Origin: a virus
Length of the DNA: 35,725 nt
Virus record (IMG/VR): IMGVR_UViG_3300021057_000011
Coordinates: 1 to 35,725 of that record
Strand: one strand, 5' to 3'
Shown: positions 1 through 35,725 of the stretch, piece by piece
How the letters are laid out: every line of letters begins with the position of its first letter
Position numbering within the stretch: the stretch's first letter is position 1
Program-made: the position numbers and the translations under genes
The notes under the pieces: model-generated
What the model saw: the letters and a program-made list of their open reading frames with translations, nothing else
Told to the model about the DNA's origin: nothing
Database searches by the model: none

Positions 1-125
1 AGCCGGTTCTGATCCCTGTTGGTCAGGAGCTGGAAGCAGTATTCGCAGTGATGGGCGCTGTGGTCGTAGATCGGGCGCTGATTGCCGCAGCGGGAGCAGG
101 GGCGGGGTTTAGCTTTTGGAGGCAT
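1..125 (-). CDS. Zn-finger-like protein, partial (runs off window)
   Basis: Manual translation MPPKAKPRPCSRCGNQRPIYDHSAHHCEYCFQLL...; AGGAGG RBS upstream; two CxxC motifs. Confidence 0.6.
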   Translation of the reverse strand, partial: MPPKAKPRPCSRCGNQRPIYDHSAHHCEYCFQLLTNRDQNR

Positions 126-498
126 CGGTTTCCTCCTGCAGGATGTTCAGGACCTCATCTATCGCTGCCGGCCGATCATAGCTGTGCCATTCGTCCTTCA
201 GGTGTTGGCTCGCCCGCTCAATCCGCCCCTCCAACTCCCGGATCCGGGCCTGGGCGGCGGTGAGGGGGTCAATTGGCCCTTGGCCTTTGCCGGTGATGAA
301 CCAGCCCACCTCACACCCGTAGAGCTGCGCGAACTGCTCCAACTCTGTCGCCCGCACATTCCGGCGGCCGGCTTCAATCTCCGAAACGGTCGGGCGATGC
401 CATTGTAGGCGCCGGGCCACTTCGCTCTGAGAGAGCTTGGAGGCCTTGCGGGCAAGGGAGATACGCTCTGCAATCGCGGCTTTATTCATCGTCGTCAT
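109..498 (-). CDS. XRE/Cro-family HTH protein with C-terminal coiled coil (start may be ATG at 489)
   Basis: IAERISLARKASKLSQSEVARRLQWHRPTVSEIEAGRRNV is a canonical XRE HTH. Confidence 0.85.
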   Translation of the reverse strand: MTTMNKAAIAERISLARKASKLSQSEVARRLQWHRPTVSEIEAGRRNVRATELEQFAQLYGCEVGWFITGKGQGPIDPLTAAQARIRELEGRIERASQHLKDEWHSYDRPAAIDEVLNILQEETDASKS

Positions 499-643
499 CG
501 ATCATGTCCTCGATCATCCAGTTCAGTTCGTCGCAGCAGTCCTTGCACATAGGGTCAAAGGGGCACTCCGGGCAGTCGTGGTCCGTCTGGGCCTTGCATT
601 GCCTGCAATGCCGCCAATCTGTTTCTTTGGCTGTTTTACTCAT
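482..643 (-). CDS. Cys-rich 53-aa protein with acidic tail (absent from ORF track)
   Basis: MSKTAKETDWRHCRQCKAQTDHDCPECPFDPMCKDCCDELNWMIEDMIDDDDE; overlaps both neighbours. Confidence 0.7.
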   Translation of the reverse strand: MSKTAKETDWRHCRQCKAQTDHDCPECPFDPMCKDCCDELNWMIEDMIDDDDE

Positions 644-1028
644 GGCTCAGGCCCTCGATCTGCTCGATCAGGGCCAGCAGAGCGGGCATACGGTCTATAG
701 CCAGCATCCAGAATTTCTCCTGATAGTAGTCGGCAAGTTCTTCAGTCAGCATGGTGTGGCGCTTGGACTCCGCTTGCTTCAACTCTTCCACCACCGGCCG
801 CGCCTCAGCGAGCAGGCGGCGGATCTGCTCCCGCTCGGATTCGAGGGTGGCGAGGCGGGAATAAGCGGCGGTCAGTAGCTCGGCTTCGGACTCAAAGGGA
901 CGGGCCTCGTGCCGCTTGCCGGTATAGTGTCGCCATGTCTCCCCATCCAGCACGATGGGATCCTCGCAGGTATGGCAGGTAGATTCAGGCAACCTGTTTG
1001 GGTTTCGGTTTGTCCCGACGTCGTTCAT
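636..1028 (-). CDS. Hypothetical protein (CxxC/His head plus coiled coil)
   Basis: ORF track; TGATG coupling to upstream gene. Confidence 0.7.
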   Translation of the reverse strand: MNDVGTNRNPNRLPESTCHTCEDPIVLDGETWRHYTGKRHEARPFESEAELLTAAYSRLATLESEREQIRRLLAEARPVVEELKQAESKRHTMLTEELADYYQEKFWMLAIDRMPALLALIEQIEGLSHE

Positions 1029-1246
1029 CACCAATCGCCTCCGTCGTTTTCAATCTTGACCGTCGCCACCACATACTCCTGATCCATGCCGCCTGTGGGT
1101 GTGGTGGCTCGTTGTCCGTTCTTTTTCTTGCACACGCTCAAGCCTATGCTGCCATTGGCGAACAGCCACAGGCTTTTGGGCCAGGTCTTGGCGAGCCTCT
1201 GCAGAGCGGCAATGGCCTTTGTCTCGGCGGGGGTCAAATCAGGCAT
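1028..1246 (-). CDS. Hypothetical phage protein
   Basis: 72 aa, GGAGG RBS, coupled to neighbours. Confidence 0.7.
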   Translation of the reverse strand: MPDLTPAETKAIAALQRLAKTWPKSLWLFANGSIGLSVCKKKNGQRATTPTGGMDQEYVVATVKIENDGGDW

Positions 1247-1493
1247 TCGGGGCCTCCTTCACAGGTTTTACGATCTTGCCGCAGAAGAAGCAGCGCACCC
1301 GCTTCTGATCCACGGCATGGGCGGTCAGGGTGTCCCGATACTCGCCCTGGTTATCCACCAGCCACACCTCACGGCTATCCGCCTTGCGAGTGAACAGGCG
1401 CTCATTGCCGCACTTGCAGCGGTATTTGGGGTTCGGCTCGGCTCCGACGTGGTGGTGATAGGGGAGATTTCCATCAAGAGGCTCCTCAAACAT
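1239..1493 (-). CDS. Zn-ribbon protein (family shared with the 15.2-16.2 kb genes)
   Basis: YRCKCGNERLF...VRCFFCG. Confidence 0.7.
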   Translation of the reverse strand: MFEEPLDGNLPYHHHVGAEPNPKYRCKCGNERLFTRKADSREVWLVDNQGEYRDTLTAHAVDQKRVRCFFCGKIVKPVKEAPNA

Positions 1494-1713
1494 CCCGCTT
1501 CATCTCCCTTTCCGCCACGCCCTTACAAGCGTCGACGATGGCGATGCAGTCGGGGCAATCAACCTGCGCGTCTGTTTTTCGGGTGAAGGTGGCAGATGCG
1601 CCGCAAAGGGTCATGTCGTCGTCGTAGGTGCACTCAAAATGGGTCAGGGAGCATTCTATTTCCAGCCCCCGATCTTCGAGGCATTCATACTCGATGTGCC
1701 TGAGCTTAGCCAT
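1486..1713 (-). CDS. Cys-rich hypothetical protein
   Basis: TLCG...VDCPDC motif; coupled ORF. Confidence 0.7.
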   Translation of the reverse strand: MAKLRHIEYECLEDRGLEIECSLTHFECTYDDDMTLCGASATFTRKTDAQVDCPDCIAIVDACKGVAEREMKRDV

Positions 1714-2041
1714 CCTTCCCCTCCTCCTCCCTCTGCCGCTCCCAATCCAGCCGCCAGTCGATCATCCAGGCGTAATTCGCCAGGTGGCGCAGATGGCGCT
1801 GAGCCTGCTCACGATCTCCGATGGCATGTCCATCCCGCGCCGCTTCGAGATGCCGACCTATGCGGCTCAGCAGCTCCTCCGTCGAAGCGGCCGTGGGATC
1901 CTCGCCGGTCAGGTAGCGCTGGCACTGCTCCCAATTACCTTTGGTGGGCTCGTATTGCTTCTCCATCAGCAGTCCTTGCAGTTTTCGGGCAAATTTCTGC
2001 AGCGGCGAATCCGGACCGTCATTCCATGATCTTTTACGCAT
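1706..2041 (-). CDS. Hypothetical phage protein
   Basis: 111 aa, GGAGG RBS, coupled. Confidence 0.7.
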   Translation of the reverse strand: MRKRSWNDGPDSPLQKFARKLQGLLMEKQYEPTKGNWEQCQRYLTGEDPTAASTEELLSRIGRHLEAARDGHAIGDREQAQRHLRHLANYAWMIDWRLDWERQREEEGKDG

Positions 2042-2618
2042 CTTTCACTTCCTCCTGTGCTTCTTTCGTCTGCTCCCCCACCAGCGCCTGCAGCTCCGCG
2101 ATGCCGGCGAGCAGAGCCTCCAGTTTGGGACTGAGATGCTCACGGGTTTCCTCATCGGGGATCCATGCCTGCTCCAACTCTGCCGCCAGCGGGGCGAGGG
2201 CAGCGAGGCGCTCCCTGATCGTGGCCAGATGGGCGCGGGCTTCGTCACGCTGGATGGCCACCATTGTTGTAACGCGCTGCTCTTTGTAGATGAATTCAAG
2301 AGCCGTTTCAGCGCCCCTTTCCAGCCTTTCCACCTCGGCCGCCAACTCAGCCACCCGCTGCCGCTCTGCTGCAAGCTCGGCGTGGGCCTGCGTTAACTCA
2401 GCCGAAAGCCCATCCCGATACGGACTCAGATCAGAGCAGGCCATATGCCCGTAGGTATCGCTGGTGTACTGGCATTTCACCACCCACTGATTGCAAAGGA
2501 AATCGGGATAATCCATGACCAGCAGCATTTGCCGATCCCGATAATCCACCAACATTCCGGGGTGTATCCATACGTACTCTTCCGGGCAGGCTGGCCCGTT
2601 ACTTGCTATGCCACTCAT
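2034..2618 (-). CDS. Hypothetical protein: PACPE leader, beta-rich head, long coiled coil
   Basis: Head aligns by eye with 2599..3012. Confidence 0.75.
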   Translation of the reverse strand: MSGIASNGPACPEEYVWIHPGMLVDYRDRQMLLVMDYPDFLCNQWVVKCQYTSDTYGHMACSDLSPYRDGLSAELTQAHAELAAERQRVAELAAEVERLERGAETALEFIYKEQRVTTMVAIQRDEARAHLATIRERLAALAPLAAELEQAWIPDEETREHLSPKLEALLAGIAELQALVGEQTKEAQEEVKDA

Positions 2619-3249
2619 TGCGAATCCTTTCCATCAGTTCCAGTCGTGTCTCGTAGCCCGGCGTGTCGGGGGTGAGGTCGATGTAGCCGGCGGCTTTCAC
2701 CAGCAGCGCGTCGAGGCGCTGGATCTTCTGCTGTGCCGCTTCAAGCTGGGAGCGGAGGCTGTCGGCTTCGGAGGGTGGGGCTGGATGTGGCGCTAAGTCA
2801 GCGCAGCGCATCGAGCCTTTGATATGGGATTTGCCCTCCGTGACGCCGTTGATCACCTGAACTTCCCATTTGCCCCGGACAATGGCCGGCTTCCCGTCGA
2901 TCACATAAGGCTCTTCGCGGCCCGTTACCCAGGCCCATGTTCCCGGCTTCATCCACCACCACTCTTCCGGGCAGGCTGGCTCAGTGCCCGTCAAATTCGG
3001 GGAGTCGGTCATACTCGCGCTTCGTCCTTTCTACGATCTCAAGGGTGACTTTTGTTCCGGGCTCGGCGTCGCAAAACTCGCCGTCGATGATGTTGCTGAT
3101 TTGATCGAAAGGTTGCAGGTAGGTTCCGCCGCCTTCGACCGTGACCTTGACGAACAGGCCAACCTGATCGCCTTCGGCTTTGACGCGGGCCAGGGCGTCC
3201 TCTGCGGCAGCCAGAAGAGGCTGAAAGGCTTCCGGGCAGGCCGGCTCAG
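2576..3249. repeat. Three dispersed ~20-nt direct repeats encoding PACPE
   Basis: ACTCTTCCGGGCAGGCTGGC identical at 2576-2595 and 2961-2980; 3229-3249 matches 2964-2984 at 20/21. Confidence 0.85.
2599..3012 (-). CDS. Hypothetical protein: PACPE leader, beta-rich head, coiled coil
   Basis: Paralogous to 2034..2618 (W..PG...W.V...G.M.C.DL.P). Confidence 0.75.
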   Translation of the reverse strand: MTDSPNLTGTEPACPEEWWWMKPGTWAWVTGREEPYVIDGKPAIVRGKWEVQVINGVTEGKSHIKGSMRCADLAPHPAPPSEADSLRSQLEAAQQKIQRLDALLVKAAGYIDLTPDTPGYETRLELMERIRNEWHSK

Positions 3250-3277
3250 GCCCTGCGGTGGGGGTGTTACTCTGCAT
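2981..3277 (-). CDS. Hypothetical protein with PACPE leader
   Basis: 98 aa, GAGG RBS. Confidence 0.7.
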   Translation of the reverse strand: MQSNTPTAGPEPACPEAFQPLLAAAEDALARVKAEGDQVGLFVKVTVEGGGTYLQPFDQISNIIDGEFCDAEPGTKVTLEIVERTKREYDRLPEFDGH

Positions 3278-3740
3278 GGGATTTCCTCCTCAGAATCACG
3301 TATCTCGAATGCTCATCTCGGCCAAATTTGGCAGCGTAGCGATCGGGGCAATGGAACACGTCCGTCCAGGTGAATCCCCATTTGCCAAATTCAGCGAACC
3401 CTTTATCGGGGCGGTTCATGGCCATCGGCTGGCCTGCATTGGTGGCGCCGTCCTCTATCTCGCGGATATACAGATCGTCCGCAAAACTAGCGGGCACCTT
3501 CCCTTTGAACTCACCGTTGCCGAAGGGGCAATTCTGACAATCGCCGCCGTTTGTACAGTAGTCGTAGGAGTCGCTCCATTGAGCCCGGCTTGTGTCGTGA
3601 GCCTCCCACAAAGCCGCGTAGGTGCGGGGCTTAAAGGCACAGCGAGGCTGTGGGCTGATGGCGTCCACACGCAAGCGATTGCGGCCTTGGCCGTCTGGGC
3701 CACTGGGGTTGTAGGGGTCGTAGGTCAGATAGATCGGCAT
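3267..3740 (-). CDS. Hypothetical protein with Cys cluster
   Basis: 157 aa; CTNGGDCQNCPF. Confidence 0.7.
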   Translation of the reverse strand: MPIYLTYDPYNPSGPDGQGRNRLRVDAISPQPRCAFKPRTYAALWEAHDTSRAQWSDSYDYCTNGGDCQNCPFGNGEFKGKVPASFADDLYIREIEDGATNAGQPMAMNRPDKGFAEFGKWGFTWTDVFHCPDRYAAKFGRDEHSRYVILRRKSHAE

Positions 3741-4054
3741 CCCTCACCTCCCGCGCGCGTGCTGCCGCCGGGCTGGGCTGCTACCAGCGGCCGAATGCTG
3801 AGAATCGCCCAGCCGTCCTGTAGCCCGTACGCAGGCCCTGTCATGACACCGAGAACCAAGCAGACTATTTCGCGGCCGGTGTAGACCAAGGGCTTGCCCT
3901 GTGCCATCTCCCCGCCCGTGTACAGGGTTTCTTTCAGGCGCAGTCCGTCGTTCGGCTTGAAATCCCGATCCGCCTTGCGAATCTCAAAGGTCTTGGTGCC
4001 GTCTAAGACTTGCTGAAACACGGGGGAATCGGTTTTGAGTTCGTGGATATTCAT
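3725..4054 (-). CDS. DUF3850 (ASCH/PUA-like) domain protein
   Basis: IHELKT..P.F..V..G.KTFEIRK.DRDF...D.L.L.E...YTGR...GL..GW.ILSI signature. Confidence 0.85.
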   Translation of the reverse strand: MNIHELKTDSPVFQQVLDGTKTFEIRKADRDFKPNDGLRLKETLYTGGEMAQGKPLVYTGREIVCLVLGVMTGPAYGLQDGWAILSIRPLVAAQPGGSTRAGGEGCRSI

Positions 4055-4503
4055 GCGTTGCTTTCCTCTCTGTGATTTGTGCCGCCGGGCTGGGTCTGCT
4101 GCTGGCCCGAGGGCTGAGCTTCTTTTGGGTCATCGCCCTTCAGCAAGCCCAGGTAAGTCTGATACTGCTCTCTCAGCCCCCTGTGCCGCTCTATATTTGC
4201 GGGCGTCGTGGTAATGCTCACCTCGCAGTAGAACGCTTCAAGTAGTTGATTGGCTGCTGCAAACCGTGCCTGATAATCGCCGGCCACCTTGCGGGCGTGG
4301 TCCTGGCCAAAGAGAGCCTCGTCCCGTTCTCGCTCCAGGGTCCGCACCAGGGCGAGCAGTTCCCGGCGATACTCCCAAAAATGATTGGTCATCTGCCGCT
4401 TGAGTTGAGCATCGCCAAGAGCAGACGGAGAAGCATTGATCCATTGCTTCTCCAGATCTTCGAGCATGATGATGTAGTCGGGGGTGGGGGTGGGGTTCGT
4501 CAC
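4051..4503 (-). CDS. Hypothetical coiled-coil protein
   Basis: 150 aa, coupled. Confidence 0.7.
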   Translation of the reverse strand: MTNPTPTPDYIIMLEDLEKQWINASPSALGDAQLKRQMTNHFWEYRRELLALVRTLERERDEALFGQDHARKVAGDYQARFAAANQLLEAFYCEVSITTTPANIERHRGLREQYQTYLGLLKGDDPKEAQPSGQQQTQPGGTNHREESNA

Positions 4504-4862
4504 GCTATAAATCCTCCGTTCATCAAATCCCGTGATTCCGGGGTGCTGTTGTGCTCTTTCCAGCGCTCGAATTCCTCTTGCAGGCTGTCGAGCCGCTCCT
4601 GCAGGTCTTCCTTGTCCCGCCTCGCCGCCGCGACCTCGTCCCGCAGCCGGCGCAGGAGGGGCAAGCCATCGTTTCTCAGGCTGATCAGAAGCTCGGCATC
4701 ATTCATCCCGATGTTCGATACCTCGACCACCACAGGCTTTGCGGCAGATGCGAAATACCCGAGGGCAGAGTGGATCACCTCAAGCCTCCACGGCCCCGGT
4801 GTCGCCTCTGCGTCCAGGGCCTCGAAGCGGGCGATCGCCTGGTCGATGTCGTCGATGGTCAT
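4500..4862 (-). CDS. Ead/Ea22-like protein
   Basis: EALDAEATPGPW and DAELLISLRN...LL motifs; AGGAGG before MTIDD (start shortened relative to track). Confidence 0.65.
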   Translation of the reverse strand: MTIDDIDQAIARFEALDAEATPGPWRLEVIHSALGYFASAAKPVVVEVSNIGMNDAELLISLRNDGLPLLRRLRDEVAAARRDKEDLQERLDSLQEEFERWKEHNSTPESRDLMNGGFIA

Positions 4863-5071
4863 GATTCCTCCTCCACGTGTTGATGCCGGCGCCGATACTC
4901 CCAGCTGTCTTTCTCGGCGAAAAACGCCTGCAAGGCGAACCCCAGCACCATGAAAATCATGTTGTTGGCGGGGCTGGCGGTGCCTGCCCACAGCTGCCAG
5001 GTGTGGTACACCACCCCGACAGCCGAGAGGCAAACCATAAACCCGGCGGCATAGAATCCAATGGCGGCCAT
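4859..5071 (-). CDS. Small membrane protein (two hydrophobic segments)
   Basis: 70 aa, two TM-like stretches. Confidence 0.65.
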   Translation of the reverse strand: MAAIGFYAAGFMVCLSAVGVVYHTWQLWAGTASPANNMIFMVLGFALQAFFAEKDSWEYRRRHQHVEEES

Positions 5072-5394
5072 TATTGGTATAAAACATCCTTTCGGTCATA
5101 CTCCTGCAGGGCCTTCTCACTGCCCGCCCCCACGGCGATTTTCAGCCCGCCGTGAATGCTCAGCCACACCCCGGAGTGCCAGCACTGCACCATCACCGCC
5201 CCGCTGCCATCGGTGGACAGCTTGTAGGTGTTGATGTCCACTTCCAGGGCTTTGACCAATTTACCGGCGTCGTAGAGCTCGAGCTGCCCGTAGACCTTTT
5301 CCTTCGGCGGCGGGGAGGCCATGGGCAGGCGTTTGATCTGTAGGGTGGGTTCCGGGGGCGTGTCGAGTCGAATCAGGCGTTTCTTCGGGGGCAT
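5071..5394 (-). CDS. Hypothetical protein
   Basis: 107 aa, TAATG coupling. Confidence 0.7.
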   Translation of the reverse strand: MPPKKRLIRLDTPPEPTLQIKRLPMASPPPKEKVYGQLELYDAGKLVKALEVDINTYKLSTDGSGAVMVQCWHSGVWLSIHGGLKIAVGAGSEKALQEYDRKDVLYQ

Positions 5395-5424
5395 AGGGCA
5401 TCCTTCAGGGATGATGTTTGCGGA

Positions 5425-5706
5425 TCAAGTGGGCCAGGGAGATCCCCACGGGCCGGGAAGGGGTCTGTTCGATCTCTCATGGGGTGGAGGAAGGGGAGGG
5501 GGCTTCTTTTTCGGTGCCGCCTTTTTAGGGGCCTTTACGGGCCTCTTAGGGGGATCGACTTCATTCACGATGCCGCAGGTTTTCTTTTTGGGGGCGAGAC
5601 GAACTCCACAGTTCCAGCAGTAGATTTGATTGGTTGTTTCGGACGTGGTCTGAGTGTAGTTGGCCCAAGAAGTGCGGGGGCAGTCAAGGTGAGCCGTGAC
5701 ACTCAC
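5425..5706 (-). CDS. Cys-containing Lys/Pro-rich protein
   Basis: GTGA overlap start; CWNCG; KAPKKAAPKKKPPP. Confidence 0.55.
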   Translation of the reverse strand: MSVTAHLDCPRTSWANYTQTTSETTNQIYCWNCGVRLAPKKKTCGIVNEVDPPKRPVKAPKKAAPKKKPPPLPPPHERSNRPLPGPWGSPWPT

Positions 5707-5924
5707 TTCCGGTAGCACCCCAAGGCGGCATAGAGCAGATACAGGGGCAGCGCCAGCAGGGCAATCACCAGCCAGGGGAGATGCTCCCTGGCGAAGGCCC
5801 ACTTTTCCGGCCAGCCCCAGGGGATTTCCTTTCGCTCGAGTTTGCCGCGCAGCCGCTGGAGCTCCAGGCCCCGCTGCGCGATTTCAAGAAGCAACGCCTG
5901 AACATTCGACGGTGTGGGAAGCAT
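5703..5924 (-). CDS. Small membrane protein (coiled N-terminus, C-terminal TM)
   Basis: LPWLVIALLALPLYLLYAALG. Confidence 0.65.
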   Translation of the reverse strand: MLPTPSNVQALLLEIAQRGLELQRLRGKLERKEIPWGWPEKWAFAREHLPWLVIALLALPLYLLYAALGCYRK

Positions 5925-5945
5925 AGGAAATGTCCTTTCTGATCG

Positions 5946-5972
5946 AAAAAGGCGCCCTGATCAAGGACGCCT
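5946..5972 (-). terminator. Rho-independent terminator
   Basis: AGGCGTCCT-TGATC-AGGGCGCCT followed by a T run. Confidence 0.7.
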
Positions 5973-6000
5973 CGAATGATGAGCAGAGCTCAAACCTGGA

Positions 6001-6093
6001 TCAACAGGATTTCTTCTTGCCGCCCATTTTGGGCGGGAATTTGGGCGGCTGCTTGGAGCCGGTCTTGGGTGCGGGTTTCTTCTTGTCGGCCAT
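6001..6093 (-). CDS. 30-aa Lys/Pro-rich microprotein (absent from track)
   Basis: MADKKKPAPKTGSKQPPKFPPKMGGKKKSC; GGAGGT RBS; terminator downstream. Confidence 0.6.
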   Translation of the reverse strand: MADKKKPAPKTGSKQPPKFPPKMGGKKKSC

Positions 6094-6154
6094 GGGGAAG
6101 GACCTCCGGGGTGGGGATCCTTTTAGCCTACCCGATGGGATCGGCAAAAACAAG

Positions 6155-7225
6155 CTAGGGGTCGAACAAATAATCAAAGCGCTCGGAGACCACCGGGGTG
6201 GGCTCGAGCGGAGTGTCGGGATGGATGTCCAGGTAGGACCAGATCAGGGGCGGGAGCTCTTTCGTGGCCGCTTGTTTGGCGGCTGTATGGACTCCCTCTG
6301 CCGGCCAAAGAGGCTCTTTCACCGTCAACAGGGTCCGGTTGGGGCGGATAGCGTGCAGCACCTTCCCATCCAGGCAAAAATACACCGGCACGAAGGTGAG
6401 GGCTTTGGTAGCTTCCTCCCGATGCTGACGGGAGTGTGCCACGATCCGTTCCCGGTTTTGAGCATACTCCGCATCGGACAGGTTGCGGAGGGTCTCAGCG
6501 ACAGTCTCTTCAGCGAGGTTGACGGGCCTCGCGGTCAGCGGATAAAGCCGCCCTGACGTGACATCCCTAGCGGTCAGCTGATACTCCCCTTCCTCCGGCG
6601 GCGCAGTACGAAGCTGCAGGGCCTCCAACCGGTCCCGGATCTGCTCAATGGTGATCCCGGGGACCAGGGTGACCCGATCGCCGCAATGGGGCTCGGCATT
6701 CTCCCCTGTGGGGGCGACGATCTGTGCATGCGGCCTACGGCTAGAAGCCAAGCGTCTAAATTGCCGGCCACCCATGAACGTGTGCTTGCCCACGAAATCT
6801 TCCCGCTCGGTCACCGCCCGGTCAATCAGGGACTGCAAAAAAGCACTGACCGGCAGGTTGGTGAGGACTTCGAGGTTGAGGACATCCGCACGGGTCAGGC
6901 AGTCTCCCGGGCCCCAGGAAAAGTCGATCACGACCCGGACCTGGCCCTGGGAATTGTAGCGACAGTCGGTGCAGTCCACCGTCAGGGTGAAGGCGGGCTG
7001 CAGGATCCGATTGATCGTTTTTGGGCCCAGATCCCCTACCAAATGCCCGCGCAGTTCCAGTTGAGCGGCGGTATAGGAGAGAATCTTCCCCCAGGCCGCG
7101 CTATGGTGGTCTCCCATCAGGGTGGGAAGATGCGTTTCGCGGCGGCTGGAATAACTTCCTTCGAACTGGAGCAGGATCTGGGCGAGGGTATCGTGGAAGT
7201 GGAAGTCGAAGCGGGTGACGTTCAT
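6155..7225 (-). CDS. Hypothetical protein, 356 aa
   Basis: Long ORF on the coding strand with GAGG RBS; no recognised family. Confidence 0.75.
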   Translation of the reverse strand: MNVTRFDFHFHDTLAQILLQFEGSYSSRRETHLPTLMGDHHSAAWGKILSYTAAQLELRGHLVGDLGPKTINRILQPAFTLTVDCTDCRYNSQGQVRVVIDFSWGPGDCLTRADVLNLEVLTNLPVSAFLQSLIDRAVTEREDFVGKHTFMGGRQFRRLASSRRPHAQIVAPTGENAEPHCGDRVTLVPGITIEQIRDRLEALQLRTAPPEEGEYQLTARDVTSGRLYPLTARPVNLAEETVAETLRNLSDAEYAQNRERIVAHSRQHREEATKALTFVPVYFCLDGKVLHAIRPNRTLLTVKEPLWPAEGVHTAAKQAATKELPPLIWSYLDIHPDTPLEPTPVVSERFDYLFDP

Positions 7226-7380
7226 CGATCCTCGTCCTGCAATAAAATCTGCCTCAAATACTTCGACAGGTGCTCAAGCAACTCTGCCGCCCGATCTCGG
7301 TCTTCCAGGTCAATGTAGCCACAGCCGCGCTCCCAATCCTTGAGCTCGAGAAAACGGTAATCCTCAGACGTAGTGGACAT
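7222..7380 (-). CDS. Hypothetical 52-aa protein (absent from track)
   Basis: MSTTSEDYRFLELKDWERGCGYIDLEDRDRAAELLEHLSKYLRQILLQDEDR; ATGA overlap. Confidence 0.55.
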   Translation of the reverse strand: MSTTSEDYRFLELKDWERGCGYIDLEDRDRAAELLEHLSKYLRQILLQDEDR

Positions 7381-7594
7381 AGATCAACTCCTTTTTCACG
7401 GCCTCGTAGTCCTTCTCCCAGCGCTGCTGCACCAATTCATGATCCCCCTTAAAGCGACTGTAATAGGACACCTCTTGCGCGCTCCAATACCCATTGTCTT
7501 TTTCGTAATTGAAACGCACACGGTATTCATGATCGTAATCCTTGCGTTCATCTGCCTGGGATTTAATCCGCGCTTTTAGATCTTTAGTGCTCAT
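7364..7594 (-). CDS. Hypothetical protein
   Basis: 76 aa, GAGG RBS. Confidence 0.7.
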   Translation of the reverse strand: MSTKDLKARIKSQADERKDYDHEYRVRFNYEKDNGYWSAQEVSYYSRFKGDHELVQQRWEKDYEAVKKELIYVHYV

Positions 7595-7647
7595 GGGGAT
7601 TACCTCTGGGGGTAGAATGGATCGGATCCGGGGGAGGGGTCAAGGGG

Positions 7648-8016
7648 TCAGATGCCGAAGCGGCGAGGCGGCCCACTAAACGAAGAGGTTTGCTGCGTAG
7701 CGAGAAACGCATCGATGGGGTCTCGGCCTGTCGCAATCGCAGCCTGTATTAGGCCTCGCGCAACAGAATCTACGTTCCGCATTCCTGCCCACTCCAAGCG
7801 TCGTTTGAAGTCATCGAACAGCTGCCGCATAGGTTGCGTCATATCCGGGGCGTCGGGGTTGTACACCCCAACAAGCGTATCCAGGGCTCGTTGAAAGGCC
7901 CTGAAGTGGTAAGTGCGCTGCACCGCCATCTGAGAAGCCACCAGGTGCCCTCTCGCTCGATTCTCCCGGTAGACCCGGTAGACCCGCAGCCAGGCACGGC
8001 GGGTGGGGTTCATCAA
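7648..8016 (-). CDS. Hypothetical basic protein
   Basis: 122 aa, coupled. Confidence 0.6.
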   Translation of the reverse strand: MMNPTRRAWLRVYRVYRENRARGHLVASQMAVQRTYHFRAFQRALDTLVGVYNPDAPDMTQPMRQLFDDFKRRLEWAGMRNVDSVARGLIQAAIATGRDPIDAFLATQQTSSFSGPPRRFGI

Positions 8017-8240
8017 ATAAAATCCATCAGAAGATCACAGTAAACCGGAAGACGCTCTACGGGTGTCAGCACCTCTGAGACGTACTTCCCCACTGTATGA
8101 GCATCGTAGCGCAGCACCTTCATCCTACCGCCTTTGGTGAGAATAAACTCGACCCGATGCCGATTGGTGTCGGCTTCCTTGAAGGCATTCGTGGCGATAT
8201 GCTTCCAGCCCTCGGCCAGCAGCTGTTTGAGTTTGGTCAT
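8013..8240 (-). CDS. Hypothetical protein
   Basis: 75 aa, AAGGAG RBS, ATGA overlap. Confidence 0.7.
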   Translation of the reverse strand: MTKLKQLLAEGWKHIATNAFKEADTNRHRVEFILTKGGRMKVLRYDAHTVGKYVSEVLTPVERLPVYCDLLMDFI

Positions 8241-8989
8241 CGGTAGCTCCTTACATAGTCTCGTGCCGCGGAGCTGAGCTCCGCGCGCACGGTGCTGAAT
8301 TCGGGGTAGCGGCCTTCGAGATCCGCCAGGCGTAGCTGAATGTGCCGGGCCGTCAAGCGGTGGTCGCGGTTCATCTGGGTCCGGGCCTGATGGAAGCTTT
8401 TATGTCGCTCCCGAATATGCCAGTCCAAAGCCTGAGCGAACTGGGTCGAGGGACTTCTGTCGTAAGGGATCCAGCTCTCCGGGTCATGGGGACTGGGGGC
8501 GCCATGAAAGAGCCGATCGAAGGCTTCGGTCTCAGCATAGTACATCAGGACGAAGAACTCCTCCCAGTCACGCTCGGAGGGTTCAATCGGCCTACGCATC
8601 TCTCGCGGCCGCAACACTCCCCATTGCTCCCCGTTGTGAAACGGAACTGTCTCTTCGATGATCATGTAGTGAAGAGTTCTAGAGCGTATGGACATCCAAG
8701 GTCTATGCCGCCGCGGGCGGCGCGAGACGAGCACCTCTGTCAGCTCATTACTCAACTCCATCCAAGCGTACTGAAACGTGTAGGGAGAGCGGCTTGACGG
8801 ATGAAATTCAATTCGCCCCGTACTATCTTGTCCCGCTGCCCAGATCGCCACCCCGTCCCGTATGAAAATGACCGCCACGCCCGCAGAAAGGGAGGTCGTG
8901 ATCTGGAGCTGCAGCTCATTCTGCAGCCCGGCCCGGACAATCTTCCGCCGCAGTTTTTTGGCCTCGCGGTAGAGCCACGACCGGGTCAT
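8237..8989 (-). CDS. Hypothetical protein, AKKLRRKI-leader family member 1 (250 aa)
   Basis: Start MTRSWLY with ATGA overlap and GGAGG; N-terminus paralogous to 8986..9318. Confidence 0.7.
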   Translation of the reverse strand: MTRSWLYREAKKLRRKIVRAGLQNELQLQITTSLSAGVAVIFIRDGVAIWAAGQDSTGRIEFHPSSRSPYTFQYAWMELSNELTEVLVSRRPRRHRPWMSIRSRTLHYMIIEETVPFHNGEQWGVLRPREMRRPIEPSERDWEEFFVLMYYAETEAFDRLFHGAPSPHDPESWIPYDRSPSTQFAQALDWHIRERHKSFHQARTQMNRDHRLTARHIQLRLADLEGRYPEFSTVRAELSSAARDYVRSYR

Positions 8990-9318
8990 GCAGCCCTCCG
9001 TTCTCGTTGCCGCGCAATAAAGGAGTTCAGCAGCTGATCGGCCTGGGTGAAGAAACTTTCCAGCAACGTCTCGGTGGAGGTGTAGTCCAGATCGAAGGGT
9101 CGGCGACCCGTGATGGCGCTGAACCCGCTGGCCGAAATATCCATATCGCACTCCGACAGCTCACTCGTATGGCGGTAATTCCCCATCGGCCGGCTGACCG
9201 TGATCTGCAGGCTTCCAGGGTGGATAGATATCCGAAGCTGCATCTCCCGCTTCAACCCCGCGCGGAAGATCTTGCGGCGGAGCTTCTTGGCCCGTTTGTA
9301 AAGGCGGCCGAGGTTCAT
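8986..9318 (-). CDS. Hypothetical protein, AKKLRRKI-leader family member 2
   Basis: LYKRAKKLRRKIFRAGLKREMQLRI. Confidence 0.7.
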   Translation of the reverse strand: MNLGRLYKRAKKLRRKIFRAGLKREMQLRISIHPGSLQITVSRPMGNYRHTSELSECDMDISASGFSAITGRRPFDLDYTSTETLLESFFTQADQLLNSFIARQRERRAA

Positions 9319-9770
9319 TTCCTATGCCGCCCCACAAGGATTAGAAGCAATGCATCCGCGGCATCGTGGAGGCTCTTGAAGCCAGGCTCCAAATCCTCAG
9401 AGTCTGCCAGCTCATACCCGTACCCGCCGTATTCCAGTTCAAACGCGCGACCCAAATAAGTATTTGCCTCTGAAATCAGGGGCGCATCATGGTCCCCAAT
9501 ATCATAGAGCGACATCTGAAAGGCGTTACCCAAGGAATCCTCATCTGTCTGCCACATCCAAGATTCCGGCTCCTCGTACCAACGAATAGGTTCGTCTACT
9601 ATTATCTCCTCCCGAATCGGGTAGCGAGACAAATCCGCAGGACCTGCCAAGGTCTCCTCTAGGAAAGCGAAAATCGCGGGAAAAAGCGAACTCAACGCAA
9701 CTCCAGGCGGCAGCTCTATCTTTTTCAACTCCTCGAATTCCCGCTCTAGGTTTTCACGGTTGATCGTCAT
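9315..9770 (-). CDS. Acidic hypothetical protein
   Basis: Start MTINRENL; D/E-rich. Confidence 0.7.
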   Translation of the reverse strand: MTINRENLEREFEELKKIELPPGVALSSLFPAIFAFLEETLAGPADLSRYPIREEIIVDEPIRWYEEPESWMWQTDEDSLGNAFQMSLYDIGDHDAPLISEANTYLGRAFELEYGGYGYELADSEDLEPGFKSLHDAADALLLILVGRHRK

Positions 9771-10068
9771 GATCCTGTCCTTTCTTCTGCGCCAGGGTGG
9801 CTTCGACCAGGGCGAAAATGAGGGGGAACTCTGACTGATCCCGTCCATCATCATCCAGGGCAGTAATCAGCTCCCACTTCTCTTTCTCCATCGCCGCAAA
9901 ATCAACGTCTGAATACACGTCCAGGACCCACTGCCACTCGTCCTCCAGCGGAGGTGAACGACGGGCAGACAGTTTCTCGCAGCGGCTGCACGTTGCCACA
10001 CCCGTGGCGATCGGGGGCGGGGGTTTCATGTCTTGAATGTGCCCGCAGTGGGGGCATTTGGCTTTCAT
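9754..10068 (-). CDS. Zn-ribbon protein with acidic C-terminal module
   Basis: MKAKCPHCG...GVATCSRC; ATGA overlap. Confidence 0.7.
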   Translation of the reverse strand: MKAKCPHCGHIQDMKPPPPIATGVATCSRCEKLSARRSPPLEDEWQWVLDVYSDVDFAAMEKEKWELITALDDDGRDQSEFPLIFALVEATLAQKKGQDHDDQP

Positions 10069-10499
10069 GCGTCCGCCCTGCCGCCAAGATAGCCGTTCTC
10101 TTTGAGCAACCCGACCACCGTGGCGATGTTGCCGGCATCGGGATTTCCGGTCCACAGCTCGCGGCTGATCTGAAGCAGCAAATTATCCAGCCGCTCGACC
10201 TTGGCTTCCAGTTCCTCGGGGGTGTCTTCGTGCTTCAAATCGGCGAACATGTCCTCGACCGAAGCATAGGACGTCAGGCCAATGCCCTTGTCACTGTCCT
10301 CGAGAGCCTGGATCGTTTCGGCATTGGGTTCGTGGGAATGGGGGCAAAGGACTATCCAGTTCCACCCGTGAGGTTGGGGATCGACAAAAGGATATTCGTG
10401 ACAAGTGGGACACTGCCGGCGATTCACCACAGCTGTAGGGGTCGCGGGAGTAACATCGATATCAGAGACGGTATCACAATAGGGGCATTGGGCTCTCAT
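10065..10499 (-). CDS. Zn-ribbon protein carrying a DinJ/RelB-like antitoxin C-terminal segment and a coiled coil
   Basis: CPYC...CPTC then EPNAETIQALEDSDKGIGLTSYASVEDMFADL. Confidence 0.7.
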   Translation of the reverse strand: MRAQCPYCDTVSDIDVTPATPTAVVNRRQCPTCHEYPFVDPQPHGWNWIVLCPHSHEPNAETIQALEDSDKGIGLTSYASVEDMFADLKHEDTPEELEAKVERLDNLLLQISRELWTGNPDAGNIATVVGLLKENGYLGGRADA

Positions 10500-10723
10500 G
10501 ATTGCTGTTTCCTTTCGTCGACTTGCCGCAGGGCCTCTTTCAGCATCGCTTCAACTTCGTCCAGGGTGTCGCCGGCATAGAGGGACTGTGTGTAATACCC
10601 TTGTGCCGCGATTTGACTGTCTTGGTCGGCAGTAATCTGGAGCTTCCAACAGAGGAGTTCAGATTGCCCCTCGGGTTGAACGGAATACAGGGAGACGTGG
10701 GTCATAGGCTTCCTCACATGCAT
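10496..10723 (-). CDS. HicB-like (antitoxin N-terminal fold) small protein
   Basis: WKLQITADQDSQIAAQG...LYAGDTLDEVEAMLKEAL fits the beta-beta-beta-G.T.EE....KEA pattern. Confidence 0.5.
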   Translation of the reverse strand: MHVRKPMTHVSLYSVQPEGQSELLCWKLQITADQDSQIAAQGYYTQSLYAGDTLDEVEAMLKEALRQVDERKQQS

Positions 10724-10772
10724 AGGGATCTAGTTTAGCCCCTCGAAAGGGGCAAGAGGTATCTGGACCCTC

Positions 10773-11144
10773 TCAGGGGGCAGAGGGGCCTTCTTGGACC
10801 TCTGAGAGGCTCTGGTGGGGCTCCCGGATCGCTTCGAAAAGGACCAGCAACAACCGGTAAGCTGTATCCGGATCGCCGGTCATCTCTCGCAGGTACTCGG
10901 TCCAGTAAATCGGGTCAAAGGGCAGCTTCTCCCGCCGCCTGAGGCGATAATGGCGCCAGAGCGACTTCCACTGCACCCGGGCCCGGTAGGACAGTTCCGC
11001 AGGGTCAGGTCCAACGGGTTTGATGATCACCGCCCGCCGCGGCTGGATAATGCCAAACCCACGGTGCGCAATCCAGGTAGGAACGACATAGGACAGTTCG
11101 GGGGGCTTTGAAATGGCGAATTCGCGGGGCAAAATTAAATTCAC
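10773..11144 (-). CDS. Hypothetical protein
   Basis: GTG start with TAGTG coupling and GGAGG RBS. Confidence 0.6.
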   Translation of the reverse strand: MNLILPREFAISKPPELSYVVPTWIAHRGFGIIQPRRAVIIKPVGPDPAELSYRARVQWKSLWRHYRLRRREKLPFDPIYWTEYLREMTGDPDTAYRLLLVLFEAIREPHQSLSEVQEGPSAP

Positions 11145-11398
11145 TAGCGCCCCTCCTTGAGATCGGTGATCAGCATAGCCCAAAAGCAGACGGCTTCCCG
11201 CTGCTCATAGGGCATGTTCTTCGTCACCGGCTGAAAGGCCTGCATCTGCGCACGGAAGTAGGCCTCCAGCATCGTGTCGTAATTCGCTTTGCTGCTGGCG
11301 GCGCAATAAATATCCTCGCAGTGCATCAGCTTCTCGCGGGTGAGAAGGTGGGGGAATTTGCGGTGGTACTCCGCCAGGGCGTTGGGGGTCAGGCTCAT
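11144..11398 (-). CDS. Hypothetical protein
   Basis: 84 aa, coupled. Confidence 0.7.
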   Translation of the reverse strand: MSLTPNALAEYHRKFPHLLTREKLMHCEDIYCAASSKANYDTMLEAYFRAQMQAFQPVTKNMPYEQREAVCFWAMLITDLKEGR

Positions 11399-11613
11399 AT
11401 CAGCTCCCAGGAGGGATCTTCAATCCGCACGATGAACCTTGCGACTTTCTCCGCGGAGGCTTGAAACACATCCATCGGCATAGCAGGTAACTCATCCAGC
11501 CGGCGGGAGGGGGTGTACCTGCATTTCTGACAGGTCGCCACCCCGTTGAAGACGGTTACCGCAGAAGGTTCACCGCAGTGCGGACAATCCAGGTAAATAG
11601 GGGTATGTCTCAT
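11395..11613 (-). CDS. Zn-ribbon protein, paralog of 9754..10068, with possible DUF1778/TacA-like tail
   Basis: CPHCG...GVATCQKC...SRR; tail DVFQASAEKVARFIVRIEDP. Confidence 0.65.
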   Translation of the reverse strand: MRHTPIYLDCPHCGEPSAVTVFNGVATCQKCRYTPSRRLDELPAMPMDVFQASAEKVARFIVRIEDPSWELI

Positions 11614-11909
11614 ACCAGGTCCCAAAACTCCTCATCAACCATGTTCACAAATTCAGGCGGGCAGTCTTCCATCCCCGCCGCCAACGTATGGTAGAAATCG
11701 TGCAGGATCTGCAGCTGCTCGGCTTCGGTATAGCGCAGCACAGGTTTTGGCTGTGGCGCAGGGGTGGCGATGTACTCGGCAGGGGTGGACCGCTGCGACG
11801 ACTGGACCATCTCCTGCAGCCGCTTCAAGGTCGCCGGATGGGTGGTGTGCGCGTCGATAATGTGCCCCTCGGAGGGGCGGTAGGTCCGGGCAATCACGCA
11901 ATGCTCCAT
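11610..11909 (-). CDS. Hypothetical protein with acidic amphipathic C-terminus
   Basis: 99 aa; ...PPEFVNMVDEEFWDLV. Confidence 0.7.
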   Translation of the reverse strand: MEHCVIARTYRPSEGHIIDAHTTHPATLKRLQEMVQSSQRSTPAEYIATPAPQPKPVLRYTEAEQLQILHDFYHTLAAGMEDCPPEFVNMVDEEFWDLV

Positions 11910-12109
11910 TTCGTCAGCTCGGGCTTGGTGTCGAGAATATCGACCTCCTCGGCCGTGGCGGGATCCACCTGGTCGAGGATTTGCTTGCTGCGCCGGCGGT
12001 AGTGACGCTTGGCTTCCGCCTTGCGGCGTTTCATTTCCGTGCGGCCAATGCAGACCACATCCTTAGCGCGTTTGGTATCCTGGGTCACTCGAAACTTTTC
12101 GCGGGCCAT
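11894..12109 (-). CDS. Small basic protein
   Basis: GGAGG before MAREKF; KRRKAEAKRHYRRRSK. Confidence 0.7.
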   Translation of the reverse strand: MAREKFRVTQDTKRAKDVVCIGRTEMKRRKAEAKRHYRRRSKQILDQVDPATAEEVDILDTKPELTKWSIA

Positions 12110-12133
12110 AGACTCCTCCAGGGGATTGAGATG

Positions 12134-12167
12134 AAAAAAAGCCGGGGGAGGAAGCAATTCCCCCGGC
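12134..12167 (-). terminator. Rho-independent terminator
   Basis: GCCGGGGGA...TCCCCCGGC followed by T7. Confidence 0.8.
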
Positions 12168-12186
12168 CCCGTCGCAAACAGAAAGG

Positions 12187-12690
12187 CTACTTGTACGCCG
12201 CTTGCAATTCAGCGGCAAAGGCGGCCAGGGCCAGGTACTCTTCCTCGTGAATGACGAGGATATAGTCACCGGTGTCTTCTTCGGCCCAGGGCTCGCCGAT
12301 AATTTGCCGGGCACGAGCACGCACACCCGGCTTTTCCAGATGGGTTTCGATTACGGCGATGGCGGCGAGAAGCTTGTCGAAGGCATCATCATCGCCGCTT
12401 TCAGCAGAGGCGCCCCCCTCTTCGACAGCATCCTCCTCGTCCTCATCGGCACTCAGCAAGATGCCCTTCCAGGGCCAGATGTTGGAGCAATACTGCTCGG
12501 GCACAAACTGCCAGACGGTGAACATAAAGTCGATGACCCGTTGGTCTTGTTCATCTTGTGCCGCTTCCAGGTCTTGCGCCGAGGGCACAGGAACCTCTTG
12601 GACAACGAGCTCATCGGCACCGGTGCCGGTATCGACCCCCATCGTATGGGGGGCATCGGGATAGGCAAAACGTCTCGGGTCAGTGGTCAT
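12187..12690 (-). CDS. Highly acidic hypothetical protein
   Basis: 167 aa; ADEDEEDAVEE...SGDDDA; AAGGAG RBS. Confidence 0.75.
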   Translation of the reverse strand: MTTDPRRFAYPDAPHTMGVDTGTGADELVVQEVPVPSAQDLEAAQDEQDQRVIDFMFTVWQFVPEQYCSNIWPWKGILLSADEDEEDAVEEGGASAESGDDDAFDKLLAAIAVIETHLEKPGVRARARQIIGEPWAEEDTGDYILVIHEEEYLALAAFAAELQAAYK

Positions 12691-12850
12691 CGGAAGACTC
12701 CTTCTTACGTGTGGATTTGGGGTGAATCGGCCGGTTGCGTCCCAGCCCGGTCTCGAAGCGTTCGATCAGGTTGAAGCTGCAGCGCAGGCCCAGGTACGCA
12801 TCGCAAAAGTCCTGAAAAAGGAGGGCATAGACTTCCTCTTCAGGGCTCAC
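12680..12850 (-). CDS. Hypothetical 56-aa protein (absent from track)
   Basis: GTG start MSPEEEVYALLFQDFCDAYLGL...; GTGA overlap. Confidence 0.5.
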   Translation of the reverse strand: MSPEEEVYALLFQDFCDAYLGLRCSFNLIERFETGLGRNRPIHPKSTRKKESSDDH

Positions 12851-13203
12851 GAGACTTTCTCCAGCTCAGCGACCTCGTGGATTTCCCGCTTGATGCTGCA
12901 GCCGACCTGCCACTCTTTGAGGCAAAGCTCCCCCACGGGCGGATCGTCCTGGATGCGGGCGAGAAAGGCCTGCCGGGAATCGGTCACGAGCAGGGCCCGG
13001 ACCAGGGTGAGCAGAACAATGGAGTAGGGGGTGGTGGGATCGTGGCGCAGGAGGATTTCCTGCTGCCGCTGAAAGGCCCGCTGGGCGGTGTGGGCACTCA
13101 TGCCGAGGCCCACCTGGACCTTTTCCACCAGGCAGAAGGTCCAGTCCTGCTGGACGAGGTAGGCCTGGAGCAGGTCGACGAGATCATGACGCAGCGTACT
13201 CAT
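12847..13203 (-). CDS. Hypothetical protein
   Basis: 118 aa, ATGA overlap. Confidence 0.7.
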   Translation of the reverse strand: MSTLRHDLVDLLQAYLVQQDWTFCLVEKVQVGLGMSAHTAQRAFQRQQEILLRHDPTTPYSIVLLTLVRALLVTDSRQAFLARIQDDPPVGELCLKEWQVGCSIKREIHEVAELEKVS

Positions 13204-13583
13204 ACCCGAAGGATTTCCGTCTCAAAACGGGCGTGCAAGTGGTCGACATAGGCCTGCGGCTCAGCCGAAGAGATGGGGCGCTTCGCAGCCAAATAGGCCC
13301 GTAAGATGGCCAGATAGTTGATGGCGTCGAGGAGGGTGTCGTCGAGGGATTCGTCCGTCACCGCCGGCGCTTTGCCGCCGATCAAATTGCTCAGGCGGGC
13401 GAACTTGTCGCATAAGCGAACCATGATGCCGGTTTCCACGGAGGTGAGGTCCAGGTGGCCGACCAAGCGGAAGTTCTTGAAGGGGTCGGAATCGGCCCCG
13501 TAATCCTGGTTCTTCTTGGTGACGATGGCGAGGGCCTCGGCGTAGGTCTTTTCTAAGTGCTGGACGAATTGGGTTCGGTTCAT
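13200..13583 (-). CDS. Nucleotide modification associated domain 1 (DUF1599/Nmad1, MazG-like) protein
   Basis: KKNQDYG...PFKNF...GIMVRLCDKFARL.NL...DESLDDTLLDAINY signature. Confidence 0.85.
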   Translation of the reverse strand: MNRTQFVQHLEKTYAEALAIVTKKNQDYGADSDPFKNFRLVGHLDLTSVETGIMVRLCDKFARLSNLIGGKAPAVTDESLDDTLLDAINYLAILRAYLAAKRPISSAEPQAYVDHLHARFETEILRV

Positions 13584-13831
13584 TCTGTCTCCTTGGGTTG
13601 CTGCTCGAGTTTAGCGAGGCACTCCGCATGCAGCTGGGCCAATTGCTTGAAGGCAAAGGCCATCCGCATGGGGGAGTAGCCAAAATGAGGGATGATGGTG
13701 AGTTCGTCGGTGAGATGGGAGGGGAAGTAGCGTTCCCGCTCGGCTTTCTGTGCCGCCACAAAGTCATTCAGCGGCGGGGATTGAAACATGCCGTGGGTCT
13801 TGGCGTGGTGGTTGAGCAGCGGTTCAGCCAT
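13580..13831 (-). CDS. Hypothetical protein
   Basis: Start MAEPLL assumed; ATGA overlap at 3' end. Confidence 0.6.
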   Translation of the reverse strand: MAEPLLNHHAKTHGMFQSPPLNDFVAAQKAERERYFPSHLTDELTIIPHFGYSPMRMAFAFKQLAQLHAECLAKLEQQPKETE

Positions 13832-13887
13832 AGGAGCATCCTTTTGGGTGAGGGATCCTCCTATTCTGGCCGATTGCCGCGGGGGAA

Positions 13888-14220
13888 TCAATGCATTTTT
13901 TCGTGCCAGGGTTCCACCTTTTGCTTCCAGAGTTTCAGCCACTGCCGCACGCCTGAGCCCAGCGGGCCGCTGACATCCGCCCAGGGGTTGTCAGCAGGAT
14001 GTAGCTCGAGGTGGTGGAAATGCCGCTCGATTTGCCCCTTGAGATCGTTGTAGAGAATCTGGCGGCAGTAATCCCCCAGCGCCTCGAAGTGGACAAAGAG
14101 CCAGTCCGCGGTGTGTTCCGAAATGCCGCCGGATTGGCGAGCAAAAGCGTGGCGCCAGGCGGAGATCAGGACATCGTCGGGGACAGCCGAGAGGGTGTTG
14201 TGGGCGGCAGGAAAGGTCAT
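13888..14220 (-). CDS. Hypothetical protein
   Basis: 110 aa, ATGA overlap. Confidence 0.65.
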   Translation of the reverse strand: MTFPAAHNTLSAVPDDVLISAWRHAFARQSGGISEHTADWLFVHFEALGDYCRQILYNDLKGQIERHFHHLELHPADNPWADVSGPLGSGVRQWLKLWKQKVEPWHEKMH

Positions 14221-14597
14221 TTTTCAAGCAGCCCCCAGTCCTGCAGCTTGTAAATCATATCGCCACCGATGTCTTTGCACAGTCGGTCCCGGACCTGGGC
14301 CGGCAGGACGTCTTGATCGGGATACGGCCGTTTGGCGGCGGCAAGGGAAGCGTTCACCATCGCCACCAGCTCGTCGAGAAGGGCCTGGGCATCGGGCATC
14401 TGCGGCAGCAGGATCACCTGTTTCGTGGCGTGGAAGAAAATCTGGGGTCCGTCGGTGGACGCCAGCACCCCCAGCAGCTGCGAGGAGATCTCGCGGATCT
14501 CCCACACCGTGCCCGAACCGGGGAGGGTGAATCGCCGCCCGATCAGGGCCGTTCTGTACCGGTCGATCAAGACCTGAATCGTCACGGGCTCAGACAT
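14217..14597 (-). CDS. Hypothetical protein
   Basis: 126 aa, AAGGAG RBS. Confidence 0.7.
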   Translation of the reverse strand: MSEPVTIQVLIDRYRTALIGRRFTLPGSGTVWEIREISSQLLGVLASTDGPQIFFHATKQVILLPQMPDAQALLDELVAMVNASLAAAKRPYPDQDVLPAQVRDRLCKDIGGDMIYKLQDWGLLEK

Positions 14598-14943
14598 GGG
14601 CCTGCTCCTTTTCGATAAGTTTAAACCGTCCGTCGAGGCTGCTGAAGCTGCCTTGGATCAGCTCGGTGCCTTGGCGGTCGCTAAACTGGACTGAGGCCAT
14701 CTGAGACACGGAGCTTGTGGCTTTCACCACCCCTCTGCGGCCGCAATACAAAATCTCATCGCGCGGCTCGAGGATATGAAAGGTAACGGTTTCAATCTCT
14801 CCGACTTCCCCGTTGCAGCGCTCAGCTTTTTCAAGAGCCTCTTGCAGAATACCGTCCGCCTCGGGGCACTCCCGCAACCAAGGACCATAAGGATTTCCTG
14901 GCCGATCATGCCAGTGGATGCGCTGCCAGGTGTGATGTTTCAT
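14590..14943 (-). CDS. Hypothetical protein
   Basis: 117 aa, AAGGAG RBS. Confidence 0.7.
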   Translation of the reverse strand: MKHHTWQRIHWHDRPGNPYGPWLRECPEADGILQEALEKAERCNGEVGEIETVTFHILEPRDEILYCGRRGVVKATSSVSQMASVQFSDRQGTELIQGSFSSLDGRFKLIEKEQAHV

Positions 14944-15203
14944 AGGGTTTGCTCCTTTTGCTGAACCTCTTCATAGATGTCGCGCGCCATCAGGATGCAG
15001 ATGGTCCGCTTGGTCGTATGGATGGAGTCTTGTCCGCCAAAATCCACTTCCAGCGCCGTCTGGTGTTCTACAAAGCGCCGGGTGAATTCTGTTCGATCCA
15101 TCTCCAGCAACGTGTCGACCAAGGCCTTGTGCAGGTCGGTTGCCGTCGGGGCTTTGAACCACAGGTGGACCAAGACCGTGTATTCAAGCTCCGTGAGTCG
15201 CAT
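14940..15203 (-). CDS. Hypothetical protein
   Basis: Start MRLTELEY with AAGGAG RBS. Confidence 0.65.
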   Translation of the reverse strand: MRLTELEYTVLVHLWFKAPTATDLHKALVDTLLEMDRTEFTRRFVEHQTALEVDFGGQDSIHTTKRTICILMARDIYEEVQQKEQTL

Positions 15204-15603
15204 CGGCGTGCTCCTTTTGCCGCTCGTGTGCCCATACCTTGCGGCGCCAGTAATTGTAGTTCTGGCGCTCCAGATCGAAGCCCACCGGATCCATCTGCCG
15301 CCACTGTGCCGCACCGGTAAAAACGGACGGCCACAGGGCCTTTTCGCGGATGTAGGCTTCAAAGGCGTCCAGATCCAAATGCGCCGGCGGCGGAATGATC
15401 TTCTCCACCGCTTCCCGGCAGTGCACACAAAACACCCCGGGACGCTCGGGATCCAGGGTAAAATCGGATTCGTCCTGAGCATCCCCTTCGCCGGTTTCTC
15501 CGTCCGGGTAGACCTCAATCTCATAGAGCCTGTGCTCGATTTCGAACTGAAAGAAATGCTCTCCGTTATCGCATTTCAGGCAGTAGTACTGGGGTTCAGG
15601 CAT
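15184..15603 (-). CDS. Acidic Zn-ribbon protein with C-terminal extension
   Basis: MPEPQYYCLKCDNGEHF...GVFCVHC; AGGAGG RBS. Confidence 0.7.
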   Translation of the reverse strand: MPEPQYYCLKCDNGEHFFQFEIEHRLYEIEVYPDGETGEGDAQDESDFTLDPERPGVFCVHCREAVEKIIPPPAHLDLDAFEAYIREKALWPSVFTGAAQWRQMDPVGFDLERQNYNYWRRKVWAHERQKEHADATHGA

Positions 15604-15805
15604 CGCTTTCCTCCTGAGCGTCAATCTCATCCGCCGGCGCATTGCAGTGGCGACACAAAACCCCACTGCAATCAATAGACTCCTCGCTCTTGGTCGTGAT
15701 GTACTCACCGAATTTATCGACAATATTAATCTGCCGCACGGTATCGTCTTCCCAAAAATCGTCACCGTTGTGACAACGGTGACAAAAATACTGTTTATCC
15801 GGCAT
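15596..15805 (-). CDS. Acidic Zn-ribbon protein
   Basis: MPDKQYFCHRCHNGDDF...GVLCRHC. Confidence 0.75.
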   Translation of the reverse strand: MPDKQYFCHRCHNGDDFWEDDTVRQINIVDKFGEYITTKSEESIDCSGVLCRHCNAPADEIDAQEESDA

Positions 15806-15974
15806 AAGCGTCCTCCGGTCGTACCACTTCCCGGATTTCCGACAGGAAAAGCTCGTCCAGGATGTCCTGTTTGCTTAGCTTGTCCAGCTTTAGCTCCGCC
15901 CGATGATTCGCTTCGTCTTGGCTCTCGGCGTCCACCGTGATCTGAAGCTCATAGCTGACGATGTACCGTTTCAT
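15795..15974 (-). CDS. Small acidic protein
   Basis: MKRYIVSYELQITVDAESQDEA; ATGA overlap. Confidence 0.65.
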   Translation of the reverse strand: MKRYIVSYELQITVDAESQDEANHRAELKLDKLSKQDILDELFLSEIREVVRPEDAYAG

Positions 15975-16180
15975 TCCTCTTCGTCTCCTTCTTCGAAAAT
16001 GTTCCGGCCGCAATTGTCACAGTAGACCTCCGTACCCTCTTCCAGGGTATCCACCATCATGCTTTCAACTTCCTCGACATAATCCTCGAAGGCATCGAGA
16101 ACCCATGTCACCCGCCGTTCTTCGGTATCGGTGCGGATAAAGCGTTGCTGTCCGGGGCAGTGGGGGCAGGTATAGCTCAT
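15971..16180 (-). CDS. Acidic Zn-ribbon protein
   Basis: YTCPHC...RF...VYCDNCG. Confidence 0.75.
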   Translation of the reverse strand: MSYTCPHCPGQQRFIRTDTEERRVTWVLDAFEDYVEEVESMMVDTLEEGTEVYCDNCGRNIFEEGDEEE

Positions 16181-16509
16181 TCTTCTTCCTCGCTTTCGTC
16201 ATCCCATTCGCCGGTTTCTTCGTAGAACTCTTTCGCCGCCAGGGCGGCCATATGCCAGGGATCGTTCGGATCCTCCTCCAGGTAGTCTCGAACCTCGCCG
16301 GGCCCATCGAGCAGAACGCAGCCGGCAGAGCAACCGAATGAAATCGTCTCGTAGTTCTCGAGGACCCCTTCCACCCGATCCGGCTCGAGCGCACAGAGGG
16401 CGAGCGCCTGCTCCTCGGTCGCCTTCACAAGGACCTTGCCGCCTTTGGCGCGGACAAGGACATGCACCCACTCGGGATCGTTTGTACATTCGGAGCTTGG
16501 GTCCATCAT
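16177..16509 (-). CDS. Highly acidic hypothetical protein
   Basis: 110 aa; tail EETGEWDDESEEEE. Confidence 0.7.
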   Translation of the reverse strand: MMDPSSECTNDPEWVHVLVRAKGGKVLVKATEEQALALCALEPDRVEGVLENYETISFGCSAGCVLLDGPGEVRDYLEEDPNDPWHMAALAAKEFYEETGEWDDESEEEE

Positions 16510-17102
16510 CGGCAGCTCCCCACCGGCAGGATCAAATCGTCAACTCGCCGCACCCTGCATTCGATCTCCATCTGCCGGATATCCACATCTCGGAACGCGG
16601 TAGGAGACCCCGGGACAAACGGACACGTCCACTGCCCCTCACTATCCCGCATCAGAATCATGCCGGCGTGGTAAAGCCGATCATAGCCTCGGGTCAGGAC
16701 ATAGATCGGCGGCGGAGAGGGAGTTTCTGAAACCCCGACCAGGTCTCCCAGCAACTTCTCGGTCAGATCGTGATTGAATTTCTGCCGCAGCATCCCAAAG
16801 ACCTCATAGAAGCCCCAGAGACAGGCCTTGGTTCCCGGGGTAAATCGGACCGAATACGTATCGAACCCTTCGCCGCCACAAATGCGAAACTCGCCGACCT
16901 CGGTCTTCCACTCCTGTAGGGGCGCAACAACGATCATTTCGTGCGTCAGTTCACGGCCATCGCGAAAAACCAAGGTCCGCTGGATCAGATCCCCAACTTC
17001 ATTCTCTACGGCGGAAACCACCTGGGCCAAATCGAATTGCCAGGTCATCTCGATCTCATCGTCCTCGGTGTGCTTCTCGAGCACCAGGGTTTTAATGTAC
17101 AT
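16506..17102 (-). CDS. Hypothetical protein, 198 aa
   Basis: AAAGGAGG RBS. Confidence 0.75.
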   Translation of the reverse strand: MYIKTLVLEKHTEDDEIEMTWQFDLAQVVSAVENEVGDLIQRTLVFRDGRELTHEMIVVAPLQEWKTEVGEFRICGGEGFDTYSVRFTPGTKACLWGFYEVFGMLRQKFNHDLTEKLLGDLVGVSETPSPPPIYVLTRGYDRLYHAGMILMRDSEGQWTCPFVPGSPTAFRDVDIRQMEIECRVRRVDDLILPVGSCR

Positions 17103-17113
17103 ATCTATCCTCC

Positions 17114-17127
17114 TTTAAGATCTTAAA
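17114..17127. promoter_or_regulatory. Perfect 14-bp palindrome TTTAAGATCTTAAA abutting an RBS (possible operator)
   Basis: Read directly from the sequence; function inferred. Confidence 0.35.
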
Positions 17128-17147
17128 AAGCCCCGCTGGGGGGGCTT
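17125..17147 (-). terminator. Rho-independent terminator
   Basis: AAGCCCC...GGGGCTT followed by T run. Confidence 0.6.
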
Positions 17148-17179
17148 AGACAAACTAAACGATTCGATCAGCTTAAGCT

Positions 17180-17446
17180 TTAAACTTCTTTCAGACGCAG
17201 TAATTTAGCCGCCTTACCTTTTCGCCGTAATTTTTCAAGTAAAAAACGACCCTCACGCATATGGCTGAACCATCCGGCTATATACCAAGTAGCCTGGGCG
17301 AAATCATAAGCAACGACAACAAACTGTAACATGGTCTGACTGATTCGCCGACCGAGCAAAGTTTCCTCAAACATCACCCAATGCGCATGGTCGCCTGCTC
17401 CGATCGCAGACCGGTAGCCCTGTATATCTACTAAGTCTTTTCCCAT
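17180..17446 (-). CDS. Low-GC 88-aa hypothetical protein downstream of the CRISPR-like repeat
   Basis: GAGG upstream; visibly more AT-rich than flanks; basic C-terminus. Confidence 0.55.
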   Translation of the reverse strand: MGKDLVDIQGYRSAIGAGDHAHWVMFEETLLGRRISQTMLQFVVVAYDFAQATWYIAGWFSHMREGRFLLEKLRRKGKAAKLLRLKEV

Positions 17447-17453
17447 ACTACCT

Positions 17454-17482
17454 CAGTTCATTACCACGCTCGTGGGGAACAG
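17454..17482 (-). CRISPR. Solitary type I-E-like CRISPR repeat (no array)
   Basis: 29 nt CTGTTCCCCACGAGCGTGGTAATGAACTG versus I-E pattern (G/C)TGTTCCCCRCG..CGYGGGGATRAACCG; no second copy at +/-61 nt. Confidence 0.7.
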
Positions 17483-17589
17483 ACGATGCTCCCGCCACGG
17501 ATCCGAATCAGCAGCTTGAGCGACCCTTCCACCCGGGCCCGGTAAATCTTTCGCCGGACCTTCTTGGCCAGGCGGAGCAGGGAATTCAT
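17461..17589 (-). pseudogene. Truncated third AKKLRRKI-leader paralog (42 aa) ending inside the repeat
   Basis: MNSLLRLAKKVRRKIYRARVEGSLKLLIRIRGGSIV-CSPRAW*; ATGA overlap with 17586..17912. Confidence 0.55.
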
Positions 17590-17912
17590 GCCAGCACCTC
17601 GTCCTCGAGCTTCAGGATTTTCAAAAAGTCCCACAGGGCCTTCTTGGTGAAGGTCTGCCAGTGGTAGTCCCCAGGCAGGAAAAGCGCAGGCCGCCCCGAC
17701 TCAGGAATCATAAATATCAGCTCCCCCTTGCCTCCTGGCATCCACGGCTCTTCCGGGACGATGTAGGGGATGCGCCAGGACAGTCCACCGGAACGAGGAC
17801 GGACTTCTTTCCGCACCTCACCAGCGGGCAAATAACTGAAGGTTTCATCGCCGCGGCGACAGAACCAAAATTCAATTCGATGAGTGCTGTGCTGCTCAAC
17901 TGCGTTGATCAT
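17586..17912 (-). CDS. Hypothetical protein
   Basis: 108 aa, AGGAGG RBS, TATACT -10-like box upstream. Confidence 0.7.
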   Translation of the reverse strand: MINAVEQHSTHRIEFWFCRRGDETFSYLPAGEVRKEVRPRSGGLSWRIPYIVPEEPWMPGGKGELIFMIPESGRPALFLPGDYHWQTFTKKALWDFLKILKLEDEVLA

Positions 17913-17960
17913 AGGGTGCCTCCTGGGGGATCTTACTAGTATAGAAAATTTCTCCAGACC

Positions 17961-17985
17961 AAAAGCCCCTGTGTTCCAGGGGCTT
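17961..17985 (-). terminator. Rho-independent terminator after the recombinase
   Basis: AAGCCCCTG-GAACA-CAGGGGCTTTT. Confidence 0.7.
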
Positions 17986-18005
17986 GAGCAAAGTTTGTGC
18001 GGGGG

Positions 18006-19580
18006 TCAGGCGGGTATGAGAGCCCGCAAAAGCGCATAGACAGGGGTTCCTACCTGCCTGTGAGAGCGTGTGGAATGATCCAAGTAGCCGGGATGGTAGT
18101 TGGCGCTTTCCACAAATTCCAGGGCATAGGCCTCGGGGATATAAGCGAGGTGAATATCGACCGCTCCGGGGCTGATGATGAGGTGCTCGACGAGCTGTTC
18201 CAGCTGTCGGTTTTTTTGCTCGGTGGAGAAGTCGTCCCAGTGGGCCAGGACCCGCTGGGCACTCTCGACGGCAGCGGAGGTCGCGTAGGACTGGGTGCGC
18301 AGATGGGCAAGCTCGCCTTCGAGGCGGGGGATTTCCTGCTCGAGGGCTTTTTTCTGGGCCTCGAACTTCGCGTCCATCGCAGCGAAACGCTCCTCGCTCC
18401 ATTTGCCCGAGAGAAAGAGCTGGAAGGTTTTTTCCTGGTCTCTGAGGGTCTGAGCCAGGTCTTTCTTGGCGCCGGCGAGCAGGGTTTCCTTGGCCGTGAT
18501 GTGGGTCTCGAGCTGCTCAATCGGTTGGGTCAGGGCTTCCGGGGCCGCAAAGAAGGTGGTCAATCGCTGCCGGAAAATCGCTTCGAGCACGGTGAGCCGG
18601 ATCTGGGTGTGGCAGGCCCGGCAGCGGAATTTTTGGGTCTTGTGCTGCTTGCGGTCGTCGCAGTACATCTTCTTGCCGCAGTGGCATTTGACAAAGCCAC
18701 TGAAGGGGTAAACCCCTTTCTTGGACTTCGCCGGCGGGCGCTTGGTGTAGTCGGCCATCAATATATGATAGGTGGCCTGCCAGAGCTCCCGAGGGATGAT
18801 CGGCAGGGTGGTGTGGTAGAGCCACTCCGCTTCGGGCTTGGGGAGGCAGGTGCTGGTTTTCAGCCCGCGCTTGAGGGTCGAGTAATTCGCCTTGCGCCGC
18901 CCGATGCCGGTTTCGTCCAGCAGCAGGTAGCGGACCGAGGAATCGCTCCAAGCCCCGCCGCGCTGAGTTTTGTAGCCGCGGCGGTTCATCTCGGTCGCCA
19001 CCGTGCGGCAGCGGCGGTGCTCCAGAAACAGGGTGTGCAGTTCGAGCCGAATCGAGGCCGTGGGCGGATGGGGCACCAGGACCCCGTCCTGCCATTCGTA
19101 CCCAAACGGCGCTTTGCCGCCGAGGTGCTTGCCGAGCTGGGCCCGGACCTTGACACTGGCCACCATGCGTGAGCGGATGTTCTCCCAGTCCCACTCCGCC
19201 AGCACGGCGATGATGCCGTAGAGCATCCGGCCGTGGGGGGTGGAGGTATCGAGGTTCATGTCCAGGCAAATCAAGGCCGCATTTTTTTCCTGGCACAGGT
19301 CCGCGACATTCAACAGCACCTTGCGCCGGCGGGCGAGACGTTCGAGCTTGGAGAACATCAGGCCCTTGATGCGGCCGGCGGTGATATCGTCGACCATGCG
19401 CAGGTACTCCGGGTGCTCCTCGACGATCATGCCGCTGACCCCGTCGAGGACATAGACCGCGGCCACCTCGCGCTGGGAGCGCTCGGCATAGGCTTTGCAC
19501 GCAATCAAATGGTGCTCGAGGCTGTCGGAATCGGGATCATCTTTCGAGACCCGGGCCCACACGCCAACGGGAATACTCAT
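18006..19580 (-). CDS. Large serine recombinase (integrase-like), 524 aa
   Basis: WARVS catalytic Ser; SKLERLAR; LDTSTPHGR; GGKAPFGY; Zn ribbon CHCG...CRAC; coiled coil; GGAGG before MSIPVG. Confidence 0.92.
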   Translation of the reverse strand: MSIPVGVWARVSKDDPDSDSLEHHLIACKAYAERSQREVAAVYVLDGVSGMIVEEHPEYLRMVDDITAGRIKGLMFSKLERLARRRKVLLNVADLCQEKNAALICLDMNLDTSTPHGRMLYGIIAVLAEWDWENIRSRMVASVKVRAQLGKHLGGKAPFGYEWQDGVLVPHPPTASIRLELHTLFLEHRRCRTVATEMNRRGYKTQRGGAWSDSSVRYLLLDETGIGRRKANYSTLKRGLKTSTCLPKPEAEWLYHTTLPIIPRELWQATYHILMADYTKRPPAKSKKGVYPFSGFVKCHCGKKMYCDDRKQHKTQKFRCRACHTQIRLTVLEAIFRQRLTTFFAAPEALTQPIEQLETHITAKETLLAGAKKDLAQTLRDQEKTFQLFLSGKWSEERFAAMDAKFEAQKKALEQEIPRLEGELAHLRTQSYATSAAVESAQRVLAHWDDFSTEQKNRQLEQLVEHLIISPGAVDIHLAYIPEAYALEFVESANYHPGYLDHSTRSHRQVGTPVYALLRALIPA

Positions 19581-19882
19581 GGCTGCGCGTGCCTCCCTGC
19601 ATACGCATTGAGATCCGGTGTGAAGCTCGGCAGCCAACCATCGAAGGCCGCATAATCATCGGGCCCTTTGATCCAGTCGTGCCGGCTTTTATTCATCCCC
19701 ATCGGGTGCCTTCCGGGTCGGCCCTTCAATTCCCAGAATGCTTGCCAAGCATCCCCGATGTACAGGATGAACCCCACCATCTGACCCCCGGGCCAGCGCT
19801 CCTGGTCGAGCGTCAGCATGGCGTCGGGTTCCAGCCCATGCAGTTCGCAATACCGAAGGTAACGCGGGTTCCAGCTGCTCAT
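19577..19882 (-). CDS. Hypothetical phage protein
   Basis: 101 aa, GGAGG RBS, ATGA overlaps. Confidence 0.75.
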   Translation of the reverse strand: MSSWNPRYLRYCELHGLEPDAMLTLDQERWPGGQMVGFILYIGDAWQAFWELKGRPGRHPMGMNKSRHDWIKGPDDYAAFDGWLPSFTPDLNAYAGRHAQP

Positions 19883-20067
19883 GGTTGCCTCCGCAAGGCT
19901 TCGGCCGTCGTGAGGCGCAGCTGCTCCGCCCGGCGGGCGGCATCGGGCGGCCTCGAAAAGGAAATCGTCACGGTAAATCCCTCGATCTCATCGGTGATGG
20001 GGTCCGGAAGGATTAAAACCGGCGCAGGGATGGCTGTCTGTGATTCAGGGGTCTGTGAGGGTTGCAC
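19879..20067 (-). CDS. Small hypothetical protein
   Basis: 62 aa, GAGGTG RBS, GTG start. Confidence 0.55.
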   Translation of the reverse strand: MQPSQTPESQTAIPAPVLILPDPITDEIEGFTVTISFSRPPDAARRAEQLRLTTAEALRRQP

Positions 20068-20117
20068 AATCGGTCACCTCATACGGAGAAGAGATGACCC
20101 TTGGAGCAAAAAACACG

Positions 20118-20152
20118 AAAAGCCCCTGCCGGATTTTTCCAGCAAGGGCTTC
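20118..20152 (-). terminator. Rho-independent terminator
   Basis: GAAGCCCTTGC...GCAGGGGCTTTT. Confidence 0.6.
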
Positions 20153-20207
20153 TGTAAAAACAGCCCTGACTAAGGGGCTTCAGGGCTCTCGATAATGTTA
20201 GATGTCT

Positions 20208-20489
20208 CTATTCTATCACGTAGTTTGGAAACCGCCCCTTAGCCGCCTCCAGCGTGCCCCAGGTCGAGACATAATCCAGCGTCCCGCTGGCGTACTCGAT
20301 CTGGGGGTTCGTCGGCGGGCTATGGGGGTTCCACCAGACCTTGTTGGCGTCGTCCCAGTGGGCCGTGGTGTACTGGCCGGTATCCTGCCGCCTCAACAGA
20401 TAACGATCCCCCTCCTGGGCGATGATTTCGACGGTGGTCTCGGCAAGCTCCTTGCCCAGAAATTTGGTAAAGGTCACAGGTCCAAACAT
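20208..20489 (-). CDS. Hypothetical protein
   Basis: AGGAGG before MFGPVTF. Confidence 0.7.
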   Translation of the reverse strand: MFGPVTFTKFLGKELAETTVEIIAQEGDRYLLRRQDTGQYTTAHWDDANKVWWNPHSPPTNPQIEYASGTLDYVSTWGTLEAAKGRFPNYVIE

Positions 20490-20546
20490 ACACTCCTCCT
20501 GAAGATGCCCCGAAGGGCGAATCCCCACATGCATGAGGAAGGGAGA

Positions 20547-20753
20547 TTACTCCTCTTTCACAAACCAGTACCCGTCGTACTGGAACGATCCATCGACCCT
20601 GTAGCAGGCCGTGAACTCTCCCCAGCCGCTCAGGGTTTCGACCCGGGTCACCGTTTCGGCGGAGGCCTGGACGGTCTCCCAGGCCACCTTCCGGCCGGTG
20701 GGTTCGTAGCGGCCCCGATCTTCGGCCACCAACAAAGCATAGTTCTGAGACAT
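20547..20753 (-). CDS. Hypothetical protein
   Basis: 68 aa, AAGGAG RBS. Confidence 0.7.
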   Translation of the reverse strand: MSQNYALLVAEDRGRYEPTGRKVAWETVQASAETVTRVETLSGWGEFTACYRVDGSFQYDGYWFVKEE

Positions 20754-20860
20754 AGCGGTTCTCCTTTGGACAAAGTGAATCGACCCGTGAGGGCTGTAAT
20801 CCGTGATTGTGTTTCAATCCTCGGCCCGAGGGGCCGCTATGCCTGTGGCAGGCGATCCGA

Positions 20861-21211
20861 TCATACCATGGAACGGGAATACTCCTCCCGGGCATTCAGC
20901 CATTTGCCGTTTTTATAGGCCACAATGTAGCTGCAGTCCTCGAGAATGATGCTCACCACCATGCCCACGTTGAAGTGATCGAGAATGTACACCCACTTGA
21001 TCTGCCGGAAGGGCTCCTGAAAAACGGCAACGGCCTGTTCCACAACGCTGTACTGCGTTTCATTGTCGCCGGCTTCGTAAAGCATCTGGCCCCAGTAGGT
21101 GTGGTTCTCTTCATGAAGCTTGCGGCCTTGAAACGTCCGCCAGGCGCGAATCCCGTTTTGCCCCCGGCCCTCGACTTTCTCGGCCACCTCGAAAAACGTC
21201 TCTGCGCGCAT
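20861..21211 (-). CDS. Hypothetical protein
   Basis: 116 aa, AGGAGG RBS. Confidence 0.75.
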   Translation of the reverse strand: MRAETFFEVAEKVEGRGQNGIRAWRTFQGRKLHEENHTYWGQMLYEAGDNETQYSVVEQAVAVFQEPFRQIKWVYILDHFNVGMVVSIILEDCSYIVAYKNGKWLNAREEYSRSMV

Positions 21212-21285
21212 ACCATCCTCCTGTAAGTAAACGTCCCCATGGAATGGGGAAAAGAGGATCGATCAGATCGTATCATGAAACGGCG

Positions 21286-21556
21286 AAACCCTCCGGGAGG
21301 ATCTTTCGATCGCCGGAGGGCTTCAGGAGAGCGCCGAAGCGCTCAGGGGTGCTGCAGATGCGCGGGAGGAGAGTTGCCCCTCTCCCGGGGCCGGGCTGAG
21401 CCCATCCCACACGGCCGAAGCCGGGGAACAAACCGCCTGACGCACACCCTTGGCCGAAGCCACTATGCCCGCCGGAGCGGGTTTCTGCCTGCCGGGCAAC
21501 GGGTCCCGGGGTTAACCGGAAGGCCGCCGGCAGAGGAGGGAGCCATCTGCAACAAC
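21286..21556 (-). ncRNA. Candidate multi-branched structured ncRNA of unknown class
   Basis: 11-bp closing helix TGTTGCAGATG/CATCTGCAGCA; hairpins with cUUCGg (x3), cUCCGg, GCAA and GAAA loops, all on the minus strand; AT-rich promoter-like region upstream; no credible ORF. Confidence 0.65.
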
Positions 21557-21618
21557 TTCATCATAACCTAATCTTAAACGGATGCCTAGTCCCCTAGCTA
21601 AAAATTTTTGAAAAAAGT

Positions 21619-22044
21619 TTAGGGGGCACTGAAAAGGGTGGGGGTTTTGGTATCGTCCTCGAGCAATTCGAAACGACCCTCGGCGGTAGCCAGGTAGACG
21701 ACCACGGGCTTTCCCTGCGCCCGCAGCTTGCAGACCGTATCGTAGGTGCCGCGGCTTTCTTTGAGGGGCTTGTCGACGATGGCGAGGCCGGCATTGGCAT
21801 CCCGGGCGATGAAGGTGTTGCGCTTGAACCCCGCCACCTTTCCGTATTCATCCCACTTAGCCGGGTGGATAATCGGCGGCTGAAGGGACAGACTGGTCGT
21901 CAGAGGCATCGTAAAGCCATCGGCTCCTCGAGCTCCTCCAGACACCAGCTGGGTTGTCTCGGGGAAGTGCTGCTTCACCGCCCGCAGGGCCTCGACCACA
22001 TAAGTGGGAGAGACGGTGCGGGATCCGATCATGGCGAGTTTCAC
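21619..22044 (-). CDS. SLOG superfamily YspA/DUF2493-like protein
   Basis: MIGSR...VSGGARGAD...AKWDEYGKVAGFKRN...SRGT.DT.......GKPV; GTG start with GTGA overlap. Confidence 0.85.
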   Translation of the reverse strand: MKLAMIGSRTVSPTYVVEALRAVKQHFPETTQLVSGGARGADGFTMPLTTSLSLQPPIIHPAKWDEYGKVAGFKRNTFIARDANAGLAIVDKPLKESRGTYDTVCKLRAQGKPVVVYLATAEGRFELLEDDTKTPTLFSAP

Positions 22045-22286
22045 GATCGCTGCAGCTCCTTCATCTGATGTTTGTGAATGCGGGATAAATTGATCCGGTT
22101 CACGCCCAGCTCCAGAAGCCGGGCGGTTTGGTAGCGCAGCAGCCGCTGGGGATTTTTCCGGCCGCTGGCAATGGCGCTGACCGAGCAGCCGATCAGGCGG
22201 GCGAACTGGGCATCGCTCAGGCCCAAGAGCTCTTTGGTATAGAGGGCCTCGTCCCACGAGTAGGTCAATTGCAAGGGTTCACGCAT
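22041..22286 (-). CDS. Cro/XRE-like HTH protein
   Basis: LGLSDAQFARLIGCSVSAIAS. Confidence 0.6.
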   Translation of the reverse strand: MREPLQLTYSWDEALYTKELLGLSDAQFARLIGCSVSAIASGRKNPQRLLRYQTARLLELGVNRINLSRIHKHQMKELQRS

Positions 22287-22353
22287 GTAGGTATCTCCGC
22301 TGATAGGTGGATAGTCTTAGTGTACTTCGGTCAGTGGGGGAAGGGGAGAGGGG

Positions 22354-22617
22354 CTAGGTTGTCTCCTTTTCTCTGTACCAGATCCCCACCGAGACGTTCC
22401 GACAAAAGCCTTTGTGCATCGATTCGGTCTGGTGGGTACGAACGATCTCGATGGGATTCTTTTTGAGCCAGGCGTCGATCTGCTTATCGATAGGGGCGGG
22501 GCAATAACGTCGCACGACACGGCCAGGCTTGTCGGCGGTGGTGGTCTTCGTGCGCTGGTACATCTTCTGGAGGGTCTTCACATGCTGGGTGAGGGAGGCG
22601 GGGTCGAGGGGGTTCAT
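22354..22617 (-). CDS. Hypothetical protein (C-terminus weakly Cse60/DUF2758-like)
   Basis: IDKQIDAWLKKNPIEIV...VGIWYRE; family call weak. Confidence 0.55.
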   Translation of the reverse strand: MNPLDPASLTQHVKTLQKMYQRTKTTTADKPGRVVRRYCPAPIDKQIDAWLKKNPIEIVRTHQTESMHKGFCRNVSVGIWYREKETT

Positions 22618-23021
22618 TCTGCCGCCTCCGGATGAGCGTTTTCCCATGCCGCCACTTTTTGACAGATATCCGCCATATAGGACCGAACCACCGCAAGCGC
22701 ATCCCTGAACTCGTCAGCAAACTCGTAGTTGACGCCGACTTGGGCCAACGCCAACTGCCGCTGGCTGCCTTCTGTGGTAATATCCAGCAGCAAGTCCTGG
22801 AGCGCTTCAAGGGCATCATAGTTGTCCAGGGCTTGCTGGGCGGCCTCCCAGACCCCTTCGACCGCGGCTCGCTGCTCCGGGGAAACTTTGGGGGCGGGGT
22901 TGCAGACTTCCTGAAGTTTCTCCTCGGCCACCTGAAGGATCATAAGATTCTGATTGGCCCCGAGCAACGTCCGAAGGGTTTTCACTTCGGCGGCGAGCTG
23001 CTCTTTTTCCTGTTGATTCAT
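22614..23021 (-). CDS. Hypothetical helical protein
   Basis: Start MNQQEKE, ATGA overlap. Confidence 0.7.
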   Translation of the reverse strand: MNQQEKEQLAAEVKTLRTLLGANQNLMILQVAEEKLQEVCNPAPKVSPEQRAAVEGVWEAAQQALDNYDALEALQDLLLDITTEGSQRQLALAQVGVNYEFADEFRDALAVVRSYMADICQKVAAWENAHPEAAE

Positions 23022-23278
23022 TCTTCCTCGTCTCCTTCCACGATGCGAAAACCAATATCTATCTTGTCCTGGACCTCTTCGACCAGCTGATCGTAGATCC
23101 ACTCGTCTTCTTTTTCCTCGGGCACGTCGTCAGGAATGTCGAACTCGGATTCCGCTTCGTGCTCACCTTGTTCATTGATCCAGGAATACGACCAGCGCAC
23201 CTTGACAGTGCGGGACTTCTGGGCTTCCGCCTCACATTCGGCCTCGATATGGGAACGGATATAGTCAGAGGGGGGCAT
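23018..23278 (-). CDS. Highly acidic small protein
   Basis: Start MPPSDY; EFDIPDDVPEEKEDEWIYDQLVEE. Confidence 0.7.
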   Translation of the reverse strand: MPPSDYIRSHIEAECEAEAQKSRTVKVRWSYSWINEQGEHEAESEFDIPDDVPEEKEDEWIYDQLVEEVQDKIDIGFRIVEGDEEE

Positions 23279-23478
23279 CAGGTACTCTCCTTCTCGCAAT
23301 AGGTTTTTTCACGCTGCTCTTGGATCTCAATTGTGGAGTGATACTCCAGCTGATGCAGGAGCTGCTGTACTACCAGGCCGGCTTCCCGGGCGGTGGGGCC
23401 CAGGTGGATGGCTAAATGGGACTGCGCCCCGTCGCCGCAGAGATAGTACCCGTTACTGTCTTTCTGAAGTTCAGGCAT
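23278..23478 (-). CDS. Hypothetical protein
   Basis: Start MPELQKD, TAATG coupling, GGAGG RBS. Confidence 0.65.
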   Translation of the reverse strand: MPELQKDSNGYYLCGDGAQSHLAIHLGPTAREAGLVVQQLLHQLEYHSTIEIQEQREKTYCEKEST

Positions 23479-23654
23479 TATTCGTTTTCCTCCTCGTCTT
23501 TCAGTCCATGGGTTTTGACCAGCTCGCGGCAGAGGGCGAGCAGTTCCTGCCGCGCCGCTTTTTCGGCCGGCAGGATATGGGGATCCGCAAGATGGCCCCG
23601 GCAGTCTTTTAGACAATCCAGGGCCAGGCGAAAACGGAGATGAGATTCATTCAT
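23478..23654 (-). CDS. Hypothetical protein
   Basis: Start MNESHL, ATGA overlap. Confidence 0.6.
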   Translation of the reverse strand: MNESHLRFRLALDCLKDCRGHLADPHILPAEKAARQELLALCRELVKTHGLKDEEENE

Positions 23655-24307
23655 ATGGGTGCCGCCCGGAGTTCTTTCAACCCATCCAGCAACCCGCGAA
23701 CGGTCCAATACCACGAAAGGTCGGCTTCCTGAAGCTCCACCAGCTTTGGTTCCAGTCGCTCGAGATGCAACCGCAAATCATAGGCGGCATTGATCAGAAC
23801 TTCCTGGTCATCAAGCGTCTCCTGCAGCTCCTCGAGCTTTCCTTCCAAAACCAGAATTTGGTCCTTGAGATTTTCAACCGAGGCCAGTTCTTTCTTTGCC
23901 GCTTTTTGTTCTTTGAGTAAATCGTCGATCCGCTGATTGAGACCGGTAATCTCATCCTTCAGATCCTGGATATCCCCTTCGGCCTGGAGGTAGAGGGCTT
24001 GGTAGTCCCTCTCGCCGCGTTTAAAGGAGTCAGAAGGGGTGTCAGGCGCTGCGGAGGGGGTGGGACCCTCCACTGCGTACAAGACGCCTGTAGCGGCCTC
24101 CAGCTGCCCCAGGATGTAGGCGAAGGGCGGGTAGGGGACCTCCAATTGAAAGGCCTGGTTGACCAGGGGGAACCCGCAGAGGTTGGCTACCTGCTGCGTC
24201 ACTTCCGTAATGGCCCCGTTGATCAGTCCGTAGCAGCGGAAATAGCCGGTGGTCTTGGTGTGCGCGATTTTCGAAATGAAGAGTTGGTCGGTATCAAGGT
24301 TCAGCAT
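23651..24307 (-). CDS. Coiled-coil protein
   Basis: 218 aa; heptad-rich C-terminal half. Confidence 0.75.
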   Translation of the reverse strand: MLNLDTDQLFISKIAHTKTTGYFRCYGLINGAITEVTQQVANLCGFPLVNQAFQLEVPYPPFAYILGQLEAATGVLYAVEGPTPSAAPDTPSDSFKRGERDYQALYLQAEGDIQDLKDEITGLNQRIDDLLKEQKAAKKELASVENLKDQILVLEGKLEELQETLDDQEVLINAAYDLRLHLERLEPKLVELQEADLSWYWTVRGLLDGLKELRAAPI

Positions 24308-24824
24308 GTGATTGCAGCTCCTTCAGTTGAGTCAGGCATTCCTGAATACTTTCAATCAGCTCAGCATCGTCTTCGGGATCCCAGAGCTCTGTCACATCTT
24401 CCTGAAGGCAGGTTTCGATTTCCCGGATCATATCCTGCACGCCGCAGACTTCCTCTTCGGGTTGCACCGTGAGAACGGTATCTTCGTCCTCAGCGGTTTC
24501 GGCATACCGCAGTTGACGGTAGCGCATGTAAATTTCAAGGGCCTCATAATTATCAGCCACCGTCGCCAGAGCCTGACGATTGTCTTCGTCATAAGATGCC
24601 CAGACATACAACGTCTTGGGCAGCCGGAGGGTAGGATCCAATTCTTTCGAGATGAACCCGTTCAGCGGGGGATCCTCGGTCTGCAGCAGGACGATCGCGT
24701 TCTGGAGGAAGCACAGGGCCTCCTCTTTCGTGCGCCCGAGGTTGATGAACTGGGAGGTTCCGAAATCCGTGTGACGGACCAGGTCGAAACCGATCAGGGG
24801 GTTGTTGTAGAGTTTGATTCGCAT
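24294..24824 (-). CDS. Acidic hypothetical protein
   Basis: 176 aa, AAGGAG RBS. Confidence 0.75.
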   Translation of the reverse strand: MRIKLYNNPLIGFDLVRHTDFGTSQFINLGRTKEEALCFLQNAIVLLQTEDPPLNGFISKELDPTLRLPKTLYVWASYDEDNRQALATVADNYEALEIYMRYRQLRYAETAEDEDTVLTVQPEEEVCGVQDMIREIETCLQEDVTELWDPEDDAELIESIQECLTQLKELQSHAEP

Positions 24825-24833
24825 GGCCGCTCC

Positions 24834-25607
24834 TTAATTGTGATGGGGTTTTTCGACAGGGTTCCGTTCGGCTTCGAGCATGGTACGCAGCTGGATGGTG
24901 GAGCCATAGGCTTCGCCGGCAAGGTAGAGAGCCCCGCTGTAGGTTTGACCCATAGGGGCGAGCTCCCGTTCTGTCTCTTTCCAGATCCCCAGTGCGCGAC
25001 ATTCTTGTTCCTGCTCGCCCATCAGCTCCTCGAGCTTGGTGTCCGGCACGAGCACGAGACCTTCCTGCTGCAGCTCCTGCTTGAGAACCTCTTCACTTTC
25101 GCTCAGGCGGGAGAACAGGTTGGCGACCACGCCCCGGAGGAAATCGCGGCGATAATTAGGTTCCAAAATGGCCCACTCCTCCTCGGTGTAATGGGACGCC
25201 AGGCCCGATTCGGTCACGACCTTTTCAAACAGAAACTGGTACTGCCGCAGCAGGAAGACAAACAGCTGGCCGGCAATTTTCACATGGTGCGGCAGACCAA
25301 ACCCCACCAACTGCGTGTTGAGATGTTGATGGTGCTCGTCCGGCTCGAGCAGGTTGAAGCGGACGTGGAAGAAGGCGATCAGCACCGGGCAGACGTACTC
25401 CAGCTCGAGAAACAGATGCTTGCCCTCCCAGAACAGCGCCTGGACGAATTCCTGCGGCTGCTTGAGCTGGTCGAGAGAAATCGAGTATTTCTCGATGAAG
25501 TACTGGGCCCGTTCCATCGCTCGCAGGGCCTCGTGCGGGTTATTTGATTCGGACAGATTCAGCAGGGCCTGAATCTTCTTGATGACTTTCTGTTCAGCGT
25601 CACTCAT
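24834..25607 (-). CDS. DUF2786 domain protein
   Basis: KVIKKIQALLNLSESNNPHEALRAMERAQYFIEKY N-terminal signature; ATGA overlap. Confidence 0.8.
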   Translation of the reverse strand: MSDAEQKVIKKIQALLNLSESNNPHEALRAMERAQYFIEKYSISLDQLKQPQEFVQALFWEGKHLFLELEYVCPVLIAFFHVRFNLLEPDEHHQHLNTQLVGFGLPHHVKIAGQLFVFLLRQYQFLFEKVVTESGLASHYTEEEWAILEPNYRRDFLRGVVANLFSRLSESEEVLKQELQQEGLVLVPDTKLEELMGEQEQECRALGIWKETERELAPMGQTYSGALYLAGEAYGSTIQLRTMLEAERNPVEKPHHN

Positions 25608-25963
25608 AGCAAATTGAACCTCGCGAAAAAGGATTGGGATGTGGTGTGGGCGGCCTGGACCCGCTGGGCCAAGTCTTTCAGCTCGGCCATGACCTCTGCA
25701 ACCAGCTGCCGCCGTGCCGCTTCTTGGTTTTCCGGCCAGCAAAAGACGTAGGCGAGGTAAACCGGGCGGTCCATTCGCAGCACAGTGTGCTGAACCTGAC
25801 CCAACGACGCGGTCAGCACACATTTCAACGGGACGTTGTAGGGATAGGTGGACAGGATCTGGCGGCCCTGGCATTCGCGCAGCACAGGGTTTTCACTGCG
25901 CTCGAGCGACGGAAAGGCCTCCGGATCCGACAGATCGATCCGTAAGGAATAAGCAATCAGCAT
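25604..25963 (-). CDS. Hypothetical protein
   Basis: 119 aa, GGAG RBS. Confidence 0.7.
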   Translation of the reverse strand: MLIAYSLRIDLSDPEAFPSLERSENPVLRECQGRQILSTYPYNVPLKCVLTASLGQVQHTVLRMDRPVYLAYVFCWPENQEAARRQLVAEVMAELKDLAQRVQAAHTTSQSFFARFNLL

Positions 25964-26049
25964 GGGGACTCCAGAGAAGGGTAAGTTAGGCCTGAACGCT
26001 GCCGGCCCAGAGATATGTCAGGCCCGCCAGAAGGGGCCGGCAGCAGGGG

Positions 26050-26103
26050 TTAGCGGTAGTACCACATAATCCAGATAAAGATCACGACAATGAAGAGTTC
26101 CAT
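26050..26103 (-). CDS. 17-aa hydrophobic microprotein (type I toxin-like)
   Basis: MELFIVVIFIWIMWYYR; AGGAGGTG RBS; 11-bp stem downstream. Confidence 0.6.
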   Translation of the reverse strand: MELFIVVIFIWIMWYYR

Positions 26104-26127
26104 CCGCGCCACCTCCTCTCTATTTGA

Positions 26128-26754
26128 TCATATCCCCTCGATCGAAACCAGGGCGAAGTCCTCGATGACGGCTACAATCTCGAGCCGCCAACGGGTTTCG
26201 CGGGTGAACTTCCGCAACGAGGCCGGGGATTGGATCAGGGAGTAGGGGACGAGGAAGTAGGTTTTCATCCACGCCGGCGCCTGGCGGCGGATGGCTTCCA
26301 TGTGCCGTAGCGCCACCTGGTGGCCGGTGTACTGCAAGGGGCCCAGGCGCGAAAGCGAAGGCAGCGACGCCCCCACCGGGGGCCGACACAGCAATACATG
26401 ACCCGGATCAGGTTCACCGACGTCGTAGACGTTGAACGCATGGGTGGAAATATCGAGGTCCGACCAGTTCGCTTTGGGCACCAGCACCTTGCCGATTTGC
26501 TGCTTGAAGGGATCGGGCTCGAAGCACATCAGCTGAATCCGGGCGGGGAAATTGGCGACGATATCCCCGATGCCGGCCCGGCCCACGATCAAGCGGGTGA
26601 CGGACTTAAACACCTCGACCCGCGCCAGCAAGGCCGGCACCCGCGGCGGCAGGGAATCGAACACATCCGGGGCTCGGGTGAGCAGCTCGCATTTCTCCTG
26701 CAAAGTGAAGCGGTACGTCGGGTCCGCCGTCTTGCAAATCAACTCGTACAGCAT
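26128..26754 (-). CDS. Hypothetical protein, 208 aa
   Basis: GAGG RBS. Confidence 0.75.
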   Translation of the reverse strand: MLYELICKTADPTYRFTLQEKCELLTRAPDVFDSLPPRVPALLARVEVFKSVTRLIVGRAGIGDIVANFPARIQLMCFEPDPFKQQIGKVLVPKANWSDLDISTHAFNVYDVGEPDPGHVLLCRPPVGASLPSLSRLGPLQYTGHQVALRHMEAIRRQAPAWMKTYFLVPYSLIQSPASLRKFTRETRWRLEIVAVIEDFALVSIEGI

Positions 26755-26792
26755 AGATCCTCTTTTATCAGTGGTTTCTCAAAACGCAGCCG

Positions 26793-26826
26793 AAAAAAAA
26801 GCCCCGGACGAATTGTCGTCCGGGGC
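26793..26826 (-). terminator. Strong rho-independent terminator
   Basis: GCCCCGGACGA-CAAT-TCGTCCGGGGC followed by T8. Confidence 0.85.
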
Positions 26827-26847
26827 CACGGTTTACATACAATCGGA

Positions 26848-28107
26848 TCATATCATCGCGCGCATGTCCGCGGCGAAGGCTTGCCAGGCACGGTCATAGG
26901 CCGTCAGGTGCGAGGTTTTCTCGGCCTGGTAGTAGAACTGATAGGTTTCGCCCTTTTTCATTTGCAGGCTCTTGTTGACCCGCAGCATGGGCAGCGTATG
27001 GTCCGGCGCCTTCGCGGCAAACGCTTCAGTAACGGCGCTGACCTTGTTGGTCTCTTGATCGTCGACGAAGAAGATATCTTTGAAGGCCAGATACAGACAC
27101 TTCGCCGCTTTGTCCCGCAACCGGGTTTCATCCGCCGGTTTCACAATTTCCAGACCGGCCGCCCAGTCCTTGATGTGAACGTGCTTTTCTTCTCTCAGCC
27201 GCGCGTAAAAGTCCTTGAGCAGGATGTACGCTTCCAGTGCATGCTGGGTCTGATACCGCTTGTGAAACTTTTTCACGGCGGCCATGAATTCCAACGGGCT
27301 GCCGGTTTTGCAGTCCTTGGCCAGCTTCGCCATCAGCTCCCCGCGCGGAATGTCGAAGAGCTTGGAGAGGTTCATGATCCACTGCGCGGTGATAATCCAG
27401 CCCGCTTTTTCTTTGTGCCATTTTTCAATGATGGTTTTGTGGTGGCGGTCTCCCACTTCCACGCTGACGGGGTGGGCTTCGCCATTGTCCAGAATAATGT
27501 AGTTGTCTTCAAAGGGACTGAAGTACTGGTGCAGCTGCCCGCCGTCAGCAATTCCGGCGGCTTGGCGATGCTTGCCGCGGTACACCACCACACGGGCCCG
27601 GATGTTTTCCGCCTTGGCCGCGTACCCTTCCAAGGTGACTTTGGTGTAACCGGCATCGGCATGCAACTGGAGCCATTTCTTCGCGCCGTCGCTGACAAAG
27701 GTCCCAGACGTGATGAACTTCACTTTCTTGGTGCCGTCTGGCTTGGAGATTTCCACGCGGCGACGGCGACGGCGGCCTTTCCGTTTCTCGCCGCACTCGG
27801 CACTGTAGCGCCAGTAGTTTTCAATCTGACTGTAGCTGCCGTTGGTCAACAGGCTGTCGAGCTGTTTCATCGACAGCGCGCGTTGGAGTCGGGCCACGGT
27901 CACCTCTTGCGGATAAACAGTATAGGCAAACTTGTTCCAGTTGAGAAAGCACTCAATCGCTACCAGCGTGGGGGCCAGTTCTTTCAAATTGCCGTAGTGA
28001 AAGTTATCAAGCCCGAAAAGTTTGGCCGGAAACACGGCGTTGTCTTCACTGTCGACAAACGCAATCATTGCCTTGGCACCTTTGGGATCTGAGAAAATCG
28101 GTTGCAT
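26848..28107 (-). CDS. Stand-alone basic hypothetical protein, 419 aa
   Basis: AAGGAG RBS; own terminator; KRKGRRRRRR patch; family not recognised. Confidence 0.8.
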   Translation of the reverse strand: MQPIFSDPKGAKAMIAFVDSEDNAVFPAKLFGLDNFHYGNLKELAPTLVAIECFLNWNKFAYTVYPQEVTVARLQRALSMKQLDSLLTNGSYSQIENYWRYSAECGEKRKGRRRRRRVEISKPDGTKKVKFITSGTFVSDGAKKWLQLHADAGYTKVTLEGYAAKAENIRARVVVYRGKHRQAAGIADGGQLHQYFSPFEDNYIILDNGEAHPVSVEVGDRHHKTIIEKWHKEKAGWIITAQWIMNLSKLFDIPRGELMAKLAKDCKTGSPLEFMAAVKKFHKRYQTQHALEAYILLKDFYARLREEKHVHIKDWAAGLEIVKPADETRLRDKAAKCLYLAFKDIFFVDDQETNKVSAVTEAFAAKAPDHTLPMLRVNKSLQMKKGETYQFYYQAEKTSHLTAYDRAWQAFAADMRAMI

Positions 28108-28201
28108 ATGTAAACCTCTCCTTTAAAAAAGTAATTCACCCGGGATGTGGGAGCTTTTTCAAGCACACACATGCCGGGCAGATACACACGTTGTCAGCGG
28201 A

Positions 28202-28329
28202 TTTTTTTTATCGGGCTCTGAAATTTTTCTGACCCATAGCTTTACCTACAGGCCATCAACTTTTTTTTTGCAGAGCCGGATTTTTTTTCTGAGCACTGAC
28301 TTTTTTTTGAGCCGGCTCAGATTTTTTTT
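28202..28329. repeat. Phased poly-T/A tracts with ~20-bp period
   Basis: T runs starting at 28202, 28224, (28241), 28261, 28281, 28301, 28322. Confidence 0.75.
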
Positions 28330-28540
28330 CCGCCTAGGGGTCCATATGGCTATGGGGTCCCTAAGTCTATCTTAACATTAAGAATCTTAAATCCCAACCA
28401 AGAAGGTTAAGGATAGGTCAAGGAAGAGATTAAGCTTCGGTTAAGTTATCATATAACGTCTAGGTTATGAGCGTTTTCGCTCGATCGGATTTCTTTTTTG
28501 ATCCCATTCGCTCCTGTTCGATCCAATTTGGATCTAAATG

Positions 28541-28580
28541 AAGAAAGGCTCAACCAGTACCAGTGGTGAGCCTATTCTTC
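28541..28580 (-). terminator. Hairpin/terminator for minus-strand transcription crossing the + strand microprotein
   Basis: AGGCTCA...TGAGCCT then TTCTT on the minus strand. Confidence 0.55.
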
Positions 28581-28606
28581 AACCTAACAGAAAGGAGGTG
28601 CCAGCT

Positions 28607-28663
28607 GTGAACTGGATCCCTGTTGTTGCTTACGCCCTTCTGCTGACCTACTACAGCCGTTAG
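28607..28663 (+). CDS. 18-aa hydrophobic microprotein (type I toxin-like); only credible + strand gene
   Basis: AAAGGAGGTG RBS (AGGAGG 8 nt before GTG); MNWIPVVAYALLLTYYSR; hairpin plus T run downstream. Confidence 0.6.
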   Translation: MNWIPVVAYALLLTYYSR

Positions 28664-28703
28664 TATACCCGGTTATGGTCGGGTTTCACACCCAAGACGT
28701 CGC

Positions 28704-28925
28704 TTAAACCGGAGACGACGCCGGGGTCTCTTGCGCCTGATACTGATTCAGCCGCTTCTGCTGCGTCAGGATGAACAAATACATCGCCGCCATATCCAGC
28801 ACCACCAGCATGTTTCCATGCTGGGTGGCCCGGAGGATGTTGGAACACAGAATCAAAAACCAACCCACCACCATAATCCGGCTCCAGTCCGCGGGGGTCA
28901 GGGTAAGTTTCCAGTTAAAGGTCAT
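28704..28925 (-). CDS. Small membrane protein (two TM-like segments)
   Basis: IMVVGWFLILCSNIL and MLVVLDMAAMYLFIL. Confidence 0.65.
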   Translation of the reverse strand: MTFNWKLTLTPADWSRIMVVGWFLILCSNILRATQHGNMLVVLDMAAMYLFILTQQKRLNQYQAQETPASSPV

Positions 28926-28959
28926 AAGGGGTTCCTTTCAAAAGGGGGAAGTCCTTTTA

Positions 28960-29805
28960 CTATGCCAGGTTGTCGACTGAAAATCGATCCTGCGGCAGGA
29001 CAAAGCCCGGGGCCGCTTTCTTCGCCGGCCCTTTGGCCGTCAGCGCGACGATGACGCCCTGCGGATCAAGAAAGCGCAGGTCGTGGGTATCCCCATCGAT
29101 CACCCGCCGGCCCAGAAAGGTGGTAGGAAAGGGTTTGCGATCGAAGACCACGGCCAGGTTCATACCGGTCCGATGGGCCTCAGTCACCATCTGCCGCTGA
29201 AAGGACACGGTGGCTTCGGAGTAGGAAAGGGTCAGGTAGTAGTTCTCCGGGACCTGGCGGCCCCAGAGCTTGGTGTAATCGTAGAATTGCAGCTCGGGGA
29301 AGAGCTGCAGAATGGTTCGGTTCGTAGTGGGATCTTTCAGCCGCTCCCAGAGCAGATCGGAGGTCCCGTTCAGCCGAACGGCCGGGATCTGGTTGGCCAT
29401 CAGCGCCTGCGCCATCAGCGCGTGCAGATCGGCTTTAAGCATCGCGAAGAAGATCGCCGGCTCGAGGTAGAAGAGCAGGGTCTTGCGTATGCGCGCCAGC
29501 TGGGTTTTGTGGTAGCGGCCACGACCGGCACGATAGAGGCACAGGCTGGGGCAGCCGGCTTCGTGCGCGCGCGGACAGAGATTGAGGCCGGGGATCTCGG
29601 TGTTAGGGGCCAGGTAGAGAATGCCCGTCAGGTAACCTTGTTTCTCGCCTTTGATGGTCTTGGCGTTGTCACGGGTGAGAAGCTCTTCCAGCCGCCCGCG
29701 GAATCGGTGGCCGGTGAAGGTCTCGGTGACGGTGTTGAGGGCATCGAGCGGGTGCTGGGTGGGGCGTAAGGCCTGGTACTGGGACTGGATGTCACGAAAG
29801 TGCAT
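28960..29805 (-). CDS. GP88-like phage protein with Cys cluster (radical-SAM-like)
   Basis: NAKTIKG...GILYLAP; CPRAHEAGCPSLC (Cx7Cx3C); RLNGTSD; QFYDYTK; DGDTHDLRFLD; AAGGAG before MHFRD. Confidence 0.7.
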   Translation of the reverse strand: MHFRDIQSQYQALRPTQHPLDALNTVTETFTGHRFRGRLEELLTRDNAKTIKGEKQGYLTGILYLAPNTEIPGLNLCPRAHEAGCPSLCLYRAGRGRYHKTQLARIRKTLLFYLEPAIFFAMLKADLHALMAQALMANQIPAVRLNGTSDLLWERLKDPTTNRTILQLFPELQFYDYTKLWGRQVPENYYLTLSYSEATVSFQRQMVTEAHRTGMNLAVVFDRKPFPTTFLGRRVIDGDTHDLRFLDPQGVIVALTAKGPAKKAAPGFVLPQDRFSVDNLA

Positions 29806-29820
29806 GGGGTCTCCTTTCCA

Positions 29821-29846
29821 AAAGAAAAGGCCCCTGACCAGGGGCC
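29821..29846 (-). terminator. Terminator-like hairpin immediately upstream of the GP88-like RBS
   Basis: GGCCCCTG-GT-CAGGGGCC followed by TTTTCTTTT; a second 10-bp hairpin lies at 29885-29918. Confidence 0.6.
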
Positions 29847-29997
29847 GTTCGCCTGCAATGTTACGAGAATCATTTTGAAAAGGGTGAAGCCCCCGTCTCT
29901 GGCAAGTGGGGGGCTTCATCGAAAGGACTACCCTGCGTGGGCGCGCATGGAACCTTTACCTTTTCACTGTACGGGATTGTGAAGCGGGTCACAAGCC

Positions 29998-30399
29998 CTA
30001 AGAGCCGGTTTTTCCGCGCTCGACCTCACAATCTTCAACCAGCTCCTGGGCTGCGAGCAGGGCCACGGCGAGGTTGGAGTAAGCCGTAACACGATGGCAC
30101 ATGGCCGCGACCTGGCCCGGGGTCAGGACCTGGCGCTGGTCGGGCTCGACCTCGTGCTGGAGCTGGGCGTGCTCCTGCTGCTTGAGGATCCAGAAGATAT
30201 AGATCTCGTCCTTGGCTGCCGCTTCATAGGTGGTGTACTGATCGCCAATGCCCGGATAGGAAATGGCACACAACCGCACACCGGTGGTCCCTCCAAGGAC
30301 AATTTCTTCGACCAGGATCAAATGGTCGCGGGTGCTGATCTGGGAGCGGTACTGGACGGTGGGGGTCTGAATTTCTTCGCCGGTCAGGGTTTTCAACAT
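29998..30399 (-). CDS. Hypothetical protein
   Basis: 133 aa, AAGGAG RBS. Confidence 0.7.
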   Translation of the reverse strand: MLKTLTGEEIQTPTVQYRSQISTRDHLILVEEIVLGGTTGVRLCAISYPGIGDQYTTYEAAAKDEIYIFWILKQQEHAQLQHEVEPDQRQVLTPGQVAAMCHRVTAYSNLAVALLAAQELVEDCEVERGKTGS

Positions 30400-30408
30400 A
30401 TCGACTCC

Positions 30409-31161
30409 TTAGTAATGAGGGTAATAATCACGGGTCGGTTTGGACGGCAGACCGAGGTGGTCCCAGCGCCGCTGGATGTCCTGGCGCTGCTGATCGATCT
30501 CGGCTATCTCTTCCGTCCGCCGGATCCGCCGGCCAAGGGGGGTCTTGCGGACCGGGTCCTTGCTTTTGAGCCGCCGATCCGGCCGGGTGAGGTCTTCGTC
30601 CAAGCGCTGGACCAGCAGGACCAGAAAAAAAGCCACATCAAGATCGGTGTCGGTCGCCTCCTGCATGAAGATGGTGGATGCAAAGCAAAAGACCCGCATC
30701 GATTCCTGCAGCCGCGCGCGGAAGGCCCGATCGGTGCGCTCGGCGTGGAGAATGCGGGCAAAGAAAAAGCAGACCTGCCCCTGGAGAAAGTAGGGGCAGG
30801 AAGTGGCGAAGGCGCACTTGCTGCACCAGGGGGAATCGAAGTAGGGAACGGCTTTCAAGGCGGCCTTGGGGGTCAGGTTCTTGCCCTTGAAATGGGTGCG
30901 GAAGTTGAAGCGGGGTTTGGGATCGGGCGTGTGGATAAACTTGCGGGCCACGTCCAGGACGCAGTCCAGGTAGCTCAGGTGAAAGGCCTGGGCCAGCACC
31001 GAGCCGGATTTTTTTCCGTGCAGCGCGTAATCGTAGCGCGGGATGCTAGCTAAACCGGGATGGATCGAAAGGGTCCGGCTCGCCGGCAGCGCCGGGATCA
31101 TCCGTGTCTCGTTCCGATAGCGGAGTGGTGGGGTAGATTTCGCCATCGTCATCGTCCTCAA
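30409..31161 (-). CDS. Cys-cluster protein related to the C-terminal domain of the TGT-like neighbour (start uncertain, possibly 31101)
   Basis: CSKCAFATSCPYFLQGQVCFF versus CNTC...CEAYKPDAGCYY. Confidence 0.6.
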   Translation of the reverse strand: MRTMTMAKSTPPLRYRNETRMIPALPASRTLSIHPGLASIPRYDYALHGKKSGSVLAQAFHLSYLDCVLDVARKFIHTPDPKPRFNFRTHFKGKNLTPKAALKAVPYFDSPWCSKCAFATSCPYFLQGQVCFFFARILHAERTDRAFRARLQESMRVFCFASTIFMQEATDTDLDVAFFLVLLVQRLDEDLTRPDRRLKSKDPVRKTPLGRRIRRTEEIAEIDQQRQDIQRRWDHLGLPSKPTRDYYPHY

Positions 31162-32599
31162 ACAGATCTTTCACTTTGTCCTGGGTGGCCTGGGTGGGCA
31201 GCACCGTCTTGGCACCGACCTTGGGCATGGTGCGCTCGACCTTTTCCAGCTGCCCGAAGGCATTGGCCATCTTGATGAAGGTCCCGAGCTCCTTGCTCAG
31301 GGCCGGATCAAAACTGCCGCCGGTGCGGGCCTCGATCATGGCCCCGTGGTGGATGCGGTTGGCCTGCAACGACGAGAGAGCCCCGAGCACCCCCTTCATG
31401 TCGTTCATGGAGCCGATGGAGACCATGTTGGCGTAGTAGCAGCCGGCATCGGGCTTGTAAGCTTCGCAGGCAGACGGCGCATCCCCCAGCGGCCGCAGCT
31501 GGCAGGTATTGCACTGCCGCGGCATCAGCATGCGCGGGTCGATGTACGGGCTCAGGCCCTCGGGCAGCATGGTCTGGATCGGGGTGTTGCGAATCATCTC
31601 GGCGCTGCGGGCCACCTGGGTGTACTGGGCCTCGGCATCGGGGGTGACCCCCAAACCGAAGGTCTCGATCATCAGATCCTTGGCCTTGGCCTGCTCGGCG
31701 GCGGTGAGCCAGTAGGACTGGACGATGTGCAGCGCGGCATAATCGGCATAGCATTTCCAAGCGTGTGCGTTCATGGTGTGCACCGCAGCGGAGTCGTCCT
31801 TGAAAATGCCCTCGACATCAAGGCCCGCGGCGATGAACTTGTGCCGGTACTTGTTGCGGATCTCCTCTTTGTGATCGGAGTTAAAAGCCTGCAACCGGTG
31901 GTTGTCCCAGATGTAGGTGACCCCGTACTTGCCACCGGCGAGCCAGGACGCCGAGTCGACGGAGAAGTAGGGCGAGCGGTTGATCGAGCCTTCATCAACA
32001 GCCCCGTGGGCATGCATCAGGATGCCTTTGTCGGCGAAGCTGCGCTGGAGCCCCTGCAGCTCGGGGCTGACACTCTCGGTCAGCTCCGGGTGCAGGGCCA
32101 CGACCGGGAACTTGTAAAAGCCGTGCTCCTTGAGGGCGCCCAGATGGGCCCGGCGCACCACGGGCACGACCCGGATGCCGTTGTCGCGCAGCTCGTCGAG
32201 GTGGTCCTTGCGGAACTGCTCGGACAGCTGGCTGGCCAGGTCGACCTCGAAGACCCAGGTGAAGACCTCGGCCATCTCCTGCACGTACTCGAGGTACTCA
32301 GCGGTGTAGGCCTGGATCTCGGCGACGGTGGCCGGCTTGCCTTTTTTGGCCTGCTGGATGTAAGCCTGCCCGCCGGCATCGAGCAGCACATGGTCGAACT
32401 TCGCCAGCTGCTGTTTGACCTTGGTCGGGTTGTGGTTGCGCAGGTAGAAATAGGAGACCAGGATATTGCGGATCCCGGCTTTGTAGGCGTAGCTGCGCAG
32501 GGTGTCGTTCTCCGCGCCGCCGAGGAAAATCAGCTTGCCGTAGACCTCGTGCTGCAGCGGCCGCATCTTGGGGTACTCGGCATTGAAGTCACGATACAT
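31046..32599 (-). CDS. tRNA-guanine transglycosylase-fold (DpdA-like) protein fused to a Cys-rich C-terminal domain
   Basis: ILVSYFY; LLDAGG (cf. DSG); HAHG (cf. HxxG); SVDSASWL.GGKYG; C-terminal CxxC...C...C. Confidence 0.7.
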   Translation of the reverse strand: MYRDFNAEYPKMRPLQHEVYGKLIFLGGAENDTLRSYAYKAGIRNILVSYFYLRNHNPTKVKQQLAKFDHVLLDAGGQAYIQQAKKGKPATVAEIQAYTAEYLEYVQEMAEVFTWVFEVDLASQLSEQFRKDHLDELRDNGIRVVPVVRRAHLGALKEHGFYKFPVVALHPELTESVSPELQGLQRSFADKGILMHAHGAVDEGSINRSPYFSVDSASWLAGGKYGVTYIWDNHRLQAFNSDHKEEIRNKYRHKFIAAGLDVEGIFKDDSAAVHTMNAHAWKCYADYAALHIVQSYWLTAAEQAKAKDLMIETFGLGVTPDAEAQYTQVARSAEMIRNTPIQTMLPEGLSPYIDPRMLMPRQCNTCQLRPLGDAPSACEAYKPDAGCYYANMVSIGSMNDMKGVLGALSSLQANRIHHGAMIEARTGGSFDPALSKELGTFIKMANAFGQLEKVERTMPKVGAKTVLPTQATQDKVKDLFEDDDDGEIYPTTPLSERDTDDPGAAGEPDPFDPSRFS

Positions 32600-32849
32600 G
32601 GATGTGCTTCGTCGCCTTGTCGTAGAAGTCGAAGCTCAGCTGATCGGGATCAGCATCGCCGGGCTCGATCCGCGTGTAGCTGAATTCGGTGTTGGCGACC
32701 AGGGCCTGGGCGACTTCCTTGCGGAAGGCCTCGCCTTTGCGCCGCATGCACAACGGATCCATCGCCTGGGCCGGGGAGACGGTGATCACCTTCTCGGCCG
32801 CAAACTCCGCATTTTTAAGACTAAGCCGGACGAAAACCGGGGGGGACAT
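32589..32849 (-). CDS. Hypothetical protein
   Basis: GGAGG before MSPPVF. Confidence 0.65.
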   Translation of the reverse strand: MSPPVFVRLSLKNAEFAAEKVITVSPAQAMDPLCMRRKGEAFRKEVAQALVANTEFSYTRIEPGDADPDQLSFDFYDKATKHIHVS

Positions 32850-33087
32850 CGGCAGACCCTCCTTCCGCAACAGGCTCAGCAGCCGCACTTAAAAAGGCGT
32901 GCTTAATATCCTTCCCCTGGAGGTACACGAACGGGTACGGGGCCGGCAGATCCAGCAGCAAACTCTCATTGAACCGTGACGCCCGCTCCAGAAAGTCCTT
33001 TACCTCCTCCACCGCATCCAGAGGAAGGGGGATCGGATCCAACCAGACCCCGGGCTCGGAAAAGACATGCAGAAACAGCATGGTCAA
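32821..33087 (-). CDS. Hypothetical protein
   Basis: 88 aa, ATG start coupled to upstream gene. Confidence 0.6.
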   Translation of the reverse strand: MTMLFLHVFSEPGVWLDPIPLPLDAVEEVKDFLERASRFNESLLLDLPAPYPFVYLQGKDIKHAFLSAAAEPVAEGGSADVPPGFRPA

Positions 33088-33377
33088 CGTCCTTTCTGAT
33101 ACAGCGGCGAAGCCGGCTCATGGGTTTCGAAGTAGCGCATGACCTTGTCCAGGCTCAGGTTGGCGCGCATGGCTACCTGACCGGCGGTGAAGGGAAGACC
33201 CTTGTGGATCAAAACCGACACCGCGCGGGCCAGGACCTCTTTTTCCGCCGCGGTCAGGGGGCCCACCACAGAGACCCCCAACGCAGCGGCCATCCGGGCC
33301 TGGGCAAAGGTGTCGACCATGCCCAACCGAAGCTGACGCGCGACGGCCAGCACATGCTCAAAGCGATTGTCGGACAT
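33084..33377 (-). CDS. HTH protein with TetR-like DNA-binding segment
   Basis: EVLARAVSVLIHKGLPFTAGQVAMRANLSLDKVMRYF. Confidence 0.55.
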   Translation of the reverse strand: MSDNRFEHVLAVARQLRLGMVDTFAQARMAAALGVSVVGPLTAAEKEVLARAVSVLIHKGLPFTAGQVAMRANLSLDKVMRYFETHEPASPLYQKGR

Positions 33378-33381
33378 CGGC

Positions 33382-33720
33382 TCAGCGCTTCTGCAGGATG
33401 ATTTCCCAGCAGAAGACGGAGACCTTCCCCTCGCCGCTGCGATCGGGGGCTTCGACGAAATACACGTCGAGCAGGAAGTAGATGCCTCGCTGGGAGAGCT
33501 GAGACTTGGCCTTGGTCAGGGACTTTCCGGCCTGGTTGACGGCCTCCTGGCCGATGCAGCGGATCACGTAGCGGTGATCGGGATAGCCCTGGACCACGGC
33601 GGAGATGGCAGCGGCCAAGCGGGGCACGCTGCTCGAGGCGGTGGCTTTGAGAGAAACGGTCCCGTCTTTGATTGACGGCACGAAGCGAGGGTCATCCTGA
33701 GGTAAGGTGGTATCGTCCAT
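33382..33720 (-). CDS. spoVS: SpoVS-family (Alba-like) protein
   Basis: LKATASSSVPRLAAAI...IRCIGQEAVNQAGKSL..AK..L...GI matches the SpoVS pattern; GGAG before MDDTT (the track extends the frame to 33960). Confidence 0.75.
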   Translation of the reverse strand: MDDTTLPQDDPRFVPSIKDGTVSLKATASSSVPRLAAAISAVVQGYPDHRYVIRCIGQEAVNQAGKSLTKAKSQLSQRGIYFLLDVYFVEAPDRSGEGKVSVFCWEIILQKR

Positions 33721-33895
33721 TTTGGTGCTCCATTGATCTTCCAATCGGTAGAAGGGTCCGTGTGCGGACGGTGGTGCCAGTAGGGGCGGCAAACAGACAA
33801 AAAATGAAAACAGCGAAAACGGACGTATCAACGGGTGAACCAGTGCGCCTGGGGGTGTGTCTGTTTCCGATACTAGCACATCGGGGAAGGTGTGC

Positions 33896-34333
33896 CTATA
33901 GGAGGGGGCCTTTGACACAGGAAAAATAGCATGTCGTGCCGTTTTCGAGGATATAAACATTCACGAAACTGTGATCGATCACACTGTGACGAAGATCCTG
34001 TATCATTCCGAAGTCACACAGCACTGTCACCACCGTGCCCGGTTTGAGAGCCGTGAAAAAACGGCGGTACGGCTCGCTGGCAACAATTTTCAGATCCTGC
34101 GGTTCGAGCGGAAGGAACACGTTGCTGTGCCGGGTATCCAGCGGCAGGCCTTCCGGATGAGAGAAGATATGAAAGAAACCCCGGTAGGTTTTCAGTTTCT
34201 GCCGCTGGGTGGCATTGCACAGAACCAAGGGCTTCTTTCGGAGGAACATCGCCTGGGTCACTTCCTGGCGCAGGTCCTCATCCGAGAGGATCGTTTTGAA
34301 ACACGTCGGGCGTGTGGAGAATCGTTCGGACAC
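33896..34333 (-). CDS. Hypothetical protein
   Basis: 145 aa on the coding strand; start uncertain. Confidence 0.55.
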   Translation of the reverse strand: MSERFSTRPTCFKTILSDEDLRQEVTQAMFLRKKPLVLCNATQRQKLKTYRGFFHIFSHPEGLPLDTRHSNVFLPLEPQDLKIVASEPYRRFFTALKPGTVVTVLCDFGMIQDLRHSVIDHSFVNVYILENGTTCYFSCVKGPLL

Positions 34334-34937
34334 TGGTTGGCTTCCACTCTTTCTTTCCTATGATCTCACACATCCCCCAGTTGGCCAATGCCAGGGCATC
34401 AGTCATGTTATTGTCAGCGAGGGGAATGCCGAACTTGATGCTCATCATGCTTATCATCAGTTCCTTGCCGGCTTTACCATTGCCCTTGCCGCAGGTATAC
34501 ATCTTCAAAGCAGCGGGAGCGATAAGGAGGTGCTCCCCAGGATACTGCGTGAGTAACCGTCTCACATCACCCCCAATTTCGGCCAGATCCAGGACGGAGC
34601 TTCCTTTCGCCGCGAAGGCGTAATCTTCGTGTACAATTTTCGCCGGTTGGTACTGGCGCGTATAGTACGCAATCGCATCCAGCGCATATGCATGAAGCTG
34701 CTCAGAGGGAACCCGGGGAATTGCACCGGGCTTCCGTTTGCCTGGATTTTTGGGTTCCTTTTTCGGCGGTGCCTCGGAATAGACATTCACAATATACACC
34801 GACCAATCCGGCAGGACATAGCACAGGCTCGTCCCCCGCAGGGTCGTATCATAGCCTGCCATGATCGCCTGGGGCTGGAACGGAGTGTCAAAATACGACG
34901 CACAGGCTGCGTTGAGTCTGTCAGTGAGATGTTTCAT
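34278..34937 (-). CDS. ruvC: RuvC-like Holliday junction resolvase
   Basis: AGYD, IVHEDYAF, LAEIGG, P..LK...CGKGN..K..M, DNNMTDA acidic motifs. Confidence 0.85.
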   Translation of the reverse strand: MKHLTDRLNAACASYFDTPFQPQAIMAGYDTTLRGTSLCYVLPDWSVYIVNVYSEAPPKKEPKNPGKRKPGAIPRVPSEQLHAYALDAIAYYTRQYQPAKIVHEDYAFAAKGSSVLDLAEIGGDVRRLLTQYPGEHLLIAPAALKMYTCGKGNGKAGKELMISMMSIKFGIPLADNNMTDALALANWGMCEIIGKKEWKPTSVRTILHTPDVFQNDPLG

Positions 34938-35557
34938 GATACGTCTCTCCATTTACGCTGTTGTTTCCAGGGGACGGATGACTGACCGGTACGTTGCATG
35001 TATCGCTCGGCCGCCTCAATGTCAGCCAGCTTGACATACAAAACATTGCGAATCTTGACGGAGTCGATGTACCCATCACGGGCAGCGTCCCCAATCGTAT
35101 TCCCGGAGGCATGACCGTATCCGAGCCGTTTGGCTGCCTGCCTGGCGGTCAAGGCCGGCCAGGGGGCGCGGGTACGCAGATAGATCTGGATCAAAGGCTC
35201 AGCGGCATCCAACGGGACCATCCAGCGCCGACCGATTTTCTCCGCCTGAAGGAAACCAGTCTCCACCCGGTACTTCAAAACGTCCTTCTTTATGTTCAGC
35301 ATGTTGGCCAACTCAATCAAAGTGTAATGGGTTGGATAGCTCTCGAGTTCGGTACACCCCAGAACCCGTGCGGCTCGCTGGATGGTCGAGACATTGTACT
35401 GCGTCCCGAATTTCATATTGAAAGCCTCGGTACAGCCCTTACGGCCCCGGCGCGGATATTCCTTACGCACGAAGGCTTTCATGGCGTCACTCCAGCGCGA
35501 CGAAATCGAGTGTGTCACCCGTCGAGGACCTCCGCCCAGGTCGTTCCGTTGGTCCAC
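34934..35557 (-). CDS. DNA-binding protein with tandem excisionase-like (HTH_17) domains; start uncertain
   Basis: YTLIELANMLNIKKDVLKYRVETGFLQAEKIGRRWMVP and LTARQAAKRLGY...IDSVKIRNVLYV. Confidence 0.75.
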   Translation of the reverse strand: MDQRNDLGGGPRRVTHSISSRWSDAMKAFVRKEYPRRGRKGCTEAFNMKFGTQYNVSTIQRAARVLGCTELESYPTHYTLIELANMLNIKKDVLKYRVETGFLQAEKIGRRWMVPLDAAEPLIQIYLRTRAPWPALTARQAAKRLGYGHASGNTIGDAARDGYIDSVKIRNVLYVKLADIEAAERYMQRTGQSSVPWKQQRKWRDVS

Positions 35558-35691
35558 AGCGCCCCGTCATGCCAAAAATAGGCATGCTGGTACAGGTACT
35601 GGACCTCAGCCTGGCGGGTAGGAAACGCCAGGATCGCATCGGTGCACTCGGTATCGTACCCGTAGTCCTGATAAATCACCACCTCAACCAT
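35515..35691 (-). CDS. Hypothetical protein
   Basis: GGAGGTG before MVEVVIY. Confidence 0.6.
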   Translation of the reverse strand: MVEVVIYQDYGYDTECTDAILAFPTRQAEVQYLYQHAYFWHDGALWTNGTTWAEVLDG

Positions 35692-35725
35692 GCGCCACCT
35701 CCGCATACCACCTTGATAAGAGCTG

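Follow-up and report, generated by a model that had tools for sequence, protein, structure and literature searches.

A zinc-ribbon protein of an uncultured phage carries a DinJ-type toxin-suppression module and is a candidate head-swapped orphan antitoxin

Residues 50–90 of a small phage protein, the product of gene B, are by sequence a bona fide DinJ-type YafQ-binding module, and binding of YafQ is predicted from it. Our results indicate that B is probably a trans-acting, head-swapped orphan antitoxin directed against a YafQ-family toxin of the host. The stretch of DNA analysed (the window) covers 35.7 kb at the start of a 101-kb record from an uncultured long-tailed phage. Completeness of this record is about 80%, and all absences reported for it are to be read against that figure. 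The genes and the parts of B that are important here are as follows.

9754..10068, minus strand: gene A, 104 aa, zinc-ribbon head followed by an acidic tail.
10065..10499, minus strand: gene B (P0001), 144 aa, zinc-ribbon head, DinJ-type module and helical C-terminal extension.
10395..10499, minus strand: head of B, residues 1–35, a four-cysteine zinc ribbon (CPYC ... CPTC) found by pattern scan.
10230..10352, minus strand: B residues 50–90, DinJ-type C-terminal toxin-suppression module (profile, phmmer and AF2).
10068..10229, minus strand: B residues 91–144, helical extension past the module (helices 94–116 and 125–134 in the AF2 model).
10496..10723, minus strand: gene H, 75 aa, predicted three strands and a helix, called HicB-like in an earlier sequence-only reading of this DNA.
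11395..11613, minus strand: gene C, 72 aa, zinc-ribbon head with a GVATC motif like that of A, then a short tail with WELI at its end.

The module of B consists of a Cys-Pro-x-Ser-His lead-in, a PN-x-ET helix, a GIGLT loop and, last, an amphipathic helix. Exhaustive phmmer search of 1.84 billion proteins gave 12 matches with E-values from 5.6e-8 to 1e-3, every one of them spanning B residues 50–94. In each case the match lies at the C-terminus of a small protein, and several of these proteins are Pfam RelB members. With an HMM made without B, gene B scores 81.2 bits (E 9.4e-25), while the same HMM finds no match in any other ORF of the phage. The sequence-only reading had noticed a tail that aligns without gaps to the DinJ C-terminus, and the profile comparison bears this out for gene B: the module profile matches E. 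coli DinJ in the PDB (4Q2U, 4ML0) at residues 52–85 of 86, ungapped and with an E-value of 4e-8. More specifically, B residues 56–89 are paired with DinJ residues 52–85. It was only the profile that reached DinJ; a search of the PDB with the single sequence of B did not find it. AF2 predicts the module with pLDDT 84–95 and places helices at residues 60–70 and 81–89. Foldseek with B returned only four rows, all of them DinJ chains and all with E>1.

It has been shown that the C-terminal domain of DinJ engages YafQ directly and thereby suppresses the toxin, and that removal of the last nine residues of DinJ abolishes complex formation with YafQ (PMC12301738). According to the profile alignment and AF2, B keeps a helix equivalent to this terminal amphipathic helix of DinJ. 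In DinJ the terminal helix is the main contact; in B, unlike DinJ, the module is not C-terminal and is followed by 54 residues. Proteins with tandem modules and other extended forms exist, so a free C-terminus is not obligatory. B thus has the toxin-suppression segment and the terminal helix in common with DinJ of the E. coli DinJ-YafQ pair (RelB family, PF04221), but a zinc ribbon stands where DinJ has its ribbon-helix-helix (RHH) head. B also differs from DinJ in being encoded by a phage, within an operon of ORFans.

The Pfam matches of the head of B to Zn_ribbon_4, NrdR and the PaaD ribbon are weak and all under the cut-off, and AF2 confidence is low over the head because there is no alignment depth. 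Among the 1.84 billion proteins searched, neither the head nor the extension of B has relatives; only the module does. A word-index search with B returned B itself as the sole match, with no full-length relatives, and viral contigs scanned directly contained no relatives of A or B. In the Pfam comparison B gave no match to RelB or any other RHH family at E<=1 and did not reach the RelB threshold, and a six-frame search of the record with PF04221 gave nothing at E<=10.

A singleton whose head and extension are both orphans may also be a neutral or decaying chimera, i.e. a dinJ-like fragment grafted onto a ribbon paralogue, or a module co-opted for another partner, for example a phage protein. 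Illegitimate recombination is the route proposed for such a graft, and the lead-in of the module does resemble the first zinc knuckle of C, which is a possible microhomology. In addition, orphan module genes without yafQ are present in bacterial toxin-antitoxin islands as well. Nevertheless, we consider this explanation unlikely. The module of B is intact, keeping the invariant P, N, G and G as well as the terminal amphipathic helix, and its score matches those of genuine antitoxins. The ORF is also intact and translationally coupled: gene B has 4-bp ATGA overlaps with its neighbours and an AAGGA-type ribosome-binding site. Moreover, in independent phages this module is joined to other carriers, an observation that speaks for selection.

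Gene B sits in a tight polycistronic block of small acidic ORFan genes. On its coding strand no match to a promoter or terminator lies inside the block, and the long series of small coupled ORFan genes looks like an early-gene block. A pattern of the type CxxC-N(8–30)-CxxC occurs in eight ORFs of the 101-kb record, three of which lie inside this 1.9-kb stretch. We also looked for indications of the host and of conserved gene order. No tRNA genes were found in the phage. PolA was considered as a guide to the host and discarded, the best cultured-phage matches being at most 31% identical and having mixed hosts. The neighbouring gene at 13200–13583 (127 aa) is found at 44 viral loci; none of them has a homologue of the block genes or the module, so synteny is unusable here.

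Elsewhere the module is almost always followed directly by a yafQ toxin gene. Of the 16 module genes in IMG/VR viral contigs, 15 have yafQ directly downstream. The same arrangement is seen at the metagenomic loci L003, L013/L014, L011, L077, L078, L086 and L089, and at L081 a shorter (73-aa) YafQ match is downstream of the module. The record analysed here gave a different result. A YafQ HMM search at maximal sensitivity, in which positive controls scored 77–113 bits, found no YafQ in the 101-kb record. ParE/RelE toxin genes and a GNAT toxin are likewise absent from the 101 kb, and HicA (PF07927) gave nothing at E<=10. The sequence-only reading, which had reported neither a toxin gene nor an antitoxin DNA-binding head, therefore holds for the whole record as regards YafQ, ParE/RelE, HicA, GNAT and the RelB-type head. 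Like an orphan antitoxin, B is encoded by a phage, shares homology with the toxin-neutralising portion of an antitoxin and is found in a record without the cognate toxin.

One could argue that B serves as antitoxin in an addiction or exclusion module carried by the phage, the toxin being either unrecognised (gene A, for instance) or encoded where the genome has not been sequenced. B overlaps the downstream gene by 4 bp, as in the dinJ-yafQ operon layout; the missing fifth or so of the genome could hold a toxin gene; and most IMG/VR module genes do come with yafQ. Still, the gene directly downstream of B is A, an acidic zinc-ribbon paralogue and not a basic toxin of the YafQ/RelE fold, 101 kb contain no YafQ, RelE, ParE, HicA or GNAT, and there is no RHH autoregulator. 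We regard an addiction module as highly improbable.

The module is found behind RelB, ParD-like and HicB-like heads and also behind short basic N-termini. Bacterial forms (RelB-type, ParD/CopG-like RHH and short basic heads) mostly have a yafQ partner where the flanks suffice, a tally that covers forms other than the HicB-head form P0022. On other phage contigs the same module occurs without a toxin or a DNA-binding head, either on unrelated carriers or bare; the toxin-less phage carriers seen are the zinc ribbon of B, DUF3310, DUF7336 and unknown helical heads. Fusion of the module to many heads across metagenomes means that natural shuffling of carrier and payload takes place. That the module recurs without its toxin, and on differing carriers, across several phage contigs points to a strategy rather than to chance. 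Note that when viral contigs were scanned with a permissive DNA pattern describing the module, only false positives appeared beyond two known loci, and a pattern for the B subfamily had no matches.

Regarding the neighbours of B, the sequence-only reading had proposed an arsenal against several toxin families, in which a duplicated ribbon carrier (A, B and C) displays differing antitoxin tails and a HicB-like protein (H) stands beside them. The three ribbon-headed genes are indeed there, on the minus strand and each opening with a four-cysteine CPxC...CxxC ribbon. The GVATC..C motif followed by RR is shared by A and C, although the spacer before RR is five residues and not four. In Smith-Waterman comparisons against shuffled sequences the heads of A and C are similar (z 9.6), as are those of A and B (z 7.7), while C and B reach only z 2.0. 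A is the best within-genome BLAST match for B and for C. Judging from the heads, A is likely a tandem paralogue of both. The similar heads, the clustering of the genes in one operon, the acidic nature of all four proteins, the joining of the module to many different heads across metagenomes and the antitoxin payload that B does carry all speak for an arsenal.

The tails of A and C do not fit such a scheme. Neither gets an HMM score with the module profile, and the hhalign probabilities are 0.3% (A) and 1.1% (C). They match no Pfam antitoxin family at E<=1, and the TacA/DUF1778 resemblance that had been seen in one tail finds no support there or in a six-frame search of the record with PF08681, which gave nothing at E<=10. 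A profile built from A and C returned A and C alone, without relatives. Instead of being distinct payloads, these tails are partly alike and like that of B: there is a weak alignment between the tails of A and B (z 2.1, p 0.044), and the WELI motif at the end of C is found mid-protein in A. The description of the tails as clearly different from each other is not borne out. We also considered whether the tail of A derives from the module by divergence; the pairwise p-value of 0.044 is marginal and both profile tests, HMM and hhalign, reject this.

Gene H fares no better as a relative of HicB. It has no HicB match in Pfam at E<=1, and six-frame search of the record with the HicB profile PF15919 gave nothing at E<=10. 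The single-sequence AF2 model has three strands and a helix at moderate confidence (pLDDT 67); with this model Foldseek found no HicB in the PDB and nothing at E<=0.001, and both the Atlas language-model features and the structure neighbours of H are unrelated to HicB. Taken together, the combination of a zinc-ribbon carrier and a captured toxin-neutralising peptide applies to gene B and not to A and C, whose tails have no antitoxin signal. An arsenal made up of A, B, C and H is very unlikely. In a wider version, phages would repeatedly graft the DinJ-type peptide onto carriers that do not bind DNA, or encode it bare, and use it as a portable weapon against toxins; the diverged tails on the duplicated ribbon carriers A and C would act on further host toxins, so that a true multi-target arsenal exists. 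This is quite unlikely as well.

The explanation we prefer is thus that of B as an orphan antitoxin acting in trans. A DinJ toxin-binding peptide in a phage that has no toxin gene of its own makes B probably a counter-defence 'antidote'. The RHH head, which in DinJ/RelB-type antitoxins serves DNA binding and dimerisation, would have been swapped for a four-cysteine zinc ribbon and the toxin-suppression segment retained. Once made, B would bind a host toxin of the YafQ family, an mRNA interferase, in the way DinJ does and hold it inactive. A collapse of host gene expression might release this toxin from a DinJ-YafQ pair; alternatively, the toxin might belong to a defence system. With the toxin blocked by B, abortive infection would be prevented. 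We infer toxin binding, the host target and the benefit in infection from sequence. We know of no demonstration that DinJ-YafQ itself acts in phage defence. As a rule, a type II antitoxin is specific to the toxin with which it is paired (PMC11825919), and for B to work a matching target must therefore exist in the host.

Phage orphan antitoxins and antitoxin mimics include AdfA and T4 Dmd. The NADAR/DarG1-like AdfN of T4-like phages is also a phage orphan antitoxin (PMC11825919), and in cyanophage S-CREM1 genes for YefM, TacA and MazE have been annotated (PMC9964418). Like B, these are antitoxin-derived or antitoxin-like phage genes without a toxin, presumably directed against a toxin of the host. 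The proven cases are, unlike B, either enzymatic (DarG-like) or non-homologous mimics, and the S-CREM1 genes are whole antitoxins known by annotation only. What B retains of a type II antitoxin is just the toxin-wrapping segment, which is intrinsically disordered and here sits on a foreign carrier. Bacterial type II antitoxins are known to mix and match DNA-binding heads with neutralising tails, the Panacea domain being an example. In these domain-shuffled antitoxins the module is portable, as it is in B; the difference is that B and a few other phage forms lack both a partner toxin and any recognisable head for DNA binding. It had been claimed that the architecture is undescribed. Phage orphan antitoxins are known as a kind (PMC11825919, PMC9964418), but it is plausible that the head-swapped type II form has not been described, and type II orphan antitoxins are hard to recognise according to the authors of PMC11825919.

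Toxin-antitoxin pairs make up a large branch of anti-phage immunity, and the proven phage counters to them are few. If B is what we propose, it would provide a sequence signature for recognising anti-toxin-antitoxin genes within the dark matter of phage genomes, and the profile of the module is directly searchable. B would also be a minimal transferable inhibitor with which to probe the anti-phage role of YafQ, and its presence in a phage would mean that YafQ-family toxins act against phages in nature.

Gene B (P0001, 144 aa) lies in a tight block of small acidic ORFan genes on the minus strand of an uncultured phage, whose IMG/VR record of 101,449 bases is ~80% complete by CheckV estimate. 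The genes of this block are:

F: 11610–11909, minus strand, small acidic ORFan
C: 11395–11613, minus strand, four-cysteine ribbon head
E: 11144–11398, minus strand, small acidic ORFan
D: 10773–11183, minus strand, small acidic ORFan
H: 10496–10723, minus strand, small acidic ORFan
B: 10065–10499, minus strand, ribbon head and DinJ-type module
A: 9754–10068, minus strand, four-cysteine ribbon head
G: 9315–9770, minus strand, small acidic ORFan

Junctions from F to G are mostly 4-bp ATGA overlaps, the coding strand of the block has no promoter-like or terminator-like matches, and none of the proteins A–H reaches a Pfam, PHROG or NCBIfam threshold. The minus strand holds nearly all long ORFs of the window (bases 1–35,725 of the record; GC ~58%). 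No tRNA genes were found, and the protein families that can be recognised in the window are phage-like, namely GP88 and DUF2786/DUF7168, with RuvC matched weakly. At no more than 31% identity to any cultured-phage counterpart, the PolA of the phage gives no pointer to its host. The protein collection also lists A, B and C, on a contig that at 111,536 bases is longer than our record, so a fuller genome exists.

Residues 50–90 of B are homologous to the C-terminal toxin-binding segment of the antitoxin DinJ (the module). A phmmer search run exhaustively over 1.84 billion representative proteins gave 12 relatives of B (E 5.6e-8 to 1e-3), all matching residues 50–94 only, with the C-terminal end of the relative in 10 cases. 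Several belong to Pfam RelB and have a ribbon-helix-helix (RHH) DNA-binding head; in one the head is ParD-like. The module alignment is ungapped over 41 columns, with P, N, G and G invariant. An HMM of the aligned segments, from which B was left out, still gives B 81.2 bits (E 9.4e-25), and no other ORF of the phage rises above noise. The module profile matches residues 52–85 of the 86 of E. coli DinJ in the DinJ–YafQ crystal structures (E 4e-8 and 2.3e-7; 4Q2U, 4ML0), again ungapped, as the sequence-only reading had claimed for one tail. In the AF2 model of B the module has pLDDT 84–95 and consists of a helix (60–70), a loop and a helix (81–89), followed by a 54-residue extension with two more helices (94–116 and 125–134). 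Foldseek on this model returned only four rows, each a DinJ chain in a DinJ–YafQ complex of E. coli or Vibrio cholerae, with non-significant E values. In DinJ this segment is the toxin-suppression domain, and removing the last nine residues leaves no complex with YafQ (PMC12301738). The equivalent amphipathic helix is retained in B. As judged from these comparisons, the tail of B, a singleton gene, is a real DinJ module.

B-type modules have a conserved Cys and His ahead of the invariant Pro-Asn, in B as Cys-Pro-x-Ser-His (residues 50–58, window 10326–10352). Module proteins P0003, P0007, P0008, P0009, P0010 and P0012 share this lead-in, in P0009 and P0010 as CxxC...His; E. coli DinJ does not have it. 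This lead-in could form a small knuckle that binds metal or contacts the toxin. The lead-in of B (52–62, window 10335–10346) also resembles the first zinc knuckle of C (10–20, 11554–11586), with 7 of 12 positions identical, possibly a microhomology through which the module was grafted onto a ribbon paralogue, or a matter of chance.

Elsewhere the module is closely linked to yafQ, the gene of the toxin partner of DinJ. In IMG/VR a degenerate DNA pattern picked out 16 module loci, each of which the HMM confirmed as a true module, and at 15 of the 16 a YafQ-family gene is directly downstream; this census, word-indexed and pattern-based, misses diverged modules. Directly downstream yafQ was likewise found at metagenomic or genomic loci L003 (toxin YafQ/RelE by NCBIfam), L013/L014, L011, L077, L078, L086 and L089, and a shorter YafQ match (73 aa) at L081. 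At L010 (1896–2045) a YafQ homologue reduced to its C-terminal half follows the ParD-head module protein P0009, which looks like a decaying toxin-antitoxin pair. In the 101-kb record, YafQ, ParE/RelE, RelB, TacA, HicB-like, HicA and GNAT profiles all gave no match at E ≤ 10, and neither did the YafQ HMM at maximum sensitivity (positive controls 77–113 bits). The earlier claim that both toxin gene and RHH head are absent therefore holds for the ~80%-complete record. Module homology, yafQ linkage elsewhere and the lack of toxin and RelB in the record together make B a DinJ-type toxin-binding segment without RHH head and without toxin.

A, B and C all open with a ribbon of four cysteines, CP(H/Y)C forming its first knuckle, and the GVATC motif is common to A and C (pairwise E 5e-7), both as previously noticed. 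A and B are alike across their full lengths (E 1e-5); the likeness of B and C taken alone is not significant. Head comparisons scored against shuffles reach z 9.6 (A–C), 7.7 (A–B) and 2.0 (C–B), and A is the top match of both B and C among 824 six-frame ORFs of the genome. Paralogy of the three genes via A is reasonable, with moderate evidence, because any two CxxC ribbons score well mutually.

The rest of the arsenal proposed from sequence found no support. Neither the A tail nor the C tail matches a Pfam antitoxin or scores with the module HMM, and hhalign against the module profile gives them probabilities of 0.3% and 1.1%, respectively. The TacA/DUF1778-like tail finds no support, the TacA profile matching none of the six frames. 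Nor are the tails clearly different: C terminates in WELI, which is present mid-protein in A, and the A tail marginally resembles the module region of B (z 2.1, p 0.044). Neither the word-indexed collection of 5.8 billion proteins nor the viral contigs yielded relatives of A or C. For A the Atlas gives a poor model (pLDDT 0.49), with neighbours among generic zinc ribbons and phage RNHCP clusters that stay under the lead threshold. H, taken earlier for HicB-like, has no HicB signal by Pfam, Atlas features and structure, or Foldseek; three strands and one helix make up its AF2 model, which at pLDDT 67 is of moderate confidence only. A 15-residue hydrophobic-acidic motif of the A tail (9757–9830) recurs in G (9315–9770) with 10 of 15 identical, not significant alone (within-genome E 0.9).

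Searching by profile for longer proteins that carry the module gave 68, mostly RelB-type and named DinJ at source; other heads are ParD-like, HicB-like, DUF7336, DUF3310 or without family match. P0028 has an 85-residue head without assigned family, and is flanked by an AAA_24 ATPase and SSB; elsewhere on its 41-kb contig are a holin-like gene and one for a K1-lyase tailspike. P0008 (109-residue head) lies among small co-oriented ORFans between MazG and amidoligase, IMG/VR locus L066 has a bare module gene of 36 residues, and in P0068 DUF3310, a phage-associated family, precedes the first half of the module. No YafQ match was found in loci L102–L104, L005, L006 and L066. Toxin-less module genes thus occur several times in phage contexts, in few examples overall. 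The carrier-plus-payload idea stands for a DinJ-type payload across phages; several payloads in this phage were not demonstrated.

In P0022 the module is fused to an N-terminal domain that is HicB-like (PF15919, E 4e-11), which combines two antitoxin families in one protein. P0002 and P0005 have two tandem module copies each; P0005 also has an RHH head and, at L011, is followed by a fragment of yafQ. These and other extended forms indicate that the module need not be C-terminal. On metagenome contigs L089, L081, L088, L090 and L082, DinJ-type antitoxins of 66–69 residues have a short basic N-terminus replacing the RHH. Full-length yafQ follows at L089 and the 73-aa match at L081, so RHH-less antitoxins also occur inside apparently normal pairs. 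Module genes of 78–80 residues (P0012 type; L085:2311–2553, L087:1419–1655) have no yafQ and directly adjoin integrase fragments and a hicA-hicB-like pair.

Among phage orphan antitoxins, DarG-like NADAR enzymes are an established case, and type II ones are, according to the authors of that work, hard to spot, being unstructured and toxin-specific (PMC11825919). A cyanophage with annotated YefM, TacA and MazE genes has been described (PMC9964418). In the open-access literature our searches turned up no DinJ-derived RHH-less module described for phages. As such a form B would therefore be new, orphan antitoxins being already known.

We propose that B is produced from a polycistronic block of small ORFan genes and that its zinc ribbon would be a compact folded handle where the RHH would be, so that B would not bind an operator. 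The module would wrap a host YafQ-family toxin, a ribosome-dependent mRNase, in the DinJ fashion. It would keep this toxin silent while the phage shuts down host expression, to the presumed benefit of the phage.

What the first reader, a model, noticed from the sequence alone, without database searches (positions are those of the whole stretch)
10233..10331. DinJ-like toxin-binding segment embedded in a phage Zn-ribbon/coiled-coil protein
EPNAETIQALEDSDKGIGLTSYASVEDMFADLK aligns without gaps to the E. coli DinJ C-terminus as I recall it (EPNQLTIQSIKNSEAGIDVHKAKDADDLFDKLG), the YafQ-binding part. A Zn-ribbon replaces the N-terminal RHH autoregulation domain and no yafQ/relE is adjacent, so this looks like a trans-acting inhibitor of a host RelE/YafQ-family toxin.
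Basis: partly seen in the sequence, partly recalled or inferred. Interest (0 to 1): 0.72.

Follow-up and report, generated by a model that had tools for sequence, protein, structure and literature searches.

The report
Phage orphan DinJ-type antitoxin module
An uncultured 101-kb phage encodes a small acidic protein that carries a true copy of the peptide which the bacterial antitoxin DinJ uses to grip the toxin YafQ, joined to a zinc-ribbon head instead of a DNA-binding domain and with no toxin gene in the phage record, so it is most likely an antidote against a toxin made by the host or a rival element; binding has not been tested.

Summary
They align without gaps to E. coli DinJ 53-85. An exhaustive search of 1.84 billion proteins gave 12 hits (E 5.6e-8 to 1e-3), all on residues about 50-91. 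Most lie at the C-terminal end of small proteins, several of them Pfam RelB. A profile of the module finds only DinJ among solved structures. In 37 module-bearing genes fetched from genomes, viral contigs and metagenomes, 29 sit directly upstream of a YafQ-family gene or its remnant.

The phage protein lacks the ribbon-helix-helix head. It has a CxxC...CxxC head shared with two neighbouring paralogs, and a helical tail. Both gene junctions are ATGA overlaps inside a long operon. The 101-kb record (about 80% complete) has no YafQ/RelE/ParE/YoeB/HigB/gp49 toxin.

My best reading (0.5) is a trans-acting neutraliser of a YafQ-family toxin encoded elsewhere. Orphan copies also arise by toxin decay in bacteria, so a relic remains possible.

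This scan earlier noted tail-only DinJ mini-genes in two other phages. I class this as a new variant of a known kind, the phage orphan antitoxin.

The parts
10065..10499 (-). Whole ORF, 144 aa plus stop: acidic protein (pI 4.5) made of a Zn-ribbon-like head, a DinJ-type module and a helical tail.
   Evidence: ORF list. The same 144-aa protein is called in the public protein collection (P0001). AAGGA lies about 9-13 nt before the ATG. pI 4.48.
10401..10487 (-). CxxC...CxxC head (C5, C8, C30, C33), a putative zinc ribbon.
   Evidence: Motif scan. The four Cys are kept in the paralogs 9754..10068 and 11395..11613. Pfam Zn_ribbon hits are sub-threshold. AF2 pLDDT is only 50-60 here.
10227..10346 (-). 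DinJ/RelB-type YafQ-binding module, residues 52-91 (from the C-P-H-S-H-E-P-N motif to A-D-L-K-H-E). It includes the flagged segment 10233..10331 (residues 57-89).
   Evidence: AF2 pLDDT 82-95, helix 60-70, loop, helix 81-89. The only Foldseek PDB hits are DinJ chains, and they are weak (E 3.5-7). Net charge -7.
10068..10226 (-). C-terminal tail, residues 92-144: predicted helices 94-116 and 125-134, with no relatives.
   Evidence: AF2. The VIA-align wide search gives only generic helical hairpins, Z < 5. No homolog in the exhaustive search.
9754..10068 (-). Downstream gene, 104 aa, whose start overlaps the target's stop (ATGA). It is a paralog with the same Zn-ribbon head but no recognisable DinJ module.
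   Evidence: BLASTP to the target: E 1e-5, 27% identity over 107 columns. The junction reads CATGAAAG on the minus strand. Not hit by the module profile. No antitoxin family in Pfam or PDB sequences.
10496..10723 (-). Upstream gene, 75 aa (69 aa as called elsewhere), whose stop overlaps the target's ATG (ATGA). Function unknown.
   Evidence: It is an orphan. No HicB or other family hit.
11395..11613 (-). Third Zn-ribbon paralog, 72 aa.
   Evidence: BLASTP to 9754..10068: E 5e-7. Weak zinc-ribbon hits.

Best explanation
The ORF encodes a phage-made, trans-acting antitoxin. Residues about 52-91 are a bona fide DinJ-type toxin-neutralising peptide (helix, GIGLT loop, helix ending D-M-F-x-x-L). 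This peptide wraps a YafQ-family ribosome-dependent mRNA endonuclease and blocks it, as DinJ does with YafQ. The phage record has no such toxin, so the target would be a YafQ-type toxin of the host, or of a resident prophage or plasmid, that is freed during infection. The phage protein would keep translation running. The zinc-ribbon head and helical tail replace the ribbon-helix-helix dimer and probably give fold stability or oligomerisation rather than operator binding, because the gene sits inside a translationally coupled operon without its own promoter. Shown: the homology of the module, its normal partnership with YafQ toxins, the missing RHH head, and the missing toxin. Inferred: binding, the identity of the target, and the benefit to the phage.
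For: 1) The module homology is significant and specific.
2) A profile built without the target scores it 57.3 bits. That is the top of the range of out-of-sample genuine antitoxins that have a YafQ neighbour (32.5-46.5 bits); the only higher out-of-sample score, 57.5, is the orphan mini-ORF of L020. The module is therefore intact, not decayed.
3) 29 of 37 module-bearing genes lie directly upstream of a YafQ-family ORF or its remnant. All six toxins tested are Pfam PF15738, E 1e-27 or better.
4) The module is portable. It occurs on RelB-type RHH, CopG-like RHH and unrelated heads, in tandem copies (P0003, P0006), and alone as a 36-aa ORF in a viral contig (L020) and a 47-aa protein (P0011).
5) The last residues of DinJ (77-86), whose removal abolishes the YafQ complex (PMC12301738), correspond to residues 81-90 of the target, where the acidic pair and the hydrophobic L/M-F-x-x-L positions are conserved.
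6) The phage record has no YafQ, ParE/RelE, YoeB, HigB-like, gp49 or RelE_StbE gene.
7) Both gene junctions are ATGA overlaps and there is no promoter-like site nearby, unlike a self-regulated TA operon.
8) The module is acidic, net charge -7.
9) Precedent: phages use orphan antitoxins as counter-defence (PMC11825919). RelE-superfamily toxins act in abortive infection (PMC11980606).
Against: No binding test of any kind was possible. The whole protein has no homolog among about 15 billion proteins, so selection on the fusion cannot be measured. The host is unknown; the closest portal is only 32% identical to Streptomyces BRock-like phages. The record is about 80% complete, and the same gene is listed on a 111.5-kb contig, so at least 10 kb are unseen. 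Type II antitoxins are usually specific for their own toxin (PMC12301738). Orphan copies also arise in bacteria by toxin decay (L036 frameshifted toxin, L041 remnant, L038 none), so an orphan need not be a weapon. I found no paper showing DinJ-YafQ itself to be an anti-phage system. Here the module is internal, followed by 55 residues; three other proteins have shorter extensions of about 10-35 residues after it, and two of these (L027, L030) have YafQ partners.
Confidence: 0.5

Rival explanations
1. It is a relic or an exapted piece. The module was captured by recombination from a TA locus, the toxin was lost, and the segment now has no toxin-related role. It may be neutral, or reused as an acidic helical linker or binding peptide for another partner, for example one of the Zn-ribbon paralogs.
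For: Orphan modules with decaying or missing toxins occur in bacterial contigs (L036, L041, L038/L039, L008). The target and its downstream neighbour are paralogs along their whole length, and the neighbour has a non-module sequence in the same place, so the scaffold works without the module. The protein is a singleton.
Against: The module shows no decay. All invariant family positions are kept (P58, N59, T62, G72, G74; also E61, A65, I73, L75, T76 and the M-F-x-x-L end). Its leave-one-out profile score equals the best genuine antitoxins. The ORF is intact and tightly coupled on both sides. No toxin remnant lies downstream.
Confidence: 0.22
2. It is an ordinary phage-borne TA pair whose toxin lies in the unsampled part of the genome, or far from the antitoxin (a split pair).
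For: CheckV completeness is about 80% and the record is linear. The protein database lists the gene on a 111,536-bp contig against the 101,449 bp held here. Complete DinJ-like/YafQ pairs are common on viral contigs: 20 of the 22 module genes found there.
Against: In every pair seen, the toxin gene directly follows the antitoxin (frame-to-frame offset -72 to +4 nt). Here the downstream gene overlaps by ATGA and is a Zn-ribbon paralog. There is no toxin in 101 kb by six Pfam/NCBIfam models, a custom YafQ profile and tblastn. The gene has no own promoter or operator layout.
Confidence: 0.1
3. It is an inter-element competition or anti-addiction factor. The protein neutralises the YafQ toxin of a resident plasmid or prophage TA module, so that this temperate phage (it has a serine recombinase) can displace or coexist with it, rather than countering abortive infection.
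For: The molecular evidence is the same as for the best explanation. A serine-recombinase integrase at 18006..19637 suggests a temperate life style. Most module/YafQ pairs found on viral contigs belong to prophage-like elements. The anti-addiction idea is discussed in PMC11825919.
Against: Sequence cannot distinguish this from counter-defence, and there is no evidence on timing of expression.
Confidence: 0.13

Closest known systems
E. coli DinJ of the DinJ-YafQ type II toxin-antitoxin pair (PDB 4Q2U, 4ML0; V. cholerae 9LEW; Pfam RelB PF04221)
   Same: Residues 52-91 are homologous to DinJ 48-86, the YafQ-suppressing domain. The P-N-x-x-T start, the G-I-x loop and the D-(L/M)-F-x-x-L end are shared. 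The predicted structure is helix-loop-helix.
   Different: There is no ribbon-helix-helix DNA-binding head, no adjacent yafQ and no own promoter. The head is CxxC...CxxC, a 55-residue helical tail follows the module, and the gene is encoded by a phage.
Modular DinJ-like antitoxins with non-RHH heads next to YafQ toxins (e.g. Planctomycetales GHV23594.1 = P0007/L003; L006; L040)
   Same: They share the module subtype with a Cys/His motif just before P-N (C-P-x-x-H-x-P-N), and the head is not a RelB RHH. Module identity is 50-63%.
   Different: Those genes are followed by an intact YafQ gene, and their heads are unrelated to the phage Zn ribbon.
Phage orphan antitoxin-like counter-defence proteins: T-even NADAR/DarG-like enzymes against DarTG1 (PMC11825919); T4 Dmd against RnlA/LsoA (cited there)
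   Same: These are phage genes without a cognate toxin that act as antitoxin against a host TA defence. In the NADAR case the gene is homologous to the bacterial antitoxin.
   Different: NADAR proteins are enzymes that reverse the toxin's product (type IV logic), and Dmd has no homology to RnlB. The present protein would act by type II-style sequestration, using a homologous binding peptide on a foreign scaffold. Its function has not been shown.
Predicted orphan type II antitoxin genes in cyanophage S-CREM1 (YefM, TacA, MazE; PMC9964418)
   Same: They are type II antitoxin homologs in a phage without partner toxins, proposed to neutralise host toxins.
   Different: Those are whole antitoxin genes found by annotation. 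Here only the toxin-binding peptide is present, fused to a different head, and the family is DinJ/YafQ.
Tail-only DinJ mini-genes in phages
   Same: The same module occurs without an RHH head and without a toxin, in viral DNA.
   Different: Those consist of the module alone. The present protein embeds it between a Zn-ribbon head and a helical tail, and it has paralogs that lack the module.

Membership tests
RelB/DinJ type II antitoxin (Pfam PF04221) | C-terminal toxin-neutralising domain homologous to DinJ about 48-86 | tested here: met
   The module profile hits only DinJ in the PDB (E 2.6e-5). phmmer hits include Pfam RelB proteins.
RelB/DinJ type II antitoxin (Pfam PF04221) | N-terminal ribbon-helix-helix dimerisation and DNA-binding domain | tested here: not met
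   There is no PF04221 hit on the protein or in the genome. The N-terminus is CxxC...CxxC.
RelB/DinJ type II antitoxin (Pfam PF04221) | Cognate YafQ/RelE-family toxin gene immediately downstream in the same operon | tested here: not met
   The downstream gene is a Zn-ribbon paralog. No RelE-superfamily toxin is found in 101 kb. Caveat: the record is about 80% complete.
RelB/DinJ type II antitoxin (Pfam PF04221) | Own promoter with operator, giving autoregulation | tested here: inconclusive
   No promoter-like site lies near the gene, and both junctions are ATGA overlaps. A consensus scan cannot exclude other promoter types.
RelB/DinJ type II antitoxin (Pfam PF04221) | Physically binds and neutralises the toxin | not testable with these tools
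This needs a bench test.
Phage-encoded orphan antitoxin / anti-TA counter-defence | Encoded by a phage | tested here: met
   It is an IMG/VR virus record. It has a portal, family A DNA polymerase, DnaB-like helicase and DNA helicase by PHROGs.
Phage-encoded orphan antitoxin / anti-TA counter-defence | Homologous to, or mimics, the neutralising part of a bacterial antitoxin, with no cognate toxin in the phage | tested here: met
   The evidence is as in the rows above. The caveat of an incomplete genome applies.
Phage-encoded orphan antitoxin / anti-TA counter-defence | Host carries the targeted toxin, and the phage gene restores plating | not testable with these tools
Zinc ribbon | Two CxxC knuckles that bind one zinc ion | tested here: inconclusive
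   The pattern CPYC-21-CPTC is present and conserved in two paralogs. Pfam hits have E 0.06-0.18, below the cut-offs. The AF2 head has pLDDT 50-60.

The most novel reading that the evidence does not exclude
The phage uses a duplicated Zn-ribbon scaffold as a display platform for captured toxin-neutralising peptides. The DinJ-type module is one such cargo, taken from a host TA locus. The Cys/His motif just before it (C-P-H-S-H-E-P-N) helps to clamp the His-rich, metal-binding active site of YafQ-family RNases. Together these would give a broad-range inhibitor of YafQ-type abortive-infection toxins, and the paralogs would carry other cargos that are not yet recognisable.
Probability: 0.12. Interest if true: 0.8.

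Novelty: new variant of a known kind. Interest (0 to 1): 0.55.

Why it matters
Type II antitoxins bind their toxins through short, fast-evolving peptides that are disordered until bound. Orphan copies in phages are therefore hard to recognise, as the authors of the DarG/NADAR study note (PMC11825919). Experimentally shown anti-TA factors are either non-homologous (Dmd, TifA, AdfA) or enzymatic (NADAR). This locus is a statistically secure case of a phage carrying only the toxin-gripping peptide of a type II antitoxin on a foreign scaffold.

If it neutralises YafQ-family RNases, three things follow. YafQ-type modules would be relevant as anti-phage or inter-element weapons. Capture of a binding peptide would be a route to counter-defence. 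And a 40-residue module would become available to test how specific or promiscuous DinJ-YafQ recognition is. Bench tests on laboratory strains are straightforward.

Tried and rejected
- Direct family scans of the ORF (Pfam, NCBIfam, PADLOC) gave no RelB/DinJ hit. PHROGs gave only phrog_2737 at E 0.029 on residues 58-89. phmmer of the single sequence against PDB sequences also missed DinJ. Only the exhaustive search and the module profile showed the relationship.
- The word-index homolog searches found only the protein itself.
I could therefore see neither the contexts of the phmmer hits, nor the 111.5-kb contig, nor any expression data.
- The search for related loci failed with the broad alignment A1. 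With the single protein in metagenome contigs it found nothing. The portal gave no close viral relatives.
- tblastn against 50,697 GenBank phage records gave one weak hit (E 0.2).
- The idea that the upstream 75-aa gene is HicB-like was not borne out: no Pfam HicB hit, no PDB-sequence hit, and ESM Atlas neighbours unrelated.
- The idea that the two paralogs carry other antitoxin-like tails found no support in Pfam, PDB sequences or the module profile.
- Structure searches of the AF2 model gave only weak matches. With Foldseek the five hits are all DinJ chains, but E is 3.5-7. VIA-align matched the tail only to generic helical hairpins, Z < 5.
- The ESM Atlas gave nothing above chance for the target.
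- Rfam found nothing in the window.
- The promoter and terminator scan was at chance level.
- GC3 of head, module and tail gave no clear sign of recent transfer.

Full report
**What is there.** The flagged 99 bases (10233..10331, minus strand) encode residues 57-89 of a 144-aa ORF, 10065..10499 (-). The same 144-aa product is called in the public protein collection (P0001). The ORF has an AAGGA about 9-13 nt before its ATG. The ATG overlaps the stop of the upstream gene (10496..10723) in an ATGA. Its own stop overlaps the ATG of the downstream gene (9754..10068) in another ATGA. The window is the first 35.7 kb of a 101,449-bp IMG/VR virus record, about 80% complete. The record is a phage: it has a portal, a family A DNA polymerase, a DnaB-like helicase and a DNA helicase, plus a serine recombinase at 18006..19637. 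The gene lies in a long minus-strand run of small ORFs with no recognisable families.

**Is the DinJ resemblance real?** Yes.
BLASTP gives one ungapped alignment, target 56-88 to DinJ 52-84, 12/33 identical, pairwise E 9e-6.
- Standard family scans miss it. PHROGs gives only E 0.029.
- An exhaustive phmmer search of 1.84 billion representative proteins returned 12 proteins with library-wide E from 5.6e-8 to 9.5e-4. Every match is confined to target residues about 50-94. Most lie at the C-terminal end of proteins of 47-157 aa; in P0014 the copy is N-terminal.
- P0004, P0006 and P0003 pass Pfam RelB. In P0003, Pfam RelB positions 41-82 map onto its first copy of this motif. P0010 has a ParD-like ribbon-helix-helix head.
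- A 38-column profile of the module, searched against all PDB sequences, finds DinJ and nothing else of note: 4q2u E 2.6e-5, 4ml0 E 4.2e-4, DinJ residues 48-84, next hit E 0.42.
- The AF2 model has pLDDT 82-95 over residues 51-100. It predicts helix 60-70, a loop carrying G-I-G-L-T, and helix 81-89. The only five Foldseek PDB hits are DinJ chains of DinJ-YafQ complexes, but they are weak (E 3.5-7).

**What does the module normally do?** I fetched module-bearing genes by degenerate DNA patterns and by a sub-family alignment, from species genomes, viral contigs and metagenomes.
- The first set gave 29 module ORFs. In 26 of them a YafQ-profile ORF follows directly on the same strand, with frame-to-frame offset -72 to +4 nt. 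Thirteen of the viral ones are one lineage, so independent cases are fewer.
- Six of the neighbouring toxins were scanned and all are Pfam YafQ_toxin, E 1e-27 or better.
- In the second set, L040 has an intact YafQ. L036 has a frameshifted one. L041 has a short remnant, judged by eye. L038/L039 and L042 have none within the available flank, and two loci are cut by the contig end.
- Overall, 29 of 37 module genes lie next to YafQ or its remnant.
- The heads vary: RelB-type RHH, CopG-like RHH, or unrelated sequences. The module can be duplicated in tandem (P0003, P0006). It can also stand alone, as in P0011 (47 aa) and a 36-aa ORF in viral contig L020.
- The module is thus a portable YafQ-binding peptide.
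- Published work shows that deleting DinJ 77-86 abolishes the DinJ-YafQ complex (PMC12301738). The corresponding stretch of the phage protein (residues 81-90) keeps the acidic pair and the hydrophobic positions of DinJ's L-F-x-x-L as M-F-x-x-L.

**Is the phage copy intact?** A profile built without the target scores it 57.3 bits. Out-of-sample antitoxins with YafQ partners score 32.5-46.5 bits, and the only higher out-of-sample score, 57.5, belongs to the orphan mini-ORF of L020. One caveat applies: the profile members were fetched with a DNA pattern derived from the motif. All invariant family positions are present. The module is strongly acidic, net charge -7.

**What differs from an antitoxin gene?**
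- There is no RHH domain. Instead there is a CPYC-21-CPTC head.
- The head, and indeed the whole protein, is paralogous to the downstream gene (E 1e-5 over 107 columns). That gene in turn is paralogous to 11395..11613 (E 5e-7). Neither paralog has the module.
- A 55-residue helical tail follows the module. It has no relatives and only generic structural matches.
- No toxin is present. Six Pfam/NCBIfam RelE-superfamily models, a custom YafQ profile run with filters off on all six frames, and tblastn with seven YafQ toxins all found nothing in 101 kb.
- No promoter-like site lies near the gene.

**Interpretation.** The simplest reading is a trans-acting neutraliser of a YafQ-family toxin encoded outside the phage, either as counter-defence or as anti-addiction. 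Phage orphan antitoxins are established for DarTG (PMC11825919; review PMC13728456). Orphan type II antitoxin genes have been predicted in a cyanophage (PMC9964418). RelE-superfamily toxins take part in abortive infection (PMC11980606).

Several points count against certainty:
- the protein is a singleton;
- the host is unknown;
- at least 10 kb of the genome are unseen;
- type II antitoxins are usually specific for their own toxin;
- orphan modules also arise in bacteria by toxin decay.

I put 0.5 on the neutraliser reading. Within the same mechanism, a further 0.13 goes to inter-element competition rather than counter-defence. I put 0.22 on relic or exaptation and 0.1 on an unsampled cognate toxin.

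**Comparison and novelty.** It works like DinJ's C-terminal domain but is not a member of the RelB/DinJ antitoxin family in the full sense: the RHH head and the adjacent toxin were tested and not met. It is best filed as a new variant of the phage orphan-antitoxin kind, a type II binding peptide grafted onto a zinc-ribbon scaffold. This scan's earlier notes describe tail-only DinJ mini-genes in two other phages (e1-5973229, e1-6066104). My own data add P0011, L020 and L023. A wider phenomenon therefore seems likely but remains untested experimentally. The neighbouring 'arsenal' idea (e1-5625199) is only partly borne out: the three Zn-ribbon genes are paralogs, but I found no antitoxin-like signal in the other two tails, nor HicB likeness in the upstream gene.

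Noticed in passing
window 10332-10346 (-), residues 52-56; also P0004, P0007-P0013, L036-L043: In the module's closest relatives a Cys and a His sit just before the P-N: C-P-x-(S/D)-H-x-P-N, or C-x-x-C...H-x-P-N in P0010 and P0011. This holds whatever the N-terminal head is. RelB-type members have L-P-F-(D/E) there instead. YafQ-family toxins have His-rich active sites, reported with bound Zn or Cu in H. pylori homologs (PMC7584586), so the motif might contact the active site. This is untested.
   Followed up: partly
window 9754-10068 (-), 10065-10499 (-), 11395-11613 (-): These are three paralogous small genes with a conserved CP(H/Y)C...CxxC head and divergent acidic tails (pairwise E 1e-5 and 5e-7). 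Only the middle one carries the DinJ-type module.
   Followed up: partly
window 15184-16180 (-): This is a second cluster of small acidic ORFs, each with two widely spaced CxxC pairs: 15971..16180, 15596..15805, and the frame 15184..15765. It looks like another set of zinc-binding mini-proteins. No search was done.
   Followed up: no
P0003 and P0006: These are bacterial or metagenomic RelB-family antitoxins that carry the YafQ-binding module twice in tandem.
   Followed up: no
L020:92-202 (+), viral contig IMGVR_UViG_3300008517_000189; L023:1660-2016 (+), IMGVR_UViG_3300035698_016708: These are two more module genes on viral contigs without a YafQ gene downstream. One is a 36-aa ORF that is the module alone, ending K-L-G-I like E. 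coli DinJ. The other is a 118-aa protein with a basic head, lying upstream of an oppositely oriented 441-aa ORF of unidentified function.
   Followed up: partly
L036:721-997 (+) and L041:401-577 (+): The YafQ genes next to P0008-like antitoxins are decaying: one is split into two frames and one is a 58-aa N-terminal remnant. The antitoxin modules beside them stay intact.
   Followed up: partly
whole record G000 versus the protein database entry: The protein collection lists the gene on a contig of 111,536 bp, while the virus record held here is 101,449 bp. About 10 kb, possibly host flank or more phage, could not be read.
   Followed up: no
window 13200-13583 (-): A 127-aa protein has a sub-threshold match to Pfam COOH-NH2_lig (phiEco32-like ligase type 2): E 1.6e-4, 21.4 bits against a cut-off of 25.
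   Followed up: no

Follow-up and report, generated by a model that had tools for sequence, protein, structure and literature searches.

The window analysed here is a 35,725-nt stretch that forms the first 35.7 kb of a 101,449-bp virus record from IMG/VR (IMGVR_UViG_3300021057_000011). An identical phage is present in an independent assembly (100% identity across 20 kb), and its genes include those for a family A DNA polymerase, helicases, a UvsX-like recombinase, a tail protein, a DpdA-like enzyme and a large serine integrase. The feature of interest is a 29-mer on the minus strand at 17454..17482, about 520 bp downstream of the gene for the large serine recombinase (integrase; 18006..19580, minus strand), which heads this part of a long one-strand block of small ORFans. 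Following the direction of transcription from the integrase, we find a 108-aa ORFan (17586..17912), a 42-aa basic ORF that shares an ATGA overlap with it (17461..17589), the 29-mer, a GAGG Shine-Dalgarno sequence (17451..17454) that takes its first G from the last base of the 29-mer and is separated by 4 nt from the next ATG, the 88-aa ORFan that starts there (17180..17446), and an intrinsic terminator (17125..17147), all of them on the minus strand. The 29-mer is therefore oriented with the gene block, as the sequence-only reading of this DNA had it, and its 3' end lies 7 nt ahead of the ATG at 17446, again as that reading had described for what it took to be a CRISPR repeat handle.

We searched the record and its neighbourhoods for relatives and for recognisable defence or counter-defence genes. 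The 88-aa, 108-aa and 198-aa proteins, compared with 5.8 billion protein clusters, each matched itself only, and no related viral contigs were found via the 88-aa, 108-aa or integrase proteins. DNA comparison with 50,697 phage records gave no match, the nearest DNA polymerases of cultured phages were at most 31% identical to that of this phage, and when the genomes with the closest repeats (see below) were searched for a prophage relative, only their own PolA was returned. The phage carries no tRNAs, and no cas6e, cas7e or cas1 was found in the 101-kb record. Of 361 spacers taken from the fetched type I-E arrays (see below), none matched the phage convincingly, the best agreeing at 20/21 positions. 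Among 20 neighbouring genes there was no Acr or Aca match in Pfam or PHROG, with novel Acrs remaining conceivable, and the 88-aa and 108-aa proteins had no match in the PDB. An Rfam scan of 16500-18500 at E values up to 10 returned neither CRISPR-DR nor any other relevant family. Up to 250 nt upstream of the 29-mer on the minus strand, no sigma-70-like promoter was detected; its transcription by operon read-through is plausible. Elsewhere in the window, at 31046-32599 on the minus strand, lies the DpdA-like queuine tRNA-ribosyltransferase homologue (PHROG 887, E 2e-26), which suggests 7-deazaguanine modification of the phage DNA, an anti-restriction measure.

Read on the minus strand from 17482 to 17454, the 29-mer is CTGTTCCCCACGAGCGTGGTAATGAACTG, with a single occurrence both in the window and in the whole 101,449-bp record. 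It shares 26 of 29 bases with the repeat CTGTTCCCCACGAGCGTGGGGATGAACCG, present in 12 copies in an array of Methylobacter sp. sgz302048 (L029) that has a Cas6e gene 1.3 kb away, and differs from it by T20, A21 and T28 (window positions 17463, 17462 and 17455). The strand and position given in the sequence-only reading were correct, and the type I-E repeat to which it had compared the 29-mer, with three differences, is thus a real one. That reading had also made its case depend on a close I-E match, which the Methylobacter repeat provides, and its description of the element as solitary and without cas genes nearby holds across all 101 kb. Pattern scans of IMG/VR and of 185,579 species genomes yielded many arrays of the family [G/C]TGTTCCCCACG-NN-CGTGGGGATGAACCG, which can also be written CCCCACG-NNNN-CGTGGGG/ATGAACCG. 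We assign this family to type I-E because in three genomes, those of Methylobacter sp. sgz302048, Nitrosomonas sp. Nm33 and a Sulfuricella MAG, Cas6e (PF08798) genes are found at a distance of 1.3-2.6 kb from the arrays; the phage 29-mer has both the length of about 29 nt and the identity to repeats of cas6e-adjacent arrays that define a type I-E repeat.

The similarity is well above background. The 5' 19 nt are exact, and 7 of the 10 final bases match as well (P = 0.0035), whereas in contig shuffles (n = 5) the best hits to three canonical repeat variants had 8-9 mismatches, as opposed to 3 for the phage copy. Judged from these alignments, the 29-mer is a descendant of a type I-E CRISPR repeat and not a chance resemblance. 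Alignment of the flanks revealed no second or partial repeat above chance within 150 nt, so that the 29-mer also has no other repeat within 100 bp, as the SRUFinder procedure for solitary repeats demands.

The repeat is not intergenic, since its first 22 nt (17482..17461) encode the end of the 42-aa ORF, namely its last six codons (CSPRAW) and a TAA stop, with a TGA immediately after. This ORF bears a coding signature, with a codon score of 0.23, which only 2% of spurious short ORFs reach, and a GC3 of 0.79, and it was called as a gene in L015. Its residues 1 to ~36 are homologous to the N-terminal 'AKKLRRKI' module of two paralogs encoded elsewhere on the same strand of the window: paralog A (110 aa, 8986..9318), which runs on past the point that corresponds to the repeat junction, and paralog B (250 aa, 8237..8989), which has this N-terminal module in common with paralog A. 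The three-member alignment has 15 invariant columns, among them AKK-RRKI. The homology stops where the repeat starts, and the residues that the repeat encodes have no counterpart in the paralogs. The three proteins form an intra-phage family in which a basic N-terminal module of ~35 aa (invariant AKK-RRKI-RA) is joined to unrelated C-terminal parts of 0, ~75 and ~215 aa; neither Pfam nor PHROG contained a match to the family.

On the other side of the repeat, the composition of the DNA changes. GC3 falls across it from 0.79 to 0.44, the latter being the value for the 88-aa ORFan compared with 0.75 for phage genes, and local GC is 0.40-0.48 in this segment versus ~0.60. The segment is closed by the intrinsic terminator (AAGCCCC, loop CCCAGC, GGGGCTT and a T-run; -13.3 kcal/mol, z -2.4), which directly precedes the 198-aa gene's strong RBS, and there phage-typical composition resumes. 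The 88-aa ORFan, itself of atypical composition, is on these signatures a moron-like cargo gene in a foreign cassette that begins at the repeat. Homologues of its product were found neither in the 5.8-billion-cluster nor in a 1.84-billion-representative protein set, a full HMMER search gave repetitive spurious matches only, and there was no PDB lead and no informative Atlas neighbour. Its structure is predicted as a single long helix (pLDDT 73), and its hydropathy maximum of 1.1 is under the usual transmembrane cut-off. The 6-bp hairpin that the sequence-only reading had noticed downstream of the repeat, as a possible 3' end of an aberrant crRNA, does exist (17411..17393, 42 nt downstream) but is unexceptional: it lies inside the 88-aa coding sequence, lacks a T-run, and 24 of 200 shuffles fold equally well.

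Around this unit we also observed a pair of direct repeats at 17059-17093 and 17599-17621 (15/18 and 9/9 bases, 528-540 nt apart), of borderline significance. They are placed where the 108-aa gene ends and where the 198-aa gene starts, and so enclose the segment formed by the 42-aa ORF, the repeat and the 88-aa cassette; they might have been left behind by the insertion of the unit.

Two other readings of the site were considered. Deletion of the 29 nt joins the 42-aa and 88-aa ORFs in frame, which would fit simple insertion of a repeat into one gene; yet this split-gene reading is not supported, because the 88-aa protein is unlike the C-terminal parts of the paralogs and is of foreign composition. 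The attP site of the serine integrase was also considered. The att sites of serine integrases do not require long identity with attB, and with the repeat 520 bp from the integrase gene we set this candidate aside.

To see how the phage copy departs from working repeats of its family, we compared it with 339 internal repeats out of ~30 arrays. Position 20 is G in 339/339 of these, position 21 is G in 337/339 and position 28 is C in 339/339, where positions 20-21 had been left free in the search patterns of both scans and position 28 in that of the genome scan only. All three phage differences hence hit invariant or near-invariant positions. The GG to TA change costs the Cas6e hairpin its two basal pairs, and with them the G that adjoins the cut site, and the resulting U20 and A21 oppose C7 and C6, neither of which carries a compensating change. 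What is canonically a 7-bp stem with a tetraloop and a C6-G21 pair at the cleavage site is left with 4 bp in the phage copy, and the calculated stability of the hairpin falls from -12.8 to -6.4 kcal/mol. The sequence-only reading had listed a failure of Cas6e processing, in view of this shortening of the stem, among the grounds for giving up its proposal, and the shortening is borne out. In the fold of a 66-nt context, the partner of the CCCCACG arm is an upstream CGUGG; when folded in isolation, a 4-bp top stem with a GUUC/GAAC lower helix is still possible. The third change alters the 8-nt 5' handle, which reads AUGAACUG and not the canonical AUGAACCG (7/8 bases retained), and T at position 28 was confined to rare terminal or solitary copies. 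Scans of IMG/VR, of the 185,579 species genomes, where just the AG-loop variant occurs, and of 241 million metagenome records turned up no other instance of the TA variant.

Cas6 enzymes are known to straddle the terminal base pair of the hairpin and to read its major groove (PMC3902920), and mutation of the stem-base C6/G20 abolished both Cas6f binding and RacrIF1 activity (PMC10651486). Since two of the changes deprive the hairpin of its base and of the G at the cleavage site, Cas6e would most likely no longer bind or cut this repeat efficiently. The conserved positions, the folding and the published mutagenesis of a related system together indicate that function has probably been lost, and that what has most likely gone is efficient Cas6e recognition, binding and cutting, and with it any RNA anti-CRISPR action of the phage copy.

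Solitary repeat units that act as RNA anti-CRISPRs (Racrs), including RacrIE1/2 and the bicistronic acrIC5-racrIC1 locus, have been described in phages (Camara-Wilpert et al, 2023; PMC10651486). They are characterised by binding and processing by the cognate Cas6, leading to aberrant Cas subcomplexes, by a promoter within 250 bp upstream or co-transcription, and by a host with the matching CRISPR-Cas subtype, and acr or aca genes are frequently nearby. The phage element resembles them in being a single repeat-derived unit in a phage, without array or cas genes, co-oriented with its operon and in an accessory-gene region. It differs in its broken stem base, its coding overlap and its 26/29 identity, and in having no detectable promoter, no layout of an RNA with a short tail and terminator, and no recognisable acr neighbour. 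SRUFinder, the published procedure for detecting such units, requires identity and coverage to a known repeat of 90% or more each and a bit score of at least 41.1, and it considers intergenic sequence only, after masking of confident ORFs (PMC10651486). The phage copy falls below these cut-offs: blastn-short at word size 6 aligned 19 of 29 nt (66% local coverage) with 38.2 bits, global identity was 89.7% (26/29), and 22 of its 29 nt lie within the called 42-aa ORF.

Solitary repeats of the same family were also detected in seven other IMG/VR contigs (L005, L006, L007, L008, L011, L012 and L014). The GGGG stem base is intact in 7/7 of these, and the phage copy alone has TA, plus the C28T change; five are identical to a canonical repeat at 29/29 positions, and the departures of L006 and L014 are in the final two bases. 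They often abut an upstream stop codon and precede the RBS and ATG of the next gene. We inspected five intact-stem copies in unrelated contigs (L005:8569-8597, L006:1963-1991, L007:3879-3907, L008:1408-1436 and L012:249-277) individually. The repeat starts at or directly after the upstream stop codon in four of the five (L005, L006, L008 and L012), an RBS and ATG follow within 20-30 nt in three (L007, L008 and L012), and L007 has a 23-codon mini-ORF that runs through the repeat.

Taken together, we favour the explanation that the 29-mer is probably a decayed solitary type I-E repeat, a relic at a cassette junction that no longer works as an RNA anti-CRISPR. According to this model, a former solitary repeat would have gathered changes at the positions that Cas6e needs. 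It forms the 5' edge of a compositionally foreign cassette of ~360 bp, made up of repeat, RBS, 88-aa ORFan and terminator, and this cassette would have replaced the remainder of a resident gene, leaving only the N-terminal module behind. We read the repeat as a junction because the paralog homology ends at it, GC3 drops across it and a terminator follows the 88-aa gene. Its present role would be incidental: the truncated 42-aa ORF takes its last six codons and its tandem stops (TAA TGA) from the repeat, which also contributes to the Shine-Dalgarno context of the 88-aa gene. The source of the repeat would be a phage Racr-type cassette, to which origin from a host array is the rival. The interpretation offered by the sequence-only reading thus survives in part: a solitary type I-E derivative does lie in operon orientation within a phage accessory-gene block, whereas its function as a Racr or a Cas6e cleavage site is not supported, given the lost stem base, the changes at conserved positions, the scores below the SRUFinder cut-offs, and the lack of a promoter match upstream and of a recognised acr or aca neighbour.

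That the element might still function is, in our view, unlikely. Transcribed with the operon, it would bind Cas6e and/or Cas5e-Cas7e and serve either as a weak decoy, that is, a Racr, or as a Cas6e-sensitive leader of the 88-aa gene that would make its expression depend on whether a type I-E system is present. Consistent with this, it is a true I-E derivative, solitary, carried by a phage and in operon orientation, its 19-nt 5' part is perfect and 7/8 of its handle is kept, and the intact solitary repeats of other viral contigs fill a like slot, with a stop codon before and an RBS and ATG after. Operon-embedded Racrs are also documented, acrIC5-racrIC1 being an example (PMC10651486), and an integrase-proximal block of small ORFans is a typical setting for counter-defence regions. 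Moreover, all three changes fall in the last 10 nt, which under random decay has a P of about 0.03-0.05, and on this distribution the clustering in the 3' third may be a sign of selection and not of neutral decay; the preserved 19 nt could also stem from coding constraint on the 5' part. Against continued function, two basal stem pairs and the G of the scissile site are gone without compensation, the analogous RacrIF1 mutant is inactive (PMC10651486), and each change is at an invariant or near-invariant position. The scores under the SRUFinder thresholds, the overlap with a coding ORF and the missing promoter and acr matches weigh in the same direction, as do the uniqueness of the TA variant among all collections scanned and the expectation that the RNA after the handle would be a 330-nt mRNA instead of a short tail.

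A different source for the same DNA is likewise improbable, namely that the phage captured host sequence consisting of the degenerate terminal repeat of a host I-E array and the first gene on its trailer side, i.e., the 88-aa ORF with its terminator. The repeat family offers a precedent in the array of Nitrosomonas sp. Nm33 (L031), whose trailer-end repeats (...GTGGGAATGAACCG and ...GATGAACTA) resemble the phage copy in having point changes at otherwise invariant positions, with G21A and C28T each present; they belong to a 34-repeat array beside cas genes, whereas the phage copy is alone. In the phage copy, the degeneracy is restricted to the 3' third. In addition, the foreign composition lies on the trailer (3') side and not on the leader side, the cassette has a terminator of its own, and the junction truncates a resident gene. 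On the other hand, the absence of an 88-aa homologue from the searched bacterial and metagenomic protein sets gives no pointer to a donor locus, neither a spacer remnant nor a second repeat accompanies the 29-mer, and comparison of its flanks with those of the ~30 fetched arrays revealed neither leader nor trailer similarity outside the repeat.

The last four Nm33 repeats (L031:5748-5961) switch the loop from GG to AG and carry the point changes G21A; C15T; G12A with A13G; and C1T with CG to TA at the 3' end. On their sequences, they are an illustration of trailer-end decay in this repeat family.

More speculative, and doubtful to a greater degree than the two readings above, is the idea that the damaged repeat acts as an attenuated docking leader for Cas6e or Cascade on a horizontally acquired gene, such that the 88-aa protein would be made or stabilised only in type I-E cells and, more broadly, that solitary repeats placed between a stop codon and an RBS, of which several unrelated contigs with this repeat family give examples, are portable cassette junctions or sensors.

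It is very unlikely that the element works in the manner of Cracr or CreA guides, with the repeat giving the 5' handle and the next 20-32 nt steering Cascade to a host cas or toxin promoter. Cracr units consist of repeat, spacer and repeat, the spacer matching the cas or creT promoter (Liu et al, bioRxiv 10.1101/2024.10.29.618823), and are recognised by a pseudo-repeat/pseudo-spacer/pseudo-repeat arrangement with at least 9 PAM-proximal bp matching one of these promoters. Phage crlRNAs of type I-E with degenerate repeats do exist (bioRxiv 10.1101/2024.10.29.618823), and viral Cracr arrays are like the phage element in being phage-borne, degenerate repeat-like units that exploit host Cas proteins. 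However, the handle would require Cas6e cutting, which the broken stem disfavours, the second pseudo-repeat is absent, and the 'spacer' would be the RBS and first codons of a gene. The sequence-only reading had suggested comparing the sequence after the repeat with host cas promoters; in 238 kb of fetched I-E loci, matches to the 45 nt that follow it did not exceed 10 nt.

Finally, chance resemblance of a coding sequence to a CRISPR repeat, of which the coding look-alikes L038 and L039 with 6 mismatches (described below) give an example, is effectively refuted by the combination of 3 mismatches and a 19-nt exact run where shuffles gave at least 8 mismatches, and by the finding that the residues encoded by the repeat are exactly those without a counterpart in the paralogs.

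The phage element belongs with the known solitary repeat units of phages. Several defining features of a functional Racr are missing from it, so that it is best classed as a degenerate member or relic and not as a new kind of element; only the truncated-paralog junction and the foreign cassette are mildly unusual. Phage solitary CRISPR repeats are a recognised class of counter-defence elements, and we describe here what is probably a dead example, in which the damage falls exactly on the invariant positions of Cas6e recognition. The locus indicates that a solitary repeat can lie at the seam where a cassette has truncated a resident gene and, in this respect, is a modest addition to what is known of the entry of accessory cassettes into phage genomes. 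It also calls for caution in the automated calling of Racrs, as repeat similarity alone does not equal function. Were the element active after all, it would imply an unexpected tolerance of Cas6e for stem-base changes.

Two further observations were made during the scans. Among the metagenome matches, only L038:958-986 and L039:4409-4437, on two 95%-identical contigs, have a base other than G at both stem positions. There, the end of a gene (...EFPTAVAMN*) agrees with the I-E repeat at 23/29 positions and is followed by a terminator, and the sole difference between the two contigs within the 29-mer is synonymous; given this synonymous difference in the C-terminus of a gene, we set these matches aside as CRISPR repeats and regard them as probably a coding coincidence. 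In a Planctomycetales MAG (L030:2946-3000), we found a solitary repeat, ATGTTCCCCACGAGCGTGGGGATGAACCG, followed 17 nt later by a second, free-standing ATGAACCG handle-like octamer.

Follow-up and report, generated by a model that had tools for sequence, protein, structure and literature searches.

What occupies a 407-nt stretch without a called gene (positions 21212–21618) inside an otherwise tight operon of a phage genome? A preliminary description of this locus had proposed an unclassified, multi-branched structured RNA of ~270 nt, and we wished to know whether such an RNA is plausible, whether it belongs to a known family, and what it might do. The stretch of DNA analyzed here (the window; 35,725 nt) makes up the first 35.7 kb of an IMG/VR virus record that measures 101,449 bp and is ~80% complete. 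The record represents an uncultured long-tailed phage, with genes for a family A DNA polymerase, a DnaB-like helicase and an SPP1-type portal, a major-tail-protein-like gene, and a 2870-aa ORF that we took as the tape-measure gene, judged by its size and position. A large serine recombinase gene lies at 18006–19580, and the long ORFs that fill the genome are all on the minus strand. The gap was delimited by the gene call in the only other assembly known, a Logan contig (L003; run SRR7004167), in which a packed small-gene operon runs to 21619 and is followed by the 407-nt gap and a 116-aa ORF from 21211. This second assembly is 100% identical across the gap and therefore carries no comparative information.

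The element within the gap (21282–21558) is real: it is non-coding, strand-specific and heavily structured. Its GC content by codon position is flat (0.70/0.67/0.68), compared with ~0.6/0.4/0.77 in each of seven neighboring genes, and its overall GC content is 68.6%, compared with 59.7% for the genome. A plus-strand ORF of 110 aa in this region is Arg/Gly/Pro-rich and of low complexity. Four ORFs overlap the element, the one just mentioned among them, and Pfam gave no match for any. Three other long gaps in the genome are AT-rich (43%–44% GC, from a crude gene map that is unreliable around the element and was used for the AT-rich gaps only). The GC skew of the genome was uninformative on the reading of the element as an origin of replication.

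The folding statistics point to structure on the minus strand. Among 724 windows of 280 nt covering the whole 101-kb genome, the element ranked first, with the lowest GC-corrected minimum free energy (MFE). Against dinucleotide shuffles, the minus strand of a 301-nt stretch had a z-score of −3.27 and its plus strand −1.68; the score was −3.67 for the full 367-nt leader and −4.25 for the 3′ module (fold of 21190–21350). The core alone (213 nt) reached only −1.78, with 11 out of 200 shuffles folding equally well, and scored +0.07 on the plus strand. The fold is strand-specific because it includes nine G·U pairs. We also counted UNCG- or GNRA-capped hairpins whose stems reach 4 bp or more; across the genome these average 0.96 per kilobase of transcribed strand. 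All six of those in the element lie on the minus strand, the plus strand having none, with ~0.27 expected per 280 nt, making this cluster the unique maximum in 101 kb and bearing out the earlier count of six such tetraloops on one strand. The local hairpins, together with the non-coding and strand-specific nature of the element, are thus solid.

We examined the predicted anatomy of the RNA on the minus strand, where every helix listed in the preliminary description was found at its coordinates. In the MFE structure, the centroid and the pair probabilities, a core domain of ~205 nt (21350–21554) is closed by helix P1, which encloses a predicted five-way junction with P2–P6. P1 (21554–21542 with 21363–21350) contains an 11-bp helix (21554–21544 with 21360–21350) of 10 Watson–Crick pairs and one U·G, and its pair probability is ~1.0 in every context folded. 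It is followed by a single-stranded joining segment, J1/2 (UCCCUCCU, 21541–21534), and then by P2 (21533–21489), by P3 (21480–21433), by the UUCG hairpin P4 (21423–21412), by P5 (~21403–21388) and by the GCAA hairpin P6 (21386–21364). Pair probabilities exceed 0.85 for P1, P2, the tip of P3, P4 and P6; P5 and the P3 base are uncertain. The arm noted earlier that combines CUGCCGG/CCGGCAG with UUCCGG/CCGGGA is present, as are the GGGAG...CUCCC hairpin and the four small hairpins, but two of the hairpins compete with other pairings: CCCGC-UCCG-GCGGG has a probability of ~0.13, the long P3 arm being preferred thermodynamically, and GGGC-UCA-GCCC (P5) has a second register.

How unusual is this architecture? 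In 35 kb of coding DNA there are about five long-range inverted repeats of 12–14 bp (~1 per 7 kb), so P1 taken alone is at the level of chance. Since the core is marginal against shuffles, P1 is unexceptional and alternative registers exist, we regard the five-way junction as a prediction. The structured, strand-specific character claimed at the outset therefore stands, and the single multi-branched fold is a thermodynamic model of it. We noted in addition an imperfect 10-nt inverted repeat, TATGATGAAG / TTTCATGATA (21557–21566 and 21273–21283), that brackets the element and overlaps the −10 box of the predicted promoter; whenever transcription reads in from the operon upstream, this repeat could pair into an outer helix (P0) below P1.

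The region upstream of the core carries a putative transcription start. The stop codon of the upstream gene is immediately followed by an A/T-rich tract (AAACTTTTTTCAAAAATTTTTAG, 21596–21618, minus strand) in the position of a possible UP element, and then by a predicted sigma-70-like promoter, TAGGCA-17-TATGAT (21560–21588, minus strand), identified by consensus match only. From 23477 down to 17330, the promoter scan found no other promoter-like site on the minus strand. Transcription is predicted to start near 21556–21552, and P1 begins 2–5 nt later. Two boxes had been noted just upstream of the RNA; TATGAT lies within the scanned promoter, and TAAGAT was not listed by the scan.

Two hairpins follow the core on the same strand. 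The first is GAGCGC-UUCG-GCGCUC (21329–21344). The second is a 13-bp hairpin, AAGCCCUCCGG/CCGGAGGGUUU, with an inner GAUC-GAAA-GAUC tip (21284–21325), followed by a poor U-tract, CCGUUUCAUGAU. Our terminator scan, which requires a GC-rich hairpin with an immediate U-rich tract (at least five U in eight), did not list the second hairpin as an intrinsic terminator on account of its U-tract, so the stem with its inner GAAA hairpin described earlier as terminator-like is there but is a poor terminator by this measure. The same scan lists the canonical terminators of the phage at 26827–26800 and 20153–20118, both of them single hairpins. The distal leader (21209–21283, minus strand) then ends at the start codon at 21211. 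Here AUCCUCU is predicted to pair with GGAGGAU, the Shine–Dalgarno sequence of the 116-aa ORF, around a 7-bp hairpin, UCCCCAU-UCC-AUGGGGA (21250–21234). The pairing probability of this Shine–Dalgarno sequence is 0.93, which ranks seventh among 87 genes (top 8%; genome median 0.66).

Three small orphan ORFs (116, 68, and 93 aa) lie 3′ of the element, and a strong canonical intrinsic terminator with a 16-bp stem and a T-rich tail (20118–20153, minus strand) closes the unit that begins at the element. No promoter-like site was found between the element and these ORFs, and their mRNA must therefore traverse the element, originating either at the 21588–21560 promoter or by read-through from upstream. 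The first of them, the 116-aa ORF (20861–21211, minus strand; gene call in L003), is probably co-transcribed with the element. A search of 1.84 billion protein cluster representatives returned the 116-aa protein itself and two weak partial matches (E = 6e-07 and 2e-05). Those matches fall in short repeated segments of 953- and 1272-aa proteins, in 7–9 matched stretches, which hints at a repeat-like motif. The ORF has no Pfam, PHROG or PADLOC match, its AlphaFold2 model is unusable (pLDDT 46), and the ESM Atlas model is likewise too poor.

The upstream neighbor is a DprA/SLOG-like gene of 141 aa (21619–22044, minus strand; gene call plus sub-threshold profiles), which can be extended to a 212-aa ORF. 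Its protein matches PF02481 below the cut-off (E = 4e-4) and phrog_289 (E = 4e-15). An Xre-like helix-turn-helix (HTH) ORF of 81 aa (PF20432, E = 0.002, below the cut-off) overlaps its start, and the pair spans 21619–22286 on the minus strand. The RNA had been placed downstream of SLOG and HTH genes; the position of the SLOG-like gene is as described, and both family assignments fall under the Pfam cut-offs. We observed that the SLOG-like ORF weakly resembles two PADLOC models, PsyrA (E = 3e-5) and ShosA (E = 3e-3). These are the DprA-like antitoxins in the defense pairs PsyrTA and ShosTA, so the ORF could be an antitoxin mimic.

Does the element belong to a known RNA family? The preliminary description had recognized no known RNA consensus and had proposed a covariance search of Rfam. 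That search, with Rfam 15 (4227 models) at the gathering threshold, gave no match anywhere in the genome, inside the window or beyond it. The models cover RNase P, SRP, 6S, tmRNA, riboswitches, ribozymes, and group I and II introns, as well as pRNA, GOLLD, ROOL, HEARO, raiA and YrlA. Relaxing the threshold to E up to 10 over 21150–21700 produced two chance matches only, to eukaryotic models. ARAGORN found no tRNA or tmRNA gene in the window or in record positions 35001–101449. The absence of a recognized consensus is thus supported.

Four specific candidates were considered and rejected. A retron msr-msd would call for a reverse transcriptase, and none (PF00078) was found in the 101-kb, ~80% complete record, while control genomes were matched by the same model; the next gene is the 116-aa orphan. 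For a Y RNA of the YrlA type, the record has no Ro60/TROVE gene (PF05731) and no Rfam match. For a type III antitoxin RNA, Tandem Repeats Finder returned no rows, the direct repeats present being hairpin cores of 8–10 nt only. For a group I intron, RF00028 gave no match even at E up to 10, and the element is not an intron because the two flanking ORFs are independent. The upstream ORF ends in a TAA stop, with its DprA-like domain near the ORF C terminus (extrapolated from a short Pfam alignment), and the downstream ORF has its own Shine–Dalgarno sequence and ATG and no homology to the upstream one.

We searched widely for relatives. Blastn in its distant mode found nothing like the RNA among GenBank phages and PLSDB plasmids, and neither a genome search nor short-word blastn of the gap found a second copy in the phage itself. 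A covariance model of the RNA (R1; 213 nt, 59 bp) had no match in 55 related phage records (five GenBank phages and 50 IMG/VR records sharing the portal family). There was likewise none in 113 loci selected by pattern scans, which used a J1/2 16-mer, a three-junction pattern (in metagenomes), a triple cUUCGg pattern and a J4/5 16-mer and were filtered by R1. A screen of 156 candidate-host genomes with R1 gave nothing credible. The element is single-copy and was seen in one phage only (two assemblies, 100% identical). One R1 match within the phage genome (25.9 bits; 47484–47639, equivalent to L004 12484–12639, minus strand) was rejected as a paralogue, and we judged it spurious because P2 is deleted and it sits in the helicase-domain coding sequence of the DnaB-like helicase ORF. 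As a separate observation, three GCTTCGGC words at hairpin-like spacing occur at more than 118 IMG/VR loci, far above the expectation for uniform composition; of the 80 such loci checked, none fits R1.

The neighboring genes were no more helpful. With billions of proteins searched, no useful relatives emerged for the SLOG-like protein (212-aa ORF as query), the 116-aa protein or a DUF2786 protein from their cassette, so synteny yields nothing, and both flanking genes and the whole early cassette appear, by these searches, to be orphans. The closest portals have 46% identity, and the 21-kb contigs that carry them do not include the region of the element. A distantly related phage contig (L008; portal 46% identical) contains an 860-nt AT-rich gap (3873–4736) in which a motif similar to CAACTATAAAAAACTAACAATTATTTATAGTT recurs many times; the gap has the look of an iteron or origin region and is unrelated to the element.

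A hint about the host came from a solitary I-E-like repeat in the phage (17454–17482, minus strand). Its core, GTTCCCCACGAGCGTGG..ATGAAC, is found in multi-repeat CRISPR arrays (loci L114–L136), mostly in beta- and gammaproteobacterial metagenome-assembled genomes, chiefly Burkholderiales, Sulfuricella, Methylobacter and Cellvibrionaceae. The 352 spacers extracted from those arrays include no match to the phage, so the repeat serves as a host hint only.

Taking these results together, our tentative preference is that the element is a structured leader or attenuator that may also release an RNA of ~275 nt. Three features make this the likeliest reading: no other promoter precedes the three ORFs, the U-tract is poor, and the Shine–Dalgarno sequence is predicted to be paired. 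A leader of ~345 nt would start at its own sigma-70-type promoter near 21555 and be transcribed with the downstream genes. From 5′ to 3′ it would comprise the ~205-nt closed five-way-junction domain, the UUCG-capped hairpin, a leaky terminator or attenuator hairpin, and the helix that pairs the Shine–Dalgarno sequence. Polymerases halting at the leaky hairpin would release a stable RNA of ~275 nt, and those reading through would produce the mRNA of the three small orphan ORFs, up to the terminator at 20153–20118, with translation of the first ORF damped by its paired ribosome-binding site. The large 5′ domain may set the balance between these outcomes, through binding of an as yet unknown factor or through its own folding. 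We infer the ends of the transcript, leaky termination, occlusion of the Shine–Dalgarno sequence in vivo and a sensing function.

Several findings count against a structured leader. The element has no homologue in the collections searched, and so neither covariation nor conservation of the RNA or of its association with the downstream gene. Inspection revealed no mutually exclusive antiterminator pairing, as distinct from the predicted Shine–Dalgarno/anti-Shine–Dalgarno pairing, and a classical riboswitch would have no use for the separate UUCG hairpin that stands between P1 and the terminator-like stem. Pairing of Shine–Dalgarno sequences is common in this GC-rich genome, as the median given above indicates, the z-score of the core is only −1.78, and P1 is statistically unexceptional.

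We compared the layout with that of known regulatory leaders. In attenuating leaders and riboswitches, a terminator or a helix that sequesters the Shine–Dalgarno sequence comes after a large aptamer-like domain, and the lysine riboswitch is built on a five-way junction. The element resembles them in its position, lying in a predicted 5′ UTR just 5′ of the next ORF, on the same strand and 3′ of a promoter-like site. It also resembles them in its parts, a closed multi-helix junction of ~200 nt, a terminator-like hairpin and a predicted helix occluding the Shine–Dalgarno sequence. It differs in having no Rfam riboswitch or leader match even at E up to 10, no antiterminator that we could see, and an extra UUCG hairpin between the domain and the terminator-like stem; the genes 3′ of it are phage orphans that give no metabolic clue.

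Phages have read-through systems of their own. In lambda, the PR′ 6S transcript ends at tR′ and the system works through the Q protein, and the put elements of HK022 are processive-antitermination RNAs. Compared by layout alone, the element is similar to such phage leaders: a promoter, a structured RNA of ~200–300 nt, a terminator, and then an operon reached by read-through. The put RNAs, by contrast, are two-hairpin elements of ~70 nt, and the lambda 6S leader has no comparable multi-branched domain. Type III toxin–antitoxin systems (ToxIN-like) are arranged as a promoter, an antitoxin RNA of tandem direct repeats, a leaky terminator and a toxin ORF. The element shares that order of parts (promoter, structured RNA, leaky hairpin, small ORF) but has no tandem repeats, and the 116-aa ORF has no match to PADLOC, Pfam or PHROG models.

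A second reading, possible but in our estimate rather unlikely, is that the locus encodes a stand-alone, stable, trans-acting RNA of ~275 nt, bounded by the promoter and the 3′ hairpin. Its role would be that of a scaffold, a decoy or a component of a ribonucleoprotein, directed, for example, at a host defense protein or an RNA-binding protein, and read-through into the ORFs would be incidental. The closed domain, with P1 beginning 2–5 nt past the predicted start and protective hairpins at the 3′ end, has the traits of a stable RNA, and the six hyperstable tetraloops also speak for this reading. The location in an early or accessory region, next to the DprA-like gene with its weak likeness to the PsyrA and ShosA models, also fits. 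On the other hand, no partner protein can be identified among the orphan neighbors, and the low pLDDT (46) of the 116-aa model is of no help in this respect. The loops show no recurring motif for protein binding. Given how poorly the 3′ hairpin qualifies as a terminator, there is no guarantee of a discrete 3′ end, and the downstream ORFs have no other promoter-like site.

We consider it unlikely that the element is a set of stable hairpins, each folding on its own and not joined in one tertiary fold, acting as intercistronic stability, processing or pause elements that shield the 3′ end of the upstream operon and the 5′ end of the downstream mRNA. The statistical signal does stem from the local hairpins and the 3′ module, the global fold of the core beats shuffles only marginally, repeats of the P1 type arise by chance about once per 7 kb, and several core helices have alternative registers. 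Yet ~290 nt and eight hairpins far exceed what such elements need, P1 forms with a probability of ~1.0 in all contexts folded, and elsewhere in this genome three other long gaps are AT-rich (by the crude map) and the canonical terminators are single hairpins. A non-functional, GC-rich relic of a decayed gene or a mobile-element scar that folds by chance is improbable: the element is single-copy, in one phage, and flanked by the imperfect 10-nt inverted repeat TATGATGAAG / TTTCATGATA, but a strand bias of six UNCG/GNRA hairpins to none and nine G·U pairs are unexpected for decayed coding DNA, the overlapping ORFs have no Pfam match, and no other copy exists in the genome.

Could the element be the founding member of a new class of phage RNA? 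GOLLD, ROOL, raiA and HEARO are large orphan noncoding RNAs of bacteria and phages that were found through the criterion of long, GC-rich intergenic regions (PMC6429828, PMC11109978). They share with the element a long and relatively GC-rich intergenic region, an ornate predicted structure, a phage context and an unknown function. The element is far smaller than GOLLD or ROOL, matches none of the four Rfam models, and is a singleton, whereas those classes are defined by many covarying homologues. We would give only a slim chance to a new class in a rare lineage that lacks sequenced relatives, with the element as its sole sequenced member to date, in which a ~205-nt five-way-junction sensor of a host or phage factor would gate an early or accessory cassette by the integrase module, or the RNA would be a trans-acting decoy or scaffold directed against a host system. 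Were the fold to be confirmed along with a regulatory or trans role, the element would be a new family among the few large structured phage RNAs, located in an accessory-gene region next to the integrase. More generally, candidate RNAs can be spotted in phage genomes by long, GC-rich gaps, and rare phage lineages limit comparative validation, in that a singleton without relatives cannot be promoted beyond candidate.

Finally, we noted that an 8-nt motif resembling an anti-Shine–Dalgarno sequence (UCCUCCCG) occurs twice on the minus strand, in the 3′ strand of P6 (21363–21370) and in the terminator-like hairpin (21294–21301), 69 nt apart. Related CCUCC motifs are found in J1/2 (21541–21534) and just 5′ of the occluded Shine–Dalgarno sequence, bringing the total to four to five anti-Shine–Dalgarno-like copies within ~330 nt.
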